Of a stretch of DNA of 64,000 nucleotides, positions 1-64,000 are shown piece after piece. The translations under genes were made by a program, and so were the position numbers. This stretch comes from a virus (taxonomy: Duplodnaviria > Heunggongvirae > Uroviricota > Caudoviricetes). Numbering within the stretch: the first letter of the stretch is position 1; each line of letters starts with the position of its first letter. The stretch lies in IMG/VR virus record IMGVR_UViG_3300036982_001423; one strand, 5' to 3'. The notes below the pieces were generated by a model, which did not search any database, was not told the DNA's origin, and was given only the letters and a program-made list of their open reading frames with translations.

Positions 1-534
1 ATGGCTGAAATTCATAAACACAAACCAAAACAAAAAAGATATGGGAATGGTGTAGATGCAGAGACGGGTGCTTGGGTTCATGATCAAGATCCTCCACAAT
101 CCTGTGGATGTGACGCAGAAGATAAACATGCTGCATATTTAAAAGCCCAAAAAGAATACCGTGACTCATTAAGGGAAGAAGCATATCAACAAATAAAAAA
201 ACGCACATTAAAAGAGGATATAATATCAGGTGCGAAATCTGTATGTTGGGAAGGAGCTCGTGCAGCATCAGGGTTCATCCATGCAGGTGCAAAGGTAGGA
301 GATGCTTTTGAACGTGATCTTAATCGAAACAGCCAATCAAGTATTGCAAACAGAGCCGTATTAAGAGCAATGTTCGAGAAACACAAAGCCGCAGAGAAGA
401 AACAAACTAATATGCGTGTAGAGAAAGTTTACAAAGTTGTTTTAAACGGAAAAACCACTGAAATGACGGATAAACAATATAAACAATTCCTAGCAGCAGC
501 TCGTAGTAGTCCGGCACCACGTAAAAGGAGGTAA
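1..534 (+). CDS. hypothetical protein (ORF starts at window edge; may be 5'-truncated)
   Basis: Open frame from base 1; ends 3 nt before SD+ATG of next gene; no recognisable motif. Confidence 0.5.
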   Translation: MAEIHKHKPKQKRYGNGVDAETGAWVHDQDPPQSCGCDAEDKHAAYLKAQKEYRDSLREEAYQQIKKRTLKEDIISGAKSVCWEGARAASGFIHAGAKVGDAFERDLNRNSQSSIANRAVLRAMFEKHKAAEKKQTNMRVEKVYKVVLNGKTTEMTDKQYKQFLAAARSSPAPRKRR

Positions 535-536
535 TT

Positions 537-2552
537 ATGGTAACTAAACACACTCCGATAAAAAAGAAAACCGCAGCATTTGAATATCTCGGTCTTACTG
601 ATTATCCAGTTACACCCAAAAAGGTGATACAAAAACACGGTAAAAAACCAGTCGCAAAGAAACAACCCCCTATGGATTATCTGGGACTTACAGTACCTGT
701 AGTTAAACGGAGTTTAAAACGCACGGTCAAGAAACAAGCAGCGTATCATATACCCGGACTTTCAGGAACTTCGGTTGGTAAAGGCACATCGCCCGGTCTA
801 GCAGGATTAGGCGGGTTCTCTACCACCAAACCCCTGCGGAAAAGCAAACGGAACTCACAAAATATTGGTGATTATTGGGGAGAGGGTTTTGTAAATTCAG
901 TTAAACAAAGAGTATCTACAGCGTATAGTGAAGCAGTTAAAAAACATAAAGAGAAAGAAGAAGAAGAACGTATCCTAGCTGAAAAATTACGCAAAAAACG
1001 CATATTTAATGAAAAGTCAAGGTATTCTTCTAACCAAGAGATGCCCCTCCCGAAACCGCAAAGGAAATATGCAGATGCACAAGAACGAAAGCAGGCAGAA
1101 GCAGAAGAACAAGCGGCTTGGGATAATACACCGGAGTATGGTAAAACAACATATCCTAATAAAAGTCCAACCGAAAAAGCGAAAGATGATTTAAAAGGAT
1201 ATGCTAAACCCAGACCAACACCCCCGGAAGAAAACCCCCTTAAAACTGTAGCAAATAAAGTAAAAAACGCATACGATAAATCTGCATTTGGGGCAGAAGC
1301 AACTGCAAAACGCGAAGCAGAGCGCAAAGAAGCCGAAGAAAAACGTGATGCAGAACGTAAAGCCGCAGATGAAAAACGCAGGGCGGATTGGGTCGCGGAT
1401 GAACCGAACCGTAAAAAAGCAGAAGATGACCGTATAGAAGCCCTAAGACTTGCAAAAGAAGCCGAAGAAAAACGTAGAACTACCGTTGCATTATGGAATG
1501 AACAGGCAGCAATTAAACGAAAATTTGATAGTTTAAATCCTACTGAGAAATCGGTATTCTTACAAAGTTACGATCCATCAAGATTTCCTACAGCATGGTC
1601 TCCATTAAATGATTTACCCCCAGCCCCTCCGACTACTGTTGGTGACTCATATCGGAACGCAGCAGCATCAACGCAACAGTGGGCAACACGGCAAGTAACT
1701 CCGCAAGGGATATGGAATAATACTAAAACTGTAGCGGGATTAACGGCTCGTGGAGTAAAAGGCGCAGCATCTTTAGCTTCACAAGGGATGGAAGCTGCAA
1801 TAGAAATCCGCAACAAAAAATTAGCCGATGACGAAAGAATACGCAAAGAGCGAAACGATGAGTGGTTAGCATTACCCCGGAAAGAACGGCAAGAGATATT
1901 AGAAGAACGAGCATTTAATCGTGAACAAACCGTTAAACTACGGCAAATGAAACAACAGTTCTTAGATTATCAGATGGATAAAGATGACGCTGCATTAACA
2001 GGTCAGAAGTTCCATCCATCCGCATTTAAAGTAGAAAATGCGTATGGCGAAGATAAATGGATAGATCAATATGGTCGGGAACTACCGGGCGAACCGTCAT
2101 ATATGATCAGCAGACCCATAACAGAGGGATCTACTACAACCACTAAAAGACGAACTACTAGTGAACAGATTGATGCAGTGCTGGGTATAAAACAAGGCGG
2201 GTATAAATCGACACCACGCGAACAATCCGTTATAACTCCGGAACCGAGACAATCAATGAACAGTGAAATTAGTGACTTGTTAGGTATAAAACAACGCCAG
2301 TTCCGCCCGGCAAGTCAACCTACATTCACATCAGAACCCGCAGACGAACCCTCTGCATTAGAACTCATGGGCGCATCGCCACGCAAACGCGTACACCGGG
2401 GAGAACAACCGCAACAGCAAGTCCAAGTCCCGTCATCATACGTATCACAACCTACACGCAGAAAGAAATCGTTCCATGAACATGAATCCAAAGAACTTGA
2501 TCAATTCAAGAACAATGAAGCTGCCGTAATGAAACAGTTAATGGGTTTCTGA
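537..2552 (+). CDS. large K/E/R-rich low-complexity protein, coiled-coil-like; possible virion/structural protein
   Basis: 671-aa ORF with strong SD (AAAGGAGGTAATT-ATG); internal repeats FEYLGLT/MDYLGLT and LGIKQ x2; no enzymatic motif. Confidence 0.65.
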   Translation: MVTKHTPIKKKTAAFEYLGLTDYPVTPKKVIQKHGKKPVAKKQPPMDYLGLTVPVVKRSLKRTVKKQAAYHIPGLSGTSVGKGTSPGLAGLGGFSTTKPLRKSKRNSQNIGDYWGEGFVNSVKQRVSTAYSEAVKKHKEKEEEERILAEKLRKKRIFNEKSRYSSNQEMPLPKPQRKYADAQERKQAEAEEQAAWDNTPEYGKTTYPNKSPTEKAKDDLKGYAKPRPTPPEENPLKTVANKVKNAYDKSAFGAEATAKREAERKEAEEKRDAERKAADEKRRADWVADEPNRKKAEDDRIEALRLAKEAEEKRRTTVALWNEQAAIKRKFDSLNPTEKSVFLQSYDPSRFPTAWSPLNDLPPAPPTTVGDSYRNAAASTQQWATRQVTPQGIWNNTKTVAGLTARGVKGAASLASQGMEAAIEIRNKKLADDERIRKERNDEWLALPRKERQEILEERAFNREQTVKLRQMKQQFLDYQMDKDDAALTGQKFHPSAFKVENAYGEDKWIDQYGRELPGEPSYMISRPITEGSTTTTKRRTTSEQIDAVLGIKQGGYKSTPREQSVITPEPRQSMNSEISDLLGIKQRQFRPASQPTFTSEPADEPSALELMGASPRKRVHRGEQPQQQVQVPSSYVSQPTRRKKSFHEHESKELDQFKNNEAAVMKQLMGF

Positions 2553-2558
2553 TCAATC

Positions 2559-2567
2559 TTTTTTTTT
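2559..2567 (+). terminator. oligo-T tract (archaeal-style terminator candidate)
   Basis: T9 run 7 nt after stop codon, no preceding hairpin. Confidence 0.4.
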
Positions 2568-2603
2568 CAAAATGTATATATATCCATAAGTATTCAGTAA
2601 TGT

Positions 2604-2858
2604 ATGGATGAAAAGATCAGTATTTCAGGAATTGTAACAGGTTTGATTGCAATCGCAATATTCTTCGTAGTAACTGGTAGCATAAACACATGGGGATTTA
2701 CGGAAGCAGAAACCGTACAAACCGTATTAATTGTAGGGTTCATGGCACTGTGGGGTGTAAATCAAGCTGCGAAAAGCATTGAGAATGCACTAGTCCAAGT
2801 GGGAATGTATATTCTGACAAAATATTCAGTAATCCCAGAAACTCCAAAACTCAACTAA
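2604..2858 (+). CDS. small membrane protein
   Basis: 84-aa ORF with two hydrophobic helices (IVTGLIAIAIFFVV; VLIVGFMALWGV); followed by T9 run. Confidence 0.5.
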   Translation: MDEKISISGIVTGLIAIAIFFVVTGSINTWGFTEAETVQTVLIVGFMALWGVNQAAKSIENALVQVGMYILTKYSVIPETPKLN

Positions 2859-2859
2859 C

Positions 2860-2868
2860 TTTTTTTTT
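2860..2868 (+). terminator. oligo-T tract
   Basis: T9 run directly after stop of 2604..2858. Confidence 0.4.
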
Positions 2869-3292
2869 ACAGTAATGCATATACATTTATCAAATCACCC
2901 ATGTAAATCTGCTATTTCTACGCATCCCGAAGCATTGTGATCTTTAAGAAGGAATTGTAAACCAACCTTTATATATGTATATTTAATAATCAGACGCAAA
3001 CCGTGACGGCATGTAACCCAGTGATGTTAGACATGAAACACCCTACAGTAGTTATCCACATGTTTTTCGGAAAACCGCACTTCCAAACAAGGAACCCATC
3101 ATACCCGTTTACACCGGCAACCCCTAGATTAAAATATAAATCAACTTGCGAAAACGATTAAAAATGTTACTGGTTATAACCAAATAACAATAGGGATGAT
3201 ACCGACATATCCCAACCCATACTTATTAAATACCCCTCACAAAACCCGAATAATTCGTAAGCCGATATTACACGAGTTATCGGTTCGATTGA

Positions 3293-3514
3293 TTGAACAC
3301 AACAATGCTCTTATATCAAGCAAACATACAGTTATCCATGCAAGCAAACACGCAAGCAAAACCAAAATGCCCGCGATGTGGTGGAGACACTTACTCGCGT
3401 GGGTATGAGATATATGCGCAAGTCCCGCACAAGCGCAAGAAGTATAGTTGTAAAGAATGTGGACATCCATTTTCAGAGAAGAATGTAGAGTTACACCCGG
3501 AGATTAAGGAATGA
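3293..3514 (+). CDS. Zn-ribbon protein
   Basis: CPRCGG...CKECGHPF double CxxC; stop overlaps next start. Confidence 0.5.
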   Translation: MNTTMLLYQANIQLSMQANTQAKPKCPRCGGDTYSRGYEIYAQVPHKRKKYSCKECGHPFSEKNVELHPEIKE

Positions 3515-3885
3515 CGCAAGATATTACAGTTACGAATGGCAACCCTGTAAGTAAAAAGATCAGTGGGTTCTGGACAGGGTTATCCAGTCAGGAAGGGTTT
3601 CTGGTAATGTATACGGACACGCCAGTATTTGACGTAGACGAGAATGGAGAGCAGACGGTCAGAGAAATTAATCGGGAATATGTATTCGACGCACAGATGA
3701 CAAACGAGGTATACGTTTCGATAGCGAGGACAATGCTGGCGTATATCCAGAATGTAGATGAGTTAAGGAAGGCAGAATACATAGCGTTATTAGAGCGTAG
3801 GGAACGTGCAAAAGCAGAGGCAGAAGCAGAAGATGCACCTAAAAAAGAACCAGAACCTCAAGATAACCCGGAGACGCCTGCATGA
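3511..3885 (+). CDS. hypothetical protein (acidic C-terminus)
   Basis: ATGA overlap with upstream gene; 124 aa. Confidence 0.55.
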   Translation: MTQDITVTNGNPVSKKISGFWTGLSSQEGFLVMYTDTPVFDVDENGEQTVREINREYVFDAQMTNEVYVSIARTMLAYIQNVDELRKAEYIALLERRERAKAEAEAEDAPKKEPEPQDNPETPA

Positions 3886-4076
3886 TCGCAGATATCCTAG
3901 GAGGAACCGTCAGAGAAATGTGTGAGTATCTGGACGAGACTGTTCCACAAAACAAAATAGAACTAATCCATCAGGGCATGACGAACGTATTCTTTTTCTG
4001 TATACTAGTAGGATTAATTGCGGGTATACCGACGGGAATTACGATATTCTTGATTGTTAAGAGATTTGTAATGTGA
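3882..4076 (+). CDS. small membrane protein
   Basis: ATGA-coupled; hydrophobic C-terminal helix. Confidence 0.5.
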   Translation: MIADILGGTVREMCEYLDETVPQNKIELIHQGMTNVFFFCILVGLIAGIPTGITIFLIVKRFVM

Positions 4077-4106
4077 GAAAAAAGAAATCAACCATAGGAG
4101 ATTAAA

Positions 4107-4346
4107 ATGAACAAATTACCATCAGAACAAATAGCAGATATAAAAAGAAGATATGCCCCAAGCCCAGAAGAATTAGACTCGAAAAACAGTATAAAAATAG
4201 TATTGATATTCGAAGGTTTCGCGCCCAATGCAAATCAAGCAGGGATAGAAATGATACAGATTGCTGAAGGGTATGGGATGATCATATGCGATATCATAAC
4301 ACAACCCTACAAATGCGATGTAATGAAACCACTCATTAAATCGTAA
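4107..4346 (+). CDS. hypothetical protein
   Basis: SD GGAGATTAAA-ATG; 79 aa. Confidence 0.5.
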   Translation: MNKLPSEQIADIKRRYAPSPEELDSKNSIKIVLIFEGFAPNANQAGIEMIQIAEGYGMIICDIITQPYKCDVMKPLIKS

Positions 4347-4428
4347 TCTTTATTAATCTCATTAGCATATAGGTAATATGAAGTTGGCAGGCTTCACGTA
4401 AATCTGCCCCAATATCTAGCGCAACGTT

Positions 4429-4448
4429 CCTAGGGAGGCATCCCTAGG
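4429..4448. other. perfect hairpin CCTAGGGA-ggca-TCCCTAGG in intergenic region
   Basis: 8-bp perfect inverted repeat with 4-nt loop between genes 4107..4346 and 4472..5671. Confidence 0.5.
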
Positions 4449-4471
4449 AGCCATTCTGGAAACGTTAGAAA

Positions 4472-5671
4472 TTGCGAATTAAAATAAAGCGCAAGATACT
4501 GGTGATCACACTGAAGCATGTTTTATCCAAATCGCAATCGTCTCTAGAAGCATTCCAAGAGAAAGCGAGAGCAGAACACATCATAAAATTTGTCAAATCT
4601 CTTACTGAAAACAAACTTAAAATAATACAGTTGTTAGATTCAGGCTTATACCAAGCCGCAATCGCCCGCAGATTAAAACTTTCAAAATCATATATAAACC
4701 GATTCGTAAAAGAGTTATTACATAAAGGATGTATCTCAAAGGATTTCGTTAATCCTATAACTCATGTAGCTACATCGTACCTCATATCCCCTCAGTTAAA
4801 AGTTTATATTAAAAAACTAGAAACGTCAAAACCCAATTTTAATACGACATTAGCGATCCCCCATAACGTAAGATATAAATTCCCTATGATGGGAAAAAAA
4901 GTAAAAATATCGCTCAATACAAAACGTTTCGCCGCAGCGAAACTCAAAATGGAACGCGACTGGTGCATGCGTGGAGGAACGTGGTATAATTTCACTATGC
5001 GGCACGAACATATAGGGAATGTGGGTATCACAGTAACCCCCAGTTCATTATTAGTATATCAGAAAGACCGTTCTCCAATAATAGCCAAATCATGTGAAGA
5101 TGCAACGAATATCATAAGTATGAGTTTACACGAGGTTGCCAACAGGTTCGTGCAGGAACAGGCGTGGGAAAACGTGCATATAGAACTTGGACAACCAGAA
5201 CTTGTCGGAAGTCCCCATTTCGCTTTTAACAGTAAAATATCTCAAAAAATAGTTGCAGCGGGCAACGCACTCATGCAGGTAGGTAATGGATTAGAAATAG
5301 ATGACTCATTAAAGGGAAAATTCGATCAAGCAGAGATAGAAACTACAGATGCTACGCAAGCAGATTTAGTAGATAAGGGATTAAGAGTAGCAGCGGATAT
5401 TGAGAATATCGTTCCAGCAATGATCCAAAAGGAATTAAGATCAGTATCAGAGCAGGTATTAGGGATCAATGCACAAGCAGAGAAGATAGATTTAATCGTA
5501 AATTCAGTTCAAGCTCTTTGCCAGTCGGGACTTCCACGAGATCCAAGATTGGAACAACTTTTCAACGTCGTTGCAACTCAAGGAAAAACAATCAATCTCA
5601 TGCAAGAAAGCATGCTCGGAATCATCAAAAATATGGAATTAATGTTACACAATCAACAAAAAGGTGTTTGA
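4472..5671 (+). CDS. winged-HTH domain protein (putative transcription regulator) with large C-terminal domain
   Basis: N-terminal KLKIIQLLDSGLYQAAIARRLKLSKSYINRFVKELLHKGCI resembles an MarR/ArsR-like wHTH; 399 aa. Confidence 0.55.
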   Translation: MRIKIKRKILVITLKHVLSKSQSSLEAFQEKARAEHIIKFVKSLTENKLKIIQLLDSGLYQAAIARRLKLSKSYINRFVKELLHKGCISKDFVNPITHVATSYLISPQLKVYIKKLETSKPNFNTTLAIPHNVRYKFPMMGKKVKISLNTKRFAAAKLKMERDWCMRGGTWYNFTMRHEHIGNVGITVTPSSLLVYQKDRSPIIAKSCEDATNIISMSLHEVANRFVQEQAWENVHIELGQPELVGSPHFAFNSKISQKIVAAGNALMQVGNGLEIDDSLKGKFDQAEIETTDATQADLVDKGLRVAADIENIVPAMIQKELRSVSEQVLGINAQAEKIDLIVNSVQALCQSGLPRDPRLEQLFNVVATQGKTINLMQESMLGIIKNMELMLHNQQKGV

Positions 5672-6398
5672 AACGAGTCATCCAAACAAAACCTACACAA
5701 ATTTTTGCAAATTTTGTAAAAAAAAGTTTAAAACAAAAAATAAAATAAAATTATTCTGTTCAACAAACTGCTATGGAAAATGGCAATCAAAATACAGAAT
5801 AGGAAACAAGCATCATGGAACGGGAACAAAACAATCTCTTGAAACTAGAAAAAGAATATCAGAATCGATGAGTGGAAAAAACCACCCCAATTTTGGTATA
5901 AAATATTCAAAAGAAAGATGTTCCAAGATGAGTGAACGTAGTAAAGGAAAAAATAGTTATTGGTATAACAAAAAATTATCCCCCTCTCACGTAACTAATA
6001 TAATATCGGGAAATAAAAATAGCATCAAACGAAAATTAAACCCCCAAAAAAAAGGGATAGAATCTACGGCATGGTTAGGTGGAAAAACAAAAGAAAAATA
6101 CCCATCATTTTTAAGAGAGAAAACCGTTAATCGTATAATTTATGCAACTTATAGCAACAAATGTGTTATCTGCGGGGCATCTCCAGAGCAATCAAAAAAA
6201 GAAAGTAACTATGGATTAGCAAAACACCATTGGGATTATAACAAAAACTCAATTAATATTGTAACATTATGTAAAAAACATCACGATATGACTTCAATAA
6301 ACAAAGACCGCCCTTATTGGGAACAATACTTCCACGAACTAACAGCACTCACCTATGGGGGTACACCTATTATATTCAAAACGTTTCTAAAACCATGA
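5664..6398 (+). CDS. HNH homing endonuclease with NUMOD3 DNA-binding repeats
   Basis: Repeated E(T/E)RK(R/K)ISES..GK.HP..G motifs (NUMOD3); C-terminal CVICG...KHHWDYN...LCKKHHD HNH signature. Confidence 0.75.
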   Translation: MFETSHPNKTYTNFCKFCKKKFKTKNKIKLFCSTNCYGKWQSKYRIGNKHHGTGTKQSLETRKRISESMSGKNHPNFGIKYSKERCSKMSERSKGKNSYWYNKKLSPSHVTNIISGNKNSIKRKLNPQKKGIESTAWLGGKTKEKYPSFLREKTVNRIIYATYSNKCVICGASPEQSKKESNYGLAKHHWDYNKNSINIVTLCKKHHDMTSINKDRPYWEQYFHELTALTYGGTPIIFKTFLKP

Positions 6399-6687
6399 CC
6401 AACCCCTCTCTCTTGATCCTGCAAACAGAACTGGGCTTCCAACTACTATATGCAACATTGTTGCTCCTATTTGCAGCATCACTTTTCGTATGTGTATATA
6501 CATTCAGAGAACTGATAAGGGAAACCAGATTACCGGGAAAACGATTATTTGGGTTCAATTGCGATGGTTGTATGGGTAAATTCAGAGATAATGGCAAACC
6601 CTATATCAGATGTTTGATAAAGAAACCGATAGTCTCGTGGTTGTTGAGAACCAAACTGTTAAAACCACTGACTGCAAATAACTAGAT

Positions 6688-6876
6688 ATGTCAAAATACC
6701 TATTCCCGGCAAAAGAATTAACCGAAAGGGAAGGTGCATGTCCGAGATGTGGGTATATCCCATTAAAAATACTCATCAAGCACACATCACTAGCATACAG
6801 GGGTTTCAAGATGGAACCGTATACTCGTATAATGTATGCGTGTGAAGGGTGTAACAGCAGACTCTCTACACATTAG
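6688..6876 (+). CDS. small Zn-ribbon protein
   Basis: CPRCG...CEGCN pair of CxxC. Confidence 0.4.
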   Translation: MSKYLFPAKELTEREGACPRCGYIPLKILIKHTSLAYRGFKMEPYTRIMYACEGCNSRLSTH

Positions 6877-6880
6877 ATAA

Positions 6881-6915
6881 TATATATATAGCACAAGCGC
6901 CTTATTACTATTACT
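6881..6915 (+). promoter_or_regulatory. conserved promoter element TATATATATA-N7-CGCCTTATTACTATTA (copy 1 of 3)
   Basis: Same composite motif at 8265..8295 and 56405..56439, each ending about 20 nt before an ATG. Confidence 0.55.
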
Positions 6916-6932
6916 CAACAAGAGGTAATGGT

Positions 6933-7736
6933 ATGGTTAAATACACACGGAGACACTTCCAAGAAATTTCGGCACTAATTTCCAAAGTTCCGAAAGCACA
7001 GCGCAGAGAAGAAGCCGAACGATATGCTAACATGTTCAGAGCAGACAACCCAAGGTTTGACAAGGGTAAGTTCATGGCAGCCTGCAAACTGGACGCAGAG
7101 AATGTAGGTAAATATTTACCTCCAAACTTCAAAGCAAAATTTATGTCGGGAGTGACCATAAATCGCGCAGAAGGATCAGCAACATTGAATAAAGCGAACA
7201 CAGACTTTATCAATAAATCTATTTCGAACCCCAGTAAAGCAAAACAATTTAATATGGTATTAGATAAAAAAGGATTATCGTATCTTTCAACGGGGAGTGG
7301 AACATCAACAATCTATAAATCGGCACAACTCCTTCCAGCAACCGGAGGGAATGATAAAACAAAATCTTTAGGAAACTGCGGATGCAAAGGGAAAGGCAAA
7401 GCCAAAAAGAAACCGAAAAAGATAGGCAATCTGAACTCGTTCAGAGCAACCCAGTGGGAAAAAGTCAAGTCTTCGGGAATGCTCAACGATTATACGAATG
7501 CAGAGAAACGGTTTTCAACGGCTACGGATAAACAGTTAGCCAATTTACGTGGATTTGCAAAGACGCTAACCCCAGAAGATCGGCAATACCACAAAAGTTA
7601 TGCTAGTTACTCGACATGGCAATTAGCAAACACCAAAAAACAACCCACAGCACTTACTGAAGAAGCGTGGAGAGCCGAAGTTAAAAAGAACATGACGGGC
7701 GGATTAAAAGCCTACGCAAAGAAACAGAATATGTAA
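6933..7736 (+). CDS. hypothetical protein
   Basis: 267-aa ORF downstream of conserved promoter element; contains GNCGCKGKGKAKKK stretch. Confidence 0.6.
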   Translation: MVKYTRRHFQEISALISKVPKAQRREEAERYANMFRADNPRFDKGKFMAACKLDAENVGKYLPPNFKAKFMSGVTINRAEGSATLNKANTDFINKSISNPSKAKQFNMVLDKKGLSYLSTGSGTSTIYKSAQLLPATGGNDKTKSLGNCGCKGKGKAKKKPKKIGNLNSFRATQWEKVKSSGMLNDYTNAEKRFSTATDKQLANLRGFAKTLTPEDRQYHKSYASYSTWQLANTKKQPTALTEEAWRAEVKKNMTGGLKAYAKKQNM

Positions 7737-7757
7737 TTTATAATATGCGGAGATTAC

Positions 7758-8224
7758 ATGGCAACCAAACGCACGGGATGTAAGAAACCGAGGCTCGTGG
7801 GGAGGCTAAACTCGTTTCCACCTATAGTTGGATGTGGAGCTGGCAATTGCACTATGCCAACACTCCTATCCAAAAAACCAATTACAAAAGCCGAAGTGAA
7901 GTTCATGAAAGGGGTAAAAATAGACCGTTACGAATGTTCACAGGTTTATCCCGGAGGGAATTGTAATGGGGGAAGTGTAATGGGGGAAGTGTAACCATCA
8001 ACAAAACCTCCAGCACTCCGGTAATCCGGGCATTAAGCAGGTCTCCGGATAATGCAACGGTAAAATCTATTCAGGCTGGGATGACAAGGAACGCAGACGG
8101 TTCTACTACCCTGTCAATGGATGCGTGGAACAAGTTCCAGAAAGCGGTAAATGCGAAACGTCCGGATATCTTCGCACCTGTTAAATGGACTAGGTTCGTG
8201 CGGAAAGAAACCGAAACGAACTAA
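7758..8224 (+). pseudogene. gene interrupted by frameshift from a 14-bp tandem duplication (7758..7994 plus 7991..8224 in the +2 frame)
   Basis: Removing one copy of GTAATGGGGGAAGT restores a continuous ORF of about 150 aa whose C-terminus carries the GMTRNADGSTTL...DAW repeat also found twice in 13443..13688. Confidence 0.55.
7963..7990. repeat. perfect 2 x 14-bp tandem duplication GTAATGGGGGAAGT
   Basis: Read directly from sequence; followed by partial third unit GTAA. Confidence 0.85.
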
Positions 8225-8264
8225 AAAATAATTCATTTTTTCTTCTCTCGTATTTTCCCAAATC

Positions 8265-8295
8265 TATATATATACGGGACGCCTTATTACTATTA
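8265..8295 (+). promoter_or_regulatory. conserved promoter element TATATATATA-N5-CGCCTTATTACTATTA (copy 2)
   Basis: See 6881..6915. Confidence 0.55.
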
Positions 8296-8314
8296 TCCGA
8301 ATGGAGAATGTATT

Positions 8315-8440
8315 ATGGCAAACAAAATACCTAAAACTAATAATCAGTTTGGAGGTTCATTAGAACGCATAAACGATAATTTAAAGAAACAGCGACCCAA
8401 ACGATTATTTGGAGAATTACCTATTAAGAAAAACTGGTAA
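8315..8440 (+). CDS. small hypothetical protein (41 aa)
   Basis: First ATG 20 nt downstream of conserved promoter element. Confidence 0.35.
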   Translation: MANKIPKTNNQFGGSLERINDNLKKQRPKRLFGELPIKKNW

Positions 8441-8513
8441 TACGGTTTTTATAATGTGTATATACAGTCCACACCTGTAAATAGGTATCCCCTCATGGGA
8501 AGAGTACTCAATC

Positions 8514-8657
8514 ATGACAGCACAACGAAGAAAACGACAAGGTGGCGACTTTATGGATATTGTCGCCAGTGAAAAGAAAAAACCCGTAAACCCAATGTTT
8601 CCGGGAACATGGGAAGGAGCTATGGGTGCAGCTCGAAAAGCACCAAGGCGCAGGTAA
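8514..8657 (+). CDS. small basic protein (47 aa)
   Basis: ORF below track cutoff; R/K-rich. Confidence 0.3.
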   Translation: MTAQRRKRQGGDFMDIVASEKKKPVNPMFPGTWEGAMGAARKAPRRR

Positions 8658-8902
8658 GGGCATACCCCATGCCCACCTCACCTTCTGGCGAACAGTTTGC
8701 AGATAAGAACCGTAACGGCTACCCGGACAACTTCGAAGCCGAAGAAACTGCGATAAAAGCCCAGTTCGCCCAGCGTCGTGCCCAATATGGCAAGAACAGA
8801 GAATGGGACAACCCGTTGATTGACGATGATACGGGTGATGTCATGGAAATGAAGAACAGCGTTTTTGAAGAACTATTTGGCTTAAAGAAAAAGGTGAAAT
8901 AA
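8609..8902 (+). CDS. hypothetical protein, paralog of 8905..9207 (true start may be ATG at 8669)
   Basis: Shares NxNGYPD(N/E)(F/Y)EA(E/Q)ET ... D(D/K)D(T/S)GD(V/P)ME(M/E)K with the next gene. Confidence 0.55.
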   Translation: MGRSYGCSSKSTKAQVRAYPMPTSPSGEQFADKNRNGYPDNFEAEETAIKAQFAQRRAQYGKNREWDNPLIDDDTGDVMEMKNSVFEELFGLKKKVK

Positions 8903-8904
8903 AC

Positions 8905-9207
8905 ATGGCATGGAAACAATATCCAAAGAAACGACAGCACAGGTATCCCCCCAAACAACAGCAACCTACAGAACCGGCAGCCCCGGTAGAAGCAACGCCA
9001 TTAACTGACCTGAACAGTAACGGGTATCCGGACGAATATGAAGCGCAAGAGACGATGTTATTCGACCAGATCAGATCTCGCAGAAAATCGTATGGATATA
9101 CAAAAGAGATTGAAGCATATTCTGGTGTAGGTCAGAGTGCAGATAAAGATAGTGGTGATCCGATGGAAGAAAAGAAATCCGCGTTCCGGGAAATACTGGG
9201 GATGTGA
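8905..9207 (+). CDS. hypothetical protein, tandem paralog of 8609..8902
   Basis: See above. Confidence 0.6.
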   Translation: MAWKQYPKKRQHRYPPKQQQPTEPAAPVEATPLTDLNSNGYPDEYEAQETMLFDQIRSRRKSYGYTKEIEAYSGVGQSADKDSGDPMEEKKSAFREILGM

Positions 9208-9213
9208 TTTAGC

Positions 9214-9456
9214 ATGCCTCCCCGCACAAGATACGGTAGACCCGTAAGAGTTCCGTTTATCGACCCAGAAATGCGGAAACGCATTGAACAGAACGTTAAA
9301 GATAATAAACAGTTAGGCGGCATGGCACTGACAAAGGCGGATGCAGAGCGTCAAAAGAAAAAGTTTGAGTTAAAAGGATATATTTCATGGATTATCAGGA
9401 TCAACTCCGATAATTACCATATTATGATCAGCAAACTTAGTGGGGGATTTAAATGA
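9214..9456 (+). CDS. hypothetical protein
   Basis: 80-aa ORF in coupled array. Confidence 0.5.
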   Translation: MPPRTRYGRPVRVPFIDPEMRKRIEQNVKDNKQLGGMALTKADAERQKKKFELKGYISWIIRINSDNYHIMISKLSGGFK

Positions 9457-9857
9457 CAATACGAAAACAAAACCGCAAATTAAAATGGATTGAACCGGGA
9501 CATTATCCGAAAAGTGAACGTATCCACTTACCGGAAACTGAAACACCCGCAGACCCGAAAGTAAGACCTGTAAAGGGTAGAAAACAGAAAAATCCGTATC
9601 ATGAAGAACCCCGCCAGAAATATCCGGCACGAGTTCCTAACAAACGAGTTGAAAAAGAAATCCCGAAACGGTATATCAAACTAAAGAACTGGGTTGTTAT
9701 CGATGGACGCCGATGGGAATTAGTTACAATCGCAGAACCCACAGATGCAAAACGTATCGTAGCGTTCGCAAAACGTGCGGGTAAAGAGTATAAAGTAATC
9801 AAAGTAGGAAACGTATTTGAAATCTACGAAGAAGTTCAGTATGGAAGTGATGATTAA
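9453..9857 (+). CDS. hypothetical basic protein
   Basis: ATGA overlap; 134 aa. Confidence 0.55.
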   Translation: MTIRKQNRKLKWIEPGHYPKSERIHLPETETPADPKVRPVKGRKQKNPYHEEPRQKYPARVPNKRVEKEIPKRYIKLKNWVVIDGRRWELVTIAEPTDAKRIVAFAKRAGKEYKVIKVGNVFEIYEEVQYGSDD

Positions 9858-9859
9858 TC

Positions 9860-10327
9860 ATGGTAACTAAACGCGAACCGTTATTTGAATGTATGGAATG
9901 CGGAAAGAAATTCTATACTGTAGGGGCAGCAGAACGAGCATCATTTGGCAGTTCCGGGTGTCCGGGCTGCGGAGGTTCAGATATTGAACCGTATTACGGG
10001 ATAGGTAAAACAGTAGGTAAGTTCGGGAAAGAAATCAAACACCATCATCACAAGACGGCAATTAAGAAGGCACACACGCACATTATTGGAACGAAACCTC
10101 ACAAACAGAAAGTTGTGAGTGCAGGAATAGTTCCAAGGAATATCGAGATTTATGGAAAGAAACTCACATTAAATGATGAAGATAGGGAACAGTGGGTAAG
10201 TAACGACGAAGGTCTTTACAGTTGTTGGAGACAATCCAGACAATCAAAACGCCAGTTCGTAAAAGAGAACCGTGCAGAACTTACTAGAATAATAATGGCA
10301 TATCTAAACAGAGAACCGAAGAGGTAA
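9860..10327 (+). CDS. Zn-ribbon protein with His-rich segment
   Basis: CMECGKKF...CPGCGG; HHHHKTAIKKAHTH. Confidence 0.6.
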   Translation: MVTKREPLFECMECGKKFYTVGAAERASFGSSGCPGCGGSDIEPYYGIGKTVGKFGKEIKHHHHKTAIKKAHTHIIGTKPHKQKVVSAGIVPRNIEIYGKKLTLNDEDREQWVSNDEGLYSCWRQSRQSKRQFVKENRAELTRIIMAYLNREPKR

Positions 10328-10333
10328 TTGGAA

Positions 10334-10648
10334 ATGACACGCACACAACCGCCTAATCCAGCAACCCCCCCAAAACCAAAACGCAGTAAAGTTAAACGCA
10401 CAGCAGTCCCGCACGACCCGAACGTAGGTTACATCACGAGAAACGGTCAAGGTGCTACAATCGAAGCGTTTGATTATTTAGTGGGTAATACAACCGAATA
10501 TATCGACAAAGAACGATACGCATTAAGACCGGGTAAACGTATATCAAGAAAATACAGAGATCCAAAAACAGGTAAGTGGAAAGGCGGAAACGTCTACTAC
10601 GAACTGAGAGCGAACCGTGCGGATTTGGATGCAGATAAGAGGTTATGA
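10334..10648 (+). CDS. hypothetical protein
   Basis: ATG at 10334 (track ORF begins with TTG at 10328). Confidence 0.55.
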   Translation: MTRTQPPNPATPPKPKRSKVKRTAVPHDPNVGYITRNGQGATIEAFDYLVGNTTEYIDKERYALRPGKRISRKYRDPKTGKWKGGNVYYELRANRADLDADKRL

Positions 10649-10896
10649 GTATGACCGATTATGTAGCTACAGTCTATAGATTACCGGGAAGTATAATCGT
10701 CAGAATTAATGGCACGAATTACATGTTCTCACGAAACATGAGTGGATTAACCGTAACTACTCCCAATTTCAAAGTAGACAAATCGTGGACGCCGATATAC
10801 AGTCAAGTAGTAAAAACAAACCTGATAAAAACAGCTCGCAGCGTAATGGAACACGCAGCAAATAAGTTAGGTAAAGGCTGGATGACGGGTACATAA
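10645..10896 (+). CDS. hypothetical protein
   Basis: ATGA overlap. Confidence 0.55.
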   Translation: MSMTDYVATVYRLPGSIIVRINGTNYMFSRNMSGLTVTTPNFKVDKSWTPIYSQVVKTNLIKTARSVMEHAANKLGKGWMTGT

Positions 10897-10908
10897 ACTG
10901 AGGGTATC

Positions 10909-11160
10909 ATGAGTTACTTAATCGCAGTTCCGGGCTTTAAACAAATAATCAACAAAAAGCAATATCGAATAGTCCGTATGTTTTCCAAGAAACAAGAAGC
11001 GATAACATTCATTGATAATTATAAGCGAGTATATGCATTACCAAAAGACGCAATTATACTATACGAACGTAAAAAACAAGGTAAATTATTCGGAAGACAC
11101 CCGTATTGTATTGCAGTTAAAGAAACAAGAATGTTTGATTTCAGTGGAGACTTAAAATGA
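10909..11160 (+). CDS. hypothetical protein
   Basis: SD GAGGGTATC-ATG. Confidence 0.55.
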   Translation: MSYLIAVPGFKQIINKKQYRIVRMFSKKQEAITFIDNYKRVYALPKDAIILYERKKQGKLFGRHPYCIAVKETRMFDFSGDLK

Positions 11161-11253
11161 TTGACGTATCAAAATCCCCAATCCCGCTATTCGTTGATCG
11201 CTCGTTGCTATCATATGACGAACTCAACGATCCAGATTATGCCTTAAAACAAC

Positions 11254-11535
11254 TTGAACAACTTAACGGTGGATATTACTCTATCACATGTAGTAAATGC
11301 CATCATTGCAGGTGATAAAATGAAAACAATATTACTACAGATAAAACGAGGTAATTATACTTACAAACTATCCGGATGGGATTTCACAGCATCTGGTGCA
11401 GAACGAGCATCACGCATAATGAAAAACAATAACCGTTCTGTAATATTAGTGGAATACCCAAAAGGTTCAGCCTATAAAGGGAGTAATTACACTAAATATA
11501 CAGATGCCCCAATATGGGCGATCTATTATAGGTGA
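11254..11535 (+). CDS. hypothetical protein (alternative start 11320 with SD GGTGATAAA)
   Basis: 93-aa ORF. Confidence 0.45.
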   Translation: MNNLTVDITLSHVVNAIIAGDKMKTILLQIKRGNYTYKLSGWDFTASGAERASRIMKNNNRSVILVEYPKGSAYKGSNYTKYTDAPIWAIYYR

Positions 11536-11558
11536 AATTATCTATTTGACGTGCAACC

Positions 11559-11927
11559 ATGACAGACCTTATGAACGAACTACTATACGGCGGAAAAAAG
11601 AGATCTAGCTGTAAAAAGAAATTACGGAAATGCTGTAAGAAAACCCAATTAGAACTTACAGGTAAAAAGAAAGTAAAAAAATGTTGTTGTTTACCCGGCG
11701 GAGGTAACAACAGTAAAGGTTCGAAATCAACCAGTAGGGGCAGTAGGGGAACAGAGACCGGAAGACGCACCACGTCTCCAGAACCCACACGAGATACGGG
11801 AAGTGATAGACGCAGCACTACAGAACTCGATACACGAGATATAAGTTCTGCATTGATGAGCGGGATCGGAGCAAGTATGAGTGGAACCGTGACTGGTGGC
11901 GCAACTGGTGGAATAACCAGAGGATAA
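11559..11927 (+). CDS. Cys-rich N-terminus / Ser-Thr-Gly-rich C-terminus protein
   Basis: CKKKLRKCCKK...KKCCC followed by low-complexity STG-rich tail. Confidence 0.5.
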   Translation: MTDLMNELLYGGKKRSSCKKKLRKCCKKTQLELTGKKKVKKCCCLPGGGNNSKGSKSTSRGSRGTETGRRTTSPEPTRDTGSDRRSTTELDTRDISSALMSGIGASMSGTVTGGATGGITRG

Positions 11928-11930
11928 CCC

Positions 11931-12161
11931 GTGTATATCCGCAAGAAAGACACTATGAAAAACGCTGATAAACTAGCAGAAAATATCCAGAGAGATTTAA
12001 ACATAATCAAACTTCAAACAGCGAACAGTAAAGCGTTTAAACGTAACAGTGTCCATTTCGCAGGGTTAAACAAAAAAGCCGAACGCATCTACAAACTCAA
12101 ACCGGATAACGTGTATATCACCGTAAGACACGGGAAAGTGTGTATTACAATGGGGGTATAA
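11931..12161 (+). CDS. hypothetical protein (probable ATG start at 11955)
   Basis: ORF; GTG at 11931, first ATG 11955. Confidence 0.45.
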   Translation: MYIRKKDTMKNADKLAENIQRDLNIIKLQTANSKAFKRNSVHFAGLNKKAERIYKLKPDNVYITVRHGKVCITMGV

Positions 12162-12162
12162 C

Positions 12163-12363
12163 ATGAAACTTGAATACTGGGCAGTTACAAAAGACAGGAA
12201 AAGAATAACGTTCCGCACTCGTAAAGAAGCAGCGGAATGGCAGAAGATGATGAAAGTCAAAGAACCGAAAGGTAACTATCACATCTTCGACAACAACCCG
12301 GACGGCTATATCAGTAAAAACCGTGGAAAATCATGGCGCACTGATCGGAGGCATACGATCTAA
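12163..12363 (+). CDS. hypothetical protein
   Basis: coupled ORF. Confidence 0.5.
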   Translation: MKLEYWAVTKDRKRITFRTRKEAAEWQKMMKVKEPKGNYHIFDNNPDGYISKNRGKSWRTDRRHTI

Positions 12364-12581
12364 TGGTAGTCTACAGGGACGAAGAGATCCTATCAAAACT
12401 CCCGGTCAAGAAACTGTGGGAGAAACAAGCAGCAATCCATAAACAGCAATCGCACAATTACGAATTGTATACACACGCATTAAAAGCCCATAATCACGAA
12501 AAGGCAAAAGAACTGGAAGAGATGTCGAAACAATTAGAAGCCGAAGATAAAGCCATAACTCATATACTGCGGAGTAGATAG
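12363..12581 (+). CDS. hypothetical protein
   Basis: TAATG overlap. Confidence 0.5.
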   Translation: MVVYRDEEILSKLPVKKLWEKQAAIHKQQSHNYELYTHALKAHNHEKAKELEEMSKQLEAEDKAITHILRSR

Positions 12582-12779
12582 ATGATAAAAAAACGCACTA
12601 AACTCACAATAAAAAAACTCAAAGCCGGAGACGATCCGCGTATAGAAGCACGAAAAGAAGTACGTTTATTAGTTAAGGAAGGAGTACCGTTATCAGATGC
12701 TTTGATAATAGTATCTAACAATCATCTACCAGCGTTCATGAGAAAGAACGATCCGTTAAAAGAATGGACGCATAGATAA
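12582..12779 (+). CDS. hypothetical protein
   Basis: coupled ORF. Confidence 0.5.
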   Translation: MIKKRTKLTIKKLKAGDDPRIEARKEVRLLVKEGVPLSDALIIVSNNHLPAFMRKNDPLKEWTHR

Positions 12780-12835
12780 CTAGAACGCCCCGGAATTAGA
12801 CAGTGATGGGGTACATGTGATCACAGGTGAAATAA

Positions 12836-13030
12836 ATGGTTAGAGTAAGTAAAACCGCAATACAGAGACAGCCGGGCTACCTTTATTATCTCGGTAAAGA
12901 TGGATATGTCTGGGCATCGCCCATGAAAAGCAATAAGACTGGTACGAAACACCGTGTTGGCACAGAACACATGACCCGTCCAAAAGGCATGTGCTGGGTT
13001 GGCAAAACGGGCTACGTAGAAACTAAGTGA
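12836..13030 (+). CDS. hypothetical protein
   Basis: SD GGTGAAATAA-ATG. Confidence 0.45.
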   Translation: MVRVSKTAIQRQPGYLYYLGKDGYVWASPMKSNKTGTKHRVGTEHMTRPKGMCWVGKTGYVETK

Positions 13031-13064
13031 AGGTATCCCCCTTCACCAACTTTAAGGAGAAAAA

Positions 13065-13436
13065 ATGCCGACCTACAAAGACTGGGATGACTATTTCGCT
13101 AAAATACCGGCACAGAAATTATTGCAATATCGTAATGCAATTGAAGTGCTGATGAAAGACACAATGATCCATAAGAACTGGGGGGAACTTAGTACACTTG
13201 CAGTTCTCATGGAAAACGAAATCCACCGTAGAACCCGTGTAGAACAGAAAGGTCAGCGTCCGATCATCACAGGCTCATATAGCAAACCCAAGAAAGGTAC
13301 ATGTTCTAAATGCGGAACTAAACTCACCCCCAAAAAGTTTCAAGGCACTTTAATGGAATATTGTCAAAAATGTGATTCATATTTGGATCGTAATGCATTA
13401 ATTGAAGTATTTAGCGTCCCAAAAAGAAAGCGGTGA
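13065..13436 (+). CDS. Zn-ribbon protein
   Basis: SD AAGGAGAAAAA-ATG; CSKCG...CQKCD. Confidence 0.6.
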   Translation: MPTYKDWDDYFAKIPAQKLLQYRNAIEVLMKDTMIHKNWGELSTLAVLMENEIHRRTRVEQKGQRPIITGSYSKPKKGTCSKCGTKLTPKKFQGTLMEYCQKCDSYLDRNALIEVFSVPKRKR

Positions 13437-13442
13437 ACATAT

Positions 13443-13688
13443 TTGACGAAATTCGAAGAATTCAAAAAAGGCGTAACTCGTAACGCAGACGGTTCAACGA
13501 AACTGAACACAGCATCCTCAAAAATGTATGACGAGTGGAAAACCAAGATTGGAGACCCGACAAATCGCCCGAAAGTCCAAGAGTTCTTAAAAGGTATAAC
13601 TCGTCACGCAGATGGCACTATTACTATCAGTGCAGCATCTACGATAATGCTGAAACAGTTTATGCAGAACCGTAGGGCAAACAAATGA
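13443..13688 (+). CDS. protein with internal duplicated GxTRxADG(S)T motif (TTG start or internal ATG)
   Basis: FKKGVTRNADGSTKL... / FLKGITRHADGTITI...; same motif in C-terminal part of frameshifted gene 7758..8224. Confidence 0.45.
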   Translation: MTKFEEFKKGVTRNADGSTKLNTASSKMYDEWKTKIGDPTNRPKVQEFLKGITRHADGTITISAASTIMLKQFMQNRRANK

Positions 13689-13889
13689 CCTAAAATCCTT
13701 TCTTGGTGGAGTGATAAGTAATGGTTTGTAAGAAACGCAAAGGCGGTAAGAAAGGCAAAGCACATAAGAGCAAGAAGAGGTAGTTGTCTCATGGCAGGCA
13801 AAAAACCGAAATCATGGATACAATCCCGGAAACGCAAAGAGAAACGTGCAGTTAAGAAATCATGGGTAGTTCCCGTAAAGGCTTAAATC

Positions 13890-14084
13890 ATGCTAAACCG
13901 CACAAAACGCACCGATAGACGACTAAAGAAATTAAACAGTCGTGTTGAACGGGAAGTTCTCATCTTCCCGGAAAAACACGATAAATCTTTACAGAGGCTG
14001 ATAAAGAAAACTAAACCTAGACGCAAAACATTCAAAGAACAAGTAGCAGAATGGGAAGAATTTAACCGGAGAACCCTAGAATGA
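13890..14084 (+). CDS. basic hypothetical protein
   Basis: K/R-rich 64 aa. Confidence 0.5.
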   Translation: MLNRTKRTDRRLKKLNSRVEREVLIFPEKHDKSLQRLIKKTKPRRKTFKEQVAEWEEFNRRTLE

Positions 14085-14236
14085 TAACCCTACGCAAAAT
14101 CAACCATAAACGAGAAGGCGGGTTAATTATCGGAAAAGGCGACCCGAACTATCACAGGACAACCATTAGCCAGAAAGAATGGAAAGAAGCGACAGAGAAA
14201 CAAAACGCCAAGAGACGTAAGAAGGTATTCAGATGA
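14081..14236 (+). CDS. small protein, paralog of 46939..47112 (IIGKGDP motif)
   Basis: 51-aa ORF with ATGA coupling both sides; 24-nt nearly identical core TAATTATCGGRAAAGGCGACCCGA shared with the gene just downstream of tnpB. Confidence 0.5.
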   Translation: MITLRKINHKREGGLIIGKGDPNYHRTTISQKEWKEATEKQNAKRRKKVFR

Positions 14237-14529
14237 CCAAACCGGGACGTTGCTACGAAGAAACGTTTGCTATCATGCAGAACGATGACACAATCGCCAA
14301 ACACGGGAAAATTGTTCACGGCACAGTCAAAGACCCGAAAACCAAGAAAGTCATTGAACATGCATGGATCGAAATAGGAACGATGGTTATAGACCCGACA
14401 ATCTCCGATGGCATGATACGGAAAGAACAATATTATAAAGTAACGACAGCGAAACCGCAGAAATACTATACTGACTTACAAGCGATAAACCAAGTACTCA
14501 AACAAAAGAAAGGTTTCTGTAAGTGGTGA
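14233..14529 (+). CDS. hypothetical protein
   Basis: ATGA overlap. Confidence 0.55.
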   Translation: MTKPGRCYEETFAIMQNDDTIAKHGKIVHGTVKDPKTKKVIEHAWIEIGTMVIDPTISDGMIRKEQYYKVTTAKPQKYYTDLQAINQVLKQKKGFCKW

Positions 14530-15621
14530 TTATTTATTTAGTTGAGCATATTCTTCTTTAGTATAGAAACATTTACCCCAATAGTCCTCATCAATAATCT
14601 TCTCAAATTTTTTGATCCATGTTAGTTTATCTTTTGCAACTTCCCCATGTTCTTTTGCAGTTAATAAAACAAATTTATTCGGATCTTCGCCCACATAATG
14701 CCGATACATATTAGGTTTTTTTGCAGTTCCAATATTAATCATCGCATAGTAACCGTGATCATCTTCAGACCATTCACAGCAAGCCCTCTCTTGCCAGTAT
14801 ACATGATGACGAGTTAATGCACGACCCCCATTATCTATTTTTGTTTTCTTAGAGAGGATACTACGATTATTTTGAAATGTATCGATTCTAACCCATAGAT
14901 CTTTATTCCACAATTCACAATATTTTTTCTTTCCATTATAACGAACATTCCCATACCAAAAACCGCCTACTTTTGCCTCCACAACTTTCATAGTGTGCAT
15001 TTCAGATTTAGGTCGTCCAATTTGTGCAAGACTCATCCGTTTACATGTTTCAGAAGTAAATGTTTGCCCTATATGTGCAATCCGCAGTTTTTCGCGGGTT
15101 ATTAAAGAAGCGGGCTTTCGTTTCGCTCTTACTTTCGGAATTTTCGGGATATCAACAAGTATTTTTACTGTCGCAACTTTATATTTAGATTCCCGTTGAG
15201 GTTTAATTTTAATTGGTCGGATTCGTTTTTTCTGGGATACGCTCATTCTTTTACGTGTTTCTTCTGACACGGGATTTAATACAGAACGTATCTTTAGGGC
15301 GTTTCGGATTTTATCTCTTGTGAGGGGGTTTTCCATCCGCTTTTTAGCCGCAACTCGCATACGTTCAAACGATTCAGCAGGAATTTCAAAATTAGTACGG
15401 TCATGTTTTTTAGTTATTATTTTTGCCGTATGTTCTTTTGATTGAATTTTTCCCTTATTTGCAATAGATAATTTTTTACGAGCCTCTGGAGAACGCATTC
15501 TCATTATAGCTGCATCAGATATTTTTTTACAATGTTCGGGAGTAAACCGTTTACCCCTATTTGCAACAGATAACTTTTGTCTCCAGTTCTTATATTTTAT
15601 AGGATCTTTTGGTGCAGGCAT
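14530..15621 (-). CDS. homing endonuclease, NUMOD3 repeats + HNH-like nuclease domain
   Basis: Only clear minus-strand gene; repeated RKKLSIANKGK / TRKRMSVSQKK / CKRMSLAQIGR NUMOD3-like motifs; C-terminal HH...N...H His-Me finger-like region. Confidence 0.7.
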   Translation of the reverse strand: MPAPKDPIKYKNWRQKLSVANRGKRFTPEHCKKISDAAIMRMRSPEARKKLSIANKGKIQSKEHTAKIITKKHDRTNFEIPAESFERMRVAAKKRMENPLTRDKIRNALKIRSVLNPVSEETRKRMSVSQKKRIRPIKIKPQRESKYKVATVKILVDIPKIPKVRAKRKPASLITREKLRIAHIGQTFTSETCKRMSLAQIGRPKSEMHTMKVVEAKVGGFWYGNVRYNGKKKYCELWNKDLWVRIDTFQNNRSILSKKTKIDNGGRALTRHHVYWQERACCEWSEDDHGYYAMINIGTAKKPNMYRHYVGEDPNKFVLLTAKEHGEVAKDKLTWIKKFEKIIDEDYWGKCFYTKEEYAQLNK

Positions 15622-15864
15622 ACACTCTATAAGAGTTAATATTATTTAATAATGCCTAATACCTAGTTTTATCCTATTGAATTAGTTACCCCAAACAAAT
15701 GCCCAATGCCGCAATCCCCAATTAGCACAAATCCCAAAATCTGGAATTATCTATTTTTTGACGCCTAATGCCGTGACACCTCCGAATCCTCGAATACCAA
15801 CGTAACGCCTAATGCCTAACCCCCCGGACTACTGCTCGGCATTGGAAGGCGCACCTCCGATCCC

Positions 15865-15951
15865 CCGACACCCCCCGCACAGACCCCTGCTAAAATTACA
15901 CGGATGTATATACAGGGAGAACACAGTTTTTTTAAAGCACTTCGATCCAAT
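15865..15951. repeat. direct repeat unit 1 (CCGACACCCCCCG ... AAATTACACGGATGTATATACAGG ... AAAGCACTT)
   Basis: Second copy at 16085..16157, about 220 bp away. Confidence 0.6.
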
Positions 15952-16084
15952 GCCGAGTATCCCGAAGGCGAGGCATTCGCACTCTCCGAGGACACGGCAT
16001 TGGTATTTTCCACCAGATTTTCTCCAACGGTTCACCCGCCGAGAACCCCGCCGGATCCCCCCGTATGACTAAAGCTCCTCCACG

Positions 16085-16157
16085 CCGACACCCCCCGAAC
16101 CCCCCGATAAATTACACGGATGTATATGCAGGAAAGAAGCCCAAATTATAAAGCACT
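16085..16157. repeat. direct repeat unit 2
   Basis: See 15865..15951. Confidence 0.6.
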
Positions 16158-17396
16158 TTAATTTATGAATAATTAATTATCCCCCTTCTTTCTTTCGTAC
16201 TATCTATTATTCCTCTGATAATCTCTATTCCAAAAGAGAGTACCCCCCTACCCCCCTAAGAGAAAGGGTTTTTCCCTTATTATCCCCATAGTGAATAAAG
16301 GTGATAAAGGGAATAGACCCCTCATAATAGGAGCAGGGTAATATCCCGCAGGGTTAAAGCTCTTTTATGGACTGCATATACAGAACGAAAATTACCGAGC
16401 CGAGCCAAGCCCCCAAGCCCAGACCCGACCCGACCCGACCAGACCAGACAAACCCCGGCACCGAGGGAAAGGACGACCCCCGCCCCCCGGACAACCCAGA
16501 ACGCAGGAACGATGGTACACGAGATTGCCGCACCCCCCGCACTTCTAAAGAAAATACGCCTGTACCAGACGAACTGCCGCACCAAGCCCTCCGAGGTAAA
16601 ACACCCCCCGCACACCTCTGACACCGAGGTTAAATTTAGAACCCCCCGCCTGTACACGCCTGTAAAAGCAGGTTCAAAAAAAGAGGCAAAAAAGAGTAAA
16701 AAAAGCCAAATCTCCGACGTAAAAATCACTTTCACCCCCCCGCCCAAAGGTATATATCCTACCCAGTCAATCTATCAATCATGCAATGGATGGAACAAAC
16801 GGGAGGGAAAAAGTGAACCAGTGAACCGGGACACTCCTTATCATAGGAGAAAACCCGGAAAAGGATCGGTGATAATCCAGAGGGTAAGCCCCCCTGATAA
16901 CAACCAAAATTTCCCGCCTGATAGGGAGATAAAAAGTTGTAAGTCAGGAGGAAACCTCAAATTATCCCCGACCAGACAATTTTAAACGAGCGACCCAAAT
17001 GTTAAATCGCCGTCATAAAGAGAGCAGATTTTATTTTTCACCCGATCAGTTATGACCTGACAAGACGGAGAGATTAGCCGGTAAACCGGGATAAGAGATT
17101 ATCGCAATGGGAAACTCAGCGTATCCGAGAGGATATACTAAACACAAACACCGAGGTAAAAACGAGTAATATCGTAAGTAACCCCACGAACAACCACACC
17201 CGTAAACCGTTAAACGGCACACGGAGAACAGCCGAAATTTACCAGTTATGGAAATTTAGGGATTTTTGTTTTTTCAATCGCCAACAACAGCCCGGCACAG
17301 GCAACCGGACGGGATTTATGTAAACCAGTTATGGAGTACACAGCAGGATCACGCCCTGCCAAATCCGTTAAAAAAACCAGTACCGCAAAACGACCA

Positions 17397-17435
17397 CAGA
17401 TCACGCCGAAACAGGCACGATCACGGAGGGAAAAT
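17397..17435 (+). promoter_or_regulatory. conserved 33-nt leader GATCACGCCGA-N-GGCACGATCACGGAGG immediately upstream of ATG (copy 1)
   Basis: Near-identical element at 22016..22057 ahead of another ATG; contains direct repeat CACGATCACG. Confidence 0.55.
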
Positions 17436-19067
17436 ATGACAACCGTAAAAAGCGAACTACTAACACACATTAAAGCGAAATATTCAATTATCGCCCTTCA
17501 GACTTCAGAAGAAGCCAGAGCGATCCGCATAATTGGAGAAATCGCAGCCGACCCGCAGACCGTAAAAAGACAAGTCTATATCGGCAGCATCACAAAGGGA
17601 TTATACCCCGCAGACGACGAAAAATCTTCTGGTTATTGTGCAGCCATCGACCTACTCAATATGATTGAGGAACAGCAAAACCAGACCAAACCCGCGCCGA
17701 CAATTTACATATTGCTCGACCAACACGAAGCGATCACAAACGACCTTACATATCGCCGGAAACTGCGAGATCTTCAGACCTTGTTAAAAGCGAAAAACTC
17801 AACAATTATTTTGATAAGCCCCACCGTAGAAGTGCACCCGGACTTATCAAAGACCATTACGGTTTTTGACCTGCCACTACCTGATAAGGTAGAACTTGAA
17901 GAAATCTTATGTACGCGGGTAAAATACCTACAAAAACAGGTAAAAACACTCAGGGATGAGATCACCAGTAAACCCGAACAAACCGCCAGTATCCAAAAGA
18001 AACTGGACACACTCGTACCGATCACCGAAGCACTCATACGACAAGCTACAGAGCAAAAGGATGCAATTGTTTCAGCCTTACAGGGAACAACCGGAGGAGA
18101 AGCAGATCAGACAATCGCCAAATGTATAGTTCTTAAAGATCTCAATATCTCAACAATTTTACAGGAGAAGAAGCAGATCGTTAAGAAATCCGGAGCACTC
18201 ACCTATCAGGAAACCGACGAAACAATCGCCGGAATAGGAGGGTTGAAAAACCTCATAAATTGGGGAAAATCAGCCCGGAACCGCTTTACTGAGACCGCAC
18301 GAAAGTACGGATTAACCCCGCCGAAAGGAGTTATTTTCGTAGGAGCACCGGGAACGGGTAAAACGTTAAGCGCAAAAGCACTTTCCAATCTATTCAATAT
18401 CCCCCTACTGACCTTAACAATGGCGGAAATGACTTCCAAGTACTACGGACAGACCGGCAATAACATGATAGCAGCGATCAAGCTGGCACAAGCTATGTCA
18501 CCCTGTATTGTGTTTGTCGATGAAATCGACAAAATGTTCGGTACTTCAGGAGGGAACGAACACGAAGAAAGCGCACGTACACGAGGAGCACTCTTAACCG
18601 CAATGGAAGAAAGCACAGGGATTTTCTGGTTAGCAACATGTAACCAACCCACTGCATTAGCGCCGGAACTGTTAGCCCGATTTCCTACTGTATTCCATGT
18701 AGATTTACCAAGCCCGACAGAGCGCAGGGAAATTTTTAGTATTCACCTAAAAAAGATCAACCGCGACCCAGTAAAATTTGACCTTGACCGCTTAACCGCC
18801 GTCAGTGACGGGTATGTTGGAAGGGAGATCCGGAACGCTTTACAGGAAGCGTTAGGACAATCTTTTGACGAGGGTATAGAGATCACAACCGATCATATCA
18901 TAAAAGCGATCCGCACGATCACCCCAACCAGCGTACAACGTAAGGACGATATCGGCAGGATCAGGAAATGGTGTGAATTAAACGCACGACCCGCCAACGA
19001 GCAACCGGAGAAACCGGAAAGCCCGACAATGAGCGAAGCAGATCTCAACAAAGAACTTGAGATCTAA
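17436..19067 (+). CDS. AAA-family ATPase (classical AAA clade) with about 290-aa N-terminal domain
   Basis: Walker A GAPGTGKT, Walker B IVFVDEID, second region of homology ALLTAMEE...ATCNQPTALAPELLARF; start placed at 17436 after conserved leader+SD (track ORF extends to 17331). Confidence 0.85.
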   Translation: MTTVKSELLTHIKAKYSIIALQTSEEARAIRIIGEIAADPQTVKRQVYIGSITKGLYPADDEKSSGYCAAIDLLNMIEEQQNQTKPAPTIYILLDQHEAITNDLTYRRKLRDLQTLLKAKNSTIILISPTVEVHPDLSKTITVFDLPLPDKVELEEILCTRVKYLQKQVKTLRDEITSKPEQTASIQKKLDTLVPITEALIRQATEQKDAIVSALQGTTGGEADQTIAKCIVLKDLNISTILQEKKQIVKKSGALTYQETDETIAGIGGLKNLINWGKSARNRFTETARKYGLTPPKGVIFVGAPGTGKTLSAKALSNLFNIPLLTLTMAEMTSKYYGQTGNNMIAAIKLAQAMSPCIVFVDEIDKMFGTSGGNEHEESARTRGALLTAMEESTGIFWLATCNQPTALAPELLARFPTVFHVDLPSPTERREIFSIHLKKINRDPVKFDLDRLTAVSDGYVGREIRNALQEALGQSFDEGIEITTDHIIKAIRTITPTSVQRKDDIGRIRKWCELNARPANEQPEKPESPTMSEADLNKELEI

Positions 19068-19226
19068 ACTTTTTTGTTGCTTTGTGTATATACATACACA
19101 AAACGAACACACCGATCACCCCGGTAAAAAAGCATTCAACAGAACAGCCATGAGAACACAGCGCACGACCAGAACGGGAACCCCCGCAAAACGGTCACAG
19201 CGCACGTTTATAGGAGGATCAACAGC

Positions 19227-19604
19227 ATGAGCCACATAACAACCGTAAGCACTAAAATAGTGCTTAAAAACGAGCAGATGATTAAGAACGCACTCACCGT
19301 AATGAGTAAGCAATTTGAGGGCATGACCTTTCAAAAAATGGATGAAAGCACCATTATGGTGAGATACGCAAAAATTGAGAACTACCAGACACACGGAAAC
19401 CTCAGGTTCATTAAGAACCCCGCCGGTATTTGGGAGATGCAGCTAGATACGTGGATGTGCGACGCGGAGATCGCTAAAGTCAGAGAAGCGTTTTTCGTGC
19501 AGTATCAGACCGCCGCAGTATCTTCATATCTGGCACAGAAAGGATATTCGACTACCAAGAAGAACGACGGCAAAAACGTAATCCTTTCCGCAGTGAGGTA
19601 CTAA
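19227..19604 (+). CDS. hypothetical protein
   Basis: SD AGGAGGATCAACAGC-ATG. Confidence 0.6.
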   Translation: MSHITTVSTKIVLKNEQMIKNALTVMSKQFEGMTFQKMDESTIMVRYAKIENYQTHGNLRFIKNPAGIWEMQLDTWMCDAEIAKVREAFFVQYQTAAVSSYLAQKGYSTTKKNDGKNVILSAVRY

Positions 19605-19605
19605 A

Positions 19606-19812
19606 ATGTCAGAACAACTCACAATAACGATCACCCCCGACGGAATAAAAATCGATGCAGCCGGATACACCGGGAATAAATGTATAGTGGAGCAAGATGC
19701 ATTAGAGAAGTTTTTACTTCAGACCGCCGGAGTTAGCACACGGAACAAAAACCAGAAAAGGAAACTTGAAACCAGCTATCAGAAAGCCCCCGGTAATCAG
19801 GTGAGGTATTAA
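19606..19812 (+). CDS. hypothetical protein
   Basis: coupled ORF; ends VRY like preceding gene. Confidence 0.5.
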   Translation: MSEQLTITITPDGIKIDAAGYTGNKCIVEQDALEKFLLQTAGVSTRNKNQKRKLETSYQKAPGNQVRY

Positions 19813-19814
19813 TT

Positions 19815-20579
19815 ATGGCAGTACCAACGGAAACATTAGACAGATCAATTTTTGTTGTCGGTATAAAAATGGGAAGCCCGAACCAGAGTAAAGGTGAAGA
19901 TCTGGACGAGTATGTTAGACAACTCACATACAAGAAACCGAAAGCTGAACGGTTACAGATCGGGAAAGTCCGGCAATCGATCAACGTAGTGGTTGACGGA
20001 ACATGCATGAAATTTTTCAACGTGAAGATCACCAACCAAGCCGGAAAAGAAACCCTTGAACGGGAATGCGCCCGAGCTGACGCAGAGATGAAGAAGATCG
20101 ACAGCACTATGCATGTAACCCCGGTCTTTTTCGAGGTAAAAGTATCATCCATGAACGCCGGTAACATGTTTGATCAAATGAAAGAACAGCTAAGCGTCCA
20201 AGTCCATCAAAAGGTACTGGATAGAGTAGAGAGCGCAATTGAGAACAGCCGGAACCCCGACGGCACGTATAAACCGATGACCGGCAAAACCCGCACAGCC
20301 TTGATCGCTATGTTAGACAAGATCAAGGAGATCAACGTATTAGGTGACGACGAAGTAGGAAACCGCATTGAAACCATGAAAGGACAGATCACCGAGGGCA
20401 GTTTAATCCCTATGCGAGATGAAATTTTAGCCTTGTTGGAGGATGTACAGGGCAGCGAGAACCTTGAAATCAGCCCCGACCAGACCGAGAGCGAGCACGA
20501 CCCGGACGAAAAGGAATACGAAGCAAAACCCTTCAAACCGAGCGCACAGGACGAGATCGCATTAGAGGATCTCATCTAA
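19815..20579 (+). CDS. hypothetical protein with acidic C-terminus
   Basis: 254-aa ORF. Confidence 0.6.
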   Translation: MAVPTETLDRSIFVVGIKMGSPNQSKGEDLDEYVRQLTYKKPKAERLQIGKVRQSINVVVDGTCMKFFNVKITNQAGKETLERECARADAEMKKIDSTMHVTPVFFEVKVSSMNAGNMFDQMKEQLSVQVHQKVLDRVESAIENSRNPDGTYKPMTGKTRTALIAMLDKIKEINVLGDDEVGNRIETMKGQITEGSLIPMRDEILALLEDVQGSENLEISPDQTESEHDPDEKEYEAKPFKPSAQDEIALEDLI

Positions 20580-20601
20580 TTTTTCGGAGAGATAAAGCAC
20601 C

Positions 20602-20787
20602 ATGATAGGAATATGCAAAAGCCGGAAGTCAGGACACACGGACACCGAGATCGACACCCTAAAAGAATGGAGATGTTGGAAATGTGTAGATATCGCATTC
20701 ATTAATCCGGAGGATAGAATTAAAGCTCAGCAAAAAGACTATTTTGCTGTTTGTGAGATGTGCCGGGATTTTACCCCGAAACCCTGA
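20602..20787 (+). CDS. small Cys-rich protein
   Basis: SD GGAGAGATAAAGCACC-ATG; C...C...CWKC...CEMC. Confidence 0.5.
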   Translation: MIGICKSRKSGHTDTEIDTLKEWRCWKCVDIAFINPEDRIKAQQKDYFAVCEMCRDFTPKP

Positions 20788-21072
20788 TATCCCCTCTATC
20801 ACCCGGCGTACCCTTAAGGGTACGCCTACCCTCTTTCCCCCCAAACAATGCATATACACAAAGGACTTTTTAAAGCACCTTTAGGGTTTAATCCCGTTGT
20901 GTATATCCCCGTATTATCGAAGTTAGTACGGAACGTTTTACACGCTGTTAAGCGTTATATTGTCCTTATGACGGTTCACTGCCGTATAAGGATTTTCAAA
21001 AGTATAGCTATTCGACCAACCCCGCACCCGACCCGTATAAAGGTCACAGTGCCCGTTTATTTGAGGATAATC

Positions 21073-21507
21073 ATGAGATCAAGCAAAGAGTTTAAATTAG
21101 AACCAACCAAGACCGGAACCCCCGCCTTGCCTGCCGGAGGAGGAGCTTATACGAATAAGTACTCAGCCCACACCGTACTATCAGCCGACCTTACTCATAA
21201 AACAGCCTTGTTTATCAAGACTGCCGGTAATCTGGCATGTATGAACGACCAAGCGATTATACCGATCCAGCAGGGGGATATCATAGTAATCTTACAGGGT
21301 CTTAAACCCGCGAGCGACCAGAACCCCGCAGCTAATATCGATGCATGGAAGATCACCGAGATCACCCCGACCACTGCAATAGGCGAGAGTATTGAGATCA
21401 CACACAACCAGATCCCTTATTCCGTGATAGAAGGATCACAAATCTACCACAACCGGGACGGCAGTTATTTCTGTTTATCCCCAGTAACAGGAGATAAAAA
21501 TGTCTGA
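21073..21507 (+). CDS. hypothetical protein (start chosen at ATG 21073 with SD GAGGAT; track ORF extends to 20848)
   Basis: Upstream extension has no SD and overlaps conserved motif region. Confidence 0.5.
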   Translation: MRSSKEFKLEPTKTGTPALPAGGGAYTNKYSAHTVLSADLTHKTALFIKTAGNLACMNDQAIIPIQQGDIIVILQGLKPASDQNPAANIDAWKITEITPTTAIGESIEITHNQIPYSVIEGSQIYHNRDGSYFCLSPVTGDKNV

Positions 21508-21916
21508 TATTTCAATGGGTATTAACCCTGAAATGGTTGAAATGCTCTTTAAAGAGTTGCAGATCAAGCCGGATCGCTATGACGCGATTTACGAGGTTTT
21601 AACCGAAGCAATCGCAATGTCAGGAGAAGAACCCCCAAACCCTTTCGATATGTTACAAAGGTTTATCGCCAAGACCTCAAAGGCTAATGAGCTAGCCTTC
21701 TTATGCTTCATGGCAGGCACGATCACCGGAACAATTGGCACACTCATCCAGAGCCACCAGAACACCCCGGAAATGTTGAAAAAAGCGATGATCTTTGGAG
21801 CTACACACTCCGAAGACGTACAAAAATTAGCCGCTGAAAATGGGTATAATCTCCCAACAGCAACCGCAGCAGAAGCCAAAAAGGTAAAACACCCCGACGA
21901 TATAATGTACGGATAA
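21500..21916 (+). CDS. hypothetical protein
   Basis: ATGTCTGA overlap; 138 aa. Confidence 0.55.
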   Translation: MSDISMGINPEMVEMLFKELQIKPDRYDAIYEVLTEAIAMSGEEPPNPFDMLQRFIAKTSKANELAFLCFMAGTITGTIGTLIQSHQNTPEMLKKAMIFGATHSEDVQKLAAENGYNLPTATAAEAKKVKHPDDIMYG

Positions 21917-22015
21917 TGTACGGATAATCATAATATTTTTGCACACCCCTAAAAACCATATACTTTTTGGGTCAGACCGAGAAGGATATTTTCAATATGT
22001 ATATGCAGGAGAATA

Positions 22016-22057
22016 CACGATCACGCCGACAAGAGGCACGATCACGGAGGAATAATT
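22016..22057 (+). promoter_or_regulatory. conserved leader CACGATCACGCCGACAAGAGGCACGATCACGGAGG (copy 2)
   Basis: See 17397..17435. Confidence 0.55.
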
Positions 22058-22219
22058 ATGAGCATAACAGATGAAAAAATTACACAATACATGATAGGAG
22101 GATTTTTCCTCATCATATTATTTGTTGGTCTTTGGAATGTAGCAGGAACAAATGGTATTTCAATCGCATGTTTCACCCTACTGATCCGCCAATGTTTAGA
22201 CCTAATGACAAAACCATAA
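22058..22219 (+). CDS. small membrane protein (53 aa)
   Basis: Strong SD GGAGGAATAATT-ATG; hydrophobic helices; below track cutoff. Confidence 0.55.
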   Translation: MSITDEKITQYMIGGFFLIILFVGLWNVAGTNGISIACFTLLIRQCLDLMTKP

Positions 22220-22299
22220 AAAATACGATCACAGGAGGATAACCAGATGATAACCCACCCATTTTTCACCACGCACAACGACGGAGAAAATTTTTACCG

Positions 22300-22566
22300 C
22301 ACCCACGAATGCCGAGCAACCGAGCCACAGATCCAATGCCAAGTTCCGATCCGCAGACGAATGCCGAGTAGTTTTGGGGAACACGGCATTGGCTCCACAG
22401 GTAAGGCATTAGGCTTCCATCCTGTATATGCAACACGAACTCCACTGGCGAGTCAAGGTATTTCGTGTGGAACACGGCATTAGGCTTCGACGGAATGGTA
22501 AAGAACACGCCCAGAATACCCCAGACAATGGGTATGTATATGCACAAGACATTAGGCATTACGACG
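22300..22566. repeat. cluster of GGCATTAGG / AATGCCGAG motifs in non-coding region
   Basis: At least 8 copies of the GGCATT/AATGCC core; same motif in opposite orientation at 15649..15816. Confidence 0.55.
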
Positions 22567-22576
22567 GAGGTTCAAA

Positions 22577-22780
22577 ATGTCAGACATAAGTAAAGGACTA
22601 AAATTAGTGCAAGAAACGGACGCACAGATTTATCAAAAAGTAAAGGAACTCAAAGACCTTATGTATGAGCGCAGAACTCTAATGGAAATGATCAAAGAGA
22701 AAGCGCCGGACGACTGGTTAGATCAATTTCTCACTACGGGTAATCAGATCTCAATAGAGGATATTGAGATATTCATTTAA
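22577..22780 (+). CDS. hypothetical protein
   Basis: SD CGGAGGTTCAAA-ATG. Confidence 0.55.
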   Translation: MSDISKGLKLVQETDAQIYQKVKELKDLMYERRTLMEMIKEKAPDDWLDQFLTTGNQISIEDIEIFI

Positions 22781-22986
22781 CTATTTCGGTTCATAGTTCC
22801 GAGGTTAAATATAACCGGGATAATACCCCGGCAGTATAGCAGGAGAACATCATTTTCCCTCAAAATATCAATATATTTTTCATACCTGTATATACATCGG
22901 TTCAATCCGAGGGCAGGTTTTCAGAGTATCGTAGGAGAACACAGCGCACAACTCAAAGAAAGTTAAGCGCACGTTAAAGGAGATTG

Positions 22987-23628
22987 ATGTATATGCACAG
23001 ACAAGAACCTATCGAAACTATTGTGGAACCCGCCCATTTCCGGGCAGGAGTTTACCACCAAACACAAACATTGAAAATCTATCAGGACGACGATCCGCAA
23101 AACCCCCGGACGGAATGGGATAACTTCGGGAAAATGGTATGCTTCCACAAAAGATACCAGTTAGGGGATGTAGGACACGGCATTAGTGAGGACGATTTTT
23201 CTGCATGGTCGGAACTGGAACAGTATTTGATTGAGGAGAAGGGTGCGGCTGTAATTCTGCCAATTTATATGTATGATCATTCCGGGCTATCAGTGAATAC
23301 GACAGGATTTTCGTGTTCATGGGATAGCGGTCAGATTGGATATACATATATAACCTGCAAAGAAATACTGGAGAATTGGGGGGAGAACCAGATCACAAAG
23401 GAACTCCGTCAGAAAGCCCATGATCTTTTAGTTGGAGAAGTCCAGAACTACAACGATTATCTCACCGGAAATGTATATGGATATATTCTGGAAGATGAGA
23501 ACGGTAACGAACTCTGGTCATGTTGGGGATATTCCGGGGATGGCGCAGTCGAGCAGATCAAATCCGAACAACTGTATATACACAACTCACAGAAATCCAC
23601 AGGAACTCAAGTTAATGCAGAGGCGTAA
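22987..23628 (+). CDS. hypothetical protein (MYM start)
   Basis: SD AAAGGAGATTG-ATGTATATG. Confidence 0.6.
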   Translation: MYMHRQEPIETIVEPAHFRAGVYHQTQTLKIYQDDDPQNPRTEWDNFGKMVCFHKRYQLGDVGHGISEDDFSAWSELEQYLIEEKGAAVILPIYMYDHSGLSVNTTGFSCSWDSGQIGYTYITCKEILENWGENQITKELRQKAHDLLVGEVQNYNDYLTGNVYGYILEDENGNELWSCWGYSGDGAVEQIKSEQLYIHNSQKSTGTQVNAEA

Positions 23629-23632
23629 AACT

Positions 23633-23848
23633 ATGGTTCAAAATTCTGAATGTGAAACACAAACACTCTATTTTCTCATTGAACAGGGTAAGGGTAAAAT
23701 CCTCAAAGCAGACCCCCTTCTAAAAAATATCGCAAAGAAATGGAATAACTCAAAACCGGGATCAAACTTTGTATTAAAAGGGCATGTAACCTTTGAAAAC
23801 AATAAACTGAAACCGTCAGAGCTAGCATTAGCAATAGATGGAGTGTAA
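23633..23848 (+). CDS. hypothetical protein
   Basis: first ATG after upstream stop. Confidence 0.5.
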   Translation: MVQNSECETQTLYFLIEQGKGKILKADPLLKNIAKKWNNSKPGSNFVLKGHVTFENNKLKPSELALAIDGV

Positions 23849-23851
23849 ATT

Positions 23852-24136
23852 ATGGCGACAGATGCTTATGATGTTTGGGATACCCTGTATGAAATCATGT
23901 GCGTACCCTGCAATCATCACGATTATTGCCACGGTACAGAAGATGAGGCAAATGATCAACAGATGATCGTATGTATGGGAAAAGGGCAGATCACCCGTAG
24001 TATCAAACAGCAGGTTGAAAAAGACGACATCGACAACCCGAAAGGAGTATGCCCAGAATGTGGTACAGAACTAAGAGAAGTCGTTGATCTTGCCAGTGGT
24101 AAACAGGTTTATGAATGTCCTGAATGTGGCGAATAA
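23852..24136 (+). CDS. Zn-ribbon protein
   Basis: CPECGTEL...CPECGE. Confidence 0.6.
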   Translation: MATDAYDVWDTLYEIMCVPCNHHDYCHGTEDEANDQQMIVCMGKGQITRSIKQQVEKDDIDNPKGVCPECGTELREVVDLASGKQVYECPECGE

Positions 24137-24274
24137 CTCCGGTATATATATACATTTTTCAGATACGCGGAAACAGCCGACCCCCCACAACACCCCGTTG
24201 TTCCGCCCGGTTATGGCGATGTATATACATTTTACAAATATTCAACGCATTTGGATTCGGAGAGATGATAACAC

Positions 24275-24565
24275 ATGAAAACAGCAGTTGTAAGTTCCAA
24301 AGACCTATTCGACAGAAAGAAAAACCCCACCCTATGCTTATCGGCATTGAGGGGTACAGGACAATGCCACAGATGCGACAAGATCTCAAAAGTGATCACA
24401 CATACCCCATTGAACGAATTACTATTATTATTAAAATGCAAACCCCATATATCACCTGAAAATATGGCGTTTATGAAAGAGTATGATGAACACTTACAAA
24501 AAAGAACCGTATTGGAGAATGAGATCGATCTACTCCGCAAACGGTTATCGCTGAAAGGAGAGTAA
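24275..24565 (+). CDS. hypothetical protein
   Basis: 96-aa ORF. Confidence 0.5.
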   Translation: MKTAVVSSKDLFDRKKNPTLCLSALRGTGQCHRCDKISKVITHTPLNELLLLLKCKPHISPENMAFMKEYDEHLQKRTVLENEIDLLRKRLSLKGE

Positions 24566-24569
24566 GAAC

Positions 24570-24824
24570 ATGGTAACATGCTACTCAAAACAATATCTGG
24601 ATGAAAATGAGATCATCGACAAGACATTCTATTCATCCAAGAACCCGGACGCAAAGAGGGAACGGGATACACTGGCACGACAGTTAAGAAAAGAGGGATG
24701 GAAAGTAACGACGAAACTCTACCATTTCTATGATTTTGGCGGGAGTGCTACATATACATTATTCGCAGAGCGGAAGAAAACCCCGACTGTAACTGGTGTG
24801 CAGCAAGAAATAGCAGTTGTGTGA
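24570..24824 (+). CDS. hypothetical protein
   Basis: 84-aa ORF. Confidence 0.55.
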   Translation: MVTCYSKQYLDENEIIDKTFYSSKNPDAKRERDTLARQLRKEGWKVTTKLYHFYDFGGSATYTLFAERKKTPTVTGVQQEIAVV

Positions 24825-25129
24825 TGTATATGCAGTTATCAAACTATTTCGAGAGGGCAGTCCCAAAAGAAGAAGATCCGACGTTAAGCAGTCCGATCAT
24901 ATATCGTGCTATCCAATTTGAAACAAAACTATCACCAGAGAGTATCAAAGAGATCGCCAGAGATGTTTATCCGGGCATAGAAAATCTAATAACAATTATC
25001 GGAGTAACCCCCAAAAGGATAACCCGTTTCAGGGTATCAGTGACGGATGCAAGCACATTCGCATTCGCTAATCTCATATACCAGTGGATGAATTGGGAAA
25101 ACAACGACAGCAAACAGAATAAATGGTGA
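24824..25129 (+). CDS. hypothetical protein (MYM start)
   Basis: GTGATGTATATG context. Confidence 0.55.
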   Translation: MYMQLSNYFERAVPKEEDPTLSSPIIYRAIQFETKLSPESIKEIARDVYPGIENLITIIGVTPKRITRFRVSVTDASTFAFANLIYQWMNWENNDSKQNKW

Positions 25130-25135
25130 GTAAAA

Positions 25136-25372
25136 ATGAACGTAAAAACTTTAATCGAACTCTTATCCCACGAAAATCCAGACCAAGAGGTATATTTTTC
25201 GTTTGACAGTCATGATCGTTGGGGAACCACGTTAGCCGCAAAAGTAACCGAGATCGGAGAAACAGAAATTCAATATACCGCATACCACGAATGTTTCTGC
25301 GTACCGAAATCAGACGAATCTAATGATAGTGAGAATGACGACAAACAAAAAACCGTAATCCTCCTATCCTAA
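25136..25372 (+). CDS. hypothetical acidic protein
   Basis: 78-aa ORF. Confidence 0.55.
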   Translation: MNVKTLIELLSHENPDQEVYFSFDSHDRWGTTLAAKVTEIGETEIQYTAYHECFCVPKSDESNDSENDDKQKTVILLS

Positions 25373-25382
25373 CAAGGAGTGA

Positions 25383-25964
25383 ATGTATATGTATCCCGTA
25401 CACACAAAAGGCGCGAGCCGAGTATATTCAATCGACGGCAAAGAAATTATCAGCGTTGCATTTTTCGATGAACACGGCATTGTCGCACAAACGACATTCG
25501 GATGGCTTGAAACCGGAGATCCGGATTCAACGTATCGGAAAGATGTTGAGGCATTGGAGTTAGAGAAAACCCCCAAGCGCAAACTGAAACCAGAGTTTTC
25601 AGAGATGTATATACAGCAACAGCCATTCATCGCCAGAGGTGAAGTTGCGATTGGGGGAACCGTAAAAAATACCGGATATATCTTGTATCTACCCTACCTG
25701 AAAGACGATTGGATGGTGGGTAAACAAACCGAAATTAGCGGTATTTATCAATCAGAGTATATCATTTACCACAACCCCAAGAACGGATATATTATTACTA
25801 CTTACAATGGAGGAAAACAGATTAAAGAGAATGTGGATTTTGTGGAACGGATCGCCATCCTATTAAAACCGATGGGGATACGTGAGAACACATTGAACTC
25901 TATATACATCATCGAGAACCGTCAAGAGATCGAGAAGTTGATCAGGGATTTCCATCATGCCTGA
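25383..25964 (+). CDS. hypothetical protein (MYM start)
   Basis: SD AAGGAGTGA-ATGTATATG. Confidence 0.6.
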   Translation: MYMYPVHTKGASRVYSIDGKEIISVAFFDEHGIVAQTTFGWLETGDPDSTYRKDVEALELEKTPKRKLKPEFSEMYIQQQPFIARGEVAIGGTVKNTGYILYLPYLKDDWMVGKQTEISGIYQSEYIIYHNPKNGYIITTYNGGKQIKENVDFVERIAILLKPMGIRENTLNSIYIIENRQEIEKLIRDFHHA

Positions 25965-26109
25965 CACATACATGATCGTGAGATGGTACGATGCAGACCG
26001 ACCAAACGAGATCAAACAACGCGGTCTAACATTAGAACAGGCAAAACGACATTGTATTGTGAAAGGTACAGGCGCAGGATGGAAAGAAGGATTTACAAAG
26101 GAGAATTAA
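25957..26109 (+). CDS. small hypothetical protein (50 aa)
   Basis: fills gap; overlaps upstream stop. Confidence 0.4.
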   Translation: MPDTYMIVRWYDADRPNEIKQRGLTLEQAKRHCIVKGTGAGWKEGFTKEN

Positions 26110-26110
26110 A

Positions 26111-26617
26111 ATGAGTACCAGATGCAACATTATTATTAAGGATGAGAGTAAAGACAAGTTGATTTTTTACCGTCATTCAGACGGATACCCGGAGGGTACA
26201 TTACCGACCCTAAAAAAGTTTATGAGCTGGGTAGAAAATAGCAAGATCAGGAACAACGTACCGCAAGCCGCCGGTTGGCTGATCATGATTGGTGCAACAG
26301 AGTACGGGCGTGTATATGTAGGTGGCGGGAAATACGAGCAGAAACCCTCACTCACCGAACCACAGACCGATCTTGATCACATCACTGGATGGCAAGTAGG
26401 GGCATACGAACCGACGACGGATATCCACAGTGATATAGAATATCTATATACACTGGACTTAATCACACTCACAATCACAATCCAAAAGGTGACCGGAAAA
26501 AACAAATACAAAACGATTGATACGATCAAAGATTTCAGCGAACCGAAACCAGAACCCACACAGGCAGAAGTATTAGCCTCCTACAACCAAGATCCGGAAG
26601 CATTGGAGATCATATAA
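26111..26617 (+). CDS. hypothetical protein
   Basis: SD AAGGAGAATTAAA-ATG. Confidence 0.6.
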   Translation: MSTRCNIIIKDESKDKLIFYRHSDGYPEGTLPTLKKFMSWVENSKIRNNVPQAAGWLIMIGATEYGRVYVGGGKYEQKPSLTEPQTDLDHITGWQVGAYEPTTDIHSDIEYLYTLDLITLTITIQKVTGKNKYKTIDTIKDFSEPKPEPTQAEVLASYNQDPEALEII

Positions 26618-26877
26618 TGTCGAAATATCAATTTTGTAAGGGCTGCGAGCATATCAGCACGATAAAATTACGTGGTATCCATTCATACCACGTAGATCAT
26701 ATAGACTGCCCGGCACGTTTCAACCCGTATGAACCGATTATTGATAATCAGGACAAATCACAGCGAAACCCCCATGCCTGCCCGAAACATGAGCGTTTCA
26801 TGTTGATGGAACAGATGAAAAAGACGGGATACAAACCACCGGAACTGGTTAGTCTATCACCACCCGACGAAACCTAA
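26617..26877 (+). CDS. Cys/His-rich protein
   Basis: CKGCEH...H..HVDHIDC...HACPKH. Confidence 0.55.
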   Translation: MSKYQFCKGCEHISTIKLRGIHSYHVDHIDCPARFNPYEPIIDNQDKSQRNPHACPKHERFMLMEQMKKTGYKPPELVSLSPPDET

Positions 26878-26977
26878 AATTTTTCTATGTGTATATACAG
26901 TAGAATCCCACCAGCGTTGTGTAGTCCCCGAACCAGCAGAACGACGGAGAGGCAACACTGAAAGGGTTAGGAGATGA

Positions 26978-27196
26978 ATGTATATGGAGTTTCCAAAAGA
27001 TGCAACGACGGAAGATAAGCAATTCTTAAAACAATGTTATCTTGACAATCTATTATTAGCGAGATCGCAATCCTATGAACGGATTAAGAAATTAAGGGCT
27101 AAAATTAAAGAAATATTAATCTTTATTTCAGAGGACAAACAAGAGATCGAACAACTCTCAAAAGAGATCGCAGAGGTTGAAGGTACGGAGATTTAG
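26978..27196 (+). CDS. hypothetical protein (MYM start)
   Basis: SD TTAGGAGATGA-ATGTATATG. Confidence 0.55.
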   Translation: MYMEFPKDATTEDKQFLKQCYLDNLLLARSQSYERIKKLRAKIKEILIFISEDKQEIEQLSKEIAEVEGTEI

Positions 27197-27199
27197 GCA

Positions 27200-27502
27200 T
27201 TGGTGATAAAAATGAAAGACGGTGAACGGATATTTCTCACATGCAAGTCAAAAGATTGCACCAGATCAGTTACAAACAAACGATGCACCTTATCACTGGT
27301 ATTATTCAATAACGCCGACGGCAAATTACTTGCATTAGACCTCAACAACCGCAAGTTTTGCACATTAGAATGTGATACCCCTCTTTGGAAGGTCAGCCCA
27401 AATAAACCCGGCAGAAAGAAATTATTGGCAGAGAATAAGAAAGCGAATATCGATCTTGACCTGTTAGACTTAATCGGTGAAACGGGATTGGAGATCACAT
27501 GA
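27200..27502 (+). CDS. Cys-containing protein with C-terminal LDLIGETGLEIT tag (family of 3)
   Basis: C-terminus matches those of 42550..43179 and 53166..53720. Confidence 0.6.
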   Translation: MVIKMKDGERIFLTCKSKDCTRSVTNKRCTLSLVLFNNADGKLLALDLNNRKFCTLECDTPLWKVSPNKPGRKKLLAENKKANIDLDLLDLIGETGLEIT

Positions 27503-27693
27503 TACAAGGAGGACGATGCCACAACTTAAAGTGTAAAGAATGGGTGTGGTATGATACAAACACAAAGGAAATAACGATCCCATGTCAGAATTGCGGTAAT
27601 CCATTCCCAGTAGCTGAGATATTAGAAAGAATACGGATCGATGATGAAAAATACGACCAGAAACACAAGAAGTCGAAACGGGATTGGAAATAA
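27499..27693 (+). CDS. Zn-ribbon protein
   Basis: CHNLKC...CQNCG. Confidence 0.55.
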   Translation: MIQGGRCHNLKCKEWVWYDTNTKEITIPCQNCGNPFPVAEILERIRIDDEKYDQKHKKSKRDWK

Positions 27694-27694
27694 C

Positions 27695-27859
27695 ATGATG
27701 CTTTTTGGAATTACAGACGACGAAATTGAGATTATCATATCCGCATTACATACAACAGACCCGGATAAAAGTTTAAATGCAGTAAAAACACTTGAAAATA
27801 TCCTATTTACCCGACAGATCACAAAAGATACAATCATGGAGGTAATAAATCATGACTGA
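27695..27859 (+). CDS. hypothetical protein
   Basis: ATGATG after upstream stop. Confidence 0.5.
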   Translation: MMLFGITDDEIEIIISALHTTDPDKSLNAVKTLENILFTRQITKDTIMEVINHD

Positions 27860-28055
27860 AATACCCGAAAAAGAATACCAAGAAATTATAACGTTAAGTG
27901 AACGCATTAAGCGGAGAGGGTGGGAACAAGACGACGATTTGAAAAACTTAACTAATCTACTCCACGCTTTACATGGGGAAGGGATCAGAGGGCGGGAATA
28001 TACCCCCTCCGGCAAACCATCGGTGTTTGTAAATGGTATATGGGTGGAGAGATAA
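27852..28055 (+). CDS. hypothetical protein
   Basis: coupled ORF. Confidence 0.5.
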   Translation: MTEIPEKEYQEIITLSERIKRRGWEQDDDLKNLTNLLHALHGEGIRGREYTPSGKPSVFVNGIWVER

Positions 28056-28056
28056 C

Positions 28057-28281
28057 ATGACAGATAAACAACCCCTGACAGACAGAATGAAATTAAGGAT
28101 ACAAGCCCTATCCGCATTAAAAAACGCACTATTACCGGGTTTTTGTGAAGGTATGGTATGTGATCAAACCTGCCCGTTATATATCCACAAATATCTTCAC
28201 AAACGAAATGAACCCTGCGAGTGGATGAAAACGTATGAAGCGATAGACCGCATGGAACTCATCAAACATGAAGGTGACTGA
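28057..28281 (+). CDS. hypothetical protein
   Basis: ATG 2 nt after upstream stop. Confidence 0.5.
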   Translation: MTDKQPLTDRMKLRIQALSALKNALLPGFCEGMVCDQTCPLYIHKYLHKRNEPCEWMKTYEAIDRMELIKHEGD

Positions 28282-28517
28282 TGTATATGGATATAGAAAA
28301 AGACTATGTAGATTTTGGCGAAGTGTGCCGTAACCAATTAAATATGCAATGTCAGTCAGGATATTACCGGCTAAAAGGACTACAAGGATATCCAGTTATG
28401 GGTGACGGATTGAGGGTAATAGGAAATGATTTTAATTATCATTCTCTTAAAATTCATAAAGACGATATCCAGAAATTCAAGGACAGGATCGACGCATACA
28501 ACAAGAGATACGAGTGA
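28281..28517 (+). CDS. hypothetical protein (MYM start)
   Basis: TGATGTATATG. Confidence 0.55.
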   Translation: MYMDIEKDYVDFGEVCRNQLNMQCQSGYYRLKGLQGYPVMGDGLRVIGNDFNYHSLKIHKDDIQKFKDRIDAYNKRYE

Positions 28518-28807
28518 TGTATATGTATCGCGAAGCCCAAGTCCCGATTAGTCCCACAGATTTCCATGAACCGGAAAAAGTAAGGGCAAAGATCAACCCT
28601 ACTCAATACATACTCGTCAACCCGCAGAACGGACACATCCACGCACAGGGTAGTTTACCGACAGTTGCGGCGGTATGGGGTATTGAACGCGAATTAGGCA
28701 ACGACTTGAAATTAGAAGTCAGGGAATTGTACCTGAAAGATCTTCGTACTGTAACCGAAGAAGAATTAAACTACGAAGTTGAACTGAAACGGCGCAGGGA
28801 GAGATGA
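28517..28807 (+). CDS. hypothetical protein (MYM start)
   Basis: GTGATGTATATG. Confidence 0.55.
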   Translation: MYMYREAQVPISPTDFHEPEKVRAKINPTQYILVNPQNGHIHAQGSLPTVAAVWGIERELGNDLKLEVRELYLKDLRTVTEEELNYEVELKRRRER

Positions 28808-29218
28808 ATGTATATGCAGAACTCAAATGGCAACACTGGGCAGGAACGAAGTCTGGAAAATCCAATACCCGATCCGCTTGATACTACTATCTCGGCATTG
28901 AAACACGAAAGCGACCTGAAACGATGGAAATATATTGAGCGATTAGCGGCATTTGAACACGACCAGTGGATCGGATATTCCATGTCGATCTTACCCGCAT
29001 TTGACGAGTATATTACGGTATTCAACGGTTTAATTGATCATTACAATTTAACCCCAAAAGACCCGTTATACAAAACGGTAAAACGGTTAGATGAAGAATA
29101 CCGGGAACGTAACCGCAAATGGGCTGAATGTCGGTATAGTTTCAGCAAATTACCGTTTGAACAGAAAGAAAAGTTCCGGTATATGGGAAGGCAAGCTTAC
29201 GAGAGGATGATCAAATGA
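28808..29218 (+). CDS. hypothetical protein (MYM start)
   Basis: GAGATGAATGTATATG. Confidence 0.6.
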   Translation: MYMQNSNGNTGQERSLENPIPDPLDTTISALKHESDLKRWKYIERLAAFEHDQWIGYSMSILPAFDEYITVFNGLIDHYNLTPKDPLYKTVKRLDEEYRERNRKWAECRYSFSKLPFEQKEKFRYMGRQAYERMIK

Positions 29219-29361
29219 GTGGTATTCAAGAACCCCCGGATAATTATTACTTGCCGGACGAAGATTTCCGGTTGATGGAGAGCCTGTATATACAGACGCG
29301 AAAACAAGAACGGGCAGAAGCAGAGTATCTGCTCAATCACGCATATCAACAGAGAAACTAA
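29215..29361 (+). CDS. small hypothetical protein (48 aa)
   Basis: ATGA overlap. Confidence 0.45.
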   Translation: MSGIQEPPDNYYLPDEDFRLMESLYIQTRKQERAEAEYLLNHAYQQRN

Positions 29362-29841
29362 ACTATATATACACTCATAAAACGAGTCGTTCTTCTATGA
29401 AGTTTGGACTCAAATGGCTCCAAATTTTGATGTATATACACAAACTTTGGCAAACGAGTTCGAGGGTCGTTGGGGGAACACAAGATATTTCTTTTTTGAG
29501 GGTGCATATAAATTAACACTCCCGTAAGGTAGCAGCCAAGCCTATCTCACTTTGGATGAGAAAACCCCGGCGCGAATCCGGGCGGGAGAATGGGATCATG
29601 CAGGAGCGTTACGCTCTCAATGCATTCCCGTTTAAAACATGATTCACGGCAATTGGTAAGACCCTGATGATCTAAAAAGATGTATGTGAGATGGTATAAA
29701 TTATATGAGAGATTGTTGATGAACGCTAACCCGATAGGAGTACTACTATCAGGGTGTGTTTGTTTCATCCGGCTTGTGGTTCGCTACCACATCCCGGATT
29801 TTACCCGTTAATGGGTTTTCTTTTTAAAAGGAGATATTATT

Positions 29842-30201
29842 ATGAGGACATGCATCCACTGTAACGTAGAAAAAGATACCACCGAATTTTATAGGATGAA
29901 AAAGGACAGTAAAGGTAAACAATTGTGGTGTAAGGACTGTCAGAATGAGTATGCGAATACAAGGTATCAGTGGAATTTAGCCAATGTTCCAAACTATCTA
30001 AAAATACGGAATGAATACCAGAAAGAATATTCCCGCAAACGGCGCAGAGCCGCAGGATTACCGGAGCGGGGAGTTCGTGGTGTATATACAGGAGTTGTCT
30101 GTACTATGATCAAGACCCATCACGAAGAATTAAAAAATGATCCGGAACATCTTACGACAGAGTTCATACAGAAAATATTGGGTAGAAAATGTAACCAATA
30201 A
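29842..30201 (+). CDS. Zn-ribbon protein
   Basis: SD AAAAGGAGATATTATT-ATG; CIHCN...CKDCQ; followed by T7 run. Confidence 0.6.
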   Translation: MRTCIHCNVEKDTTEFYRMKKDSKGKQLWCKDCQNEYANTRYQWNLANVPNYLKIRNEYQKEYSRKRRRAAGLPERGVRGVYTGVVCTMIKTHHEELKNDPEHLTTEFIQKILGRKCNQ

Positions 30202-30278
30202 TTTTTTTCTTCCTCCGTATAAACCCCTATTAGTCAGAGTGATATGGTCTATGGGGGGTACAGGAGTTTGATAAGCAA

Positions 30279-31202
30279 ATGAACGATGAAGATTTAATCC
30301 CTTTTATTAAAAAGGCATTCGTACTAGGTATTGTAATTGTAATTATTATGTTCATTCTCTCATTGATCGGAGGGATAATCATTACAGTTCCCGCCGGTAG
30401 TGTGGGTGTGCAGAACACTTTTGGAGTTGTAGACACAAATCTGTTACAGCCGGGATTGCATATAAAAAACCCATTCACAGAAGTCATAAATTATAACACA
30501 CGCACCATGAAATATATGGATTACGGTAAATCAGACGTAGCGACAATCACAGCCTTATCAAACGACGGGCTTGAAACAACAATGGGTATCGCAGTCAATT
30601 ACCGGATTAACCCGGAGAAAGCGGCAGAACTATTCAAACGAGTAGGTACAGATTATTCCGGTGTGATTATGGTAAATCCAATTCATTCAGTACCCAGAGA
30701 TATGATCTCAAAATACGACACTAAAACGTTATATTCAGCATCACAAGAGGGCAGTTCAGACCGGACGAAACTGGAACGCGAACTATATGCGTCAGTAGCA
30801 GACCGCATTAACGAAATGGGTGTTAAAGATTCGATTATTATTGAACAGGTATCAATCCGTAACATAGATTTCGTACAGACGTATAAAGATTCAATTGCAT
30901 CGAAAATGAAAATGGATACCGAAATTCAACAGAAAAAACTTGAAGTTGATAAACAGGTAATGGAAGCGAAACGGGTATCCGCAGAAGCAGAGGGTACAGC
31001 GAACAAAGCCCGTATTGAAGCGCAAGGCAAAGCTGATGCTGCAAGGATCGAAGCGCAAGGTATGGCAGATGCAAGTGCGAAATTAAGTCTTGTATCGGAT
31101 AACTACATTAATTTGTACTACTTGCAGACCATGAAAGATAATCCGAAAGCGATATACATCCCCGTAGGTCAGAACGGATTACCGCTATTCAGATCAGTAT
31201 AG
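30279..31202 (+). CDS. SPFH/band-7 (stomatin/prohibitin/HflK-like) membrane protein
   Basis: N-terminal TM helix, band-7 core (GSVGVQNTFGVV...LQPGLHIKNPF), C-terminal coiled AEAEGTANKARIEAQGKADAARIEAQG repeats. Confidence 0.8.
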   Translation: MNDEDLIPFIKKAFVLGIVIVIIMFILSLIGGIIITVPAGSVGVQNTFGVVDTNLLQPGLHIKNPFTEVINYNTRTMKYMDYGKSDVATITALSNDGLETTMGIAVNYRINPEKAAELFKRVGTDYSGVIMVNPIHSVPRDMISKYDTKTLYSASQEGSSDRTKLERELYASVADRINEMGVKDSIIIEQVSIRNIDFVQTYKDSIASKMKMDTEIQQKKLEVDKQVMEAKRVSAEAEGTANKARIEAQGKADAARIEAQGMADASAKLSLVSDNYINLYYLQTMKDNPKAIYIPVGQNGLPLFRSV

Positions 31203-31283
31203 TAATATGAATACATATACATTTTTTGAATGATGACGGTTCAACCCGTATTATTTAATTAAACATATTAGGGAGTGTAAGAA

Positions 31284-31421
31284 ATGATGACAGAACCAGA
31301 AATTCGAGATATGCGGAACGAATATTGGACGATACTCGATAAAACGAAAAACAAAGTTGAACGTGAACGAATTGCATCGATCATACTGATATTCGACGTA
31401 GTATTAGGAGAACACGATTAA
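31284..31421 (+). CDS. small hypothetical protein (45 aa)
   Basis: SD AGGGAGTGTAAGAA-ATG. Confidence 0.45.
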   Translation: MMTEPEIRDMRNEYWTILDKTKNKVERERIASIILIFDVVLGEHD

Positions 31422-31422
31422 T

Positions 31423-31716
31423 ATGCCAGAAACCTGTGAGAACCGATGTGAGAATTGTGTATATGTAGATCGTGGATACGATGATTGCAGCCACATGATC
31501 CATTTCATATCGGATAGGTGTCCGATCTATGGAAATGCCGGGATATACATCCAAGTAAATCAAAGGCATCTGCCCATTGAAATGATCACTTGTTGGATCG
31601 GGTGCAACCATTTCAGGCTTGACGAAGAATACAAACAAAAATGTGAAGAAACCGAAAAGTTCATTGAAGGAATGAACAAACAATGGGATGAAACGAGGGC
31701 GAAGAATGACCAGTGA
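31423..31716 (+). CDS. Cys-rich protein
   Basis: CENRCENC...C..CP..C pattern. Confidence 0.55.
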   Translation: MPETCENRCENCVYVDRGYDDCSHMIHFISDRCPIYGNAGIYIQVNQRHLPIEMITCWIGCNHFRLDEEYKQKCEETEKFIEGMNKQWDETRAKNDQ

Positions 31717-32092
31717 TAAAGAACGATACATCAAATTCGCTGATAGTATGTTCAAATTACCGCAGGATATCAATCCCCCCGTTACCAAAGAGGAACTTGA
31801 TCGTATTGCAAGTGGATGTAACCCCTGCATACATGACAATTTGGTATGTGAGGCATGTCCGGAAAGCACCCCAAAATTAATTCAAGCCATTCTCTCCCGT
31901 CCAGACCCGCTTACAATACTGGAAGCGTGGACAGACCACGAGTACGATAAATTACAAAATTGTGATGGATATGAGGAAATCATAGACTTCCTAAAAAATC
32001 TGGTGTATTATCAGAAAAAGGTCATCAAACAACTCCGCACCAATCCAGAAGCGGTGCGACAACAGGGGATTAAAGAGGGATGGATACAATGA
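31706..32092 (+). CDS. Cys-containing hypothetical protein
   Basis: CNPCIHDNLVCEACPE. Confidence 0.5.
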   Translation: MTSDKERYIKFADSMFKLPQDINPPVTKEELDRIASGCNPCIHDNLVCEACPESTPKLIQAILSRPDPLTILEAWTDHEYDKLQNCDGYEEIIDFLKNLVYYQKKVIKQLRTNPEAVRQQGIKEGWIQ

Positions 32093-32508
32093 CAGCCACA
32101 GTAACAATTGAATTAACCGAAAAACAGGCGGGTGTAATAATGCAAGCATTAGAACTATACTCTCGTCTGAAAATGGGACAATTTGAAACTATCACAGATA
32201 GTTTTTTCATGGATACTTTCGACAAAGAATTAAAACGCCCGGTATTCGATCAGGATATGGCAAGGGCGTATTTGATGCAATCTCGTGCAGTGATATTCAC
32301 GGACTTACAACACGGTGCATATATAGGCATATCGCATACCGGAGAAAGTTCTAAAATATCATGGGATATTTACCAACAGTTGCGGCACGACCTATGTGTA
32401 TATACAAACCCGAAACCGTCAATTGATCAGAGAGGCAGATCGTATGACAAACCCCATGCGTTATCGAAACAACCATTACCGAGGGTAGTAATAACCGACG
32501 AGGAATAG
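32089..32508 (+). CDS. hypothetical protein
   Basis: ATGA overlap. Confidence 0.5.
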   Translation: MTATVTIELTEKQAGVIMQALELYSRLKMGQFETITDSFFMDTFDKELKRPVFDQDMARAYLMQSRAVIFTDLQHGAYIGISHTGESSKISWDIYQQLRHDLCVYTNPKPSIDQRGRSYDKPHALSKQPLPRVVITDEE

Positions 32509-32509
32509 A

Positions 32510-32854
32510 ATGTCGCACAGATACTTAAAAATTCGTAGCTGTAACGAATGCCCGAAAATAAAAAACAATTCGTATTCATTACCGTTTTGTAACCAACCGG
32601 GCATATCCGCAGTATTAATCCTAAAAGATTTAAGCAGTATTCCGGCAGACTGCCCGTTAGAAACTGAGTATGATATCTGCACACAGATCAAGACGAAGTT
32701 TGCCGACCAGATACTTGAATATCTAATACCGAAACGGGAACGAATATCACGCATATCGCCGTCCTCTTTAGGCGTTCTTGACAGTATTATTGTAATGATC
32801 CAGAAGATGAAAGAGAGTGAAAAAAATGGAACAGATAAAGATAATTTGGCTTGA
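32510..32854 (+). CDS. Cys-containing hypothetical protein
   Basis: CNECPK...C...C. Confidence 0.5.
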   Translation: MSHRYLKIRSCNECPKIKNNSYSLPFCNQPGISAVLILKDLSSIPADCPLETEYDICTQIKTKFADQILEYLIPKRERISRISPSSLGVLDSIIVMIQKMKESEKNGTDKDNLA

Positions 32855-32959
32855 CTTGATCAATAAGATCACAATCAATCCGCATGGACGGCACATCAAC
32901 CCCTCAGTAAACACCGTACAGCAGTATGTATATGTATCTACAAAAAAGGAGAGATAACC

Positions 32960-33304
32960 ATGACAGACAAAATAGAACAAATTGGTTGTTGGGTCGGGTT
33001 AATGTTAATTTTTGCATTCGGTATAGGTAGTGCTCTGTGGTTACATCAACCAAATAACGAACTTATTACTAATATCACCGTTATAGAAAAATATTCAATC
33101 GGTGCAATTCCGGGGGGTAAATCAGTACAGTATGTACCCTCAAAAATCATTGATGAAAAAGGGAATTTATATATTATCTCACAAGAGCCATTATGGGCGA
33201 AATTAAAAATCAATCAAACCTACGAAGTAAGGATTATCACGACAAATGCGGGTAGTCAAAAAGTAATCAATGCAGTACGAATTGACGGGATGTGGTGGCA
33301 ATAA
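32960..33304 (+). CDS. membrane-anchored protein
   Basis: SD AAAAGGAGAGATAACC-ATG; N-terminal TM helix. Confidence 0.55.
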   Translation: MTDKIEQIGCWVGLMLIFAFGIGSALWLHQPNNELITNITVIEKYSIGAIPGGKSVQYVPSKIIDEKGNLYIISQEPLWAKLKINQTYEVRIITTNAGSQKVINAVRIDGMWWQ

Positions 33305-33447
33305 TGTCAGAAGTTATTTTTGAACAACGGATGATTGATCTATTAGAACAAGCCGGTGAACATGCATTTGAAGTGATGATTGAACAATACCGGATTAACC
33401 CGGAGGCTATGCAAGCGTTATATGGAGATCCGAATGACTACCACTGA
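33304..33447 (+). CDS. small hypothetical protein (47 aa)
   Basis: TAATG overlap. Confidence 0.4.
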   Translation: MSEVIFEQRMIDLLEQAGEHAFEVMIEQYRINPEAMQALYGDPNDYH

Positions 33448-33790
33448 TAGAGAATTAGACGAGTTCCATCCGTTGGTGCAGCAGAAGAAAGCAAAGGATA
33501 TGATGGTGGAACGCAAACACGCAAAAATCCAGTTCGTCTTATCTTGGCGACAAGGAGTTATACCGTGTGAATGGATAGATCCGTTCATGGGTGTATTCCA
33601 TAAGATCGGTGAAACCGGGATGATCACTATAAACGGTTTACCGAAAGATTCATTGATCATCGGTCAGCATTTCGTGGAACTGGATACAGGTGAAAGTCCG
33701 TGTAAATTTTGTAACTCAATGGGTGTCCGATGTCCGGACGACTCGTTGTGTGATGTATATACAGCGTTCAAAGAGACGGCGAGAAAATGA
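33434..33790 (+). CDS. Cys-containing hypothetical protein
   Basis: C-terminal CKFCNSMGVRCPDDSLC. Confidence 0.5.
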   Translation: MTTTDRELDEFHPLVQQKKAKDMMVERKHAKIQFVLSWRQGVIPCEWIDPFMGVFHKIGETGMITINGLPKDSLIIGQHFVELDTGESPCKFCNSMGVRCPDDSLCDVYTAFKETARK

Positions 33791-33996
33791 CACAAGAGAA
33801 AAAGATTATTTTAAAATATACGGTTGAAATTTTGGTTGAAGGGTATGGGGACAAACCCTATTTCAAAGAAATTGCAGAGCGTTCTATTAAGGACTTATTT
33901 TTAGATATCACATCGGCGCATGTAACCAAAGGTTCGGCTACCGTAAAGATCAAGAAAACAACCATTCTGCAATGCGAAGATATGGGGGAACCATGA
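33787..33996 (+). CDS. hypothetical protein
   Basis: ATGA overlap. Confidence 0.5.
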   Translation: MTQEKKIILKYTVEILVEGYGDKPYFKEIAERSIKDLFLDITSAHVTKGSATVKIKKTTILQCEDMGEP

Positions 33997-34220
33997 AACC
34001 CCCCTTCTTACCTTACCAAAATAAATGTGCAGTATGCGGGTGTGAAAAAGGCGGGTTAGGGTATTGGTATACAACTAAATACGAGCCGGGCGTCTTAAAA
34101 CCGTGTAATCAGTTCGCTCATACAGTAAACACATTCACTTGTAACGCTTGCGGCGCAACGACCTTTTACGAGCAGATCCCGGTAATCACAAGCGTCCAGT
34201 TTGTAGGGGAATTACAATGA
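33993..34220 (+). CDS. Zn-ribbon protein
   Basis: CAVCGC...CNACG. Confidence 0.55.
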   Translation: MKPPFLPYQNKCAVCGCEKGGLGYWYTTKYEPGVLKPCNQFAHTVNTFTCNACGATTFYEQIPVITSVQFVGELQ

Positions 34221-34393
34221 CATTATATGTAGTAACAATTTATCTCAAAGAAACCGGGTTTGAAAAATCATCTTCATCTACATATGGCGAAGTACGCGAT
34301 GCAGTTGAGGCGTATAATAATGCAGTTATTGATCCCCGCACTCTATATGCATATTTATCCGAAACATGGGCGACATTCATGAATATGGGATGA
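34217..34393 (+). CDS. hypothetical protein
   Basis: ATGA overlap. Confidence 0.5.
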   Translation: MTLYVVTIYLKETGFEKSSSSTYGEVRDAVEAYNNAVIDPRTLYAYLSETWATFMNMG

Positions 34394-34563
34394 TAAAAAT
34401 GGCGATTCAAGCCATAGCGCAGTGTGAATGTGAAAAATGTAAAAGTGATCTTTTCCATGTCAGGAACGAATATTTAGGCAATTTTCCTACCCCGCCCTAT
34501 ACGAAAGTAACCGTGATCTATTGCAGTCAATGTAAAACGATTTTAGGGAAGGTGTATCCATGA
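34390..34563 (+). CDS. Zn-ribbon protein
   Basis: CECEKC...CSQC. Confidence 0.5.
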   Translation: MIKMAIQAIAQCECEKCKSDLFHVRNEYLGNFPTPPYTKVTVIYCSQCKTILGKVYP

Positions 34564-34823
34564 CAGAACCCAAATTCATCCCGTTCTTTAGCATATTAAA
34601 TTTAATCTTTGCCGGAATAGCGGGATATATTAGTTATTTCATGGGTTTAGCATATAATGTATCCACAGGTAATAACTTCAACCCGTTAATAATGGTATTT
34701 TTGATTTCAGGAATATTCCTAATATTTGCATTAGTCATAGGAGTTATGGAATACACGCTGTATATACAGAACGTAGACGAATACAAACAATTAGACGAAA
34801 TGTTCGAGAGGTATCCACTATGA
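34560..34823 (+). CDS. membrane protein
   Basis: two TM helices. Confidence 0.55.
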   Translation: MTEPKFIPFFSILNLIFAGIAGYISYFMGLAYNVSTGNNFNPLIMVFLISGIFLIFALVIGVMEYTLYIQNVDEYKQLDEMFERYPL

Positions 34824-34984
34824 AGAAAATTGATTATACAGTTCCGTATTCTGAATGGGAAGTATTCTGTTCAAAATGCGGGCATAAGGGGCGAGTAGCA
34901 GACTTCCCGGAGAAGCGATGTACAGTGTGCCAGAATGATATGTTCTATCACGGTAACGGCTTTGTAAAGAGGTTGAAAGAATGA
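34820..34984 (+). CDS. small Zn-ribbon protein (54 aa)
   Basis: CSKCG...CTVCQ; ATGA overlaps both ends. Confidence 0.5.
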   Translation: MKKIDYTVPYSEWEVFCSKCGHKGRVADFPEKRCTVCQNDMFYHGNGFVKRLKE

Positions 34985-35205
34985 CGGATCACGATGTTTG
35001 TTATGAGTGTCTGTGTCTTGCAAAATACAAAATATTTCCGGGCAGCATAACTCCAGATGAAGCACGACACCTACCAAGAGAACTTCAATATTGTATGGTA
35101 TCTGGACGACTATTAACTACCGAAATTAAAACACAAATTGCAGATATTGGGTGCATGTCAAGATTACCCCATCTAAAACCTCTCTGTGGAGATGATAACG
35201 AATGA
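34981..35205 (+). CDS. Cys-rich hypothetical protein
   Basis: CYECLC. Confidence 0.5.
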   Translation: MTDHDVCYECLCLAKYKIFPGSITPDEARHLPRELQYCMVSGRLLTTEIKTQIADIGCMSRLPHLKPLCGDDNE

Positions 35206-35357
35206 CCGACACGGAACTTTATGTATGTACAGGATGTGACTTAAACTGTAAATTACGGCAGAACAGTGAAATGGAAAAGCAATTCCCTACAATTTGTCCT
35301 CACGAAGTATTACCCTATTATGAAACAACGCCGTGGAAACTCAAGGTGAAACCATGA
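35202..35357 (+). CDS. small Zn-ribbon protein (51 aa)
   Basis: CTGCDLNC...CPH. Confidence 0.45.
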   Translation: MTDTELYVCTGCDLNCKLRQNSEMEKQFPTICPHEVLPYYETTPWKLKVKP

Positions 35358-35566
35358 AATATTTAGTAAAATATTCAGAACATCAATGCAGATGTATTAC
35401 CGTCGAAGCAGATACCGCAGAGGAAGCTGAGCGAATGGTGATGGACGGCGATGTAGATTATGAAGATTCAGTTGAAGAAAAACAACGTCGTGCAAACGCA
35501 TTAAAATGGGAAGAAAAACGCAAAGCCGATGAACTTGCCCGTCTTGAACAACAGGCAACTCCATAA
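35354..35566 (+). CDS. hypothetical protein
   Basis: ATGA overlap. Confidence 0.5.
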   Translation: MKYLVKYSEHQCRCITVEADTAEEAERMVMDGDVDYEDSVEEKQRRANALKWEEKRKADELARLEQQATP

Positions 35567-35583
35567 CCTTTTTTGGTGGTATT

Positions 35584-35781
35584 ATGATCGAATTAACGGA
35601 ACAGGATTTAACTGATATCACCGTCGTATTGGTCAGAATAATAATGCTGATTGATGTAGAACACCAAAATCGGTCACGGTATGGCGAATTACATGATAAA
35701 ATACAAATTATCAGACGTAAAAATGGAACATTTGTGAGTGTAGATTCAAATGAAAAAAACCGCAGAGAAACCACAGAGTAA
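35584..35781 (+). CDS. hypothetical protein
   Basis: 65-aa ORF. Confidence 0.45.
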   Translation: MIELTEQDLTDITVVLVRIIMLIDVEHQNRSRYGELHDKIQIIRRKNGTFVSVDSNEKNRRETTE

Positions 35782-36478
35782 TAATAATGTATATGCAAAA
35801 ACATGCCTGTTAGATTCCATGCATATTGGGGAGTTCGAGGAGCTGGGTATTCCAGTAAACCAGAGAGTAAAATCCGATGGGGTTGAATTTCTGAAAACCT
35901 TACCGGATCATAGTATTCCGTGTTGTTTCTTCGATCCGCAATACAGAGGCGTATTAGATAAAATGAATTACGGGAATGAAGGTGCAAGGCAGAAAGGCAG
36001 GGCGACTTTAACTCAAATGGACGTAGTTAAAATTGGCGAGTTCTTATACGAGATTGACAGGGTATTAGTGCCGTCAGGACATTTGTTCCTTTATTGTGAC
36101 AAATTCCATTTAGTTGAAGGAATAACCAGTTGGTTTGAGTGTACTGATTTGAACGTAGTTGATCTTATCACATGGAATAAAGAGAGGTTCGGGATGGGTT
36201 ACAGGACACGCAGAATGGCAGAATATTTAGCCGTATTACAGAAAAGCCCGAAACGAGCTAAGGGGATATGGTCTATCCATAATATTCCGGATGTATGGTC
36301 AGAAAAACAGATGAAAGATCATCCGCACTCAAAACCGATAAAGTTACAGTCAGCGTTGATTGAAGCGGTTACAAGAAAAGGTGATGTAGTGCTTGATCCC
36401 GCAGCAGGTTCGTTCAGTGTAATGAAATCTGCATATACAGTTGGCAGACATTTCGTGGGCTGCGACTTGGAGGGTTGA
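35750..36478 (+). CDS. DNA N4-cytosine/N6-adenine methyltransferase (beta-class amino-MTase; start uncertain, alternative ATG 35819)
   Basis: Catalytic motif IV FFDPQY (DPPY-like) before AdoMet motif I VLDPAAGSFSV; permuted order typical of beta-class. Confidence 0.75.
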   Translation: MKKTAEKPQSNNNVYAKTCLLDSMHIGEFEELGIPVNQRVKSDGVEFLKTLPDHSIPCCFFDPQYRGVLDKMNYGNEGARQKGRATLTQMDVVKIGEFLYEIDRVLVPSGHLFLYCDKFHLVEGITSWFECTDLNVVDLITWNKERFGMGYRTRRMAEYLAVLQKSPKRAKGIWSIHNIPDVWSEKQMKDHPHSKPIKLQSALIEAVTRKGDVVLDPAAGSFSVMKSAYTVGRHFVGCDLEG

Positions 36479-37119
36479 TTAGCATGGTGTATATACAGGA
36501 AAGTTTTCCGGGGCGAGAAGATGGCAGTTACACCCTATTATTTGGCGATGAACAGATCGGGTCGTTAATTAGTGCCGTCCACGCAACGGCGATCAGGATG
36601 GGTACTGAGTTAGAACATCTGGTTACAGAACTGGCACAGACGATAGATAATAGTAATCTGGATGCGTTCTTCAACAAGACGTTAAAACCGGGTGTATATG
36701 TAATCCCGAAAAAGACCATGAAAGATAAACGGTTACGGTTCGACCAACAGCCGGATGTAATTGTTGTAAACGTAACGCAGAACAGTTGTAAGGTTATCGA
36801 GATCAAACTGGGAGATCAATTTGATACGAAAAAATCCGCAGGAGAAGTTGAAAACTTAAAACTATATGCGGATAAACTCAATCGAGCGACTAATTACAGG
36901 GTATCGTATGCGATTTGCATGTGGTATGCGAAAGATAAAGCAGCCGTAATTACAGGGTTTAAAGGCACAATTTCACCCGCAGAAGCATTGACCGGAGCAG
37001 AGTTCTGTCAGATGGTAGGTATCAGTTACAAAGATATTAATGCCCGTATTGCACAGAACCAGAAAGCGAACAGGGATTTTCTGTTCAGTAAAGTGCATGA
37101 ACTACAAGGGAGGTATTAA
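36475..37119 (+). CDS. candidate PD-(D/E)xK nuclease (possible restriction endonuclease partner of the MTase)
   Basis: ATGA-coupled to MTase; QPDVIVVN ... KVIEIKLG fits PD-x(n)-ExK spacing. Confidence 0.5.
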   Translation: MISMVYIQESFPGREDGSYTLLFGDEQIGSLISAVHATAIRMGTELEHLVTELAQTIDNSNLDAFFNKTLKPGVYVIPKKTMKDKRLRFDQQPDVIVVNVTQNSCKVIEIKLGDQFDTKKSAGEVENLKLYADKLNRATNYRVSYAICMWYAKDKAAVITGFKGTISPAEALTGAEFCQMVGISYKDINARIAQNQKANRDFLFSKVHELQGRY

Positions 37120-37120
37120 A

Positions 37121-37516
37121 ATGGATAATACAAAACTTACAGATATTCATGTCAGATATCACCGTAACGGGATTGGCGGAGAAGGGTTCTTTGCGATCCA
37201 TTTCATATCTAAAGGTGACGGCAGCGACAAGATGTATGACGGTAAACTGATATGTGTAATCGTACCGGGTGCAGAGGAAAGCGACGACCAATATGGATTT
37301 ACGGGTCAGTGTTACGTGGTAAAACCGAGCAGACCTGATTTGTGTTTCAGGGGAGATAATTTTGAACCTTATATGCGTGACATTCTACATGCGTATGAGT
37401 TATCATGGGATAGCGAATACCAGAAACACTCAAAAGCCGGTACAATCATGGAAGGCATGACGTTCAAGAATATAGATGAAGTAACGGCGATTATTAAAGG
37501 CGGGAATGGTAAATGA
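37121..37516 (+). CDS. hypothetical protein
   Basis: SD GGGAGGTATTAAA-ATG. Confidence 0.55.
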   Translation: MDNTKLTDIHVRYHRNGIGGEGFFAIHFISKGDGSDKMYDGKLICVIVPGAEESDDQYGFTGQCYVVKPSRPDLCFRGDNFEPYMRDILHAYELSWDSEYQKHSKAGTIMEGMTFKNIDEVTAIIKGGNGK

Positions 37517-37545
37517 CAATCCTATCATGCATGGGGTAGAATTAT

Positions 37546-37845
37546 ATGAATGAATTGAAGGTGATAACCACAGGCGGAAATGTAATGCGTGTATATACAG
37601 TTCAGGAGATAGACGACCTCAAAATTCTACGACACAAAGAAACTATATCCACAGGGAATAGGCAATATGTGATTGGGAATACAACGGGTTACGGGATTGC
37701 TGAAGGGTTATTCATGTGCTGTATATGCACACCGAAATGGAAATGGACGGAGGATATTTCAAAAGCATTACGTTTCAATTACGAAACGGCAATAAGGATT
37801 ATCCATAAAAAAAATTGTGTAAAGTTAATTGAGGTTCGAGAATGA
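37546..37845 (+). CDS. hypothetical protein
   Basis: 99-aa ORF. Confidence 0.55.
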   Translation: MNELKVITTGGNVMRVYTVQEIDDLKILRHKETISTGNRQYVIGNTTGYGIAEGLFMCCICTPKWKWTEDISKALRFNYETAIRIIHKKNCVKLIEVRE

Positions 37846-37988
37846 CTGTAGCCAAATGCCATTCATGCGGCAGAGAATTAATCGCACCGTATGACGGACA
37901 CCCGTATTGGTGTGTCGAATGTTCGTATGAAGATGAACTGAAAGAACGAGCGAAAGAAAATAAGGTGAGGAATAATGAAACCAGATAA
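37842..37988 (+). CDS. small Zn-ribbon protein (48 aa)
   Basis: CHSCG...CVEC. Confidence 0.45.
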   Translation: MTVAKCHSCGRELIAPYDGHPYWCVECSYEDELKERAKENKVRNNETR

Positions 37989-38574
37989 ACTAATATTATA
38001 TTGTCCGATCTGTGACATGAAAACCATGCATAAAAAAAAGGACGATTCGTTTTATACCGAAACACACACATTATCTTATTATAAATGTACCGTATGTGAT
38101 AAAATTGTATTATCTGACGGAAAACACGACAGAATAGTGTCAGGATTAATCGGTAATCTTCTATTCAAACTATTTTATGGTAACAGACGGAAAAAATTAG
38201 ATATGGCTCGGCATTTATATCACCTTACCCACGATCAGAACAAAATGTATGAAGATAACTTATCACGGCGTATAAATAAAGACGAAAATGATAAAGACGT
38301 ATTTTATGAAACGGGTTTAACGTTAGAAGAAATCATTAAACGTGAAGGACAAATATATGCAGATCAGCTCATTGATTGGTGTGTAGATAACGATTTAGGT
38401 AATGGTTCATACTGTCCGAGAACCGGGGGAAGTTATCGTCCGATACAAACATCCCCATTAAGATTTGAATATGTGAGTGGACGTAGGTATCATCGTGCAT
38501 TAGCACAGCAATTAGGTGCGACGGTAATCGTAGATAATATGGAGAAAGATGAAGTTAAACAAGGTGAGAAATAA
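37975..38574 (+). CDS. Zn-ribbon-containing protein
   Basis: CPICD...CTVCD at N-terminus; 199 aa. Confidence 0.6.
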   Translation: MKPDKLILYCPICDMKTMHKKKDDSFYTETHTLSYYKCTVCDKIVLSDGKHDRIVSGLIGNLLFKLFYGNRRKKLDMARHLYHLTHDQNKMYEDNLSRRINKDENDKDVFYETGLTLEEIIKREGQIYADQLIDWCVDNDLGNGSYCPRTGGSYRPIQTSPLRFEYVSGRRYHRALAQQLGATVIVDNMEKDEVKQGEK

Positions 38575-38786
38575 TGGTAACATGGGGCAACAAGAAAAAC
38601 ACGGTTAAATGTACTGGTAGTAAAAGACCGGGTATATTTTGTGAAGCATGTTTCCACGCAGAACCCCACGAAGAAAGTTTAGACTGCATATACAGAGAAG
38701 AAGCAATCAAACCAGAACGGCGACGTATTTGTAATTGTTTAAATTATCTTATTCGTTGCGAGGAAGTGAATAAAAATGACCTCTGA
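38574..38786 (+). CDS. Cys-rich hypothetical protein
   Basis: ATG overlaps stop; C...C...C..C. Confidence 0.5.
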   Translation: MVTWGNKKNTVKCTGSKRPGIFCEACFHAEPHEESLDCIYREEAIKPERRRICNCLNYLIRCEEVNKNDL

Positions 38787-39054
38787 AATCGACCTGCTAT
38801 TAGCCGAATTAAATACAGAAGAAACATTACTTTTAAATGATTGCCAAAGCAGATTTGAAACAATCGGGAGGATTGTAACCGTTGAGGGTTTTTGTCTGGA
38901 ACTGGTAATACGAATATCAGACCAGATAACTCGTGAACATGAAAGGATACTTGACAATATAGACTGCATAGAGCAAATTAAAAAAGAAAGGGCAGCAGCC
39001 AATACAACTAAAAATGCAATGATAAGGATGGGTAATAAAAATGTCAGATCATAA
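38776..39054 (+). CDS. hypothetical protein
   Basis: 92-aa ORF. Confidence 0.5.
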   Translation: MTSEIDLLLAELNTEETLLLNDCQSRFETIGRIVTVEGFCLELVIRISDQITREHERILDNIDCIEQIKKERAAANTTKNAMIRMGNKNVRS

Positions 39055-39343
39055 AAAAGGCGACCTGAAAGTATGGTGGATACCGCAAGTGCCGATGCAA
39101 GCATTTACCGTCAATGTAAAGAGCATACGGGAAGCGAAACTCTTGTTAAATACGTTAGGAAAATATGATATGTTTCAGTATCAGCACCGGATTAAACCGG
39201 ATTACTCTAACGCCGGGGGTTTGAACGTATATTCACCTGAAGATGCAGATGAAAACGGCGAATGTTGGGTAACGTGGTATAATGACGACGGTTCGGATAT
39301 TGATGAAGTAGATGAGGAAGGGAATACCGTATATGACGACTAA
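39041..39343 (+). CDS. hypothetical acidic protein
   Basis: 100-aa ORF. Confidence 0.5.
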   Translation: MSDHKKGDLKVWWIPQVPMQAFTVNVKSIREAKLLLNTLGKYDMFQYQHRIKPDYSNAGGLNVYSPEDADENGECWVTWYNDDGSDIDEVDEEGNTVYDD

Positions 39344-39971
39344 TAAGAAACTTGAAGGGTTCGTAGATGAACTTAACCCGACTACTATCATGGTATGCGG
39401 AAAAACGATCTATTTACCGCAGGATAAGCGGGGATATGTAAGTGAACAGAACTTATCGGTAGCTGATGCAGTTAGGATCACGTATACTCCAAAAGGCGAT
39501 ATAGTTACCATAGACCGGCTCTCAAAAGAGGATAAAGCCAAGTTAGGCAAACTACCGACTGTAGCGAAGATCATAGATGCAGAAGCCGAACAGAAAAAGA
39601 ATATGCATATAAACAATCCGACAACAGTTGCGCCACCAGCAACGGGCGTGTATATACAGCCGGAAGAGTCGAAAAAGGAGTCAACACCAACAGGAATGGA
39701 CTCGAATAAGGCTGTGCATATACAGAAACCAGAGGTTACGTGGATTACTGAACGGGAAAAGAACAACACGATTATATTAGAGTCGTTACTGGCAAGGTCA
39801 GTAGAGATCGTCAATGCAAATTACGTGGCATTCGATAATATTGGCAAAAGCCCGTCAGAGTTCATGGAAGTGTTGGATGCAAGATGCGTGTTGGTCGAGA
39901 GGATTACGGACAGGTTATTTGAATATGTGAAAAAGAAGGTGAAAGATGAACAAATCCATGACAACCTTTAA
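39333..39971 (+). CDS. hypothetical protein
   Basis: ATG overlapping upstream stop. Confidence 0.55.
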   Translation: MTTNKKLEGFVDELNPTTIMVCGKTIYLPQDKRGYVSEQNLSVADAVRITYTPKGDIVTIDRLSKEDKAKLGKLPTVAKIIDAEAEQKKNMHINNPTTVAPPATGVYIQPEESKKESTPTGMDSNKAVHIQKPEVTWITEREKNNTIILESLLARSVEIVNANYVAFDNIGKSPSEFMEVLDARCVLVERITDRLFEYVKKKVKDEQIHDNL

Positions 39972-40116
39972 CCCCGATGGAAACCACTGTCCGAAGTCGT
40001 GTTTATGTCCCATGTGCAAAAATGACAATGATTGCGATGCGGCTTGTGAAATATACTTATCTATGGTTAATGACTGCACCGAATGTGAAATCTGTAAGGC
40101 GCGAGGTAATCTATGA
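39958..40116 (+). CDS. small Cys-rich protein (52 aa)
   Basis: CPKSCLCPMC...CDAAC...CTECEIC. Confidence 0.45.
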   Translation: MTTFNPDGNHCPKSCLCPMCKNDNDCDAACEIYLSMVNDCTECEICKARGNL

Positions 40117-40322
40117 AAGGATATAGGAAAATAGACACATCCGATATAATTTTTGGTAGTGAAATGAATTTGTCTGATGATGATTTGTACAACCAAGAGG
40201 AACGCATGAGAAGTATCCTCGGTACAATAGCAACGTATGCAGAAGAAAAGAACTACCGTGATTTCGTGGTGGTTGTATATGCAAAAAGAGGCGAACCACG
40301 ACCGACCACGATGCGGAGATAG
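40113..40322 (+). CDS. hypothetical protein
   Basis: ATGA overlap. Confidence 0.5.
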   Translation: MKGYRKIDTSDIIFGSEMNLSDDDLYNQEERMRSILGTIATYAEEKNYRDFVVVVYAKRGEPRPTTMRR

Positions 40323-40327
40323 CAAAG

Positions 40328-40483
40328 ATGGAGAGGAAGGGGATTTTGAAAGTATTACGAGATCAACATGAAGTTTTCAAATCCGAATTAGATGATAAAG
40401 ACAACCCCTTCTCAATACAATACCGGGAAGGAAAAGAAAACGGGTTGCGTATAGCCATAATGGAAGTAGAAGCAAGGAGGTAA
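40328..40483 (+). CDS. small hypothetical protein (51 aa)
   Basis: fills gap before SD-led 40491 ORF. Confidence 0.4.
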   Translation: MERKGILKVLRDQHEVFKSELDDKDNPFSIQYREGKENGLRIAIMEVEARR

Positions 40484-40691
40484 TTAGACAATGACGGATT
40501 TTGAGAGTGGAATAGTAATAGGTGCAATAGTTGCAAATATAATATGGGTTATAGCATTAGCGATATTCATGCGTAACAACACTATCAAAGCGAGGGTATA
40601 AAATGATACCTTCGTATGAAAACATGTCCCTATTGGGAATATTAGATATGATAGGTCTTTTATTTTTCATGGCAACAATGGGGGGAGACGT

Positions 40692-40934
40692 GTGAACGAT
40701 TTAGATAAAGGAACTGTTGTATATGTGATATGGCTATTTTGCATGTTCTGTATTGTTTTCGGGATGGTATTTATAATGGAAACAAACAATATGCCTCAAA
40801 CAAATACCCCAAATATAGAAAAATACTATGAACGAGTAAACTTTTGTAACTCAAATCCCTGTATCTGTAGATGTGAATCGGCAGGTAATGGGGGATTAGA
40901 AGAATGTACACATCTATGTAGGGGGGGATATTGA
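40692..40934 (+). CDS. membrane protein with Cys-rich C-terminus
   Basis: TM helix then NPCICRCES...C..C. Confidence 0.5.
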   Translation: MNDLDKGTVVYVIWLFCMFCIVFGMVFIMETNNMPQTNTPNIEKYYERVNFCNSNPCICRCESAGNGGLEECTHLCRGGY

Positions 40935-41329
40935 TGACAAAAAGTAAAGTCAGAAATTACAGCGAAAAGAAAGCGAAACGGGCTTATAATCACCAACAGA
41001 CGTTAATCCGTAAACTCAACAGGTCGTTGAATAACCGCACGGATAGCGAGAAAGCGTGGAACACTGAAATATCAAAGATACAAAATGCATATGTATCTGT
41101 GGTATGTGATGAGTGTAAAAAACCGCACCAGATAGAGTTCAAGGATTGGCAGGCAGGGAAATATAACCGCACTTGCTATATATGTAGAACGAAACTGGAA
41201 AACGCAGAGAAACGGAAGATCGTAGCCCTAATCAAACCGCTATTACCGAAAGATTGCGAAGTGTTCGCAGATAATGACGGTTGGAAATATGGTGGGATTA
41301 AGATCGTAAAAACGAGTAAACCTATATGA
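40931..41329 (+). CDS. Zn-ribbon protein
   Basis: CDECKK...CYICRT. Confidence 0.55.
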   Translation: MMTKSKVRNYSEKKAKRAYNHQQTLIRKLNRSLNNRTDSEKAWNTEISKIQNAYVSVVCDECKKPHQIEFKDWQAGKYNRTCYICRTKLENAEKRKIVALIKPLLPKDCEVFADNDGWKYGGIKIVKTSKPI

Positions 41330-41541
41330 CCGACCACATAATCAGTGAGGATCAGTTATCCTCACTTAAAATAGGAGCACAAAAACAATTTGCACCCTCT
41401 CTTACAGACCCTCTTACGGATATCGAGATTGAAACATTACGAGAAATGATCAAACGTCATAGGCAAGAGATGAGAATATTGGCACACATAGAGCAATTTG
41501 AGAAAGAGGTTATGCCAGATGATTACTTCACTAAGTATTGA
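41326..41541 (+). CDS. hypothetical protein
   Basis: ATGA overlap. Confidence 0.5.
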   Translation: MTDHIISEDQLSSLKIGAQKQFAPSLTDPLTDIEIETLREMIKRHRQEMRILAHIEQFEKEVMPDDYFTKY

Positions 41542-41698
41542 CGAATTGAAAGCAGCAGGGATCATCAGCGACACGATCCTGAAGGGATTAAACAAACTGG
41601 AAATCCAGTATAACCGACACCCTGATAAAGAACCGTATAAACGAGAGTTTGTGTTGGGGTTATTGGTTGCATATGGAGAGGATGTGAAAACAAGATGA
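41519..41698 (+). CDS. hypothetical protein
   Basis: first ATG in frame of track ORF 41498. Confidence 0.45.
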   Translation: MITSLSIDELKAAGIISDTILKGLNKLEIQYNRHPDKEPYKREFVLGLLVAYGEDVKTR

Positions 41699-41934
41699 GC
41701 GATTATTGGACGAAAGAAAGATTTATAGATATCGGTATCGCAGGAATCAGCATTTTCATCATGATATTCATATTTATGGTATTTCTTGCGTGGATTAATA
41801 ACGACCTATCATGGAACACGGTAACCATGAGCGCACAATTCGCAATCGGATTAGATGCACTCGCAATGTGTGTCGGGGCATTAGGGGCAATATGTCGTAA
41901 TGATAAAAACCGGGATGTGAAAGATGTATCCTGA
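41695..41934 (+). CDS. membrane protein
   Basis: two TM helices. Confidence 0.55.
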   Translation: MSDYWTKERFIDIGIAGISIFIMIFIFMVFLAWINNDLSWNTVTMSAQFAIGLDALAMCVGALGAICRNDKNRDVKDVS

Positions 41935-42109
41935 TCACTCCTTTGAAATTACGCTGATATTCACGAAAGATGAACTTGCAGAAGTGATGGATGCATATAC
42001 ATATGGAAAGCACGACCACGAACAGATCGCAGATTATTTGCGGAGGTCTTTCGTAGAAGCCGCAAAGTTAAGCAAAACATTAAGAGGCAGTACAGTGAAG
42101 TGTTTTTGA
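41924..42109 (+). CDS. hypothetical protein
   Basis: 61-aa ORF. Confidence 0.45.
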   Translation: MYPDHSFEITLIFTKDELAEVMDAYTYGKHDHEQIADYLRRSFVEAAKLSKTLRGSTVKCF

Positions 42110-42543
42110 TGGGTCGCGATGTATGTTTCTTCGATGATGAAGATGGACAAACTGCGCTTTGCTTGAACGAAGGTAAAGGCGTATACTGTAAGGATTGTAA
42201 TATGAACCCCTTCCCTAATAGGATTGTACCGGACGACCGGGTATTGAGGAGAGTAAATATGTCACCATGCGAATATGAACTAATGAGCGACAGCGAATAC
42301 AATGAGATGATAAAAGGCAGGGCAGATCATTATCCGCACCGCACCAGAGGCAGGCATCAGGCAATGAAAGCCGTGCATAAAACCAGTGCATATGCAGTTG
42401 AATACGAACTGATCTCCGCAGAAGATTATGCAAATATGACCGTAGGTGAACACCGTTTCCCACGGTCACGTTCAAACGGTTTAAAGAGAGGCAGAGGATT
42501 TACCCGGTTGAGGTTTAGTCTGAGAAACCCGCGTCGGAGATGA
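42109..42543 (+). CDS. Cys-containing hypothetical protein
   Basis: ATG at 42109 (track ORF starts GTG 42100). Confidence 0.5.
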   Translation: MGRDVCFFDDEDGQTALCLNEGKGVYCKDCNMNPFPNRIVPDDRVLRRVNMSPCEYELMSDSEYNEMIKGRADHYPHRTRGRHQAMKAVHKTSAYAVEYELISAEDYANMTVGEHRFPRSRSNGLKRGRGFTRLRFSLRNPRRR

Positions 42544-42549
42544 ACAGGT

Positions 42550-43179
42550 ATGGCATTGGGTCAGAAAAAACCCGCAGACCATATTTCCCGGTACAAGACA
42601 TTAGCCATCCGTGATGAACAGACCGGAACTATCATAGGGTATAGAAACAATCCGGAATATGTATCCACCATGCCTTTCGACCCTATGGACAATCTAAAGT
42701 TCGCATGCACGAAATACCCGGAACGGGTATACGACGATGTATTCTGTGAATACAAAGGCGATAAGGGTATGGGTGCATGTGAAGATTGTCAATATCTGGT
42801 AACAATTAACAATGCACACGGGAATTGTGAACACGAACAGATAATTTACGGTGAAGATTCGATCTGCGTATTATCCAATCGCAGGGTATGTTTTGAAGAA
42901 TGTTTGGATTGTCCCTCATTTGAACAGTATACGGGGAAAAAGATATTACGAGCAAAACCCACAACCGAAAAAACCATCTGTGTACAAACCGTAAATAGAA
43001 CGATTGATAATTCCCGCATAAATAAACCATGTCCGTATAAAGTAAATGGCGAATGTGGTAACTGTGGGGGTTTAGTGCATATAAACAGTAAAGAACCAGT
43101 AGTAAAAAAACCCGTAGAACCGTTAACTGATCTGGAACTACTGGATATTATCGGGGAAACCGGATTGGAGATATCATGA
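42550..43179 (+). CDS. Cys-rich protein with C-terminal LDIIGETGLEIS tag (family of 3)
   Basis: Many Cys; C-terminal tag as in 27200..27502 and 53166..53720. Confidence 0.6.
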   Translation: MALGQKKPADHISRYKTLAIRDEQTGTIIGYRNNPEYVSTMPFDPMDNLKFACTKYPERVYDDVFCEYKGDKGMGACEDCQYLVTINNAHGNCEHEQIIYGEDSICVLSNRRVCFEECLDCPSFEQYTGKKILRAKPTTEKTICVQTVNRTIDNSRINKPCPYKVNGECGNCGGLVHINSKEPVVKKPVEPLTDLELLDIIGETGLEIS

Positions 43180-43316
43180 AAGACGACAAAAAGAAATGTC
43201 CGAAATGTAATGCGCAGATGAACATCGTTAAACGCAAGTCGGTGATGTTGGGGAATATGATGAGTATCCTCCAATGCCCGTCATGTTATTACGAAACATT
43301 TTACGACTGTAAATAA
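43176..43316 (+). CDS. small Zn-ribbon protein (46 aa)
   Basis: CPKCN...CPSC; ATGA overlap. Confidence 0.5.
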   Translation: MKDDKKKCPKCNAQMNIVKRKSVMLGNMMSILQCPSCYYETFYDCK

Positions 43317-43333
43317 AAAGGAGTGTATAAATT

Positions 43334-43780
43334 ATGTCAGGAAAGGAAGAACTTAACGAAACGAATGAGATACTGTATGGAAAGAAGAACGCAAAGCCGG
43401 TAACTGATATTGTTACTAACGGTAAACCAGAGAAGGTCAAGACTGGCGGCGACGAACTGATGGATGAGATTTTGTATGGAAAGAAGAAATCTAAAGTTGC
43501 CAGTGGAGAGCCGAAAGCAAAGACTGATGGCGATGAGCTGATGGACGAAATCTTGTATGGCAAGAAGAAACCCAAGAAATCAGGCGACCCGACAGAAACC
43601 AAAGAACCGAAAGCAAAGACTGATGGCGAAGACCTGATGGATGAAATCTTGTATGGCAAGAAGAAACCCAAGAAATCTTCGGATAAGAACTATGTCGAAG
43701 CCATGACAGATGAGTTAGTTAAAGATGCGCCGAAACCAAAAGGCAAGAAGTTTGACAGGGATGAATATTTCGGGCTGTGA
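43334..43780 (+). CDS. tandem-repeat protein (4 x EILYGKKK / DELMDEILYGKKK units)
   Basis: SD AAAAGGAGTGTATAAATT-ATG; four repeats visible in translation and DNA. Confidence 0.6.
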   Translation: MSGKEELNETNEILYGKKNAKPVTDIVTNGKPEKVKTGGDELMDEILYGKKKSKVASGEPKAKTDGDELMDEILYGKKKPKKSGDPTETKEPKAKTDGEDLMDEILYGKKKPKKSSDKNYVEAMTDELVKDAPKPKGKKFDRDEYFGL

Positions 43781-44238
43781 ACCTGATGAGTGATGAGGTT
43801 GTAATCAAATACATCGAAGATGAAACGATTTTGTTAGAAGATACATATACATCTATTTTTACAATGAAAAGCGGGATTAAAGCGGGGATTGCGTTTCTGT
43901 GTTTTACAGTATTATTTTATGGAATAGGTTTATTTGCCTATACTCTTACAGCAAACCCCACCCCAATACCTATCATAAACTTTGTTATTATGGGTTTAAT
44001 AGTGACTGTATTATTAGCCGTTATGGGCGGTTCATTTAATGAAGAAATCCCTGCGTATGTAGTTAGATTACAAGGTCGATACAACACTCGCAGAGAAATC
44101 AAAAAAACTACGCCGGGTAATGATCAAATAGCGATATGTAGGGCGGCGAAGCAACTGGAAGCCGAAGCATGGGTGATTGTTAAGAAAGATCGTGAACTTG
44201 AACTAATCGCACAGAATTGTAACAAGGAGGTAAAATAA
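43777..44238 (+). CDS. membrane protein
   Basis: several TM helices. Confidence 0.55.
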   Translation: MNLMSDEVVIKYIEDETILLEDTYTSIFTMKSGIKAGIAFLCFTVLFYGIGLFAYTLTANPTPIPIINFVIMGLIVTVLLAVMGGSFNEEIPAYVVRLQGRYNTRREIKKTTPGNDQIAICRAAKQLEAEAWVIVKKDRELELIAQNCNKEVK

Positions 44239-44240
44239 CT

Positions 44241-45047
44241 ATGGAATTAAGTTTATCATTTTTAGCACAGTTTCGGAACTATTACGGCAAACCGTTTGAG
44301 ATCGTATCCGGGCGTAATGCATATACATTTGACAAAGACCGACATGCGAAGATGTTAGAGAAAGACGGTATTTATCTACTGTTAGAGAACCCGCCGCAAG
44401 ACAATCTGAAATACAAGTATGACAAAGCGTTGTTCATCGCTGCAAGGACGGCAGATAAATTCTTCCCGACAAATGATCCGGCGAAAGTCAAAGCCAGTTT
44501 CCATTTAGGCGCAGATAAGATGCGGTTTGAATTTCATCAGCAGATGCACAAACTGTATCAGACGCAAGCGTGTGTCTTAAAAGTAGTTAATTTCGATAAC
44601 ACCCGTAGGGATTACAGGATTGACCGGAAAGATTACGATTATCTGGTTAAGAACGACGGCGTGTTTGTATTCATCTATGTAGTAGGCGACAAACCGAACC
44701 TGATTATGGAAGTCGCCACACTGGCAGCGAAAAGCATAGTTGGGTTTAAGGATACTACGAAAAGTTCCCTGACGTTGCATTTCGAGTTGAGTGTATATAC
44801 ACTAAAGATGTTAGACGACCTCAAGATTAGATCGTTATTGACGAAAGAACCGAAAGTTCCCGCAGCCGTTGTAGAAACACAACCTGATGTATACCCAATG
44901 CCAGCAGAACAGATTGGGCAGACTACCTTCAAGGATGTAGATAATTATTTGGCGAAAGGATTACCAATAACTATTATCTTACCGGAAGGCAAGACAGAGT
45001 TAATCTTAACATGTACGATAATCAAACAAGAACGGAGAGCCGTATAA
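44241..45047 (+). CDS. hypothetical protein
   Basis: SD AACAAGGAGGTAAAATAACT-ATG; 268 aa. Confidence 0.6.
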   Translation: MELSLSFLAQFRNYYGKPFEIVSGRNAYTFDKDRHAKMLEKDGIYLLLENPPQDNLKYKYDKALFIAARTADKFFPTNDPAKVKASFHLGADKMRFEFHQQMHKLYQTQACVLKVVNFDNTRRDYRIDRKDYDYLVKNDGVFVFIYVVGDKPNLIMEVATLAAKSIVGFKDTTKSSLTLHFELSVYTLKMLDDLKIRSLLTKEPKVPAAVVETQPDVYPMPAEQIGQTTFKDVDNYLAKGLPITIILPEGKTELILTCTIIKQERRAV

Positions 45048-45250
45048 TGTTTGGAAACGTCCAACCGAATTTTGATATCACAACTACCCCACTTTTTGAG
45101 AAAGCCGTAGCGTGGTGGGAAGGGTATCGTCCGTGTGCATATACATTAGAGAAACACATGGCACGTCCGGGTATCAATATCCCTGATACCGCAGGTCAAG
45201 AGTTAGCTATTGAAATTGCGAGTATATTGAAAAACATGGAGAAACATTAA
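45047..45250 (+). CDS. hypothetical protein
   Basis: TAATG overlap. Confidence 0.5.
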   Translation: MFGNVQPNFDITTTPLFEKAVAWWEGYRPCAYTLEKHMARPGINIPDTAGQELAIEIASILKNMEKH

Positions 45251-45616
45251 ATGACAGACCGAGATAAAAGCGGGAGGTTCGTTAAGAAACAAGAACCGCC
45301 AGTATCGCAACCGAAGTATCCACATACAGAAGGGATATATTCAGCCATTCAGTATAAGGATAAACAGAAACAGAAATCATCAAATCTATTCTTAACTGGC
45401 ACAGTAATAGTAGCGTTATTTCTGGCTTTAGCATTAGGTTTGTTTCTCGGTATGGAATCCACAAAGAACCCGAATATCAGTAACAACGCAACGATGAAAC
45501 AGTATAATCAAGCACTGATACTTAACACCCAAAAAGAACTGATTGGTCAGATCATCGATTATGAAATAATGTATGGTTCAGGGTCAGTTAGGTGGAATGT
45601 GGGCGTAGACTTTTAA
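45251..45616 (+). CDS. membrane protein
   Basis: TM helix LFLTGTVIVALFLALALGLFLG. Confidence 0.55.
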   Translation: MTDRDKSGRFVKKQEPPVSQPKYPHTEGIYSAIQYKDKQKQKSSNLFLTGTVIVALFLALALGLFLGMESTKNPNISNNATMKQYNQALILNTQKELIGQIIDYEIMYGSGSVRWNVGVDF

Positions 45617-45719
45617 CTAAACAGGCGGGAAGCCCCCCGCGCAAGATGGGGGATGAAAACCATCACCCTATCAACAGAATCTATTAAATACTAATAAGTG
45701 TTATAACTGGTATCAAATT

Positions 45720-45860
45720 ATGAAAAACTATACAAAAGTAACTAAAAAGATCGACTGTAACCACAGGATACGGTTTGACAACACAGCATTGAGAGCTGCG
45801 GAAGCAGATAGTGGTGATACATTAGAGATATTATTCAAAGTGATCAAGAAAAAGGATTGA
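45720..45860 (+). CDS. small SpoVT/AbrB-like (swapped-hairpin) DNA-binding protein
   Basis: KVTKKIDCNHRIRFDNTALRAAEADSGDTLEI resembles the AbrB/MazE fold signature; stop overlaps tnpB start. Confidence 0.45.
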   Translation: MKNYTKVTKKIDCNHRIRFDNTALRAAEADSGDTLEILFKVIKKKD

Positions 45861-45861
45861 G

Positions 45862-46920
45862 ATGATCTTAACCTTCAAACTCAAGCATGAACAGAACTAT
45901 GATAGTCTGTTAAAGAAAGCGTTTGAAGTAGCGGAGTTTACGGTTGCTAATAAGATCCGATCCCCGAACACTACGTTTGTTAAAGATATACGGGGAGATT
46001 TACCGTCAATGATAGCATGTCAGGTGATGAAAAAGTATGGTCATCAGAAAACGATCAAAGCAGTTCACAATGCCAACTTAATTATACCGGGACAGGGTGT
46101 AAAGTATATTGAAGAAACGAACTCTATTTGGATACCGTGTCTGAAACTACATTTAGAGAATACTATTAATCGGACTTTCAGTAAGATCAACCAAGTAGAA
46201 GTTGACCGAGAGTTTGCGTATATTTCATGCACTGTAGCAGAACTACCGGAGATGATACCCTATGAAAATATCATAGGAGTTGACAGGAACACAACCGGAC
46301 ACATAGCCGTATCAGCGAACTTAACTACAGGTCAGGTAAGGATGATGGGTAAGAAAGCCCAACACCTCCATACAAAATACCGACAGTTAAGAACGGCTAT
46401 GCAAAAGGACGGACAGTATCGCAAGGTTGAACGGATCAAGAGCCGTGAAAGCCGGATCGTGAAGGACTTAAACCATAAGATCAGTCGTAAACTGGTTGAT
46501 ATGGCGAAAGTCCAACATGCAGCATTAGTATTCGAAAAACTGACGGGTATTCGAAATACTAAAAAACAATCCCGTTCATTCAAGCCATCCCTGCACAGTT
46601 GGTCATTCTATCAACTACAAACGTTCATAGAATACAAAGCCAAGCTGCTCGGAGTGCCTGTTATATACGTTGATCCCGCATACACTAGTCAAGACTGTTC
46701 TAAATGCGGTACAAGAGGACAACGATATAAAAAGGTGTTTAAGTGTCCTGCTTGTGGACACGCAGATCATGCAGACGTTAATGCAGCGTTCAATATTGCA
46801 AAACGTCAACAAACCATGATCGCTCGTATACAGACAAAGATGTGTACGATGGGAGCACTGATCTCCCACGACGACGCTCTGTTCGAACGCGAACACCGTT
46901 TAGAACCCCACGGTCTTTAG
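45862..46920 (+). CDS. tnpB: TnpB (IS200/IS605 OrfB) RuvC-like RNA-guided nuclease
   Basis: RuvC-I GVDRNT, RuvC-II E in LVFEKL, Zn finger CSKCG...CPACGH, RuvC-III HADVNAAFNIAKR. Confidence 0.85.
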   Translation: MILTFKLKHEQNYDSLLKKAFEVAEFTVANKIRSPNTTFVKDIRGDLPSMIACQVMKKYGHQKTIKAVHNANLIIPGQGVKYIEETNSIWIPCLKLHLENTINRTFSKINQVEVDREFAYISCTVAELPEMIPYENIIGVDRNTTGHIAVSANLTTGQVRMMGKKAQHLHTKYRQLRTAMQKDGQYRKVERIKSRESRIVKDLNHKISRKLVDMAKVQHAALVFEKLTGIRNTKKQSRSFKPSLHSWSFYQLQTFIEYKAKLLGVPVIYVDPAYTSQDCSKCGTRGQRYKKVFKCPACGHADHADVNAAFNIAKRQQTMIARIQTKMCTMGALISHDDALFEREHRLEPHGL

Positions 46921-46938
46921 ACGTGGGAGTAGGTCAGT
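46850..46938 (+). ncRNA. candidate omega-RNA (TnpB guide RNA scaffold) / IS right end; extent uncertain
   Basis: CTCCCACG (46863..46870) pairs with CGTGGGAG (46922..46929); inner hairpin CCCACG-gtctttaga-CGTGGG spans the tnpB stop codon. Confidence 0.3.
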
Positions 46939-47112
46939 ATGACTATAACATTAAAGCGTAGTACCTTTAACAAACCGGGTAACGTAATTATCGGGAAAGG
47001 CGACCCGATGTTTACCCCAACCCCGGAGAAACTCCGACAGTGGCGTGAACTTACGCACGAACCGGAGTGGAAAGTAGCGCAACGTAAAAAAGACAGAGCA
47101 TTTGATTGGTGA
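46939..47112 (+). CDS. small protein, paralog of 14081..14236
   Basis: MTITLKRSTFNKPGNVIIGKGDP vs MITLRKINHKREGGLIIGKGDP. Confidence 0.5.
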   Translation: MTITLKRSTFNKPGNVIIGKGDPMFTPTPEKLRQWRELTHEPEWKVAQRKKDRAFDW

Positions 47113-47117
47113 ACTTT

Positions 47118-47384
47118 ATGGCAGTCTTAACAGCAAAAAGAGTAAAAGAACTAAATGTGATTTTGAAACAGCACCGTCCAGACAAATATGCAGAAGGATG
47201 GCGAGCAACAGCAGAAGGGTGGCAACCAACCGCAGCAATCATCGCTGCATATAAACCGAGGAAAACTCCGTGCCGATACTGTGGGAATAAAACCTTTAAT
47301 TTTGCCGGATTGGGTACGGAAGTAACTCCAATGTGGGAATGTAAGAAATGTGATGCGTTACATAACGCCAGTCGAAAAAAATAA
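47118..47384 (+). CDS. Zn-ribbon protein
   Basis: CRYCGN...CKKCD. Confidence 0.55.
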   Translation: MAVLTAKRVKELNVILKQHRPDKYAEGWRATAEGWQPTAAIIAAYKPRKTPCRYCGNKTFNFAGLGTEVTPMWECKKCDALHNASRKK

Positions 47385-47412
47385 TTATATATACATTTTT
47401 AAGGTGAATTTC

Positions 47413-47613
47413 ATGGGAGATTATTGTCAACATGCGACGGTAGAGTATGTCATATTGAGTGGCAGTACTGAAACAGATGCAGAGATTGATGGCTTGTTAT
47501 TACTAATCCGGAACTCGTTACGAGAACAGTTCCCGTGTTGTATGGTAACAGTTGCTATTGAAGAAAAGTTAATCGAACAAACCCGCCCGATTGATGGGGC
47601 GAGTTACAGTTGA
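47413..47613 (+). CDS. hypothetical protein
   Basis: SD AAGGTGAATTTC-ATG. Confidence 0.45.
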   Translation: MGDYCQHATVEYVILSGSTETDAEIDGLLLLIRNSLREQFPCCMVTVAIEEKLIEQTRPIDGASYS

Positions 47614-47879
47614 TTGAATTACTATCAACCCTCATAAACGCTAGTGGTACGCTTTTATCCATAGCAGGTGCGGTCTACAATGCAAAAGGACACCACAAGT
47701 TCGCATTAGTGTTGTGGGCGGTCAGTAATTGCATCCTAATAGTGTTCTTTACGGGCGTAGCGTTAGGTTGGTTTGTATTGAACGGGGGTGCATGGTTACA
47801 GGTCGGACTTTACATAGTATTTTGTATAACGAGCTGTTACGGATACTGGAGAATCAACAAGAAGGAGAACCTAAAATGA
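47610..47879 (+). CDS. membrane protein (TTG start implied)
   Basis: 3 TM helices; no in-frame ATG near 5' end. Confidence 0.4.
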   Translation: MIELLSTLINASGTLLSIAGAVYNAKGHHKFALVLWAVSNCILIVFFTGVALGWFVLNGGAWLQVGLYIVFCITSCYGYWRINKKENLK

Positions 47880-48067
47880 CAGACCAGAAACAATTAGCCG
47901 AGAAACACAAGGAACTAGTAAAAGCCGAGAAATTACTGACCGATTACGGTCTGATGGTAATCTCGAAATACAACAAAATGATGATATCTGCGGTTATTGT
48001 AGCCGTAATAATCATCGGGATAGTCACGGGATTTTTTATCGGAGTAATAGTAGGAAGAATGGGGTGA
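47876..48067 (+). CDS. small membrane protein
   Basis: ATGA overlap; C-terminal TM helix. Confidence 0.5.
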   Translation: MTDQKQLAEKHKELVKAEKLLTDYGLMVISKYNKMMISAVIVAVIIIGIVTGFFIGVIVGRMG

Positions 48068-48273
48068 ACGGCATGGACGAAGATGAACTCACTGAGACGG
48101 AACTGGAACAGCGTGTCCGTGCATATACATGTAAACAATACCTGAAACGGAAAGGCTATATCTGCATGGATAAAACCGAATGGAATTGGTATGTCCAACG
48201 CAAACTTACATTCTTCGCAGCCATAGTAATATTCGCACTGGCAATTGGCATTATCATAGGTCAGGCGATGTAA
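48064..48273 (+). CDS. small membrane protein
   Basis: ATGA overlap; C-terminal TM helix. Confidence 0.5.
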   Translation: MNGMDEDELTETELEQRVRAYTCKQYLKRKGYICMDKTEWNWYVQRKLTFFAAIVIFALAIGIIIGQAM

Positions 48274-48722
48274 TGTTAGCGATCTTAAAATGTCCGAATT
48301 GCGGTAAAGTATATCCGGATTATAATGCAGGAAAGACGAGGGCATGTTGTCCGAATATTCAAGTATGTCAGGAAAAGTTCTGGATTGATAGTACGACAAT
48401 GATGAACGTAAAGTTCAGCACAGAATTCACTCCAGAACGAGATACTGCCTACATATACATCAATGTGTTCAACTCCAACTGTTATTTAGCCGTCAGAGCG
48501 TATTCTGAAGATGCAGGGAATTTCCTAGTAATCCCGTTAAGTGAACGCAAGATTGGCGAACTCACAAGAAAGAATACTTTATCAGCAATCCCGACAGATT
48601 TCAAGCACCAGTCTGCATGGGACGGGTTAGTTATCAAATCAGGTTGTTACCCGGTCAGTGCAGAGATGGAAAGAGAGATCCGGAAAAATCTATATGTTTC
48701 AGTACCAGAGGTTACAGCATGA
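48273..48722 (+). CDS. Zn-ribbon-containing protein
   Basis: CPNCGK...CCPNIQVC. Confidence 0.55.
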   Translation: MLAILKCPNCGKVYPDYNAGKTRACCPNIQVCQEKFWIDSTTMMNVKFSTEFTPERDTAYIYINVFNSNCYLAVRAYSEDAGNFLVIPLSERKIGELTRKNTLSAIPTDFKHQSAWDGLVIKSGCYPVSAEMEREIRKNLYVSVPEVTA

Positions 48723-49099
48723 AAACTACATATACACAAATTAACGTACCGTTTTACAACGAAATGATCAGGGCGATGTTCGACTGCGGAAAAGACAGGA
48801 CTTCAAGGTTTAAGAAGATCGGAAATGTAGGCGACCAGTTCGCATTAACGCACCCGGAAACTATGGAACAGCGATGGTGGATGATTGACGCGATCCAGAA
48901 ACATACGTTAGGTGAAGTAGCGATGCACATGTATAAGAAAGAAGGGTTTATATCAGAAGAAGATTTCATGCGGTTTTGGGTAAAGATGCATCCGACCAGA
49001 GTTACACCGACGCATCAAGTATTTGTACATATTCTAAAACCAGTGGAGAATGAACATGCAACACCCTCAAAAACCGGACAACAGACTTTGCAAGAATAA
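48719..49099 (+). CDS. hypothetical protein
   Basis: ATGA overlap. Confidence 0.55.
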   Translation: MKTTYTQINVPFYNEMIRAMFDCGKDRTSRFKKIGNVGDQFALTHPETMEQRWWMIDAIQKHTLGEVAMHMYKKEGFISEEDFMRFWVKMHPTRVTPTHQVFVHILKPVENEHATPSKTGQQTLQE

Positions 49100-49307
49100 C
49101 GAATTAGAGGCACAGATACTCGAAGCGTTATCCGAAAAACCGTGGTTATCTTCACAGCAGATTTACGATAAAATCAATTGTAAATATAAAATAAGGACTG
49201 TAAGGTATCATCTAAAGAAGATGATGATAGAGAACCGTATAAAAACGGGACATAAATTATCGAATATGTTAATAACAATGTATGCAATTAAGGAGGAGAA
49301 AACTTAA
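49050..49307 (+). CDS. possible wHTH DNA-binding protein
   Basis: LSSQQIYDKINCKYKIRTVRYHLKKMMIENRIK. Confidence 0.45.
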   Translation: MNMQHPQKPDNRLCKNNELEAQILEALSEKPWLSSQQIYDKINCKYKIRTVRYHLKKMMIENRIKTGHKLSNMLITMYAIKEEKT

Positions 49308-49309
49308 TC

Positions 49310-50014
49310 ATGTCTTTAGCAAAAAAATTAGCAGCGTGTTTTATTATATTAGCAGTCTTTATTATTTTAACGACACCCCTATCAGAAAGTTCAGCGTTAT
49401 TGGGGGGTAGTATTCCGGGCGTATTAACGTGTTTAGGTGTAGTTATAATTATAGAATGGATATGGAAAAAATTACCCGATATATGGGCAGAAAAAAAATC
49501 ACAAGATGAAATTTATGGAGATAACAGTATGGCAGTAGCAAAGAAAACCGTAATGAAAAAGAAACCGAAAGCCGAACCGGGATTGTTCCAGAAGTTCAGT
49601 GCATATGTAGCCAAGAACCGTGCTGCGAATGCGAAATCTGGCGAACCTTCATTGACAGACGAATTCTCGAAAATGGGTGCAGATTGGGGTAAGAATTTAA
49701 CGAAAGGCATGGCAGAAGTCGGCAGGTCAGAGGAGGAGAAACTATCAGGTAAAACCAAAAAACCTGTAACGGGTACGTTCCAAGACGACGATGATTACGC
49801 CCAAGATACCTTATTTGGAGGTAAGAAAACAAAACCCGTTTCTCAACCTACACAAACAATCCGTAACGATCCATTAATAGACGACGGCGAGATCAAGATT
49901 ACGTTTTTAGAGTCGGGTAAATTGATAATCCAACGGTCTTCTGGTTCGGGTGTTGCGTTAGACAAATCCGAACAAATGCGTGTATATACATTACTGAAAA
50001 AACTAATCGGGTGA
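49310..50014 (+). CDS. membrane-anchored protein
   Basis: SD AAGGAGGAGAAAACTTAATC-ATG; two N-terminal TM helices. Confidence 0.6.
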   Translation: MSLAKKLAACFIILAVFIILTTPLSESSALLGGSIPGVLTCLGVVIIIEWIWKKLPDIWAEKKSQDEIYGDNSMAVAKKTVMKKKPKAEPGLFQKFSAYVAKNRAANAKSGEPSLTDEFSKMGADWGKNLTKGMAEVGRSEEEKLSGKTKKPVTGTFQDDDDYAQDTLFGGKKTKPVSQPTQTIRNDPLIDDGEIKITFLESGKLIIQRSSGSGVALDKSEQMRVYTLLKKLIG

Positions 50015-50244
50015 TGGGTATGGATTTCACAATCCCGATAGAAGATGTAAAAAAACTCTGTGTGATGCTGCGTATGCGTGAAACGGATCGTTGGGAAGAA
50101 GTCGGCAGACCGAAAAACGACGGATATATTAACGGTTCGCATTCAGGATACGGTCACGCATTGAGGGATGTCGAGCAATGGTTAGGATACATTGAAACAG
50201 CATTGAAGGCGAAACAAAATGACAAATCAAACAATTCAGATTGA
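50014..50244 (+). CDS. hypothetical protein
   Basis: TGATG overlap. Confidence 0.5.
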   Translation: MGMDFTIPIEDVKKLCVMLRMRETDRWEEVGRPKNDGYINGSHSGYGHALRDVEQWLGYIETALKAKQNDKSNNSD

Positions 50245-50368
50245 ACCCACACCTTTAGAAGTTATTACTCTTACAACTGCGTTAAGTCTGGTTATCATTC
50301 TAGTAACAATCGGGATATTAGTCATAATATCTACAATCCCGCAACTTCCAAAAGGAGGTTCATTATGA
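50219..50368 (+). CDS. small membrane protein (49 aa)
   Basis: TM helix; followed by GGAGG of next gene. Confidence 0.4.
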   Translation: MTNQTIQIEPTPLEVITLTTALSLVIILVTIGILVIISTIPQLPKGGSL

Positions 50369-50580
50369 TCGATGATGTATATGCATTACTAACATGGCTT
50401 GAAGACCAGTCGTTAGAGTGTCATAATAAAAAAGGTAAAAAGGGTTTAACATTGATAGACGACCACGGATATTTCATGCAGGAACAGGCGTATAATCGTG
50501 TAATCTATTATATCAAAACAATGGGGAAACCAACACCCCCCTACAAACACGAGAACCAAGCGGGTGAGAATAGGTGGTAA
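50365..50580 (+). CDS. hypothetical protein
   Basis: SD AAAGGAGGTTCATT-ATG. Confidence 0.55.
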   Translation: MIDDVYALLTWLEDQSLECHNKKGKKGLTLIDDHGYFMQEQAYNRVIYYIKTMGKPTPPYKHENQAGENRW

Positions 50581-50813
50581 TATTAGTGAACCCAACCCCC
50601 TTCGAAGTATATTGTGCAGGACAATGTTTAATCCTATCCTCAGGAATATATTTAACAATCTCTGTAATCTACTTGTGCGTATCAAATTCAAACTTAACTC
50701 AAGCAGGAGTGATATTCCAATCTATAATTACAGTAGGTCTTCTAATAGGTGGTTGTACTGCGGCGTTTGTAGGGATATATCATGACGAAAACGAGGTAAA
50801 AATATGGAAATGA
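50574..50813 (+). CDS. membrane protein (GTG start implied)
   Basis: TM helices; start uncertain. Confidence 0.4.
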   Translation: MVILVNPTPFEVYCAGQCLILSSGIYLTISVIYLCVSNSNLTQAGVIFQSIITVGLLIGGCTAAFVGIYHDENEVKIWK

Positions 50814-51067
50814 TAAAGAAAATTTTAGATTATGCCAAAGCCAATCGTGATGCAAACATTGTAAACGAAATCACCGATTATGGAAACGGCATCCTATATT
50901 TTCAAGCCGAAAACGGATACAATCCCTTTGGGAAAACATTATCAAAATACTTAAAAGAAAATTCATCTCTCAAAGTAATTTCAATCGCTTCTTATATTGA
51001 CCAGCGGGGAGGATTTGCGGGAACTACAGTAGGATATTTTGTCATTATGGGTGTGAGGGTATCATGA
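50804..51067 (+). CDS. hypothetical protein
   Basis: 87-aa ORF. Confidence 0.5.
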   Translation: MEMIKKILDYAKANRDANIVNEITDYGNGILYFQAENGYNPFGKTLSKYLKENSSLKVISIASYIDQRGGFAGTTVGYFVIMGVRVS

Positions 51068-51504
51068 ACTTCAGAGTTGAGTTATTAATATACCTCATTA
51101 TGGTCGTTTTAGTCTTGATAATAAGCTCAATGTTAATACTTTTTATCAGCAACCAAGTACCCGTAACCATCCCGTCATCACAAGACCCGCATATCAACAC
51201 AATAGGTTACGCACAACATTATGTAAAATTCACGATTTTCCCGAACCAAGAAGGATTAACTGTAACGGTAAAAGGAGAACCCGCTACTTGTAATGTCCCG
51301 GCACCGATGGTATATTGCGATCCGGAAGTCTTGAATAAAACTCAAATTACGATGATCGGTATGACTGATAGCAATTCCACCGTTACGTTTCCTATGGATA
51401 AAACCATTAAATATTACGTAACTCTCCCGGAACGGCATATCAGTGTAGAAATATATCCGAGAGACTCGGAATATAAATTGTATGGGAGGATATATGACGA
51501 CTGA
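51064..51504 (+). CDS. membrane-anchored protein
   Basis: N-terminal TM helix. Confidence 0.55.
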   Translation: MNFRVELLIYLIMVVLVLIISSMLILFISNQVPVTIPSSQDPHINTIGYAQHYVKFTIFPNQEGLTVTVKGEPATCNVPAPMVYCDPEVLNKTQITMIGMTDSNSTVTFPMDKTIKYYVTLPERHISVEIYPRDSEYKLYGRIYDD

Positions 51505-51745
51505 AGAATATCCGGAAGGAGGTCTGAACCATTTAGCGTCTGGTGTATATACAGTTACGAAAACGTTCTGCACCCAGATGGATTGTATCAACCGCACAAG
51601 TTGTCACGATAAAGAAGGTGTGAATGCCGAGATTGGTTTATTAGACAAAGACGCTGGTTGCTATATGATCTGCCACGAATATCAGGTCGTATTATCGGAT
51701 AAAGAACAGGATAAAAAAGTATATTGGGCGAGGAAACAGATATGA
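51494..51745 (+). CDS. Cys-rich protein
   Basis: SD GGGAGGATAT-ATG; C..C...C...C..C. Confidence 0.55.
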   Translation: MTTEEYPEGGLNHLASGVYTVTKTFCTQMDCINRTSCHDKEGVNAEIGLLDKDAGCYMICHEYQVVLSDKEQDKKVYWARKQI

Positions 51746-51927
51746 AAGGCACAAATCACGCCCTTATACGTGCAAAAACCAGAGAAATATCTAATCTCAT
51801 CAACAACTTAAAAATGTATATAGATTTCAAATCATTAGTGTTCGTAAAAGAAGGCGATAAATATTCGGGGATCATCATAATGTTCGATGAACCGATTGAT
51901 ATCAACAACGAGGAAAAACATGATTAA
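51742..51927 (+). CDS. hypothetical protein
   Basis: ATGA overlap. Confidence 0.5.
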   Translation: MKGTNHALIRAKTREISNLINNLKMYIDFKSLVFVKEGDKYSGIIIMFDEPIDINNEEKHD

Positions 51928-52348
51928 ACGAGTAGCACTTATATTTTTACTAATCATTCTAATGACCGTCCCCGTCCAAGCGGGATATATGGTATTACAG
52001 AATGGTACAGACCGGAATGTTATTGGCGGTTCGTATACATGGACAGCAGATGGCAGAACATATAGCCCGGATGGAAAGATTACGTGGTATGAAACAGGTA
52101 ATGAAAATCACGTTAAAGGCGGATTTAATGCAGTTGCACACGGAACTATTACGTTAGATACGGGCAGGTCAATTCAATGGGAATTAGGTCGCACAAAAAC
52201 CCCGTATTACTGGAAAACACTATCTTGTAAAGGGACATGCACGTTTAAAATGACAGGCAATTTCTATGCGAATGGGAAATACATTGGCGTCTATGACGTT
52301 ATAGGTGAGGGTACATGGGCAGGATTTACTGCCCCGATGAAGGTGTAA
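51920..52348 (+). CDS. secreted/exported protein with signal peptide
   Basis: MIKRVALIFLLIILMTVPVQA signal-like N-terminus. Confidence 0.55.
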   Translation: MIKRVALIFLLIILMTVPVQAGYMVLQNGTDRNVIGGSYTWTADGRTYSPDGKITWYETGNENHVKGGFNAVAHGTITLDTGRSIQWELGRTKTPYYWKTLSCKGTCTFKMTGNFYANGKYIGVYDVIGEGTWAGFTAPMKV

Positions 52349-52351
52349 CGT

Positions 52352-52522
52352 ATGAGTAAAACTACAATTGGGAATTGTGTCCATTGTGGAAAACCTTTTG
52401 ATGATAGCACGACAATATGGTACATGAAGAGCAACCCGTATCATCCAGCCTGTATACGTAGGAATCGGGAACTGTTAGACGAGTGGCGAGCAACCGCATG
52501 GACACAGAAAGAGATTATGTGA
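52352..52522 (+). CDS. small Zn-ribbon protein, paralog of 54410..54562
   Basis: CVHCGKPF...YHPACIRRNRELLDEW vs CPECGMEI...YHPVCVMDNKNLLAQW. Confidence 0.5.
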   Translation: MSKTTIGNCVHCGKPFDDSTTIWYMKSNPYHPACIRRNRELLDEWRATAWTQKEIM

Positions 52523-52528
52523 TTACAG

Positions 52529-52882
52529 ATGGCAAATTCAGCTAAGGTCGAGAAAGAAGAACGGATTTGGGATGACCCAATGCCGGTAGATCAGAAAATC
52601 CCGGTAGCGTTATCCAGTAAACATTTAATCGAGCAGCAAACGGTATTCTTACAGGACAATCCGGAATACATATACAGATACTTACAGGATATGCGGTGGA
52701 ACAACCAACGGGCGACAGGATATACATTTGGATTACTTTTTATCTGTATTGGTGTTATGATACATTTCATGCCGTTACTGTTACCCGAAATGACAAACGA
52801 TGATTTAATCGTGTCGTTTCTATTAGGTGGAGTCGGTATGTTCATAATCGCAACGGTGATGGCGAAGGTGCAACAAGTATGA
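52529..52882 (+). CDS. membrane protein
   Basis: two TM helices. Confidence 0.55.
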   Translation: MANSAKVEKEERIWDDPMPVDQKIPVALSSKHLIEQQTVFLQDNPEYIYRYLQDMRWNNQRATGYTFGLLFICIGVMIHFMPLLLPEMTNDDLIVSFLLGGVGMFIIATVMAKVQQV

Positions 52883-53160
52883 GCGTAGTATCGACAATGA
52901 TCCATCGTGGTGATTACGCAGAGCGTATCCAGAAAATATATGCCTATGTGAAAAAGAAAAACGATAAATCATTTACTTATCAAGAACTGGTAAAGAAAAT
53001 CCCGGAGTTCCATCAGGCATACTTGAAAAGCATGCGGGAATCTAATGTCATTAAGTTACTGAACGGAAAACGTAAAGTAACCTCTACGAACAAGAAACAT
53101 CCGACAGTATGGGTATTTACTACAGAAGCTCTTTTTCTATTGGAACAGACAAGCCGGTGA
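52879..53160 (+). CDS. hypothetical protein
   Basis: ATGA overlap. Confidence 0.5.
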   Translation: MSVVSTMIHRGDYAERIQKIYAYVKKKNDKSFTYQELVKKIPEFHQAYLKSMRESNVIKLLNGKRKVTSTNKKHPTVWVFTTEALFLLEQTSR

Positions 53161-53165
53161 GTAGG

Positions 53166-53720
53166 ATGCCAATTACTAGTAAGAAAAGCAAACGCAATTA
53201 CCCGCACCACATTGTTTTAGATAAAGACGACACCGATACCCTAGTGGAGAACTTGTTTACTCATAAAACTACAGGGAACAGTAGCGAATGGATACCGAAC
53301 TATATCCCGCAGGATGTATATGCACCGTATCAATGGGGTAATAGCACATATCCGAGTAATATCCCATCAATCTCTAATCCGTCAGTTCCCCCGGCTAAAC
53401 AACAGTTCAATCCGGAAGACCATCAGGGTAAATACTGTGCGCACGTTCACCTTACATATCACGGTGTAGAGCATACGGGTATACTGTTTGTAAAAAAATG
53501 CGGGCATTGGAAATTACTAGAGTATAATGGCGCTAAAATAGCGGGCGGTAATTCCGGTTCATTCGAAGCGGAATGCAAGAAAGGTATATTAAAAATCGAA
53601 GTTATCCATGTCTTATACGACGCAGATAAACCGATAGTGCAACCTGCAAAAGAACTGGAAGGGTATGGCGAGTTAGACATTTTAGATATTATTGGCGAGA
53701 ATGGGTTGGAGATATCATGA
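53166..53720 (+). CDS. protein with C-terminal LDILDIIGENGLEIS tag (family of 3)
   Basis: C-terminal tag shared with 27200..27502 and 42550..43179. Confidence 0.55.
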   Translation: MPITSKKSKRNYPHHIVLDKDDTDTLVENLFTHKTTGNSSEWIPNYIPQDVYAPYQWGNSTYPSNIPSISNPSVPPAKQQFNPEDHQGKYCAHVHLTYHGVEHTGILFVKKCGHWKLLEYNGAKIAGGNSGSFEAECKKGILKIEVIHVLYDADKPIVQPAKELEGYGELDILDIIGENGLEIS

Positions 53721-53878
53721 GTGCAAACAAAAGCAAATATATGGTGGTCACACAAGTTTTCCTAAAAAAAGATTACCCGGAGAAGAATGTGTTGTTATCA
53801 GAAACAACATTATTTTTCAGTAGGAAAAAAGATGCAAACTGTCAAGCACAACCTATATTTCAAAAGGAGATACCATGA
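53717..53878 (+). CDS. small hypothetical protein (53 aa)
   Basis: ATGA overlaps at both ends. Confidence 0.4.
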   Translation: MSANKSKYMVVTQVFLKKDYPEKNVLLSETTLFFSRKKDANCQAQPIFQKEIP

Positions 53879-54147
53879 ACCCCAAACCAAACTGTGACAC
53901 ATGCCCGAAAAATCATACGAAAGATTGCCCGATTGACTATGAAAAGTCAAATGGCAATTCAGATATTTTTGATGGGATGAGCCGTGTAAGAAATAATTGC
54001 ATAATGGCATGTCACCCCTTCGCCCGTCAATGGTTGGTGGAAGATATTGTGAAGGAGTTGGAAATGCTGAAAGAAAACAAACAACTGAACATGGATTTTG
54101 TAACGTATAGTAAGATAATCTTAATTATACGGGGTGTTAAAAAATGA
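53875..54147 (+). CDS. Cys/His-containing protein
   Basis: SD AAGGAGATACC-ATG; CDTC...H..C. Confidence 0.55.
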   Translation: MNPKPNCDTCPKNHTKDCPIDYEKSNGNSDIFDGMSRVRNNCIMACHPFARQWLVEDIVKELEMLKENKQLNMDFVTYSKIILIIRGVKK

Positions 54148-54413
54148 ATTACATTATATCAGAGGAACAACTATCAGACCTCGAAGATTATCGGGACAGT
54201 GCATATACAGAACAGATATTAGTTATCGGTTCGTTAGTTCGGGACATGCCATTAGAACAGGAGTTAAGATCTTTTGGAGAGAAAATATTAGACGACCTGT
54301 GTAACCTGTTTCGGTGGACGAACAAAGAGGCGAATTTCAGACCGTGGAATATCGGGCATATTGAAGATGTACTACGGGCATATCGTGAAAAATACAGGGT
54401 GAAACCAGAATGA
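54144..54413 (+). CDS. hypothetical protein
   Basis: ATGA overlap. Confidence 0.55.
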   Translation: MNYIISEEQLSDLEDYRDSAYTEQILVIGSLVRDMPLEQELRSFGEKILDDLCNLFRWTNKEANFRPWNIGHIEDVLRAYREKYRVKPE

Positions 54414-54562
54414 CACTGTTATGTCCCGAATGCGGGATGGAGATACGGATGGGTAAGAAAGTATATTTCTTACGAGGCAAATCCTATCATCCGGTATGCG
54501 TGATGGATAATAAAAATCTATTAGCACAATGGAAAGTAAAGAGAGAAGGTGATGATCGGTAA
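54410..54562 (+). CDS. small Zn-ribbon protein, paralog of 52352..52522
   Basis: see 52352..52522. Confidence 0.5.
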   Translation: MTLLCPECGMEIRMGKKVYFLRGKSYHPVCVMDNKNLLAQWKVKREGDDR

Positions 54563-54621
54563 TCTCAATTATTTACTGATCAGATTACGAAATAGAGCGA
54601 TTAAAAGGAGTTTAAAAAAAT

Positions 54622-54828
54622 ATGATATTAGAAATTATAATTGGATTTGTTATAGGAAGCACATTCACTATAACCTGTTATGAATGGTCGAACCTTAGAG
54701 ATACATACCGTAAAAAGAAAGAAGATAAAATGTTCAACAAACTAAAAAAAGAGATCACATCAGACCTTCTTGAACGCATACAAAATATAGAGAAACAAAT
54801 GAAAGAGTTAAAGGAGTTAAAATCATGA
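54622..54828 (+). CDS. membrane-anchored coiled-coil protein
   Basis: SD AAAAGGAGTTTAAAAAAAT-ATG; TM helix. Confidence 0.5.
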   Translation: MILEIIIGFVIGSTFTITCYEWSNLRDTYRKKKEDKMFNKLKKEITSDLLERIQNIEKQMKELKELKS

Positions 54829-55181
54829 CGACACAACTAATTAAATGCACATGTAAATCAGAATTTCAGGACGCAATGTATGGACAGGGGATCAGAGTAG
54901 GGAATACTACCTCAAGTAGCCAGTATAGGTGTACTGTATGCAGCACCGTTAGCGGCACAAAAACTGCATCTACAGTAAAAGCACCCGTAATTGCAGCAGC
55001 TACGGCAGCCATTGAGAAAGAGAAGGGGAAAGAGAAAGCCGTATCAGAAGCAGCGTCAAAGAAATCAAGTAAAGGCGGTAGCAGTAAATCGAAATCCAAG
55101 AAAGCCGTAAAAGCAGGCGGCAGCAAGGATATCAAGAAAGAGCCAAAGAAACAAAAGAGCGTGAAGGGGACTAAGAGATGA
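54825..55181 (+). CDS. Zn-ribbon protein with lysine/alanine-rich histone-H1-like tail; candidate DNA-binding/packaging protein
   Basis: CTCKS...CTVCS then KGKEKAVSEAASKKSSKGGSSKSKSKKAVKAGGSKDIKKEPKKQKSVKGTKR. Confidence 0.6.
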   Translation: MTTQLIKCTCKSEFQDAMYGQGIRVGNTTSSSQYRCTVCSTVSGTKTASTVKAPVIAAATAAIEKEKGKEKAVSEAASKKSSKGGSSKSKSKKAVKAGGSKDIKKEPKKQKSVKGTKR

Positions 55182-55333
55182 TCCTCCCCCGATTAAGCGA
55201 TAGAGAGATTGCCGAGCAATACAGCAAAATCTCTGGATTATCTAACCCTTCAGAACGATTACAACTAATCCAGATCGAGCTACAATTTCGCATAATTGAG
55301 GAATTAAGGATATTATATGGCGCAACTCACTAA
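55178..55333 (+). CDS. small hypothetical protein
   Basis: ATGA overlap. Confidence 0.4.
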   Translation: MILPRLSDREIAEQYSKISGLSNPSERLQLIQIELQFRIIEELRILYGATH

Positions 55334-55496
55334 CGTAATAGTAACCCCCAGTATGATCATTGAATATCTGGAAATGAAAAGCAAAGAGCAAGACCTAAAC
55401 AACCAATCAAAAGAACCGAAAAACACACTCGTACAATTCCTAAAAAACCAATCAAAAGAACCGGAAAGCACAATTATACAATTCCAAGAACCGTGA
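55317..55496 (+). CDS. small repeat-containing protein (59 aa)
   Basis: contains 2 x about 42-bp tandem DNA repeat encoding NQSKEPxxT..QF. Confidence 0.4.
   Translation: MAQLTNVIVTPSMIIEYLEMKSKEQDLNNQSKEPKNTLVQFLKNQSKEPESTIIQFQEP
55393..55480. repeat. two tandem units of about 44 bp (AACCAATCAAAAGAACCGRAAARCACA...TACAATTCC)
   Basis: read from sequence. Confidence 0.7.
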
Positions 55497-55502
55497 TCTC
55501 GT

Positions 55503-55811
55503 ATGTGTGCGGATGATACTGAAGGAATAGTTGATATGTTTTGGGGGGGTTTGTATAATATATATAAATCCCTCAAACGCTGGTATACGGGTATTACTCG
55601 CAACTGCGATTGTAAGTATTGGAGAAAAAAAGATCATTGTCATTATTATTACGCTATTTATCCATCTGTCCACGAAATGCCACGATGTAAAGGATGGAAA
55701 GTATGTCCACAGTGTATTGAAACACATAATTTCTGCGATTACGAGAATATCCCCGCCACCACTAGATTCAAAAAGAAATTAAATAACCAAATTGGAGGCA
55801 ATCATGTGTGA
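55503..55811 (+). CDS. Cys-rich protein, paralog A (LKRWYTGITxNCDC family)
   Basis: tandem paralog of 55804..56190. Confidence 0.55.
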   Translation: MCADDTEGIVDMFWGGLYNIYKSLKRWYTGITRNCDCKYWRKKDHCHYYYAIYPSVHEMPRCKGWKVCPQCIETHNFCDYENIPATTRFKKKLNNQIGGNHV

Positions 55812-56190
55812 AGATGCAGGAGGAATAAACGCTATTATATCTACTTTTAAGAGAGATTATCACAACCTTAAACGTTGGTATACAGGTATCACTCATAACT
55901 GTGATTGTAATTCATGGCATAAAAAACACTGTCTATTTTATGGAATAGACCCCCTACCCCTTTGTATTGGGTGGAAAACATGTCCACAGTTCAAGGAGAA
56001 ATCAAATGGTAGTTCTCAACCAATTTACGACGGTATTCCCGCCACCGCACGGTTCAAAAAGAAATTCCTAGCGTATGCGAATACTGATAGGGGTGCGTGG
56101 GTAGTAGCTGCCGGGTGTTTAGCCGGGATTATGCTGCTCGATGGATTTCTGATGGGGGTAATCACTGGCACGTTCCAGTTCGTTTTGTGA
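55804..56190 (+). CDS. Cys-rich protein, paralog B with C-terminal TM helix
   Basis: LKRWYTGITHNCDCNSWHKK...IPATARFKKK; 3' end duplicated again at 56355..56400. Confidence 0.55.
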   Translation: MCEDAGGINAIISTFKRDYHNLKRWYTGITHNCDCNSWHKKHCLFYGIDPLPLCIGWKTCPQFKEKSNGSSQPIYDGIPATARFKKKFLAYANTDRGAWVVAAGCLAGIMLLDGFLMGVITGTFQFVL

Positions 56191-56404
56191 AGATCAGGAT
56201 CGGTGAAATAAATGATTTGTCCGGGATGTATTTTAGCAGGGATTGCGATTTGGTATGCGTTATTTTGGGATAAAACAAAAGCATGGGTTTCAAAAAAGTA
56301 TAAATTACTCAAAGGTGAAGAACAAATTTGATTGAATGTATATGCAGGTAATAACTTTCTGATGCGGATAATTACTGGCACGTTCAAGTTCGTTTTGTAA
56401 AGAA

Positions 56405-56439
56405 TATATATATATACCCCAAGCACCTTATTACTATTA
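56405..56439 (+). promoter_or_regulatory. conserved promoter element TATATATATATA-N9-CCTTATTACTATTA (copy 3)
   Basis: see 6881..6915. Confidence 0.55.
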
Positions 56440-56459
56440 TTCAATAAGGATGTGAATCT

Positions 56460-56765
56460 ATGGTAGTAAAGAACTTTTATGATATAGCCGTACGTATCCA
56501 AAACGCTAGCAACCCAATAGCAGTAGTTGGAGAATTACGAGAAGCAATGATCGCTGCACACGGAACCAACCAAATCCGTAAAGATCCGGCAGTCCTAGCA
56601 ATCTTCTATAAGGTGTATGATATGCTCGGTGCACCGACAGAGAAAGAGATGCATTTTGCATATAAACAATGTGAAGCGTTCAGCCAAACCCCCGATCTAC
56701 CGGGTAAAGCCATTGGTAGTTATGGTAAAAAAGGTTGCGGCTGTGCAGTAAAGAAGCGACGGTGA
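56460..56765 (+). CDS. hypothetical protein (KKGCGCAVKK C-terminus)
   Basis: 21 nt downstream of conserved promoter element. Confidence 0.55.
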   Translation: MVVKNFYDIAVRIQNASNPIAVVGELREAMIAAHGTNQIRKDPAVLAIFYKVYDMLGAPTEKEMHFAYKQCEAFSQTPDLPGKAIGSYGKKGCGCAVKKRR

Positions 56766-56770
56766 ACCTC

Positions 56771-57403
56771 ATGACAACGACACGCAAATTAGAAATATAC
56801 CCGATTTCCCGGTGGAAACCCGCAAGCAAACAGCAAGCAATAGCAGTACAAGAATTAGGTGCTACACACATTATGTTCCGTCCAGATGAACGGTCATTAC
56901 CTTTATGGGTACAGAAAGAACTTACTGAAAAAGGATTAACCGCAATTAAAATTGGATATACCACATATGTAAGTAATACCTATGCATGTGTCCCTAAAGC
57001 ATCCATAGTCGGTAATTTCGGTAAGAAGAAGCATCCAAAATTACCCATAGTAGACATATCAACAGAACAACTATTCAATAGTTGGATTAAAAAAGAACGT
57101 TTAAGCCACGCTAAACGGCTTGCCAAAAGTATCCCCCACGAACCGATATGGTACGATGAAATTTCACATTCATGGGAAGCAGAGGAACCTGTAACTCAAG
57201 GTAAGTTCGGTGCGAAGAAGTCCGGTTGCGGCTGCACTGAAACCGTAGGGGGATTAGCACGTTTAAAGGAATATACGGAACTAATAAAAGAGATGCAAAA
57301 GGAGAAAGAGCGTAAGAAAAAAGGGACAATCATATATGGAATAACGGGTAGTGGCAAACACCTATCGGCAAAAGCAATAGCAAACTTAAAAAGAAACCCG
57401 TAA
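56771..57403 (+). CDS. hypothetical protein (contains KKSGCGCTETVGG and P-loop-like GITGSGKH)
   Basis: 210 aa; the GxxGSGKH match is weak. Confidence 0.5.
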   Translation: MTTTRKLEIYPISRWKPASKQQAIAVQELGATHIMFRPDERSLPLWVQKELTEKGLTAIKIGYTTYVSNTYACVPKASIVGNFGKKKHPKLPIVDISTEQLFNSWIKKERLSHAKRLAKSIPHEPIWYDEISHSWEAEEPVTQGKFGAKKSGCGCTETVGGLARLKEYTELIKEMQKEKERKKKGTIIYGITGSGKHLSAKAIANLKRNP

Positions 57404-57533
57404 AAACTATCGGTAACTTCAGAGGTTCGCTATACCCAGAATTCCATAAAACAACAATTCAAGCATTGAAAGAAGAATATGACCGACGGAAAAAAGCAGG
57501 AACGTGGATAGGCAAATTTGGAGGTATTTGATT

Positions 57534-57878
57534 ATGGTAAGACTTACAATTTATTGCGAACAATATGGTTATTATTGGGGGTTCACTCCGAAACAGTTTA
57601 TTGAATATTGTAATAAAACTATTGCAGAACGGGTAGCAGAATTACCTAGAAGTAACCAATTAAAAGGAAGACCTGCCACAATATACCCATCAGAAAGATA
57701 TTCAAGAAATCAATCTGAAAGAAATTCATTTTCAGGAAGCCCGTATGTTATCTTATATCATCCTTTAGATTGGGAGATGGAAGATTTCAGAATCTCAAAA
57801 CAAGAAGTAATCCAAAGATTATCTGAATTAAGAGGGACTCATACCACTTTGAATCTAGGTAACTTCCGAGGTATTTGA
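57534..57878 (+). CDS. hypothetical protein
   Basis: SD GGAGGTATTTGATT-ATG (repeated start context). Confidence 0.55.
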   Translation: MVRLTIYCEQYGYYWGFTPKQFIEYCNKTIAERVAELPRSNQLKGRPATIYPSERYSRNQSERNSFSGSPYVILYHPLDWEMEDFRISKQEVIQRLSELRGTHTTLNLGNFRGI

Positions 57879-57880
57879 AT

Positions 57881-58174
57881 ATGGCGTGGCATTTAATGTT
57901 ACAAACTGATGACCCTCAAGAAACCCACGCATTAACAGCATTTTTAAAGAAGAACGGGATTGCAGACCGATATATCAAGCACGTATCCACTTACAGTGAT
58001 CATATAGCCAATATGACCAAAGAAGGCTACTGCGAAAAAGAAATAGCAAGACGGCTGGAGAATATCTGGGGATTTGAGATATATGTATCTTCACACATAC
58101 AATCACGGAAACGTAGTAGGTTATCAAATGACTGGTGGGACTTATACCAACGCAAAAAATATATCAAACCCTAA
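57881..58174 (+). CDS. hypothetical protein
   Basis: GAGGTATTTGAAT-ATG (repeated start context). Confidence 0.55.
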   Translation: MAWHLMLQTDDPQETHALTAFLKKNGIADRYIKHVSTYSDHIANMTKEGYCEKEIARRLENIWGFEIYVSSHIQSRKRSRLSNDWWDLYQRKKYIKP

Positions 58175-58229
58175 AATCTGATAACAAAAACCACACGCTT
58201 AACTTAGGTAACTTCAGAGGTATTTGATT

Positions 58230-58370
58230 ATGACAACAACACGCAAAACCAAATGTAAATGTATATGTAATAAGAAACCCGTTCGGCACACAGGAATATT
58301 TAGTGTAACAAAACCTAAAAGGCAAGGGAATTTTGAAGGTTCACCCCCCTCAAATTATTGTGGGAGGTAA
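58230..58370 (+). CDS. small Cys-rich protein (46 aa)
   Basis: GAGGTATTTGATT-ATG (third copy of start context); MTTTRK N-terminus like 56771 gene. Confidence 0.4.
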   Translation: MTTTRKTKCKCICNKKPVRHTGIFSVTKPKRQGNFEGSPPSNYCGR

Positions 58371-58407
58371 AACATGGTCGGGAAAACTTATTGTGGGTAG
58401 TATCGAA

Positions 58408-58989
58408 ATGATTATCAAACGCAAACCCGTAGTAAAGAAACCCGCCCGTAAAACCATAGTTGGCACGTTCGGCAACCCTAAAATGGCGAAGTTCTATGGC
58501 GGTAAGAAACTCTATCAGAACCCGCCTGCACAGATTGAGTGTTCGTGTAACGAATGTAAAGAGATGTGTTTACGTCACCCGTGTTGGGGAACCCCAAAAG
58601 AGATGTTGAAGTTAATTGAGTTAGGGTATGGCAGACGGTTAATGATGGATTATTATTTCGATACTTCAGGTAAATTCGGTAGAAAAGAAACGCAAATCAA
58701 TATCATCACCCCGGCGTTAGTAGGTTACGAAGGTTCAGTAGCCCCGTTCGGGAAAAACAACCGATGCACCTTCTTAAACTCACAGAACCTATGCGAGATC
58801 CATAATATTAAACCGATTGAAGGTAAAATAGCGAGCCATGCGTGTGAACGCCCGAAAGATGGCAGGCACAGTTCCATGTCGAAGTTACATCTATCTATTG
58901 TCAACATGTGGGCTACACACGAAGGCGAACAAGCAGTCAAAGCATGGAATTACGACATTAAGGGTTCATGGGGGAAAATAAGGCAATGA
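58408..58989 (+). CDS. Cys-rich protein (start uncertain; track ORF from 58333)
   Basis: ECSCNECKEMCLRHPCW; 194 aa from first ATG. Confidence 0.5.
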   Translation: MIIKRKPVVKKPARKTIVGTFGNPKMAKFYGGKKLYQNPPAQIECSCNECKEMCLRHPCWGTPKEMLKLIELGYGRRLMMDYYFDTSGKFGRKETQINIITPALVGYEGSVAPFGKNNRCTFLNSQNLCEIHNIKPIEGKIASHACERPKDGRHSSMSKLHLSIVNMWATHEGEQAVKAWNYDIKGSWGKIRQ

Positions 58990-59018
58990 AAAGCAGATGC
59001 CGGTTCGGGTGATGAACT

Positions 59019-59318
59019 ATGGGAGATGGCGAGGTACATTTAAAAAACGGTAAATTATATGATATGCTTTGGGAACCCCTAAAGAAAAGAACTACGAAAC
59101 CCCAAATGTTAGAGAATATACCGATCCCAAAAGGTTCTTACGAATGTTATGGTGTCATGGGGGGTGATGATGGATACGTGATTACTCTTACAAGTAAACA
59201 AAAGGCGATTGCCGAACTTAAATACAATACTAAAATGTATGGTAAAAATAATACTCACCTATTAATTATGTATTTCACACCACAAGGCGAGTTAATTAAT
59301 TTTATGGCAATTGGGTGA
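59019..59318 (+). CDS. hypothetical protein
   Basis: 99-aa ORF. Confidence 0.5.
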   Translation: MGDGEVHLKNGKLYDMLWEPLKKRTTKPQMLENIPIPKGSYECYGVMGGDDGYVITLTSKQKAIAELKYNTKMYGKNNTHLLIMYFTPQGELINFMAIG

Positions 59319-59322
59319 ACTT

Positions 59323-59589
59323 ATGAAAAGCAGATACAGGTTCAGATGCGTAGAGTCCAGTGCAGCAGTAATCAACTATATCACGGATCATTCAACCAGA
59401 ATATCGTATGAAACGTTCTTGAAGTACGTAGACCGAGACAATTTCTACGAATTCGAGAAATCATTAGGATATGACAAACACCTACGTATGAAAGACGATT
59501 ACGTAGTTGGCTTCTACAAATCCAAACTGCCTAATGGCAAACTATGTCAGTATGTAGACTGGTCAGCCATCGAGCATGTCTTCTACTAA
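59323..59589 (+). CDS. hypothetical protein
   Basis: ATG at 59323. Confidence 0.5.
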   Translation: MKSRYRFRCVESSAAVINYITDHSTRISYETFLKYVDRDNFYEFEKSLGYDKHLRMKDDYVVGFYKSKLPNGKLCQYVDWSAIEHVFY

Positions 59590-59891
59590 CTAACTCTCTT
59601 TTGTAACATTTATGCCTCTTATGCCCCAATGGTAACACGGTGCTTCGACGTAGTGCTGGCAACTTGTTACCATTATGTTACCATTACTTTTGTGTATATA
59701 CATTAAGGAAAAGCAATAGCGGGGTTTAAAGCCCAAAAAGCATTGGCAAGTATCAAAGTGCGATCAGAAACCCGGATTGGATTTGGTGAAATATGTGTCG
59801 TTAAAAAATTTGCTAATTGGTTTATATGATCGGGTAATTATATTATAGCACAACTAACTATAACAAAGTATAAATACTTTTACGACGTAGA

Positions 59892-60044
59892 ATGTGTATG
59901 GTAAACCTAAATGCAAGAACCACAACCATCGCCATAACTACAGAAACATACCTACGATTGGAAAAATTAAAGATAATCCCTCAAGAACCATTTGATAATG
60001 TAATTCAAAAATTGCTTGACGAACACAATAAATCCAAGGTTTGA
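59892..60044 (+). CDS. archaeal-type putative antitoxin (VapB-like small protein)
   Basis: ITTETYLRLEKLKIIPQEPFDNVIQKLL matches the E(T/V)YxxLxxLK ... (S)FxDVIxxLL signature of the archaeal putative-antitoxin family. Confidence 0.5.
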   Translation: MCMVNLNARTTTIAITTETYLRLEKLKIIPQEPFDNVIQKLLDEHNKSKV

Positions 60045-60048
60045 TCAC

Positions 60049-60258
60049 ATGCTTTTCAATCAACCAAAAAGCAAGAATTTTGGAAATCCTATAGATAATT
60101 ATGGGGAAAAAGTCCAACTATCTATAAGTAGGGATCTCAAAGAACTTTTAGAATTAGAAAAAATTATCCCTCAAGAGCCTATGGAAATTTGTATACGTCG
60201 AATTATATCAGAACGTAAAGCGTTCCTATCAGAACTCAAACCCTTAAAAAGAGAGTGA
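60049..60258 (+). CDS. second antitoxin-like domain protein
   Basis: LKELLELEKIIPQEPMEICIRRII repeats the same motif. Confidence 0.5.
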   Translation: MLFNQPKSKNFGNPIDNYGEKVQLSISRDLKELLELEKIIPQEPMEICIRRIISERKAFLSELKPLKRE

Positions 60259-60764
60259 TTATGGAATCATCTATTCGTATGAGTTATAATGATTTCAGAC
60301 AAAATGTGCTAAAGAAACCCCCCATATTCCAATACGAAGGTAAAGGCGAACCCATATCATGCGTATATTTCATAAAATTTGATTACTATTGTCCAAACAT
60401 GGGTGAAATGAAATTAGTTAAAATCGGTCAAAGCATAGATCTAAAATGTCGATTAAAAGCCCACACCAAGTTTCCAAATGGAAAACTCATAGGTATCATA
60501 CGGAGTGAAACCCCACATTTATTGGAAACAAAGATTCACCAGATATTTAAAAATAAAAGATATGGGGGTTGTGAATACTTCCTAGAAACTGATGAAATAA
60601 AAGAATTTATCTTTGATTATATGTCTGATGACGATTATATGGAAGTAAAATATTTCAATCAATGCCACCACTTTCATATAATAGAAAAATCAGAATATCG
60701 TCAGATGTTTGAAAAATGGAGGGACTTATGGACATATCAGAAATCGGCAATTCAATCCAAATAA
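60255..60764 (+). CDS. T5orf172 / GIY-YIG-superfamily domain protein
   Basis: CVYFIKF...LVKIGQSIDLKCRLKAH...LETKIHQIF...GCEYF matches GIY ... YIG ... R ... E ... (E)wF layout. Confidence 0.55.
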   Translation: MIMESSIRMSYNDFRQNVLKKPPIFQYEGKGEPISCVYFIKFDYYCPNMGEMKLVKIGQSIDLKCRLKAHTKFPNGKLIGIIRSETPHLLETKIHQIFKNKRYGGCEYFLETDEIKEFIFDYMSDDDYMEVKYFNQCHHFHIIEKSEYRQMFEKWRDLWTYQKSAIQSK

Positions 60765-60982
60765 GGATCACATATGAAGATGCAGAAAGATTGCAGACGA
60801 TGAAAACTCGCCCCCAACAACCGTGGCACAAGGCGTTAAACAATCTCTTAAAAGAATACGACGAATTGAAAAAAGAAAACGCCGTATTAAAACGACAGTT
60901 ACGATCACGATATGAAGTCAAAAGCCCGGCACTTCCGGGTAATGTCCAAGCAATTGAACTGAAAGCAGAGCAATTAGAATAG
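60728..60982 (+). CDS. ribbon-helix-helix (CopG/Arc-like) candidate + coiled-coil
   Basis: N-terminal beta-strand/helix pattern IQIRITYEDAERLQTM; leucine heptads at C-terminus. Confidence 0.45.
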   Translation: MDISEIGNSIQIRITYEDAERLQTMKTRPQQPWHKALNNLLKEYDELKKENAVLKRQLRSRYEVKSPALPGNVQAIELKAEQLE

Positions 60983-61229
60983 TGTATATACACAAACTTA
61001 AAACAACCATTTCTTTCATTTTTCATGTATCTTTGTGCAACAAAACAGAGATCGTTGAAATTAGAGGCACATTAATTCTACCGACCGTTCAGTTATACAA
61101 TCATGCATCTACTTCCTAAATAGGATGTAGTCATTTCGAGGTTAAACACGCTCTAAAATGACACTTTAGTAGATAATAATATACCTAAAATCAGAAAGGT
61201 AGATATAGTTTTACACCAAATCAAATTGT

Positions 61230-61814
61230 ATGGCTGAACGTGTTATTGAAAGACAAGGTTCACGAATTTTAACACCTTCTCAATATTTGAGATTGCGTGA
61301 ACAGTTAGATCCTAACATTGGTTATCAATTAATTACTGATGCTCTTTTGAATACTGGTTTAAGAACCGTTGAATTCTGGCATCTTGTTGACAACCCCCAT
61401 TGGTATCACTCATCAAGTAGAGTAATAGATTTACCTGCGGTGGGTGCGGCAAAAAAACAAAAAAGTTCCAAAAAAGATAGGACAATCCGTTTAACGGAAA
61501 ATGGTTGTAAATCATTGGATACTTTATTTGCAGTGAAAATAAAATTTAAGGATAGAGATCAGATGGGAAAGGCATTAAAAAGAGCTGCTATAAAAGCAGG
61601 TTTTGGTGCAAGATATATCAATCCTAAGATGTTCAGAAAAATGTTAGTGAGTTATTTGTGTGATTGTAGAAAAGAATTGGGTATAGATGCATTAGATATC
61701 ACTGCAAATATGGGTCACGACGAAAAAACATTACGCGATCACTATCTGGGGATAGGGTTTAATGAAAAAGATCATTTAGAAATACTTGAATTTTTACAGG
61801 GGTGGAAATTATAA
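61230..61814 (+). CDS. tyrosine recombinase / integrase (catalytic domain only, 194 aa)
   Basis: Box I LRTVEF (Arg), box II MGHDEKTLRDHYLGI (His ... Arg ... Tyr nucleophile). Confidence 0.65.
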   Translation: MAERVIERQGSRILTPSQYLRLREQLDPNIGYQLITDALLNTGLRTVEFWHLVDNPHWYHSSSRVIDLPAVGAAKKQKSSKKDRTIRLTENGCKSLDTLFAVKIKFKDRDQMGKALKRAAIKAGFGARYINPKMFRKMLVSYLCDCRKELGIDALDITANMGHDEKTLRDHYLGIGFNEKDHLEILEFLQGWKL

Positions 61815-61834
61815 CAACAATCACAGACATAGCA

Positions 61835-62062
61835 ATGTGTGCCTTAGGATTAATCCTCGGCACCGCAGGCACATATTTCTTCTTAAAGGCGAGGGACAAG
61901 AAACTTGTGAGAGGGATAGAAAGGGCGTTAAAGAAATGCAGTTTAAGGATGAATGATCCAAAGATCAGCAGTTTGGACAAGATGTTTAAATTGGGTGAAT
62001 CTACGGCGTATAACAAGATCCTTAATTTAATGAATGGCAAGAAAAAGGAGATTGAGGAATGA
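61835..62062 (+). CDS. membrane-anchored hypothetical protein
   Basis: TM helix; first ATG in frame. Confidence 0.45.
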   Translation: MCALGLILGTAGTYFFLKARDKKLVRGIERALKKCSLRMNDPKISSLDKMFKLGESTAYNKILNLMNGKKKEIEE

Positions 62063-62135
62063 ATATCTGGACGGGGGTATTGGTTACGGGTTCATCATTA
62101 TTTAACAAACCTACGACGCAAAAGGAGGTGAACTA

Positions 62136-62300
62136 ATGCCGGAATGGACGATCACCCACAGGATTACATGGCATATCTGTGCAGACGGTAAAGAATTAGC
62201 CTCGTGCGAAACCGAGAAACAAGCGGAAATCTTATTAGACTCAATACGTAACGTTGAAACGTCAAAACAGATATCAGAACAGAAAGGAAGGTTATTATGA
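62136..62300 (+). CDS. small hypothetical protein (54 aa)
   Basis: strong SD AAAGGAGGTGAACTA-ATG. Confidence 0.55.
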   Translation: MPEWTITHRITWHICADGKELASCETEKQAEILLDSIRNVETSKQISEQKGRLL

Positions 62301-62584
62301 AAATCCCCGTCGAAGAAATCATAAATCGCTGTGAAACGGTGTATAAATTATCATTAAAAACTGATGATAAATACGCCCAATTAGCATATAGAGGATGCAT
62401 ATTAGGTTTTTTGGACATATGTTTAATCTTTGAGGATATTCCACACATTACTTTTAATGAAATAAATTGCCACTACAAAGATAAATTTGATGGAATAGAA
62501 CAAGATACTTATTTACTAGGATATGATTTAAGTAAAATCAAAGTAAAAATAATTAACGACAACAATATAAATAACGAGATGTAA
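62297..62584 (+). CDS. hypothetical protein
   Basis: ATGA overlap. Confidence 0.55.
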   Translation: MKIPVEEIINRCETVYKLSLKTDDKYAQLAYRGCILGFLDICLIFEDIPHITFNEINCHYKDKFDGIEQDTYLLGYDLSKIKVKIINDNNINNEM

Positions 62585-62589
62585 TTACC

Positions 62590-62787
62590 ATGAAACTTTT
62601 TGAAAATCAGCAAGAAACAAAACCGAAAATCGAGTTTTTGGGAGGGGTGTTCTGTGCCTTTGGAACTTGTGCGTGGATTGGGTTTTTACTCAATGCGAAG
62701 ACACCAGTGATCCCATATCTTGCATTAATCCCGTTAGGTTTATTTTGTGCATATACATACGGTACATTGAAAGGTGATCCAGCATGA
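62590..62787 (+). CDS. small membrane protein
   Basis: two TM helices. Confidence 0.5.
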   Translation: MKLFENQQETKPKIEFLGGVFCAFGTCAWIGFLLNAKTPVIPYLALIPLGLFCAYTYGTLKGDPA

Positions 62788-63029
62788 CAGACGAAGGCGT
62801 AAAATGGATGATGGAGAATATCCTGAAAGCATCCGCAGAGTTGATTGTAGCACAAATCATCAATAAGGTATTGACAGATGGCGGTATTGAACAATGTATC
62901 AAAGTAGATGCACTGCAACATAAAATGGATATCCGCAGGAAACGTGCAACCCCAAAGAGATATCAAATGTTAAAAGTCAAACGTAGTTGTAAAGATTACG
63001 CAGAGTATGGAGATGCGAAATGCCGGTAG
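62784..63029 (+). CDS. hypothetical protein
   Basis: ATGA overlap. Confidence 0.5.
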   Translation: MTDEGVKWMMENILKASAELIVAQIINKVLTDGGIEQCIKVDALQHKMDIRRKRATPKRYQMLKVKRSCKDYAEYGDAKCR

Positions 63030-63190
63030 CGTTAAGTGTGTATGTCAAATGTCCAAGAAAAGGCACGTATATGCCATTATCGTATTGCAAAGAGTGTGTG
63101 CATTACAATGGCACGATGTCATTGACGGGCGAACATGGAGAAGTAACTGAGACGATAGTAGTTTCGTGTGGTGTGGTAGAAGATGACTAA
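63020..63190 (+). CDS. small Cys-containing protein (56 aa)
   Basis: C..C...CKEC. Confidence 0.45.
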   Translation: MPVALSVYVKCPRKGTYMPLSYCKECVHYNGTMSLTGEHGEVTETIVVSCGVVEDD

Positions 63191-63503
63191 ATATTATTTA
63201 GTAACTGAGAAAGAACTTGATATGATCAAAAACGATTGCGCCCATACGGAAACTAATACTTGTGATGGTTGTGAGTATGAAGGAAAAAGTGGTCACAATC
63301 CCATTACATCATTTAATCCATGCACGTTCAAAGGCGCTAATATTTTAATGGATGAAGTTCTCACCCGCAAACTCCCAAGTAAGGTGTTAAAAGAGCTTGA
63401 ACGATTACACAAAGCCTGTGGGAAATATGATTATTATGAGGAAGGACGACGGGATGCGTTCGATGTTGCCATCCAGATAGTTAAGAAAGGAGGAAAATTA
63501 TGA
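63183..63503 (+). CDS. Cys-rich hypothetical protein
   Basis: C...CDGC...C. Confidence 0.55.
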   Translation: MTKYYLVTEKELDMIKNDCAHTETNTCDGCEYEGKSGHNPITSFNPCTFKGANILMDEVLTRKLPSKVLKELERLHKACGKYDYYEEGRRDAFDVAIQIVKKGGKL

Positions 63504-63712
63504 ATTGCGCTTGTAATAGATACGTAACGTGTACTGAATGCAGAACTGACTATAAACAAATGATGAAATACAAAAAACAGATAACGGATACCATATCCTA
63601 TCTTGAACAGTATCTAATCGATGAAAATAATTATGCATATACAGGTTGTGATCGTGCGTTCAGCAACTTATCACAAGAGATAATCGCACGTCTTAAAATG
63701 GAGGCTATATGA
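63500..63712 (+). CDS. Cys-rich hypothetical protein
   Basis: CACNRYVTCTEC; ATGA overlap. Confidence 0.5.
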   Translation: MNCACNRYVTCTECRTDYKQMMKYKKQITDTISYLEQYLIDENNYAYTGCDRAFSNLSQEIIARLKMEAI

Positions 63713-64000
63713 AAGAATACGTCATAACAGAGGAACAGATACAACGCCTCGCAAAAAATGGTGTGTCTGCAATATCAGAAAAGATTGCGTATTCGGTGTT
63801 ATCTCGCCCACTCTCTGAACACGATGCAGTTAAGAGAGAAGTTCCATCATCGAAAGAACTGATCCTATTAGCAACAACAGACTTCAAGAACCGTGAAGAA
63901 AGAAAAGGATTGCACGATCAAGCCTCATGGACTTCTGGATGGATAACTGGTTTCTTATCAGAACGGAAACCATACTGGTCAAAAATCCATGATGCTGAAA
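63709..64000 (+). CDS. hypothetical protein (3'-truncated by window edge)
   Basis: ATGA overlap; ORF runs off window. Confidence 0.5.
   Translation, partial: MKEYVITEEQIQRLAKNGVSAISEKIAYSVLSRPLSEHDAVKREVPSSKELILLATTDFKNREERKGLHDQASWTSGWITGFLSERKPYWSKIHDAE

Follow-up and report, generated by a model that had tools for sequence, protein, structure and literature searches.

A tnpA-less TnpB element between two viral genes and its possible role in RNA-guided homing

What might a single TnpB gene be doing in a viral genome that offers it no transposase? The question is raised by a 64,000-nt stretch of viral DNA (hereafter the window), in which an initial annotation had picked out a TnpB gene, a 46-aa AbrB/MazE-like partner ORF and a structured 3′ end; all of its coordinates check out (Table 1). 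We find that positions 45617..46937 form a discrete, 1,321-bp element of the IS200/IS605 family. We consider it likely, with a probability of roughly 0.7, that this is a non-autonomous, tnpA-less (IS1341-type) member of the family that acts as an RNA-guided homing cassette.

Its family is very common, and the element is a clear but rather ordinary representative. Homologues of its TnpB number 1,923, and relatives are encoded in 351 phage records. TnpB-only elements, virus-borne TnpB and pairs of RHH/MazE proteins with TnpB have all been published already. The carrier is probably an uncultured virus, or virus-like element, of an archaeon. Three ORFs of the window have homologues on contigs with related IS605 copies, two of these in IMG/VR, and the same genome holds other nuclease-type selfish genes.

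Table 1 Features of the element and its target
Feature	Position	Strand	Details
Target and candidate TAM, TTAA	45613..45616	+	Directly 5′ of the insert; includes the TAA stop of the upstream gene (45251..45616)
Left end (LE)	45617..45661	+	Begins CTAAACAGGCGGGAAG; 45617 is the first base missing from the empty site
LE subterminal hairpin, CCCCC-N9-GGGGG	45634..45652	+	CCCCC 45634-38, GGGGG 45648-52; five G-C pairs and a possible G-T
TATA-box-like motif TATTAAAT	45682..45689	+	30 nt upstream of the small ORF; read from sequence
Small ORF, 46 aa, predicted AbrB/MazE fold (swapped-hairpin, GD-box)	45720..45860	+	Occupies the tnpA slot of relatives
tnpB, predicted RNA-guided nuclease, 352 aa	45862..46920	+	D141/E225/D305; zinc finger C279, C282, C295, C298
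Minimal omega-RNA scaffold	46786..46937	+	RNAalifold, 32 sequences; covariation; 5′ end putative
omega-RNA 5′-to-loop helix	GCGUUC 46786-91 / GAACGC 46885-90	+	97% paired; one pair is GC in 21, UA in 5, AU in 4, CG in 1
omega-RNA stem A	46824-32/46841-49	+	99% paired; 7/9 pairs compensatory
omega-RNA stem B	46850-53/46865-68	+	RNAalifold, 32 sequences
omega-RNA hairpin D	46880-85/46890-95	+	In 32/32 sequences, with differing sequences (per-sequence check)
Right-end (RE) subterminal hairpin, omega-RNA terminal hairpin C	46907..46927 (46907-15/46920-27)	+	UUUA loop; the TAG stop 46918-20 falls in loop and stem
RE terminus AGTAGGTCAG	46928..46937	+	Element ends after GTCAG
Predicted guide segment TATGACTATAACATTAAAGC	46938..46957	+	About 16-20 nt; overlaps the start of the downstream gene (46939..47112)

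An exact insertion and its empty allele

The insertion point is a 1-nt spacer between two virus genes, 45251..45616 and 46939..47112. On a related virus contig (L212/L213), these two genes are joined directly, with ...GACTTTTAA followed by TATGACTATAAC...; the empty site thus reads GACTTTTAA and then TATGAC, and the window has the insert between the two. L212 aligns collinearly with the window as far as 45616 (82% identity) and picks up again at 46938 (96% identity). This empty site, a comparison that the initial annotation had proposed, establishes that the ends of the insert are exact, that no target sequence was duplicated and that the insert lies 3′ of TTAA, and it fits a homing interpretation. 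IS200/IS605 elements characteristically insert 3′ of a short target and leave no target-site duplication. Judged by its position, TTAA is a candidate TAM of the window TnpB; the left ends of the closest relatives follow TTAC or TTAT instead. Filled copies were sampled three times (the window, L214 and L215) and are 100% identical among themselves, so nothing in these three points to ongoing movement. The flanking proteins (121 aa and 268 aa) had no relatives in IMG/VR, and blastn of the locus against phage records returned no match.

The predicted guide starts directly after the right end, a position that follows the rule for IS200/IS605 omega-RNAs (PMC8612924, PMC10691335). A search with it, also suggested at the outset, shows it to be identical to the L212 empty allele over 24 nt after TTAA and unique within the window; it matches the empty viral junction and nothing else in the window. 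Any IS200/IS605 insertion yields such a match by construction, and what is new is only that the empty allele exists in nature. Further matches to an exact 16-nt guide in IMG/VR (63) were discarded, as none was beyond chance or shared the left flank.

A conserved nuclease gene and the RNA structure at its 3′ end

The window TnpB passed the cut-offs of both Pfam PF07282 (92.9 bits against 26.3) and NCBIfam NF040570 guided_TnpB (183.7 bits against 100). In a 25-sequence family alignment, D141, E225 and D305 are invariant, as is the zinc-finger cysteine C295, and the other three cysteines (C279, C282 and C298) are conserved to at least 90%; the four form two CxxC pairs. The catalytic residues align with the GVD, E and ADxNA motifs of the solved TnpB 9nzp; the best PDB matches are 9nzp (E = 2.9e-30) and proteins of the Cas12f group. 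The alignable part spans only residues ~115-324, the N-terminal half of TnpB having no sequence match to the solved proteins, and assignment to Cas12f falls well short (NF049972 Cas12f2, 143 bits against a cut-off of 450). No inactivating substitution was found, as the initial annotation had held, and dN/dS against five relatives is 0.08-0.25. By these sequence measures the nuclease is intact and under purifying selection, and it looks active. The window contains no second copy of TnpB, the right end or the guide.

The 3′ end of the gene was originally described as a structure spanning the stop codon, made of an inner hairpin over the TAG and an 8-bp long-range stem. RNAalifold and covariation support a structured 3′ end, but its real architecture is larger than, and different from, the one first drawn. 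The scaffold is embedded in the final ~150 nt of tnpB and comprises three strongly covarying helices together with a loop-to-5′ pairing; the covarying helices fall within coding sequence for a protein tail that is itself poorly conserved. The inner hairpin survives as hairpin C, with 94% of cells paired and compensatory changes in 7 of 8 pairs. The long-range stem (CTCCCACG at 46863-70 with CGTGGGAG at 46922-29) can be read in the sequence but shows no conservation: its pairing, at 48.4%, equals that of shuffled and slid controls, and by this comparison it is chance or lineage-specific. Hairpin D, which MAFFT misaligned (47% paired), has a 4-nt loop and competes with the 5′-to-loop pairing for the same bases in the window's subclade. 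The scaffold has an MFE z-score of -2.6.

The covariance-model search proposed in the initial annotation was run with a model of our own and with Rfam. Our own model recovered held-out loci at 79-216 bits and scored the window copy, in which every covarying helix is intact, at 212 bits, and Rfam returned nothing for the window at gathering thresholds. HgcC (RF00062) stayed sub-threshold, scoring 23 bits where the gathering threshold is 50; the window RNA resembles HgcC, and we do not file it as a member. A weak match of our model at 48261-48371 was rejected, as it covered only unstructured zinc-finger coding columns and a chance AGTATGTCAG, without a hairpin.

The right end is sharply defined. 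Sequence homology stops exactly after GTCAG across more than 30 elements, this being the terminus in all of the relatives, and four identical elements (L001-L004) have flanks that differ from that point on; the empty site confirms the boundary. Judged from its sequence, then, the locus has the features that define an omega-RNA, namely a conserved structured RNA that overlaps the tnpB 3′ end and terminates at the right end with a flank-derived guide.

A small gene in the transposase slot

The left end of the element is 86% identical over 51 nt to that of the outer IS in L131 and shows the family pattern of GAAAG/GAAG, hairpin and GGGATGAA. The hairpin named in the initial annotation lies where related IS200/IS605 left ends have theirs. 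Across 18 left ends its position is conserved (73% of cells paired, compared with 65% in shuffled and 44-57% in slid controls), and pair 33/49 is CG in 10 sequences and AU in 8; the window hairpin is shorter than those of relatives (7-9 bp). Distinct left and right ends, each with a subterminal hairpin and without terminal inverted repeats, are typical of IS200/IS605 elements and are found here, with a short stem on the left. As the two hairpins differ, an origin of the ends from different elements was considered; the outer IS of L131 pairs the same left-end and right-end types with tnpA, and a chimera is not required. Between the left end and the first gene, TATTAAAT is a candidate element promoter that we infer from sequence. 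Relatives have A/T-rich TATATA-type motifs in the corresponding spacer, and a sigma-70 promoter scan gave nothing above background.

In relatives at 45-78% identity, tnpB is immediately preceded by a Y1_Tnp gene that lies between the same left and right ends, and about 35 related loci have the HUH transposase gene tnpA in the slot that the small ORF holds in the window. An element-encoded Y1 HUH transposase, TnpA, is itself a criterion for the IS200/IS605 family, and the 64-kb window has none in cis, as first reported: tblastn found no tnpA, a family HMM applied to the six-frame translation, with its filters switched off, gave a best E of 0.4, and there is no tnpA remnant between the left end and tnpB. 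We therefore place the element in the tnpB-only (IS1341-type, non-autonomous) group. The absence of tnpA from 64 kb, together with the weaker left-end hairpin, suggests that transposition may be dead.

The TGA stop of the small ORF (45858-60) is separated by one base from the tnpB ATG. By sequence, the ORF belongs to a small but real protein family, with 9 matches among 1.8 billion representatives; homologues are similar in length, 45-93% identical (P0121 being the 93%-identical one) and share an invariant GD motif. The AbrB/MazE-like character ascribed to it at the outset is consistent with several remote similarities. The family profile matches VAT-N / double-psi barrel (DPBB) halves (E of 1e-4 to 2e-3), hhalign provides a transitive link to a PF04014-positive 47-aa protein (92% probability) and one family member reaches E = 0.017 against PF04014, the window protein itself having no Pfam match. 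An MSA-based AF2 model (pLDDT 85.3), which replaced a low-confidence and misleadingly helical single-sequence model, gave 12 Foldseek hits with non-significant E-values, almost all to AbrB/SpoVT-type or half-barrel (cradle-loop) proteins; these included AbrB-N, SpoVT, an archaeal histone-like protein, half-barrel peptides and MraZ, with AbrB-N and SpoVT at the top (E > 1).

Homologues of the small protein also occur next to genes other than tnpB. They lie beside an unknown gene in L147 and a PD-(D/E)XK nuclease gene in L148, so the protein may be a general viral regulator captured by chance. In L065, a parallel relative that also lacks tnpA, the corresponding slot is filled by an RHH-like ORF, and solo tnpB relatives have no partner at all (for example, L076 and the P0004 context). 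The initial annotation did not have the observation that nearly all relatives hold tnpA in this slot. Pairs of AbrB or RHH proteins with TnpB have a published precedent.

A small AbrB/MazE-like gene upstream of, and translationally adjacent to, tnpB could also mark a toxin-antitoxin-like module, in which TnpB and its RNA would be the toxin, the small protein the antitoxin, and the pair an addiction or abortive module rather than a homing device. The RHH-like ORF of L065 would suit this arrangement, and the hypothesis has been published for the archaeal RHH/MazE-TnpB clade (PMC10691335, section 16). In that clade, however, the catalytic site is rearranged, the genes are immobile and the 3′ UTR is long, whereas the window has a canonical D-E-D triad, IS ends with an insertion polymorphism and an RNA inside the coding sequence. 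The restriction of the guide to the empty viral junction and the existence of partner-less relatives argue in the same direction, and we consider such a module very unlikely.

It also seems quite improbable that the insert is an inert relic, with an idle nuclease and small ORF that persist only through youth. The missing tnpA and short left-end hairpin would fit a dead insertion, but the low dN/dS of tnpB, the retention of all catalytic and zinc residues, the intact RNA helices and the model score of the window copy, and the invariant GD motif of the small-protein family speak against one.

Homing as the likeliest function, and known systems

Under the homing interpretation, a single transcript from the left end would encode both the small DNA-binding protein and TnpB. 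Its 3′ part, spanning at least 46786 to 46937, would fold as the omega-RNA scaffold and run on into the ~16-20 nt of flank that serve as the guide; self-processing of tnpB mRNA into omega-RNA has been published (PMC10278001). TnpB with this RNA would recognise TTAA followed by TATGACTATAACATTA..., a sequence present only where the element is absent, on a related co-infecting virus or on a copy that had lost the element. TnpB would cut this target, and recombinational repair from an element-bearing genome would copy the element in, resulting in homing or retention, with harm to competitors as a side effect of cutting. Moves to new sites would require a Y1 transposase in trans. We regard cutting followed by copy-repair as the likeliest function, as predicted from sequence, because the guide matches the empty allele of a related virus; homing by TnpB has been published (PMC10055086; reviewed in PMC13565253). 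The small protein probably represses the element's own promoter, by analogy with Arc, for which repression of IS605 elements has been published (bioRxiv 10.64898/2026.09.24.754181); alternatively, it may restrain TnpB.

The same chemistry could serve a domesticated viral weapon, in which an immobile element keeps TnpB and its omega-RNA mainly to destroy the genomes of related competitors in which the insertion is missing (marker exclusion), copying being incidental. The absent tnpA, the weakened left-end hairpin, the identity of copies across three samples, the existence of an empty-allele relative with a perfect target and the other nuclease-type selfish genes in the genome are all compatible with this idea, which has a precedent in homing nucleases that act in virus competition (PMC11620839). 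Sequence cannot separate it from homing. However, the left and right ends are both still recognisable, and one fixed guide would protect only against relatives with exactly this junction, which makes a weapon unlikely in our view.

A broader version of the homing interpretation is more tentative. In this clade, the transposase may have been replaced, perhaps more than once, by a tiny DNA-binding partner (candidates are the AbrB-fold protein of the window and the RHH-like protein of L065), giving a transposase-independent RNA-guided homing cassette that would work as a gene drive between co-infecting viruses; the partner would then regulate or inhibit the nuclease as an integral part of the cassette and not be a passenger. 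We think this possible, but would not favour it at present. If true, the window (filled) and L212 (empty) would together show non-restorative transposon homing caught in nature, a process that a 2026 review lists as awaiting validation (PMC13565253).

Although the element leaves the current understanding of the IS200/IS605 family unchanged, sequence alone suffices to define its right end, the position of its guide, a candidate TAM and a natural target for a compact TnpB, and it is therefore ready for a cleavage or homing assay. Its filled and empty alleles in related environmental viruses provide a concrete setting in which to ask whether TnpB elements pass from virus to virus in the absence of a transposase. 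That sister elements have exchanged tnpA for AbrB-like or RHH-like genes strengthens the recent evidence for small regulators encoded by IS605-type elements themselves.

Among the closest known systems are the IS1341-type (tnpB-only) IS200/IS605 elements, which share asymmetric ends with subterminal hairpins, a 4-nt target without duplication and a tnpB at the right end that overlaps its guide RNA. Copies with tnpB alone between IS ends are frequent, and they can be moved by a transposase in trans (PMC10691335). The window element differs in having an AbrB-fold gene in the tnpA slot, a TTAA target in place of the TTAC/TTAT of its nearest relatives, a viral genome as its home and a known natural empty allele. 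With TnpB-omegaRNA nucleases (ISDra2 TnpB, PDB 8bf8/8h1j; 9nzp) and Cas12f (8hr5, 8j12, 7wju), it shares the RuvC D-E-D triad and zinc ribbon, a scaffold drawn from the tnpB 3′ end and right end and a guide drawn from the adjacent flank. Its TnpB is smaller than these proteins (352 aa), and the window has no CRISPR array.

The RNA itself recalls HgcC (RF00062) and the archaeal sotRNAs at the 3′ ends of IS1341-type tnpB genes (PMC4615843). Like them, it has a stem with a CACUGAU-type loop (stem B), a terminal hairpin with a CUUUAG loop and a ...GAG(G/U)AGGUCAG terminus followed by variable sequence, and it overlaps the tnpB 3′ end. The central parts differ in length (11 nt against 49 nt), and a larger search gave no match at E<=0.1 for the relatives.

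The small gene finds its counterparts in Arc (RHH) of IS605 (bioRxiv 10.64898/2026.09.24.754181) and in the archaeal RHH/MazE-TnpB clade (PMC10691335), both of which place the gene for a very small, dimeric DNA-binding protein beside tnpB, within the element or adjoining it, as is predicted from sequence here. The folds in those systems are RHH or AbrB/MazE, and the same two types recur here, RHH-like in L065 and AbrB-like in the window. Arc elements usually keep tnpA, whereas the small gene of the window replaces it. With the RHH/MazE-TnpB clade, which is marked by a rearranged RuvC site, immobility and a long 3′ UTR, the window element has only the upstream small DNA-binding gene in common, its own catalytic site being canonical and its ends intact.

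Finally, the free-standing homing endonucleases of phages (for example, T4 SegF; PMC13565253) are likewise nuclease genes wedged between two conserved viral genes, and they cut the allele of a co-infecting relative and are copied in by repair, as we propose for the window element. The difference would lie in recognition: here the target would be read by RNA pairing and a TAM rather than by protein, with the presence or absence of the insert distinguishing self from non-self.

Boundaries of the element and its empty site

When 3' regions from over 30 relatives were aligned, homology ran up to a sharp limit, ...GAG(T/G)A(T/G)GTCAG, past which the sequences were unrelated, and four identical related elements (L001-L004) had three different flanks beyond the GTCAG end. 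This shared endpoint places the right end of the window element at 46937. The left ends of relatives start immediately past TTAC or TTAT and follow a common pattern (GAAAG or GAAAA, a hairpin, then GGGATGAA); the left end of the window element is closest to that of the outer insertion sequence in a related locus, L131 (86% over 51 nt). The CCCCC-N9-GGGGG hairpin noted in the initial annotation is the left-end hairpin, conserved in position with some covariation, with a stem shorter than in relatives.

A protein search with the 121-aa gene upstream of the element found a 73% identical homologue on two contigs. In the related virus contigs L212 and L213, a 57-aa gene starts one base after this homologue, and its product is identical at 56/57 positions to that of window 46939..47112. 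L212 aligns collinearly with the window as far as 45616 (82% identity) and again from 46938 (96% identity). The junction in both contigs reads GTAGACTTTTAA joined directly to TATGACTATAAC, whereas in the window GTAGACTTTTAA is followed by the element (CTAAACAGG...GAGTAGGTCAG) and then by TATGACTATAAC, which defines the insert as exactly 45617..46937 (1,321 bp). The comparison with an empty site that had been proposed for this element thus yielded an empty allele in L212 and L213, with the flanking genes joined. The insert lies 3' of TTAA with no target duplication, matching expectation for IS200/IS605 elements, and filled copies from two other samples were 100% identical.

The flanks differ in conservation: the right flank (46938-47121) is 96% identical to L212 over 184 bp, after which homology ends, and the left flank (44220-45616) is only 82% identical. 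The right-flank tract could be a co-conversion tract left by homing or merely a conserved gene. Part of the left flank (45601-45612, GTGGGCGTAGAC) is similar to the element's own right-end tail (46924-46936, GTGGGAGTAGGTC). A likeness of the same kind occurs at the outer element of L131 (2075-2090 versus 4118-4131) and was not seen in two other related elements, L002 and L065; it could be target mimicry or chance.

An intact nuclease gene with a conserved RNA fold at its 3' end

All of the ORFs and motifs described in the initial annotation were recovered at the coordinates given there, and its reading of TnpB as intact held. In an alignment of 25 members (44-78% identity), D141, E225, D305 and the zinc-finger residue C295 were invariant, and C279, C282 and C298 were at least 90% conserved; the protein also passed two curated family thresholds (see table). 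A profile search aligned the GVD, E and ADxNA motifs of a solved TnpB (9nzp) with the catalytic residues and placed TnpB/Cas12f as the nearest group. Homologues numbered 1,923 at E<=1e-3 in a collection of 5.8 billion proteins; the closest was 88% identical across 87% of the query, and among full-length homologues the highest identity was 78%. Comparison with five relatives gave a dN/dS of 0.08-0.25.

Features of the element
Feature	Coordinates	Strand	Observation
Small ORF	45720..45860		46 aa
tnpB ORF	45862..46920	+	352 aa; scores above the curated cut-offs of Pfam PF07282 and of NCBIfam NF040570 ("RNA-guided endonuclease TnpB family")
5'-to-loop pairing	GCGUUC 46786-91 / GAACGC 46885-90		97% paired
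Stem A	46824-32/46841-49		99% of cells paired; compensatory changes in 7/9 pairs
Stem B	46850-53/46865-68		G-C/C-G and G-C/U-A swaps
Terminal hairpin C	46907-27		TAG stop in loop and stem; 94% paired; 7/8 pairs compensatory

For the candidate guide RNA, segments of 224-254 nt terminating at the right end were taken from 32 elements, aligned, and analysed with RNAalifold and explicit pair counts. The overall covariation score was 0.46, compared with 0.16 for shuffles and ~0.1 when pairing partners were slid. All of the conserved helices lie inside coding sequence, and the encoded C-terminal tail is poorly conserved; covarying helices in such a tail point to selection acting on RNA at the 3' end of tnpB. 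The GCGUUC strand, which falls within codons of the RuvC-III motif, includes one pair at a codon wobble position that is G-C in 21 sequences, U-A in 5, A-U in 4 and C-G in 1. Its partner, GAACGC, occupies the loop of hairpin D, a local structure present in 32/32 sequences with at least 10 different stem sequences. As predicted from the alignment, hairpin D and the GCGUUC pairing either form a loop-to-5'-strand pseudoknot or represent two folds that alternate; in the subclade of the window element, the two compete for the closing pair.

The structured RNA that had been drawn across the stop codon corresponds to conserved hairpin C. The 8-bp long-range stem proposed alongside it did not survive, as it was paired in 48% of cases, equal to controls, and lies outside the conserved fold. 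The folding z-score of the window segment was -2.6. A covariance model built from the alignment scored held-out relatives at 79-216 bits and found only one real copy in the window. A weak hit came from AGTATGTCAG (48362-48371), which matches the right-end terminus consensus; it lies in ORF 48180-48722 beside a stretch coding for a CPNCG zinc finger, has no hairpin and was attributed to chance.

No Rfam family reached its gathering score in the window. The one meaningful hit in a permissive scan was HgcC (RF00062; 23 bits, gathering score 50); the alignment matches stem B and its CACUGAU loop, the hairpin containing CUUUAG, and an AGGUCAG terminus with variable sequence after it. In RNAs that overlap archaeal IS1341-type tnpB genes at their 3' ends, the right-end-like tetraloop hairpin has been described as an unannotated HgcC-family motif (PMC4615843). 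We suggest a resemblance to HgcC and do not claim membership.

A small gene in the transposase slot

In relatives, a Y1 HUH transposase gene (PF01797) lies directly upstream of tnpB and overlaps it; a tblastn search with one such TnpA was positive in ~35 of the loci fetched, with this position every time. No tnpA was found in the window by tblastn with one relative's TnpA, or by the TnpA family HMM run with filters off on a six-frame translation of the whole window (best E=0.4), as the initial annotation had stated. Because the Y1 gene precedes tnpB in relatives and is absent here, sequence comparison assigns the element to the IS200/IS605 lineage as a tnpA-less derivative. This IS1341-type state is common, and such elements can be mobilised in trans (PMC10691335). 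A sister tnpA-less element, L065, encodes a 77% identical TnpB and has a 95% identical right end; its transposase slot is occupied by a 47-aa ORF that weakly matches RHH families (NikA, TacA and an Arc-like PHROG; E ~0.05). Some other solo relatives have no partner ORF.

The window tnpB seems mosaic: its final ~180 nt (46760-46937 versus 1722-1900) are 95% identical to L065, against 77% for the whole protein, and its dS to L065 is 0.54, compared with >1.3 to other relatives. L131 (2090-4141) holds a nested insertion, an IS200/IS605 element with a 383-aa TnpB inserted after TCAA inside the tnpA of another; the outer element combines a CCCCC-type left-end hairpin with a CCCACG-type right-end hairpin, as in the window. 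L001 (1887-5069) carries two different tnpB genes 1 kb apart on an 83-kb contig rich in small ORFs; the contig looks viral, and its binning as Chitinivibrionales may be unreliable.

The 46-aa protein had no match in Pfam, PHROGs or NCBIfam even at E<=10. A word-indexed search returned only one homologue (93% identical, same arrangement, next gene 2 nt on), and an exhaustive search of 1.8 billion representatives added six (45-76% identity, 46-63 aa). The family shares invariant Y, K, T, two A, GD, E and K residues, and its profile matched, through ...RI.lD...L.a..a..GD.vEi..., the N-domain of VCP-like ATPases and designed double-psi barrel halves (E 1e-4 to 2e-3). One member reaches PF04014 (MazE_antitoxin) at E=0.017, and the profile also picks up an archaeal protein of 47 aa in locus L129 that exceeds the PF04014 cut-off (27.9 versus 24.7 bits; hhalign probability 92%). 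An AlphaFold2 model built with the alignment (pLDDT 85) shows one helix in an otherwise extended chain, which suits a fold that needs dimerisation to form its sheets. Almost all of twelve Foldseek hits in the PDB were AbrB/SpoVT-type or half-barrel (cradle-loop) proteins, including AbrB-N, SpoVT, an archaeal histone-like protein, half-barrel peptides and MraZ, with E values of 1.8-8 that are non-significant at this length. Together, the profile, the PF04014 link and the model indicate that the protein probably has the AbrB/MazE fold originally assigned to it.

Homologues are not always beside tnpB: they lie directly upstream of a PD-(D/E)XK nuclease gene in L148 (555-1726) and of an unknown gene in L147 (1228-1709), indicating that the small protein is not TnpB-specific. 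By analogy with Arc, the small RHH repressor of IS605 elements, it probably represses the left-end promoter. A toxin-antitoxin pairing, as proposed for an archaeal RHH/MazE-TnpB clade, fits less well because the window element lacks the defining features of that clade. 

Genomic setting and a predicted homing cycle

The window is gene-dense, with nearly all genes on one strand, no tRNA or CRISPR-like array and few family matches (AAA ATPase, SPFH protein, methylase, NUMOD3 and homing-endonuclease-like ORFs, and a weak integrase match). The host is likely archaeal, judging from genome-resolved TnpB relatives at ~50% identity in Micrarchaeota and one Thaumarchaeota MAG. Contigs with related IS605 copies, two of them in IMG/VR, hold homologues of window ORFs 5664-6398, 27852-28055 and 61230-61814. 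The last of these (194 aa) matches Phage_integrase weakly, at a score under the cut-off (E 2e-4), and shares 38% identity with an ORF situated immediately upstream of a related IS605 copy in contig L146. ORF 5664-6398 (+) has NUMOD3 motifs, and a lone minus-strand 363-aa ORF (14530-15621) matches a PHROG homing endonuclease, with a GC skew dip at 14-18 kb; these two ORFs suggest that the genome bears further nuclease-type selfish genes. A 148-aa lysine-rich ORF (43334-43780) contains four tandem copies of (D/E)(E/D)LMDEILYGKKK.

TnpB genes are common in phages and archaeal viruses (see also bioRxiv 10.1101/2023.08.02.551345). In IS200/IS605 elements, TnpB takes its guide from the flank immediately beyond the right end, and the target-adjacent motif coincides with the target of the transposon (PMC8612924; PMC10055086). 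By this rule, the RNA of the window copy would direct TnpB to TTAA followed by TATGACTATAACATTA.... This predicted target is lost in the filled allele and intact in the L212 empty allele, with 24 nt of perfect identity. Cutting by TnpB and repair off a filled genome would then copy the element; such non-restorative homing between co-infecting phages or plasmids is discussed in PMC13565253. The match between guide and target is automatic for any such insertion, and what is new is the empty allele in a related virus. The initial observation was real and its interpretation, which included a possible homing role, largely correct.

Resolved to the base, this is an element of a well-known kind. Its novelty is modest, comprising a gene with a predicted AbrB fold in the transposase slot and a natural pair of filled and empty alleles.
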